A stretch of DNA of 18,068 bases from Zygophlyctis sp. KS116 (Eukaryota > Fungi > Chytridiomycota): NCBI GenBank assembly GCA_054661495.1, contig BAAFSQ010000202.1, positions 1-18,068 on the forward strand. The letters are read 5' to 3'. Within the stretch, counting starts at the first letter, position 1. Each line of letters opens with the position of its first letter. The notes beneath the pieces are model-generated. The model worked only from the letters and a program-made list of their open reading frames with translations. It had not been told where the DNA came from and did no database searches. This document shows, in pieces, positions 1 to 18,068 of this stretch. Both the position numbers and the translations under genes were made by a program.

Positions 1-196
1 ACGGCACTCTGATCACATTGATTACAACGGCATGGCTTTTTGCGCCATCAAATCTAATGATCCATAGATTACTATTCAGTATAATTCCAATCAATGTACA
101 TTATTTAGAATGAGTTTTTCCTAAATTTCTATAAATCTCAATGAGCATTGACCAACAAATTTTTGCAACAAATTTTTTTCGACGGTATCAAACAAA

Positions 197-1691
197 ATGG
201 AAATCTTTCAAGAACAAGATGATGATGTTGAGCAAATGGACTTTAAAATTAATGAGATTTTTGCAGATAAATATTTAAGATCTAAAAAGTCTGAAGACGC
301 TTCGAATTTAAAGAGAAAATATTTAAATTTTGATCCAGAAAGCTCTTCTTCTTCAGAGGAAGAGGATGAATTTGGAGATTTATTAACTCCAGAGCTAGAT
401 CTACAGATTGAAAAAACTCTGACTCTTTTAAAGAAAAAGGATCCTTGCATCTACAGTGAAGAAAAGAGTTTTTTTGATCAAGATATTGCCATTCCAGAAA
501 AAGTCAAGCCTGAAAAACCTTTTACTATAAAAGACTATCACAGAAGAGAATTATTAAGTGGATTAGGAGAGTCTAATTCACAATCATTACCAATAGTAGA
601 GCAGGAACAATTACTGTCTCAACAGGTTAAAAAAGCTTTTGCAGATGCTGTACAAGATGATGATCAAGATCTATTAACAGTTGTAGAACACTCAAGACAA
701 TCAGATTTGAAAAAATCAAGAAAAGAAAATATTGACGTTGAGGATGAAAATGAAGCGTTTTTAAGAGACTATCTAAATGGTAAAAAATGGTTGGATTCAG
801 ACAATATCGATCATAGAAAGTTGGAATTAATTGAAATGTCTGATGAAGAAAGAGGAATAGACGCAACTGAATCTTTTGAAGCTGATTTTAATTTTAGATT
901 TGAAGAAAAAGGTAAAGAAAAGTTCATTAAGAATAGGCGCGGAGTCATTAATTTCACATTCAAGAACTGTCGATAGCAGTTTGAGAAGAAAAGACGATAA
1001 AAGGAAGAGAATGAGAGAAAAGAAGAATTCTAGAAAAGAGGAGGAGAAAATAAAAAAAGAAGAAGAATTAAAAAGACTCAAGAATTTGAAAAAGGAAGAG
1101 ATTATGGAAAGATTAAAGAAAATTGAACAAGTTTCAGGTGCTAAAGTTGGAGATTTAGAGGAATTTTTAACTAGAGACTTTGATCCAAATGACTTTGATG
1201 ATCACATGGGAAATACTTTTGGTCAAGATTATTATAGTACAAAGGATAAAAAGTTTCCACTTGATCAGGAAGAATTATCACAAGACATATCTGAAGAATT
1301 ATCTCTAGAAAGAGAAAATATTCCTCTCTTAAATGAGAATCTCAAGAAAAAGAAGGATTCTCATTTGGATGATTTATATGCATTAGACTATGAAGACCTT
1401 ATCGGAGATCTTCCCGTTCGCTTTAAATATCGTTCAGTCAATGCAAATAACTATGGTTTAGACCCCAAAGATATTTTAATTGCAGAAGATAAAGATTTGA
1501 ATGAATTTTTATCTCTAAAGAAGCTTGCACCTTTTAGATCTGCTGAAAAACTTAAAAAAGATTCTAAATCCTGGAAGAAGCACGGGAAAACTAAACTATC
1601 AGAATTTAAATCAAACTTGAAAAAAAGAAAAAAGTCAGACTCCTCATCTCAAAAGGATTCAGATTCTAGATTAGCCTCTTACAATTTATAA
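197..1691 (+). CDS. KRI1: KRI1 40S ribosome biogenesis factor, ~489 aa; exons 197-911, 937-1691
   Basis: Removing the 25-nt intron 912-936 (GTAAAG...AATAG) joins the two ORFs into FNFRFEEKGAESLISHSRTVDSSLRRKDDKRK. Kri1-type motifs: LKKKDPCIY, KEEELKRLKNLKKEEI, LDYEDLIGDLPVRFKYRSV..NYGL...IL.AEDKDLNEFLSLKKLAPFR. Confidence 0.95.
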
Positions 1692-1782
1692 ACTAAAAAC
1701 AATTTAATAAGGAATTTTTATCTAGCCCAAATTAATTTTGAAATTTAAATTTTTTCGGACAAATTGCGCCTGAAAACTATTC

Positions 1783-2244
1783 ATGAGCATTCAAACTATT
1801 TTGACTCTTTTCAGCTTTCTTATTGTCAATGCATCCAAATCCGACTCATCAGGAATCAATGACTTAAAAGAAGTAATGAATGCTCGATACAAAGTATTGT
1901 CCGATTTATATTTTAATTCTAATTTTGATTATCCAGAGGGTCATTGGGATTTTGTGACACCAAAGAAGATACTGTATGCAATACATAATGCTATCAATGA
2001 TTGTGAGCTTCACATTAAAAAAACAAAAATTGACTTGACTGACCTGCAGAATGTCTTTGAATCTTTTCTTGATTCAGCAATGAAGAAATCAAAGAATAAT
2101 TTAATTACGAATTTAGAAATTGAAAAGGCCGTTAAACGACACAGAAATGGTTACTTTAATGATTTAAAATTGGTAGCCATGTCTCCACAGAGAATTAAGA
2201 TTATAACTGATATTCTTTCAGATCAAAATATTGATCGTTGGTAG
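1783..2244 (+). CDS. Hypothetical, probably secreted protein (153-aa ORF); may continue into the 2256/2331-2702 ORF
   Basis: Signal-peptide-like N-terminus MSIQTILTLFSFLIVNA|SKS. No family recognised. The junction to the next ORF is unresolved. Confidence 0.55.
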   Translation: MSIQTILTLFSFLIVNASKSDSSGINDLKEVMNARYKVLSDLYFNSNFDYPEGHWDFVTPKKILYAIHNAINDCELHIKKTKIDLTDLQNVFESFLDSAMKKSKNNLITNLEIEKAVKRHRNGYFNDLKLVAMSPQRIKIITDILSDQNIDRW

Positions 2245-2255
2245 AGTTCAAGAAT

Positions 2256-2702
2256 ATGCAAATGGTAGGTATTGCACCATTTTAAGAATTTTATGCAGTT
2301 GGAATAGAATCAGTCATCAAGTATGGTAAATTGAATTATGGACGTGATTTTAACAATTATGGTTTTATCGATAAAGAATTAATTTCAGTTGAATTTAAAA
2401 AGAGAAATTTGGAACAGATCGCTTATACTTTTTATTCTAGTTATGAACCATCAGAATTCTATTGCTTAAGAAAAAAAGGCTGTCCCAGAATACAAGATCG
2501 AAGAGAGGAATTGTTTTATTATTTTGATTTGGGTGTAATGGACTATAGAAACGTTGCTGAAGCAGTGTTGCTACGCGAAGATAATGCACGATTCACTGGA
2601 AATTTAGATCCAGTTGTAAATTTTAATCGATCGCTCACCACTTATTATCTAACCAAGAAAGATCATTATTGGCCAATACTGGAAAATGTGTATGGTGTCT
2701 GA
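2256..2702 (+). CDS. Hypothetical protein or 3' part of the preceding gene; possible model ATG 2256 with 30-nt intron 2269-2298
   Basis: The frame is open from 2286 to 2702 with protein-like composition. GTATTG...TGCAG (2269-2298) removes the in-frame TAA at 2283 and links ATG 2256 in frame. The start is uncertain. Confidence 0.4.
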
Positions 2703-2744
2703 AAAGGCACTCAAGTAAAACAAGTAGGTGATAAGAACCCTTTG

Positions 2745-3019
2745 ATGAATTCGCCCGAATCTGAAGACATTCAAGATGATAGTCCCATATTTGAGTTTCC
2801 GCCTTTAGATAAAATGGTAATTTTCAGGCTGTCATCATTTAGATCCCAACATTAGATGTTACTCCTTATTGGTCATGGAGAGGAATGCGATGTCTGTTAT
2901 TAGCACCATTTGTGATTGGTTTCTTCACAGGCCTTGGAGAAGGTATCGCTTACTTGGGTCTCGCAAAGTATTTTTCTATTTCATTTATTACTTTGGCCTT
3001 TCAAAAGCCTGTTAATTAA
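2745..3019 (+). CDS. MIM1: Small Mim1/Tom13-like mitochondrial outer-membrane insertase subunit, 82 aa; exons 2745-2816, 2843-3019
   Basis: Absent from the ORF track. The 26-nt intron 2817-2842 gives MNSPESEDIQDDSPIFEFPPLDKMIPTLDVTPYWSWRGMRCLLLAPFVIGFFTGLGEGIAYLGLAKYFSISFITLAFQKPVN. It has an acidic N-terminus and one TM segment with PFxxGxxxGxGE, resembling the Mim1 LPFxNGMMLGFGE signature. Confidence 0.7.
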
Positions 3020-3029
3020 GAAACAAACA

Positions 3030-4863
3030 TTAAGAGTTGTTGTTTGATTTATTATTCTTTAATGAAGTTTTTCCAATGTTTGAATCATCAGATGAGACGA
3101 CAGATAATCCTAATATTTTAAGATCTTGCGATTCCAGTTTTTCAGGATTAGCGGATCGTAAATTGTATCGATTGGTAGAGTATAGTTCATTGATAATTCG
3201 AGACGGTGAATGAGCTTGTGGTGCCGCTGTAGCTGGTCTGGTACTGGGCGTTTTCTAGTCTAAGCCGTAAAAAATATACCTTAAATTCAGACAGATTGGC
3301 TCGGAGTGAATTGTTTTCAAGTGACTGATTCTTTGCAGAGCTGTTTACAAGATTTTTTCTAGGCTGTAATGGAATCATCATCTGACTCAAGTTAATCAAT
3401 AAACTGGAATCAGTAGATTGAGATGTTGTTGATATAGATTGATCAAATTGAGTGGTTACTGTTGCTGATGATATTCTGGATTTAATATCGTTTTGAATGA
3501 TTTGATCAACGTCCATCTTGTCATTAGAATAGATTTTCCTTCCATCTTCATCTGCTCTTGTTGCAGATGATGTATTCCGATTTTTGCTGGCCAAATTGAA
3601 AAACGGTCCAAATGGAATCCCAAAACGAGTGCTTGTATAATAAGTTGGCGGAGATATGCATGAGACTCCAGGAGGAAGACTTGAAGGCGTATACAATTTC
3701 CAAAACTTGGTTTGCATACTTGATATTTAAATGGAAATGCAATTACCTTTGCAAATAATTTTGTTGCGGGCCCACCACTGATCCGGGCCTTACAACTCTT
3801 AGGAAAGATATGACTTCACATGCTGTTAATTTATAATGTTTCATCAAATAAGCAGATATAAGAGTTCCAGTACGTCCAAGCCCTGCTTTGCAGTGAATAG
3901 CAATGGGGCCTTTTTTTCAGAATTAAAAATTACCTGGTCTTGTTTCACAGATTTCTAAAAATTTAAGCAAAATTCCTTCAGGAGGAGTTGTACCATCTGG
4001 GAAATAAAGATCAATATGTTCGATTCCTTCTTCAATAAATTTGTTTCTATCATATAGCTTATTATTGAGTCTAATGATTGTTTTAATTTTTCGTTCTTTG
4101 CACCACTTTATAAGCTCGGGAATACGGTACACAGAATACAAACTAGGAATTGCAGAAGGTTGAGGTCGAAAATTGTATGGATAGTCTTCTTTTGGATTTG
4201 CTAATGCTACAAATTTGTTTGTAATCCAATTCAAATCTCCATTTTCTACTCTTTCATAAAATTCGTAATCTTCCAAATCAAAATTTTCCAAATCTAGGAG
4301 ACCCAATGTAAGAGCTTTATATAGCCCCTTTACTGCATCAAGTACCGTAATATGATATGTAGCTGGACCATATCCTGCATCTCTATAAGACACAAATGCC
4401 GGATTAATTCCTATAAATGGTTCATAAGCTTCATCAGGATTTTTCTTTTGTACCAACATCTAAGGTTACTAATAAGAATATACCATGTAACAAGTAATTA
4501 AAAATGCTGCATTAGCTCTTTTATCAGGTTCTAATCCTGAATAAAGTACAATTTTCTTTGCTGAAGTCATTGGATTCTAAAATCATGAATCGGAAAATTC
4601 ATTACCTGAAACTTTTCTTGTAATATTTGACAGAATCTAAAAACTTGAGACAAATTATTTGGACCAAAATCAGCATAAAAATTGACATAAATCAAAATCT
4701 GATCGATAGAGAAAAAATGTAGATCTTGAAATTGTGGCGGATGAAATGGTACCGACGTAAAATACAAACGATCTGGTATGATTTCTTTAGCATTTTGAAG
4801 CAATCCATTTCCATTTGTAGGCGAATTATAATTCGGAATAGCTACCTGAGAAAAATATGGCAT
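3030..4863 (-). CDS. CDC14: Cdc14 dual-specificity phosphatase, ~567 aa (alternative upstream ATG at 4938); introns 4577-4605, 4460-4483, 3910-3933, 3719-3746, 3255-3279
   Basis: The spliced product contains [54 protein letters not shown], the catalytic [10 protein letters not shown] and [10 protein letters not shown]. Introns are 29, 24, 24, 28 and 25 nt. Confidence 0.96.
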
Positions 4864-5075
4864 GAATTTAGAGATGAGTTCGAAAATGATTGTTCTTTTG
4901 GTAATGACGTCGGGCCATTGAGAATTTACAGACGTCATCTAATGCAAGATCAGCGCAAATATACGCAATCTTCCATTCTTGGATTACATTGTAATATGTT
5001 TAATGTAAAAAGCAAATGTATCATGGAAATCAATCAGAGACGTATCACTTTAAAAGACATTTTTCGACCGCTGGA

Positions 5076-5141
5076 AGAGATCTAGAGAGTCGATTGTTGG
5101 AGTGGTGAGAGATCTAGAGAGGTAGACCGATGGCAGAGATC
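5076..5141 (+). repeat. 14-nt direct repeat AGAGATCTAGAGAG x2 (5076-5089, 5108-5121) plus partial AGAGATC (5135-5141)
   Basis: Read directly from the sequence. It lies in the CDC14/ACB1 divergent intergenic region. Confidence 0.85.
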
Positions 5142-5167
5142 AGGGCAAAAGACCCTTTGAAAGTAAA

Positions 5168-5462
5168 ATGACAGATGCAGAATCTACAGGGAATGCAGCA
5201 TTCATACAGGCAGCTAATGATGCTAAAAGCCTCCCATCAAAGCCATCAGACACAGATCTATTAACTCTTTATGGTCTGTTTAAGCAGGGGGTTATTGGAG
5301 ACAATATGACAGACAAGGTAAGTTTAGTAAATTTAATTCCAGCCTGGTATGCTAGATTTCAAAGGAAAAGCAAAGTGGGAAGCATGGACCAAGAACAAGG
5401 GAATGTCAATGACTGATGCGCAGAAAAAGTATGTAGAGTTTGTAGAAACTCTAAAAAAATAA
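5168..5462 (+). CDS. ACB1: Acyl-CoA-binding protein (ACBP), 89 aa; intron 5318-5342
   Basis: Removing the 25-nt intron gives [18 protein letters not shown]|[36 protein letters not shown], the canonical ACBP signature. Confidence 0.96.
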
Positions 5463-5481
5463 TGATCTGATTTACAGCCAT

Positions 5482-5976
5482 TTAATTGAATTTCTTTGCA
5501 ACATGTTTAGCAAATTCCCCTTGTAAATGTCCTTTTCTAAAACATTCAGAACAATATCCATCATTTTCACAACCAGGACAAAATACTTGAGCATCCTCAT
5601 TACATATACCTAATTTTAATTACAATAAATTACAACACCATCCATCAGTTGGATCATTCTCTTGAAAATCAGATATATTTAATGGTTTTGGTGGCGGTCC
5701 CAAATCTGTAGTATTACTATATTTGGACTCAAAATTCAATTCATCCTGTACTTGAGCTAATAATTGAGCTGCTTCTTGACTGATTGGTGACTCTAAAGAA
5801 TCTATTTTTGGGGAAGTAAGGACCATTGTCTAATAATATTTAAATCATAATCCTACAGTATAATCAACAAATGATTGTTTTTTAACAGCAATTATTTCAT
5901 CTAAATCAATATCTTGTAATAGATTTTGAGATTTTAACAAGTCTTGAATTTCATCATCAATTTCCAAAGATTTCAT
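5482..5976 (-). CDS. ZFYVE19/ANCHR-like C-terminal B-box zinc-finger protein without a FYVE domain, ~147 aa; introns 5830-5856, 5610-5633
   Basis: The spliced C-terminus [30 protein letters not shown]...AKH matches the ZFYVE19-type WCxICNEDAxxxCxGCxxDxYCxxCF pattern, preceded by the helical AQLLAQVQDELNFE. The start ATG is inferred. Confidence 0.75.
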
Positions 5977-5986
5977 TAAAACGTCA

Positions 5987-6490
5987 TCAAGATTTTGAAT
6001 GTCTGTATGAATGATTTTTATCAATTTTAGAGCTCTGATAGTCAACTTCAATAGTTTCACTCCAATCTCTTTTAAATATTTCATCACCAGTATTAAAATG
6101 CCCTGCTGATGATTCTGTAAATTTAATCAGACTCATATTAGGAGCATAAGCAAAAGGCATTTGATCACTAATTGTAAAAACCAAAACTTACTGATTAAAT
6201 CTTTCAAAGAATCCACCGCCATCAATTCTAACTCTTAAACTTCCCTTTGTCAAGTAAGTAGAACAAGATCTAATCCGCAACATATCACCTGGCATTAAAT
6301 CTACAGCAGATTTTCCTAATAAATGTAAAACAATAGAAGCGGAAAAATCAGCAATCCAAAACAAATACATTGGAGTTTTTTGTTTTTCTCCACCGACATC
6401 TTTCTTATCAAGAATAATCACATCAATATTTACACCGTTCCAGTTTGGACAAAGATCAATGATTTTTTTGATTTTATCTCCGGCGCTCAT
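5987..6490 (-). CDS. SOSS-B/NABP (hSSB1-like) single OB-fold ssDNA-binding protein, ~159 aa; intron 6168-6191
   Basis: I.DL.P....VNI.VIILD, ..IADFSASI...L......L.PGD.LRI......L.KG.L and the post-intron F...PNMS resemble the SOSS-B1/OBFC2 family. The intron is 24 nt, GTAAGT...TTAG. Confidence 0.8.
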
Positions 6491-6646
6491 TGAGATTATT
6501 AATTTTACTTTCTGATCGGTAGACCTATGGTTGCCGCTCCCGTCCACTAGGTTCGACCAGACATACTAAAGGCCTAGCGGTCCCATGGTGAAATCGCTGG
6601 TTAGGACTGACTTGACTTAATCGTCATTAAACATTGAATTCTTCAA

Positions 6647-8158
6647 ATGGACATCATGCGCTCAGAATCTTTTTGGTCTCGTTCGTCTCAAGTCACAGAA
6701 ACAGGTCTCTTGGTAAAAAGAATAGATCCAAAAACATCAAGGAAATGTATAAATCAATATCAATTTTTGAAAGAATTGGGAAGAGGAGCTCATGGAAAAG
6801 TAAAATTGGCTGTAGATATGACGGATGAGTCGTTTTGGGCAATAAAAATAATTCCTAGAAAAGCTAAAAAGAAACTCACTGCATTCAATGCATCAATGCA
6901 AAATCATTTAGATCAAATTAAAAGAGAAATTGCAATCATGAAAAAGGTTTATCATCCGGCAATCGTAAAAGTTCGTGAAGTTATTGATTCTCCGATTTCT
7001 GATAAAATATTTTTAGTTTTGGAATATTTAAGTGGAGGAGAAATTTCTTGGGATGGTTGTCCACTTTCACAGGTAGATTGTCTCTATACTTTTAGGAAAT
7101 TGGTTCAAGGTGTACATTATTGTAATATTTACAAATTCTAAATCTAGTACATTCTCAAGGAATAATACATCGAGATATTAAGCCAGCTAATTTATTAAAA
7201 AATTCAGAAAATCAAATTAAAATTTCAGATTTTAGTGTAAGTCTGGTATATGATCCAAATGATTCTTTTTCTCAAGTTGAAATAGCAAAAGCTGCAGGCT
7301 CTCCGGCTTTTCTAGCTCCTGAAATTTGTGGGTTTTCAGAGTCTGAATTAGAGTCTGAACAAGTTTCTATAGACCCCTTTGCAATTGATGTTTGGGCTAT
7401 GGGTGTCACGCTGTACTGTTTGGTTTTTGGGATCTTGCCATTTAATGGAGAAAATGAGTTTGAAGTTTATCATGCAATAAATAATAAGTCGTAAGTATTT
7501 TTAAATAATCATATAGGCTGGTTTTTCCTTTGAAACAGTTGATTGACAATAATCTGAAAGATTTATTTCTTAAAATGTTGGAAAAGGTATGAAATTCAGT
7601 TTTAAAGTTAGAATCCTAAAAAAAGGATTAGCATACAAGAAATAAAATCTCATCCATACGTAACACATGGAATGAATGAAGCAGAAATTGATTCATGGAT
7701 TAATGATGCTTGTGATATCATTAAAGTTACGGATGACGATGTAAAAAATGCAATTAGTTTCTCTGGATTTCTTAAAAAAGGGTTCAAAATAATCAAAAAT
7801 AATTTTTTTAAATCAAAAAGGTCTGCTAGTATGCCTTCCATACGTAAGAATTTAATTCATTCTTATTTTAGATAATCTGTCTTTGCGCTCTCCTACTTTT
7901 TATGATAAATCTTTACATTCTACTCCTTCAATCCCAATCATGATGCCATATTTACCTGAACCGTGTGAGGCTCTGGCTGATAATCTACGAAAATATAAAA
8001 AATCCGGATCTGGATTGATTTTAGATAATCAATCAGAAGTTACAGATTTAATGCCGGATCAATCTTGGGTCTCCTGGGATAATTGCTATTCAGGAGGGCA
8101 TCAATCACACGAAGAATCCCAAAGTGATGAAGAAAATTATGAAGGACTTACAATCTAG
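6647..8158 (+). CDS. CAMKK / Sak1-Tos3-Ssp1-family Ser/Thr kinase (putative AMPK/Snf1-activating kinase), ~468 aa; introns 7122-7147, 7491-7516, 7587-7611, 7844-7871
   Basis: Motifs INQY...ELGRGAHGKVKLA, AIKI, REIAIMKKV.HP.IVK..EVID, HRDIKPANLL, ISDFSVS, AGSPAFLAPE, DVWAMGVTLYCLVFG.LPF, KMLEK|NPKKRI. Introns are 26, 26, 25 and 28 nt. Confidence 0.9.
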
Positions 8159-11100
8159 ATAATCTGGAAACTCTGACTCGGGCTAATTTGATTGAATTTG
8201 GTCCAGATTGCGGGAATAGGATCGCCTTTGTTTTCACTGCTATTTGGCTTTGCTGATAATCCAACTCTTTTCCAGATAATACTAAAGTAACGTGCGAAGA
8301 CTGCGGTCGATCTAGAGATAGACCTATGCTCGGTTTTGGTACATTTCCCAGCCATTGTAAGATATGATCGTAATTATTTTTCCGATTTCTTGTAATTGTT
8401 TGTAAGTATAGTTTCTGTAATTTAAAATATAAAACCCTTACATCTAAAATTGAAACATATCTTTCAGGCTGATTTATAGGTTTTATTAAGTTCAAATCTT
8501 CCATCAGTTTAGTCAGCTGACTTTTTGAATTTATCCCCTTATTTTGAAGAAAAATCATTGCAGAATGCCTTCAATTAAAAATCAGAAAGCTTACCGGACC
8601 ATATTATTACTGTCGGCAAGTCTCGGGATTATAGCGGCTAAAATTTGATTATTAAATACATCACAGGAAATCAAAGAATTCAATACCGCTAGTCTGACTT
8701 GAGAATTTTCATTTTCCAATAGATCCAACTGAGGAATAAATATGGCTGGAATAGGATCAACAAGATCATCCTTAAATGTGTGATATACGTCTGATAATGC
8801 TTTGATACCTTCAGTATTATAGCAAGATTATCATACCTTCCAATTTAACCCATGCATCGCCCGTTATGATGGTGTCAATTATTACTTTTATGAGATTTTC
8901 CAGAGTGGTTGGAAGATGACTCTTAGAATTAAATGCTGTAAAACGTTACCGGTATGCCTGGAAACCAAGACTTGTCAAACATGGAATTTAAATCAGAATC
9001 ATTGCGGTTCCGATTAAATAAAGTCCAAGATTCACGCCTTGATGCTTTATAATTCATTGGCGGCAACATTCTATGAATATCTGCTTTAATTTCATCAGCG
9101 TCTGAAATTTCAAAATTATCATCAGTTTCATCAGATTTTGTTTTCAATGGTGATGTAGAAAATTTACCGTCGGGTGATTGTCGCTTTGTTAGCACAAATG
9201 CAGAAGGCTTTTTGTAGACAGGAAGCTTGAATTTAGCTTGAATCCCTTTAGAAAAATCTTTCTTAGATTTTACTTCACTATTGAGATTGATTTTTTTATC
9301 TTCATTTTCATGCTGTAGGAATAATTTGGCCATCTTGGCCTTTTCTTCCAAGGTCAGGTATCTTTTAACAGGTGCACTCGATTCCATGACAAATGGACCA
9401 GTAGATTCAAAATTGTCATTTTCCTCGTGTCTTATTTCTTGGACTATTTGGGGTATAGTTTCATAAACTAGTTCAGGTACTTTTTCTTCCTTTTCATCTG
9501 CTTTTTGAATAGAATTGGTAGAATTTTTTAATGGAAACTTTTCTTCATTTGAATCGATTTCTGAATTATTGACACTGCGTAAACCTTTAGCCTTTTTTTG
9601 TTTGGGTTTCTTGTCTTTAATGGGGATTTTGGATTTCATAATTTCAACAGGGTCGGATTGAAAGGTTATTTCCTCATTTGTATGCTCCTCTGCACTTACT
9701 TCTGTATCTTGCTCATGAGCTATTTGAATTTCACTATCTTCATTATCTTCGTTTCCCACTGAAACATTCCCTCGCTTAATTTTCTGTTTTTTGGATTTTT
9801 TGGATTTTTTCGCCTTTGATGGCTTCCTTCCTTTGTGTAGTTTTGATAGTGTTCTTTTCTTCGACGAATTATCAGAAGATTCGTCACTATAATTTAATAA
9901 AAATTCAGGGATCTTTGCAAGTGATGTTCTTTTCGGAGACTTCGAGGCTGGGACTGGAGCGCTTTTCGATTTTCTTCTTTGATTTCCTAAGTTGAAAATA
10001 TTTTGGGATTCAACATCTCGAAGATCACCCGTTATGACCGAATTAGGGAGTGCTTTTGACTTTCTACGAGTTCCAGCAGTTTTAGCCTTCTTCACTGGAA
10101 TAGATGCATTGTTTTGCTCCATTTCTTCTAAAGTCTTCGTAAAATTTAATAATGAACTTCGCTGCTTTGCTAGTTTCGATAAAAACTCGGCTCCGGCTTC
10201 TTTAAGTAATATCTTTGGCTTATATCCTGCATGACTTGACCTATCAAATGTGGGAAGATTTTCTAGCTTAAATTCTTCCATCACCTGCTCCTGGGTGGTC
10301 ATATAAGTTTCTGTAGGTTTTGCATTCGTTTGCAGATTTCTTCCTCCAGTTTGCAGTTTAGAATGCGTTTTATCATTAGAGCTAGTTATGATAGATCCAT
10401 CAATCAGCAAACTCTCTATAGAATGAATATTTTGGGTTAATGATATTTTTGAACTTGTACTTGAATCTTCTTGATCTATTTCATAGCTTTCAATTAATAG
10501 CTTTCTGGTTTGATCACAATGGGAGATACTTTTACGATATATATGCCAAAAGTCTACTGTTTCATCAAAATTTGCTGGTACTTCTTTCTCATCATCTTTT
10601 ATATGATTATAAGCGAGCAGCCTCAAGAGAATTGAATCTGGGAGATAATCTTGGATTCGAACAACGGCAATTTGATCTATAAGCCCCACCAATAAATCAC
10701 CCTTTTCATTTGCAAAACACACAGAATAAATTGGCGATCCGAAATTCATTTCTCTAATCAAACTATTGTCAGCCCCATCCCATATTTTTACAGTCCTTTC
10801 AGTTCCACATGTTGCAAAAATATTTAACTTTTCCAGACATGAGATTGATGTCAGGTCTTGATGATCATCGCCTTTTGATCTTTTTTCAATTTTTGTCAAT
10901 CCTGTACTATAGCTAAGCATGTTTATCTCTGAGCTTTCAGAAACAAATGCTACCACTTGATGTATAGAATCAATAGCTATTTGATCAAAAAAGGCGACAG
11001 GTGACTCGAATGAACAGATCAGATTGATTGACTTTAAAGGTTTGAGAAGATTGCAATCACCAATTCCATCCAAGTCTCTAAATTGCACTTTCCAAATTTT

Positions 11101-12877
11101 GAGAATATTGTCTATTAATTAACTTAAAAAAGCTTCACCACTTGATATCGAGAAAAGATTTGATCCATTATCACAATATTTCAAGTTTATTATTGCCGCA
11201 TTGTGTCCCTGTATACAAAAGGAATATCTAATGGATGGCGCTTTTTCAACCGTAACAATCTGACCTGCATCGGTCCCACCAAATAAAACAAATAGTTGTT
11301 CTGATTCATATCCTCGAATCGAAGCCTCTTCAATTACAGAAAGCTTTTCCTTCGTTTCTGGATGTATTTCACATATTACAGTTCCGGGATTAGTGGAAGT
11401 ACCAATTACGATAATCGAACCATCGTTTAAAAGTGCAAAAAGTTGTTCACCAATACTATCATAAACAACTTTTTTCAAAGAATTATTAGAGATAGGAGGA
11501 AAAGCGAGACACAAAACCGAGCCTGAAACTGGGCAAATCAGCCTGATAGAAAAATCCTGCGTGACTGCCAATATGCGGCCACCTTTTGATTTGCTGTACC
11601 GTTTCATATATATTACAGGCATCTTCAAAAAAGAAAAAGTCCAGTAGTAGTGATTTAAATCCCAAATACTGAGTTTTGTCGTGGAAAACGTAGCAAAATG
11701 TTCCCCCTTAAGCCATTTGACCCCCATACATTCGGAACCCGTCTCCAAAATGTAATTACAAAGACCTGTATCTAAATTCCACTGTCGGATAGAACCATCA
11801 AAAGAACTTGAAAGCAAAAATGGAGATAATTTAGAAGTTGCTGAGACTGATATAGAAAAAGGATTAAGAAGAAGTCCTGTAATCCCTTGAAAGTGCCCAT
11901 TAAGATCAAATATAAGATTCTTTTTTTGGTTCCATATTTTCACTTAAATAAAATAACTAAAAGTTTACAATCGCCATCACGAGATCCAGTGATTAAATAT
12001 TGATTTTCTTCATCAAATACCATTGCAGTTATAGTACCATCATGTATTTGTTTCATTGTATCAATTTTTTCACCATTCTTATAATCATAGAGCTAATATT
12101 ATCTAAATAATTTTTACAGAGATATTATTATCATACGCTACATAGATCTGTCCACATTTAATGTATACTGAAATTGTGACCCAGTCATCAACATTGAGAT
12201 CAGAGATACATAATCGAGGTGAATCAAGAACAAAAGTATTTTTTTGCTGAATAAAACTCCAAATCTGAATGTTACCGACTCCAGAGACAACAATTTCTTC
12301 TGTTTCTTCAATAAAATTCAGACTGAAAGTTAATTTAGTTAAATTACTTTAAAACTGGCTTGATACTGGACTTAACTCCAGTCAAAGTAAAATCGCTTGT
12401 TAATGTTTTCAGTTCCAAGAGCGATGTTGAGATTATGATGACTCTCCATTTAGGTGCATATTCCCATTGGCCGATTCCCGTTACTACGCTGCCCTTTTCA
12501 TCATTTCGAGGCTTCTTAATGGGAAGTTTGAGAATATGATTTGATTCTGACCACAAATGAACATAATTGGCATCCATGGCTGCAAACTGATTTCTCATTC
12601 CCGACATACACAACATCGATGTAAAGTTAGAATTCACAGAGGGATGATCAATTGAATCCATTAATTGAAACCCATGTGGTATACTCAATTGGTAAGAAGT
12701 TGGACGTTCTTCATCGCTCTCATCCTCGCCGGCTAATGATGATCTTCGGACCTTTTTAACCCCTGATTTTATGCTAGAAGACAACATGTATTCAATCTTC
12801 TTTTTAACTGATGCCCATGGCTGTATAAGTGCTTCTGATGAGACAATGAGAGAGTTTTCAATGTATTGCTCGTCCAT
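8148..12877 (-). CDS. Large WD40-repeat protein with a Lys/Ser/Glu-rich linker and HEAT-like C-terminus (WDR97/WDR87-like), ~1500 aa; introns 12323-12347, 12093-12117, 11943-11968, 11112-11138, 8922-8949, 8809-8836, 8569-8594
   Basis: Multiple WD motifs (LITGSRDGDLKIW, LLSSSFDGSIRQW, ATCGTERTVKIWD...LIREMNF....SVCFANEKGDLLVG). Seven 25-28 nt introns restore one continuous frame. The WDR97/87 assignment is from recalled architecture only. Confidence 0.8.
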
Positions 12878-12889
12878 GACCAAAGTACG

Positions 12890-15800
12890 TCATTCGTTAC
12901 AAATTACATCAAACAATCCTGTACGCAAGCTATCGAGTGCAGGATGGCGATCATATGCTTTAATAGCTTCTCTTATCGCTTCTTCGGCTTCATAATTCCG
13001 GTCTTGAAGGCTGAGCACATTTGCAAGTTTTCGTCTCGCATCCGCTCGATAATTTTCATACAGTGGATTTGATCTTGACGGGATCTCTTCATTGCAAGCT
13101 CTTCTTAGCCAAATTTCTGCAAGATCTAAGCGTGTAAACTCTGAAAGGAATAATGAACCAATTAATATTTGTGATGCAATGTGGCCCTTACACACAAAGT
13201 TTGAAAGCAGAAGTTCATCCAATAAATTTCGGATAACTGCATTATTAGAAGCGGAATTCTGTTCCGGTTTAGATTGATTCTTGATTCTCTCCATTATAGA
13301 CAAGTTTTCTAGTCCATCCAATAACTCATGATTCGATTTAAACTGTGTCTGACTCTCCTCCAAGTTGGTTAAACATCGCTATCGCTTTACTTTTCATCAA
13401 GATTACCTCATATATTATATCAGCTACAAAGTTGCGTATTTTAGGAGAATATGAATTCCATACTGAAACTTGGTCATTTGTGGATGTTAACGAATCACCA
13501 CTTATTTCTGCAAGAGCTGAAAATATTTTACTGACGGGCTTTTCCAGAAGAGGCTGTAAAGATTTTTCTGCTTCAATTAGAGCTTTTTTGGATGCGTCAT
13601 ATTGTTTAAGTTTACGATACATGGAAGATGTTTTTATCCATAAATATCCTTGCATCAAGCATGCCACTGTAGAATACCCCTCCAGGCGAATTGAAGAGAC
13701 TGACGAAGTAGAGAAATTACGTACCATGGGTGATCTATTATATAAGGGTGAAGCTATATTTTAGATAAACTTGTTTACATATTGGAGTAGTAGGCTGGCT
13801 TGTATTTTTGGTCGGGTCAGGACTGCCAAACAGTTTCTTTTGTAATGCAAAAATAGAATAAAGTGTCTCCATTGCATCTCTCGCTCCGTACAAGCAAGTT
13901 TCGATATCTAATTTAGTCATATGCAAACTGTTTTAAGAAAAATAAACAATTACTCTAAAAAATTCAGTTTGCTCTGCATCGAATCAGAAAACTTTATGTC
14001 TCTCCCACATTCTTTAATTCCCATTCCACATACATTTTTTGCTTGTTCAAAATCCTCCCGTAAAAAGAGCATAATTGCCAATAAGTTCCAAGCTGAGGGA
14101 TTCGAAGAATTCAGCTTCAGAGAAGCATTTACATAGGGTATAGCTTCCAAAAGCTTAAAATTAGTTTGAATATATATACATCATTCTCGTACTTGGCAAT
14201 ATTTAGAGCCCTCTGATAACCAATAAGCCAATTATACTTTAGATCAATTTTTGCATGCAAAGGAAAGATAATTTCTTTCAAATCATTTATATCACCTATC
14301 ATCAATCTATGAAACGTACCATTCAAAACCGATTCTTCACATATTGCGTATAAGTATTGCACAATAACACTAAAAGACTTTGTATTTCTAGATAATTCAT
14401 CAAAATGGTTTCGAAGTATCATAATTATGCGCTGTATAAAGTGCGGGGAATAAAGGTTCTATAATTTGAGAATATGAAACATACATCCTCTTGTGTATAT
14501 TGAAGGAGACATTGAAGCCTTTCTCCTGTTATTAAAACAGATAAAACGTCCTCCAAACTTTCACCGGTCGCTTCAAAAGAATTTTTTGAAATATCACACA
14601 AATCTGTAAAATTGAGAGAAATTTCAGAGTAAGATCTAAACCAGCGTGACTCATAAAGTTGTATAATCTTTTGCGCCTCCTTTTAATCAGTTTGAAACTT
14701 TTACCAACTTATCAGAATCAGCAATACTCATATCTGTTAATGTGAACATTGATACAAAGGTAAATGACAAGTATCGAAGAACTCTCAGAGATAAAAAAAC
14801 ATGCTGACTTCCTTTATAAAGCGCCTAAAAATCAATCAATATTAATCAAATATTACCTCTATCAAATCCACGTGTCTTTGTATAGAATCCGACAAATACT
14901 CTGCTCCATTCTTAAAACTAAAAAGACAATAAAGCCAATCAAAAGATTTTAACAACTTTTGTGAACGATCCTTATCTACATCCATACTACCAATACCTTT
15001 TGAAATATCTACAAAATTCCTTAAAATACGTTGATATTGAAGCAAGTATACTACTACACAATCCTTTAGAGTAAATGGCAAAGTCCTTTGTAAACAAGGA
15101 ATTAAATAGAGTCCAGGAATATCCATTATAGGAAGCAATACCAATTCTAAATAAGAATGTAATAAATAAAGCCTTTTTTCAGCAAAAACCTTCAAATCCA
15201 AATTATAAACAAAATTTAAATACGCTTCATGACTAGCAAGTATTTGATCATTATCTCTAAAACCTTTTAAAATCTAAAATTACCCTTGTGTTATGCTTAA
15301 AAACGCCCAATGAAACAAAAAACATTCACCCCACTTTTGTATTTCATTACTGATCCTACCAATAGGAATATTATTACTTAAAATATTAATATTTGAAGAA
15401 TATAATTGAAAATGCTTTGCAGCCTCGCTTCTCTTTCCCATTGCGTCTAATGTCCAACCTAAATCTTCAAACGATCACAAACCTTACCCTGCAATACCCT
15501 AAACATAAGCATTAAATGCTGAGGACAATTTTCCGTGACTATTAGCTTACTACTAGATAATAGATTATTAGCCAAAGCGTAATTTCTCTGCATCCATGCA
15601 ATTTGAGCTTTATTAAGAACAGCTTGCTAAAATCAATATAAAAAAACATACCCAAGAATTTTCTTCCATTGAACCAAAACTAGAAGATTGCCAGCTATCT
15701 AAAAGCGCAACAATTTCCTTTACATCCCAAGGAATTCCTTTTGGAGGTTCAAAAACAAAATCTACTTGAACTTGATCCCACTGTATAAATTGTACATGCC

Positions 15801-15936
15801 TTTCAAATTCTAAATTCAAATTCGCTTCAGCCACGTACAATGCCGACCAAGGATCTTTTTTATGTTTTAGAGCCTTTCTCTTCAATTCACTCCAGTCCCC
15901 TTGAACTCGAAGAATTTGCATACTAACCCTCGACAT
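12890..15936 (-). CDS. YPP1/TTC7-like TPR scaffold (PI4-kinase Stt4/PI4KA complex), ~925 aa; introns 15627-15651, 15459-15487, 15257-15283, 14825-14856, 14680-14704, 14459-14484, 14154-14179, 13928-13953, 13754-13778, 13379-13406
   Basis: Ten 25-32 nt introns give a stop-free 926-codon frame. The N-terminal RVQGDWSEL resembles the TTC7/Ypp1 R.EG.W motif. TPR-like helices include AIPYVNASLKLN....AWNLLA, LWIKTSSMY and LAEIWLRRA. The TPR call is firm; orthology is less so. Confidence 0.7.
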
Positions 15937-16053
15937 TCCACTGTTGCTCTATAACAGAGCTATATTAGGAATTTATTAGATAATAAAATCCAGTAAAACA
16001 CCTAAAACCGACTATAAATTTGTAATTCAAGCCCTAAATCCTGTAGAAAATTC

Positions 16054-16080
16054 AATCTCAAAATCTCAAAATCTCAAAAT
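16054..16080 (+). repeat. (AATCTCAA)x3 tandem repeat running into the BMT2 start codon
   Basis: aatctcaa-aatctcaa-aatctcaa-aATG, read directly. Confidence 0.85.
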
Positions 16081-16824
16081 GAAGAGGAAAATCCCGATTC
16101 CACTGCAAGCAAAAATTGAAGAAAATGAAAAAGGAAATCAAATTTCAAGTTTTCATTTGAAATTAAAGGAAAAAACAGATAATTTAAATGATTTAATTAA
16201 ATATCAAAAAACTTCTTTTAAGAATTCTATAAAGAGTTGTACAGGGAAATGGCTTATGAATATTCTAGATAAGGAAAATCAGAAGAAGAGTTTATTGGAT
16301 GTAGGAGCTCTAGATGGAAGTACTTGGGATAAATACAAAAATTATTTAATTGTAGAATCAATAGACTTGAATCCGCTATCTTCAAAAGTTAAAAAACAGG
16401 ATTTCTTTGAAAGGCCGATTGATGGAAAAACATTTGATATTGTATCGCTATCTCTGGTTGTTAATTTTGTTCAATCACCATTGAAAAGAGGAGAAATGAT
16501 GGTTAGAGCTGTCAAATTTTTAGAAACAAATGGAATACTCTACATAACACTTCCAAAGTCGTAAGATTTATTTAAACTGATCCTAGTTGTATTCAAAATT
16601 CTAGATATCTAACAGACAAAACATTTATTGACCTGTGTCTAGGTCTAGGTCTAGTGCTAATGGATTCACATTTCTCAACCAAAATTGCATTTTATGCTTT
16701 CCAACAACGGGAAAATATGGATCCAGAGAAGTTGTCCTTGTTTTTCAAGAAAATAATTGTTAATGGTGGAACTAAAAGAAACAATTTCTCTATAGTGTTT
16801 GATAAGAATAGCATATCTATTTAG
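16079..16824 (+). CDS. BMT2: 25S rRNA adenine-N1 methyltransferase Bmt2-like, ~239 aa; intron 16561-16586
   Basis: Motifs LLDVGAL, IDLNP......QDF, FDIVSLSLVVNFV.....RGEM, LP.S|C..NSRY and the terminal GG.KRNNFSIV are characteristic of Bmt2. Confidence 0.9.
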
Positions 16825-16871
16825 ACTGCCCAATCAACGCGACATCATTTAGGAAAGTGGGACAGTCAAAA

Positions 16872-18002
16872 ATGCCTAGAAGCTTTTTGGATAGAAGATC
16901 AAGTCCAATCTCAAATTCTAGAAGACTTGAATTTCAGGAATTGATTATTCCTGAATTCAGCTATGATGATTTTAAATTGGATTCTTGGGGTCGGCAATTT
17001 GAGAATGAGATTGATCAAAAACTGTTCAAGTCTCTTGAATCTGGAGACAAGAAATATGAAGAATTTCAGAAAAAGAGAGAGTTGAATATGATCAGTTTGC
17101 AATTGATAAAGGATAAGATTACTGAATTGGAAGAATTCAAGTCTTCTAATTCTATATTTTATGATGCTTCTTTAGAACCATTCAAGAATGATTTTTCTTT
17201 AAAAAAAGAATCAAACTTGCAGGTTATGGAAACAGTCTTAATAGAAAAAAAATTGGACAAAAAAGCGGAAGATACCCCTGACCAAACCGACCAACAGCCA
17301 GCTAATACTGTTGAATTGGTACCTCTTGAACCAAAATCAGAATCTATTCCTGAACAAATATCTAAGTCAGAGGTTGGATCCAGGAGCTCTATAGATAGCT
17401 TGCAAGAATTTGTCCAATATATCCCTCCAAGACCACCAATAAATCTGGATCAGTTACTTTTGGAAAGTGAGCCGCTTGAAAAGGAGCTGAAAGAATCCAA
17501 GAAAGTATTTAATGATTTATGTATAGAATCAGATGTCTTGGAGCTCGATTTGGGATATTATGAAACCAATTTTGTTCAACTCACACAAACCTGTAGAAAT
17601 TTGTTCAAGGACTGTGTTGGTTTACTAAATAAGCTAAAGATTGCTGGATATGCTAATAATTATGAAGTCGAGGCTTTAAAAAAACTAACCATGTTTTTCA
17701 AAATGACTCTTTCGGACAGCCCACCAAATCCTGATCTTTTAGGAACCGTGCTAGATAAAATCTTTGGAGACGAGAACAACTACTTCCAAATGCCTGATAT
17801 CAATACTGTACTATCTAAACTTCAACAAAATCCCACATCTTCTACCAAAAATAATGGCGGATCTCGAGTCAATTTGAATGGCAGCTCCTCTAATCTCAAA
17901 GGAAGCACAAGAAATCTTAGAGGTAGTACTGTAGGATTGGGAGATTGGAATAGCGACATGCATCTAGCTGGACAGTCTTTTGCAAATTTAATGGATATAT
18001 AA
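16872..18002 (+). CDS. Hypothetical coiled-coil protein, ~376 aa
   Basis: Long intron-free ORF (first ATG 16872) with heptad-like charged segments and a low-complexity tail. No family recognised. Confidence 0.7.
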   Translation: MPRSFLDRRSSPISNSRRLEFQELIIPEFSYDDFKLDSWGRQFENEIDQKLFKSLESGDKKYEEFQKKRELNMISLQLIKDKITELEEFKSSNSIFYDASLEPFKNDFSLKKESNLQVMETVLIEKKLDKKAEDTPDQTDQQPANTVELVPLEPKSESIPEQISKSEVGSRSSIDSLQEFVQYIPPRPPINLDQLLLESEPLEKELKESKKVFNDLCIESDVLELDLGYYETNFVQLTQTCRNLFKDCVGLLNKLKIAGYANNYEVEALKKLTMFFKMTLSDSPPNPDLLGTVLDKIFGDENNYFQMPDINTVLSKLQQNPTSSTKNNGGSRVNLNGSSSNLKGSTRNLRGSTVGLGDWNSDMHLAGQSFANLMDI

Positions 18003-18020
18003 TCAATTTCGCTCCTGGCG

Positions 18021-18068
18021 TTTGTCGAGTGAGAATTTGTCGAGTGAGAATTTGTCGAGTGAGAATTT
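18021..18068 (+). repeat. 15-nt tandem repeat (TTTGTCGAGTGAGAA)x3.2 truncated by the window end
   Basis: Three perfect copies plus TTT, continuing to the last base. Confidence 0.95.

Follow-up and report, generated by a model that had tools for sequence, protein, structure and literature searches.

Introns of the window and of the larger sample

The window, meaning the whole stretch of 18,068 nt analyzed here (Zygophlyctis sp. KS116, contig BAAFSQ010000202.1), carries genes of KRI1, CDC14, acyl-CoA-binding protein, B-box-like, protein kinase, WD40, and BMT2 type, together with a gene that we take to be OB-fold SSB1/NABP-like (intron 6168..6191) and one at 12890-15921 that is presumably YPP1/TTC7-like, with no Pfam match in the exons tested. 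Between 912 and 16586 they are interrupted by 34 GT-AG introns of 24–32 nt with a GTA-rich donor (A at +3 in 95%), the boundaries of which were fixed by conserved exons flanking diverged, length-variable introns in related contigs. In the following list, the branch A of each intron is the one assigned by the motif model described below; offsets (negative numbers) are counted from the 3′ end, and L028 is a relative.

912..936, + strand, 25-nt intron, KRI1 gene; branch A 930 (position 19, −7), inside the skipped AG at 20
2817..2842, + strand, 26-nt intron; branch ~2834 (−9)
3255..3279, − strand, 25-nt intron, CDC14; branch ~3261 (position 19, −7); AG at 20 skipped
3719..3746, − strand, 28-nt intron, CDC14; branch ~3727 (−9)
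3910..3933, − strand, 24-nt intron, CDC14; branch ~3917 (position 17, −8)
4460..4483, − strand, 24-nt intron, CDC14; branch ~4466 (−7); L028 ortholog 23 nt
4577..4605, − strand, 29-nt intron, CDC14; branch ~4583 (−7)
5318..5342, + strand, 25-nt intron, acyl-CoA-binding protein gene; branch ~5336 (−7)
5610..5633, − strand, 24-nt intron, B-box-like gene; branch ~5616 (−7); L028 ortholog 23 nt
5830..5856, − strand, 27-nt intron; branch ~5840; L028 ortholog 23 nt
6168..6191, − strand, 24-nt intron; branch ~6175 (position 17, −8)
7122..7147, + strand, 26-nt intron, protein kinase gene; branch ~7141 (−7)
7491..7516, + strand, 26-nt intron, protein kinase gene; branch ~7508 (−9)
7587..7611, + strand, 25-nt intron, protein kinase gene; branch ~7605 (position 19, −7); skipped AG at 21, 2 nt past the branch
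7844..7871, + strand, 28-nt intron, protein kinase gene; branch ~7865 (−7)
8415..8441, − strand, 27-nt intron, WD40 gene; branch ~8422 (−8)
8569..8594, − strand, 26-nt intron, WD40 gene; branch ~8575 (−7)
8809..8836, − strand, 28-nt intron, WD40 gene; branch ~8817 (−9)
8922..8949, − strand, 28-nt intron, WD40 gene; branch ~8929 (−8)
11112..11138, − strand, 27-nt intron, WD40 gene; branch ~11119 (−8)
11943..11968, − strand, 26-nt intron, WD40 gene; branch ~11949 (−7)
12093..12117, − strand, 25-nt intron, WD40 gene; branch ~12099 (−7)
12323..12347, − strand, 25-nt intron, WD40 gene; branch ~12330 (−8); orthologs of 54–55 nt in two relatives
13379..13406, − strand, 28-nt intron, gene 12890-15921; branch ~13387 (position 20, −9); skipped AG at 22, 2 nt past the branch
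13754..13778, − strand, 25-nt intron; branch ~13761 (−8)
13928..13953, − strand, 26-nt intron; branch ~13934 (−7)
14154..14179, − strand, 26-nt intron; branch ~14161 (−8)
14459..14484, − strand, 26-nt intron; branch ~14467 (−9)
14680..14704, − strand, 25-nt intron; branch ~14687 (−8)
14825..14856, − strand, 32-nt intron; branch ~14832 (position 25, −8)
15257..15283, − strand, 27-nt intron; best branch ~15267 (position 17, −11); skipped AG at 20, 3 nt past the branch
15459..15487, − strand, 29-nt intron; branch ~15467 (position 21, −9); skipped AG at 23, 2 nt past the branch and lacking a T15/A17 branch
15627..15651, − strand, 25-nt intron; branch ~15633 (−7)
16561..16586, + strand, 26-nt intron, BMT2 gene; branch ~16580 (−7)

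Intron calls of 19 nt at 6069-6087 and 39 nt at 12869-12907 were dropped on conservation or gene overlap, as were two 53-nt calls, at 8389 (true length 27 nt) and at 14432 (26 nt); the 23-nt option that the gene model offered at 15465-15487 lost to the 29-nt intron. One RNA run matched part of 10601-16600, in five short pieces only and with no joints.

The larger sample, 218 kb out of 12.7 Mb, comprised the window plus 200 kb of the same genome. Here the gene model, which allowed only GT-AG ends, used a flat length prior of 12–120 nt, and contained neither a branch nor an acceptor model, yielded an intron spectrum of 23–34 nt with a mode of 26 and a density of ~2 introns per kb; the spliced models were searched against families exon by exon. 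Calls >40 nt, which mostly look like gene mergers, were left out, and most calls <23 nt had weak donors or in-frame longer options. Genes of this clade are split by prokaryotic callers in public collections.

The 24-nt distance from donor to acceptor

According to a preliminary description of the window, the acceptor is the first AG beyond a hard floor of 24 nt from the donor, with neither a branch box nor a pyrimidine tract. Indeed, 34/34 window introns (33 had been counted) use as acceptor the first AG that lies no earlier than position 24, and the six introns cited for skipping a closer AG were recovered with these AGs and with boundaries fixed by the exons of relatives; each of the six AGs ends 1–3 nt past the assigned branch A. 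The additional AG at 10 in 15257..15283 precedes the branch floor defined below. That no AG lies between position 24 and the site used is likewise true of the window, although no more so than by chance: with 47 opportunity positions and 0.029 AG per position, 1.4 violations were expected (P(0) = 0.26), and zero violations taken alone are weak evidence. In the larger sample such AGs were depleted but not absent (6 observed versus 18.8 expected, p = 6e-4). The rule held for 57/60 ortholog-anchored introns in relatives and for 296/308 confident introns of the genome sample; the 12/308 that break it are six 23-nt introns and six introns skipping an AG at 24–27.

Several 23-nt introns are established by homology. 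One is residue-exact in eRF1, its flanking exons meeting between residues 40 and 41 of the human protein, and another in NTF2 (junction 31/32 of yeast NTF2), and three 23-nt introns of L028 are orthologs of window introns. Conversely, a 33-nt Pmt intron, whose junction is in register with Pmt4, skips an AG at 25, use of which would frameshift the junction. An AG at 23 was used in 6/6 cases with T15/A17 and skipped in 6/6 without (Fisher p = 0.002; T15/A17 background 22/160); its usage thus follows the branch, not the distance. With the eRF1, NTF2, and Pmt junctions already contradicting it, a model of a hard 24-nt donor-to-AG floor and first-AG use, in which a branch box plays no part, is highly improbable, even though distance alone predicted held-out AG use better than did a branch motif lacking a donor floor.

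A putative branch motif with two positional cut-offs

The lack of a pyrimidine tract was confirmed, and first-AG usage beyond a floor operates. A strong motif with a positional cut-off, the absence of which the preliminary description had implied, is however present: a degenerate Y-T-(A/T/G)-A of 3–4 bases at −7 to −11. Fitting by EM gave a logL of 244.5, compared with 12.5 ± 3.2 for interior shuffles and 104.8 ± 3.0 for 3′-column shuffles. Offsets of −5 and −6 received a weight of 0.00, −7 being the nearest approach of the branch A to the 3′ end, and the posterior mass was 3 at position 16 versus 31 at position 17. In the length-given fit, logL was 274.9 with the branch at ≥17, 241.2 unconstrained, and 203.1 with a floor of 18, so that floor 17 gains 34 logL and floor 18 costs 72 from the peak. 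A distance floor from the donor exists as proposed, acting on the branch A (position ≥17) rather than on an AG at 24.

With 82% of the branch weight at −7 to −9, a fixed branch-to-AG ruler of the Yarrowia, Trichomonas, or Encephalitozoon style, with no donor-relative floor, might seem sufficient. The offset is not constant, however, widening to −9 to −12 in longer introns, and for 15/29 skipped AGs at 18–22 a good branch-like motif is located at a suitable distance, yet earlier than position 17. The model without the 17 floor also predicted worst: held-out log-likelihoods were −54.2/−68.3 for the branch without a floor, −12.2/−32.6 for the donor-to-AG ruler, −11.5/−16.0 for the floored branch together with the base at −3, and −3.0/−13.5 for the branch with floor combined with donor-to-AG distance. 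We consider a fixed ruler by itself very unlikely. The improvement on adding donor-to-AG distance indicates that some direct length preference may remain.

As a simple rule, with its values of 17 and 6 tuned on the same data, branch geometry accounted for 302/308 introns versus 296/308 for the 24-nt rule, a difference that was not significant (discordant 11 versus 5). In one case (C1 40030) an AG at 24 was skipped although a branch was available, and a few introns lacked a T-N-A at the allowed offsets.

Proposed geometry of 3′ splice site selection

Boundaries, length spectrum, motif, both cut-offs, and counter-examples are read directly from the sequences compared. Taken together, they make it very probable that in these ordinary U2-type GT-AG introns of an uncultured chytrid-like fungus with a compact genome, branch geometry with two floors determines the 3′ end. 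The branch would form on Y-T-(A/T/G)-A with its A not before intron position 17, and the acceptor would be the first AG ending ≥6 nt past the branch A, which places the A at −7 to about −11; AGs overlapping, directly following, or preceding the branch would be ignored. The sum of both floors (17 + 6) gives the minimum intron length of 23 nt; the 24-nt rule approximates this geometry to 96%. Two 17-nt intron calls that remain in the sample count against it.

The A of the motif is probably the lariat branch point. U2 genes, checked by pattern only, carry GTAGTA, and the corresponding GUAGUA of the RNA, compatible with the weak branch motif, probably pairs with it. U2, Slu7, Prp18, and SF1 gave matches over their cut-offs, and a U2AF65-like gene gave three adjacent exon matches on contig C201, each below the whole-protein cut-off. 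A search for U12 snRNA gave no match, though its control was itself unable to give a signal; the donor consensus is not U12-like (U12 donor, RTATCCT). The RED_N search also gave no match, a blank that is uninformative. The floors are presumably steric, the first arising between U6/5′ splice site and the U2/branch helix and the second from step-2 docking with Prp18/Slu7.

The donor-to-branch floor appears to differ by lineage: a branch at 16 fits two of the three 23-nt introns of L028, where the floor seems to be one base lower (16 versus 17). This difference would also suit cut-offs that are soft optima maintained by selection on splicing efficiency, to which NMD would contribute, with shorter introns spliced less well rather than sterically barred. 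Paramecium bursaria introns <23 or >26 nt do exist and are spliced less efficiently (PMC12862383), and in the 15-nt introns of Stentor the branch lies at position 10 (PMC9505925). The drop of roughly tenfold or more within one base (16 versus 17; −6 versus −7) is sharper than expected for soft optima, which we regard as unlikely. A more far-reaching possibility, which we put forward only tentatively, is a remodelled spliceosome in which spacing, not sequence, picks the branch: U2 would take the earliest acceptable T-N-A, counting from exactly position 17, the AG would dock from 6 nt beyond despite retained Prp18/Slu7, and the donor-to-branch floor would form a lineage trait of one-base resolution (17 here, 16 in the relative) traceable to specific protein changes.

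Comparison with known systems

Introns of 23 nt raise the question of how a spliceosome can be accommodated on them. Most lineages with tiny introns have a branch that is not readable from sequence, whereas here the limits of 17 and 6 are readable at single-base resolution from many introns; the apparent one-base difference between relatives lends itself to comparing steric models, and the two-floor rule is a correct annotation rule for the clade.

The branch signal of Encephalitozoon cuniculi, CTAAYTT, would place its A at −7 if the three-base acceptor comes directly after it, in agreement with the present introns. Constrained branch-to-AG spacing is known from E. cuniculi, Yarrowia lipolytica, Trichomonas, and Giardia (PMC2483917), which share with the present genome the lack of a pyrimidine tract and a branch few bases from the AG. 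They are intron-poor with a strong branch consensus, several with near-fixed spacing, whereas the genome studied here is intron-rich, with a 3–4-base motif in a window of −7 to −11; the strong CTAAC-type branch, near-invariant distance, and intron poverty of the Yarrowia/Trichomonas type were not found.

Tiny GT-AG introns whose splice signals are weak also occur in the intron-rich lineages Paramecium (median 24–25 nt), Stentor (15–16 nt), dicyemids, myxobolids (22–27 nt), and Rozella allomycis (~30 nt in S23) (PMC12862383, PMC9505925, PMC13644364, PMC6349667). A branch signature, clear here, has been reported absent in Paramecium, the Bigelowiella nucleomorph, and dicyemids (PMC2483917), and Stentor, unlike the present case, keeps to a single fixed geometry, in which the A lies at position 10 and at −6. 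An incomplete literature search found no paper on 23–34-nt introns in a chytrid-like lineage.

Human and yeast spliceosomes have a minimum distance from 5′ splice site to branch, ascribed to steric limits between snRNPs (PMC6692369 and references therein); the donor-relative floor on the branch site is shared, at ~50 nt in human versus 17 here (branch A position, derived from sequence). In Saccharomyces cerevisiae a minimum distance from branch to 3′ splice site is set with Prp18 as molecular ruler (PMC10711555). AGs too near the branch are ignored in both, and Prp18 and Slu7 are present here; the natural minimum in S. cerevisiae is 10 nt (7 without Prp18), compared with 6 by the same convention here, with Prp18 retained. 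As both floors have been described in other systems (PMC6692369, PMC10711555), the mechanism is not the undescribed one that the preliminary description had envisaged: it probably represents the known spacing limits of yeast and human spliceosomes, compressed to extremes around a weak branch motif.

Intron boundaries in the window

The preliminary description proposed that the acceptor is the first AG at least 24 nt from the donor, defined without a branch box or pyrimidine tract. The six introns cited for this, together with their skipped AGs, were present exactly as described. In the syntenic contigs of related organisms (~68–75% nucleotide identity to the window), exons were conserved and introns diverged and length-variable, so that the boundaries of 34 introns were established at the level of sequence without any rule, including those of the in-frame-ambiguous introns 13379-13406 and 15459-15487. 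In all 34 introns the acceptor is the first AG from 24 nt onwards, and the regularity observed is genuine, though local. Because most of these introns are 24–28 nt long, the window contains only 47 positions able to break the rule (1.4 breaks expected, P(0) = 0.26).

Additional features of the window and its orthologs were as follows.

1783-3019: ORF with a signal-peptide-like start, poorly conserved among relatives and of tentative structure near 2245-2300
2269-2298: possible 30-nt intron in this ORF, additional to the 34
5078-5121: 12-nt AGATCTAGAGAG motif, present twice in the short promoter from which CDC14 and the gene for the acyl-CoA-binding protein diverge
5987-6087: start of a B-box-like gene, overlapped by an SSB1-like tail
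6168-6191: intron ending in AG, as in the related contig L028; the 25-nt ortholog in the related contig L021 (5126-5150) ends in TG, on this one contig only; it has a branch-like TAA at −7, its flanking exons remain in register, and it could be a non-canonical GT-TG intron, a defective allele or an artefact of assembly
8148-8158: 3' ends of the kinase and WD40 genes, overlapping by ~10 nt
12323-12347: 25-nt intron; in two related contigs (L022 and L023) the ortholog measures 54–55 nt, and both of these longer introns carry a short internal TTGATT...CGAT-CGC segment, which may be a small functional element that the window has lost
12870-12895: stop of the upstream gene within ~20 nt of the WD40 start
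18021-18068: end of the contig, where a 15-nt unit is repeated in tandem about three times; either an assembly end or a telomere-like repeat

Larger intron sample and exceptions

Introns were called over the window and a further 200 kb from contigs C1 and C2 of the same assembly (218 kb of genome) with a gene model that read both strands, used a flat 12–120 nt intron prior, was restricted to GT-AG introns and had no acceptor or branch model except AG. It gave 320 introns at a posterior of at least 0.8, with a mode of 26 nt and almost all between 23 and 34 nt. The proposed rule held for 296 of the 308 calls of 20–45 nt and failed for 12, of which six were 23 nt long and six skipped an AG at 24, 25 or 27. 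Homology searches of the spliced models, run exon by exon, bore out the key exceptions. The exons flanking a 23-nt intron in the eRF1 gene stop at residue 40 and resume at 41 of human eRF1, and those flanking a 23-nt intron in the NTF2 gene stop at 31 and resume at 32 of yeast NTF2. In a Pmt gene, a 33-nt intron passes over an AG at 25 whose use would cause a frameshift; the junction of this intron keeps register with Pmt4. Three window introns have 23-nt orthologs in L028. These cases contradict a 24-nt minimum with invariable use of the first AG; the floor is therefore 23 nt, and the first AG beyond it is not always taken. AGs from 24 up to the acceptor were still depleted in the larger sample (6 seen, 18.8 expected).

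At the acceptor −3 base (n = 308), T occurred 231 times, A 57, C 18 and G 2, AAG being three times as common as CAG. Two 17-nt calls with high posterior (C2 25177-25193, − strand, L016:5177-5193; C1 122483-122499, L013:2483-2499) lie in an atypical context, lack a good longer alternative and are probably gene boundaries or frameshift errors.

Branch motif and donor-relative floor

In introns aligned by their 3' ends no pyrimidine tract was found, in agreement with the preliminary description, and positions −9 to −7 were A-rich. The implied absence of a branch box did not hold: an EM search found a strong motif, Y-T-(A/T/G)-A, with a log-likelihood of 244.5, where interior shuffles reached 12.5 and column shuffles 104.8. 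The weight of its A, the inferred branch nucleotide, was 0 at −5 and −6, 0.27 at −7, 0.32 at −8 and 0.23 at −9; the offset was −7/−8 in 23–24-nt introns and spread to −9 to −12 in longer ones. Counted from the donor, its mass rose from 3 at position 16 to 31 at 17. In a length-conditional fit, log-likelihood peaked at 274.9 when the branch was barred before 17 (unbarred, 241.2; barred before 16, 249.5; before 18, 203.1), so the donor-relative floor acts on the branch and not on the AG. Such a floor is needed because 15 of the 29 skipped AGs at 18–22 have a motif that is well placed but too early. The motif and the positional cut-offs are established as properties of the intron sequences. Two 23-nt introns in L028 (4202-4224 and 3025-3047) have their best branch A at position 16, which suggests a donor-to-branch floor one base lower than in the window genome.

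Choice of the acceptor AG

The models disagree most at position 23, where T15/A17 was found in 6/6 used and 0/6 skipped AGs (p = 0.002; background 14%). For AGs at 24–27, an available branch was absent in 5/6 skipped and present in 179/182 used cases, and each of the six skipped AGs of the preliminary description ends 1–3 nt past the inferred branch A.

Held-out log-likelihoods of acceptor models (data included relatives)
Distance alone: −12.2/−32.6
Floorless branch: −54.2/−68.3
Floored branch and −3 base: −11.5/−16.0
Distance combined with floored branch and −3 base: −3.0/−13.5

Raw accuracy was close, 302/308 for a simple branch rule, with values tuned on the same data, versus 296/308 for the distance rule. 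The argument for a floored branch is therefore carried by the position-23 table, the truncation fit and the exceptions proven by homology. Neither the 24-nt distance rule nor a fixed branch-to-AG spacing is supported by itself, whereas both floors in combination agree with the data.

Source organism

The assembly, in which the window is contig C202, is eukaryotic (12.7 Mb, 1175 contigs, ~33% GC), and window genes include KRI1, CDC14, BMT2 and those for an acyl-CoA-binding protein, a kinase and a WD40 protein, with environmental sequences as the nearest proteins to the window's products. Named eRF1 matches were mostly from chytrids and other early-diverging fungi (~80% identity). A single-gene tree, sampled without Rozella or an aphelid, placed the genome and two environmental sequences within Chytridiomycota with moderate support (91/87). 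Reads of a freshwater metatranscriptome were mostly 99% alike to this DNA and yielded no splice junctions. The source is therefore probably an uncultured freshwater chytrid-like fungus, a tentative placement.

Proposed mechanism and comparison with known systems

The genome has SF1, Slu7, Prp18 and a U2AF65-like gene, and its U2 carries an intact GUAGUA. Full, equal-scoring U2 snRNA matches lie on two contigs (C11:32201-32391 and C140:2790-2980), and partial ones at the ends of the small contig C912 (8-68 and 1453-1550). Most likely, U2 would pair through GUAGUA with a degenerate motif having its A at position 17 or beyond, and the AG that docks would then be the first one lying 6 nt or more past this A; we infer this order of recognition and a steric cause of both floors.

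In humans, a donor-to-branch minimum of ~50 nt, put down to steric hindrance, is well documented (PMC6692369), and that paper cites a similar requirement for yeast MATa1. The branch-to-AG minimum in yeast is 10 nt, with Prp18 as the ruler (PMC10711555). Several times over, intron-poor lineages combine a short branch-AG spacing with the lack of a pyrimidine tract, and the branch signature is reported absent from intron-rich short-intron lineages (PMC2483917). Tiny introns occur in Stentor, Paramecium, myxobolids and Rozella (PMC12862383, PMC9505925, PMC13644364, PMC6349667); within our incomplete literature coverage, no paper on such introns in a chytrid-like lineage was found. The undescribed mechanism suggested initially is unsupported, which leaves known spliceosome geometry in a compressed form. 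Splicing in this genome follows the pattern of the systems above, and the introns pass the testable U2-type features. What sets the genome apart from these systems is that a chytrid-like lineage has many tiny introns in which the branch can be read, with floors that are both very short and sharp.
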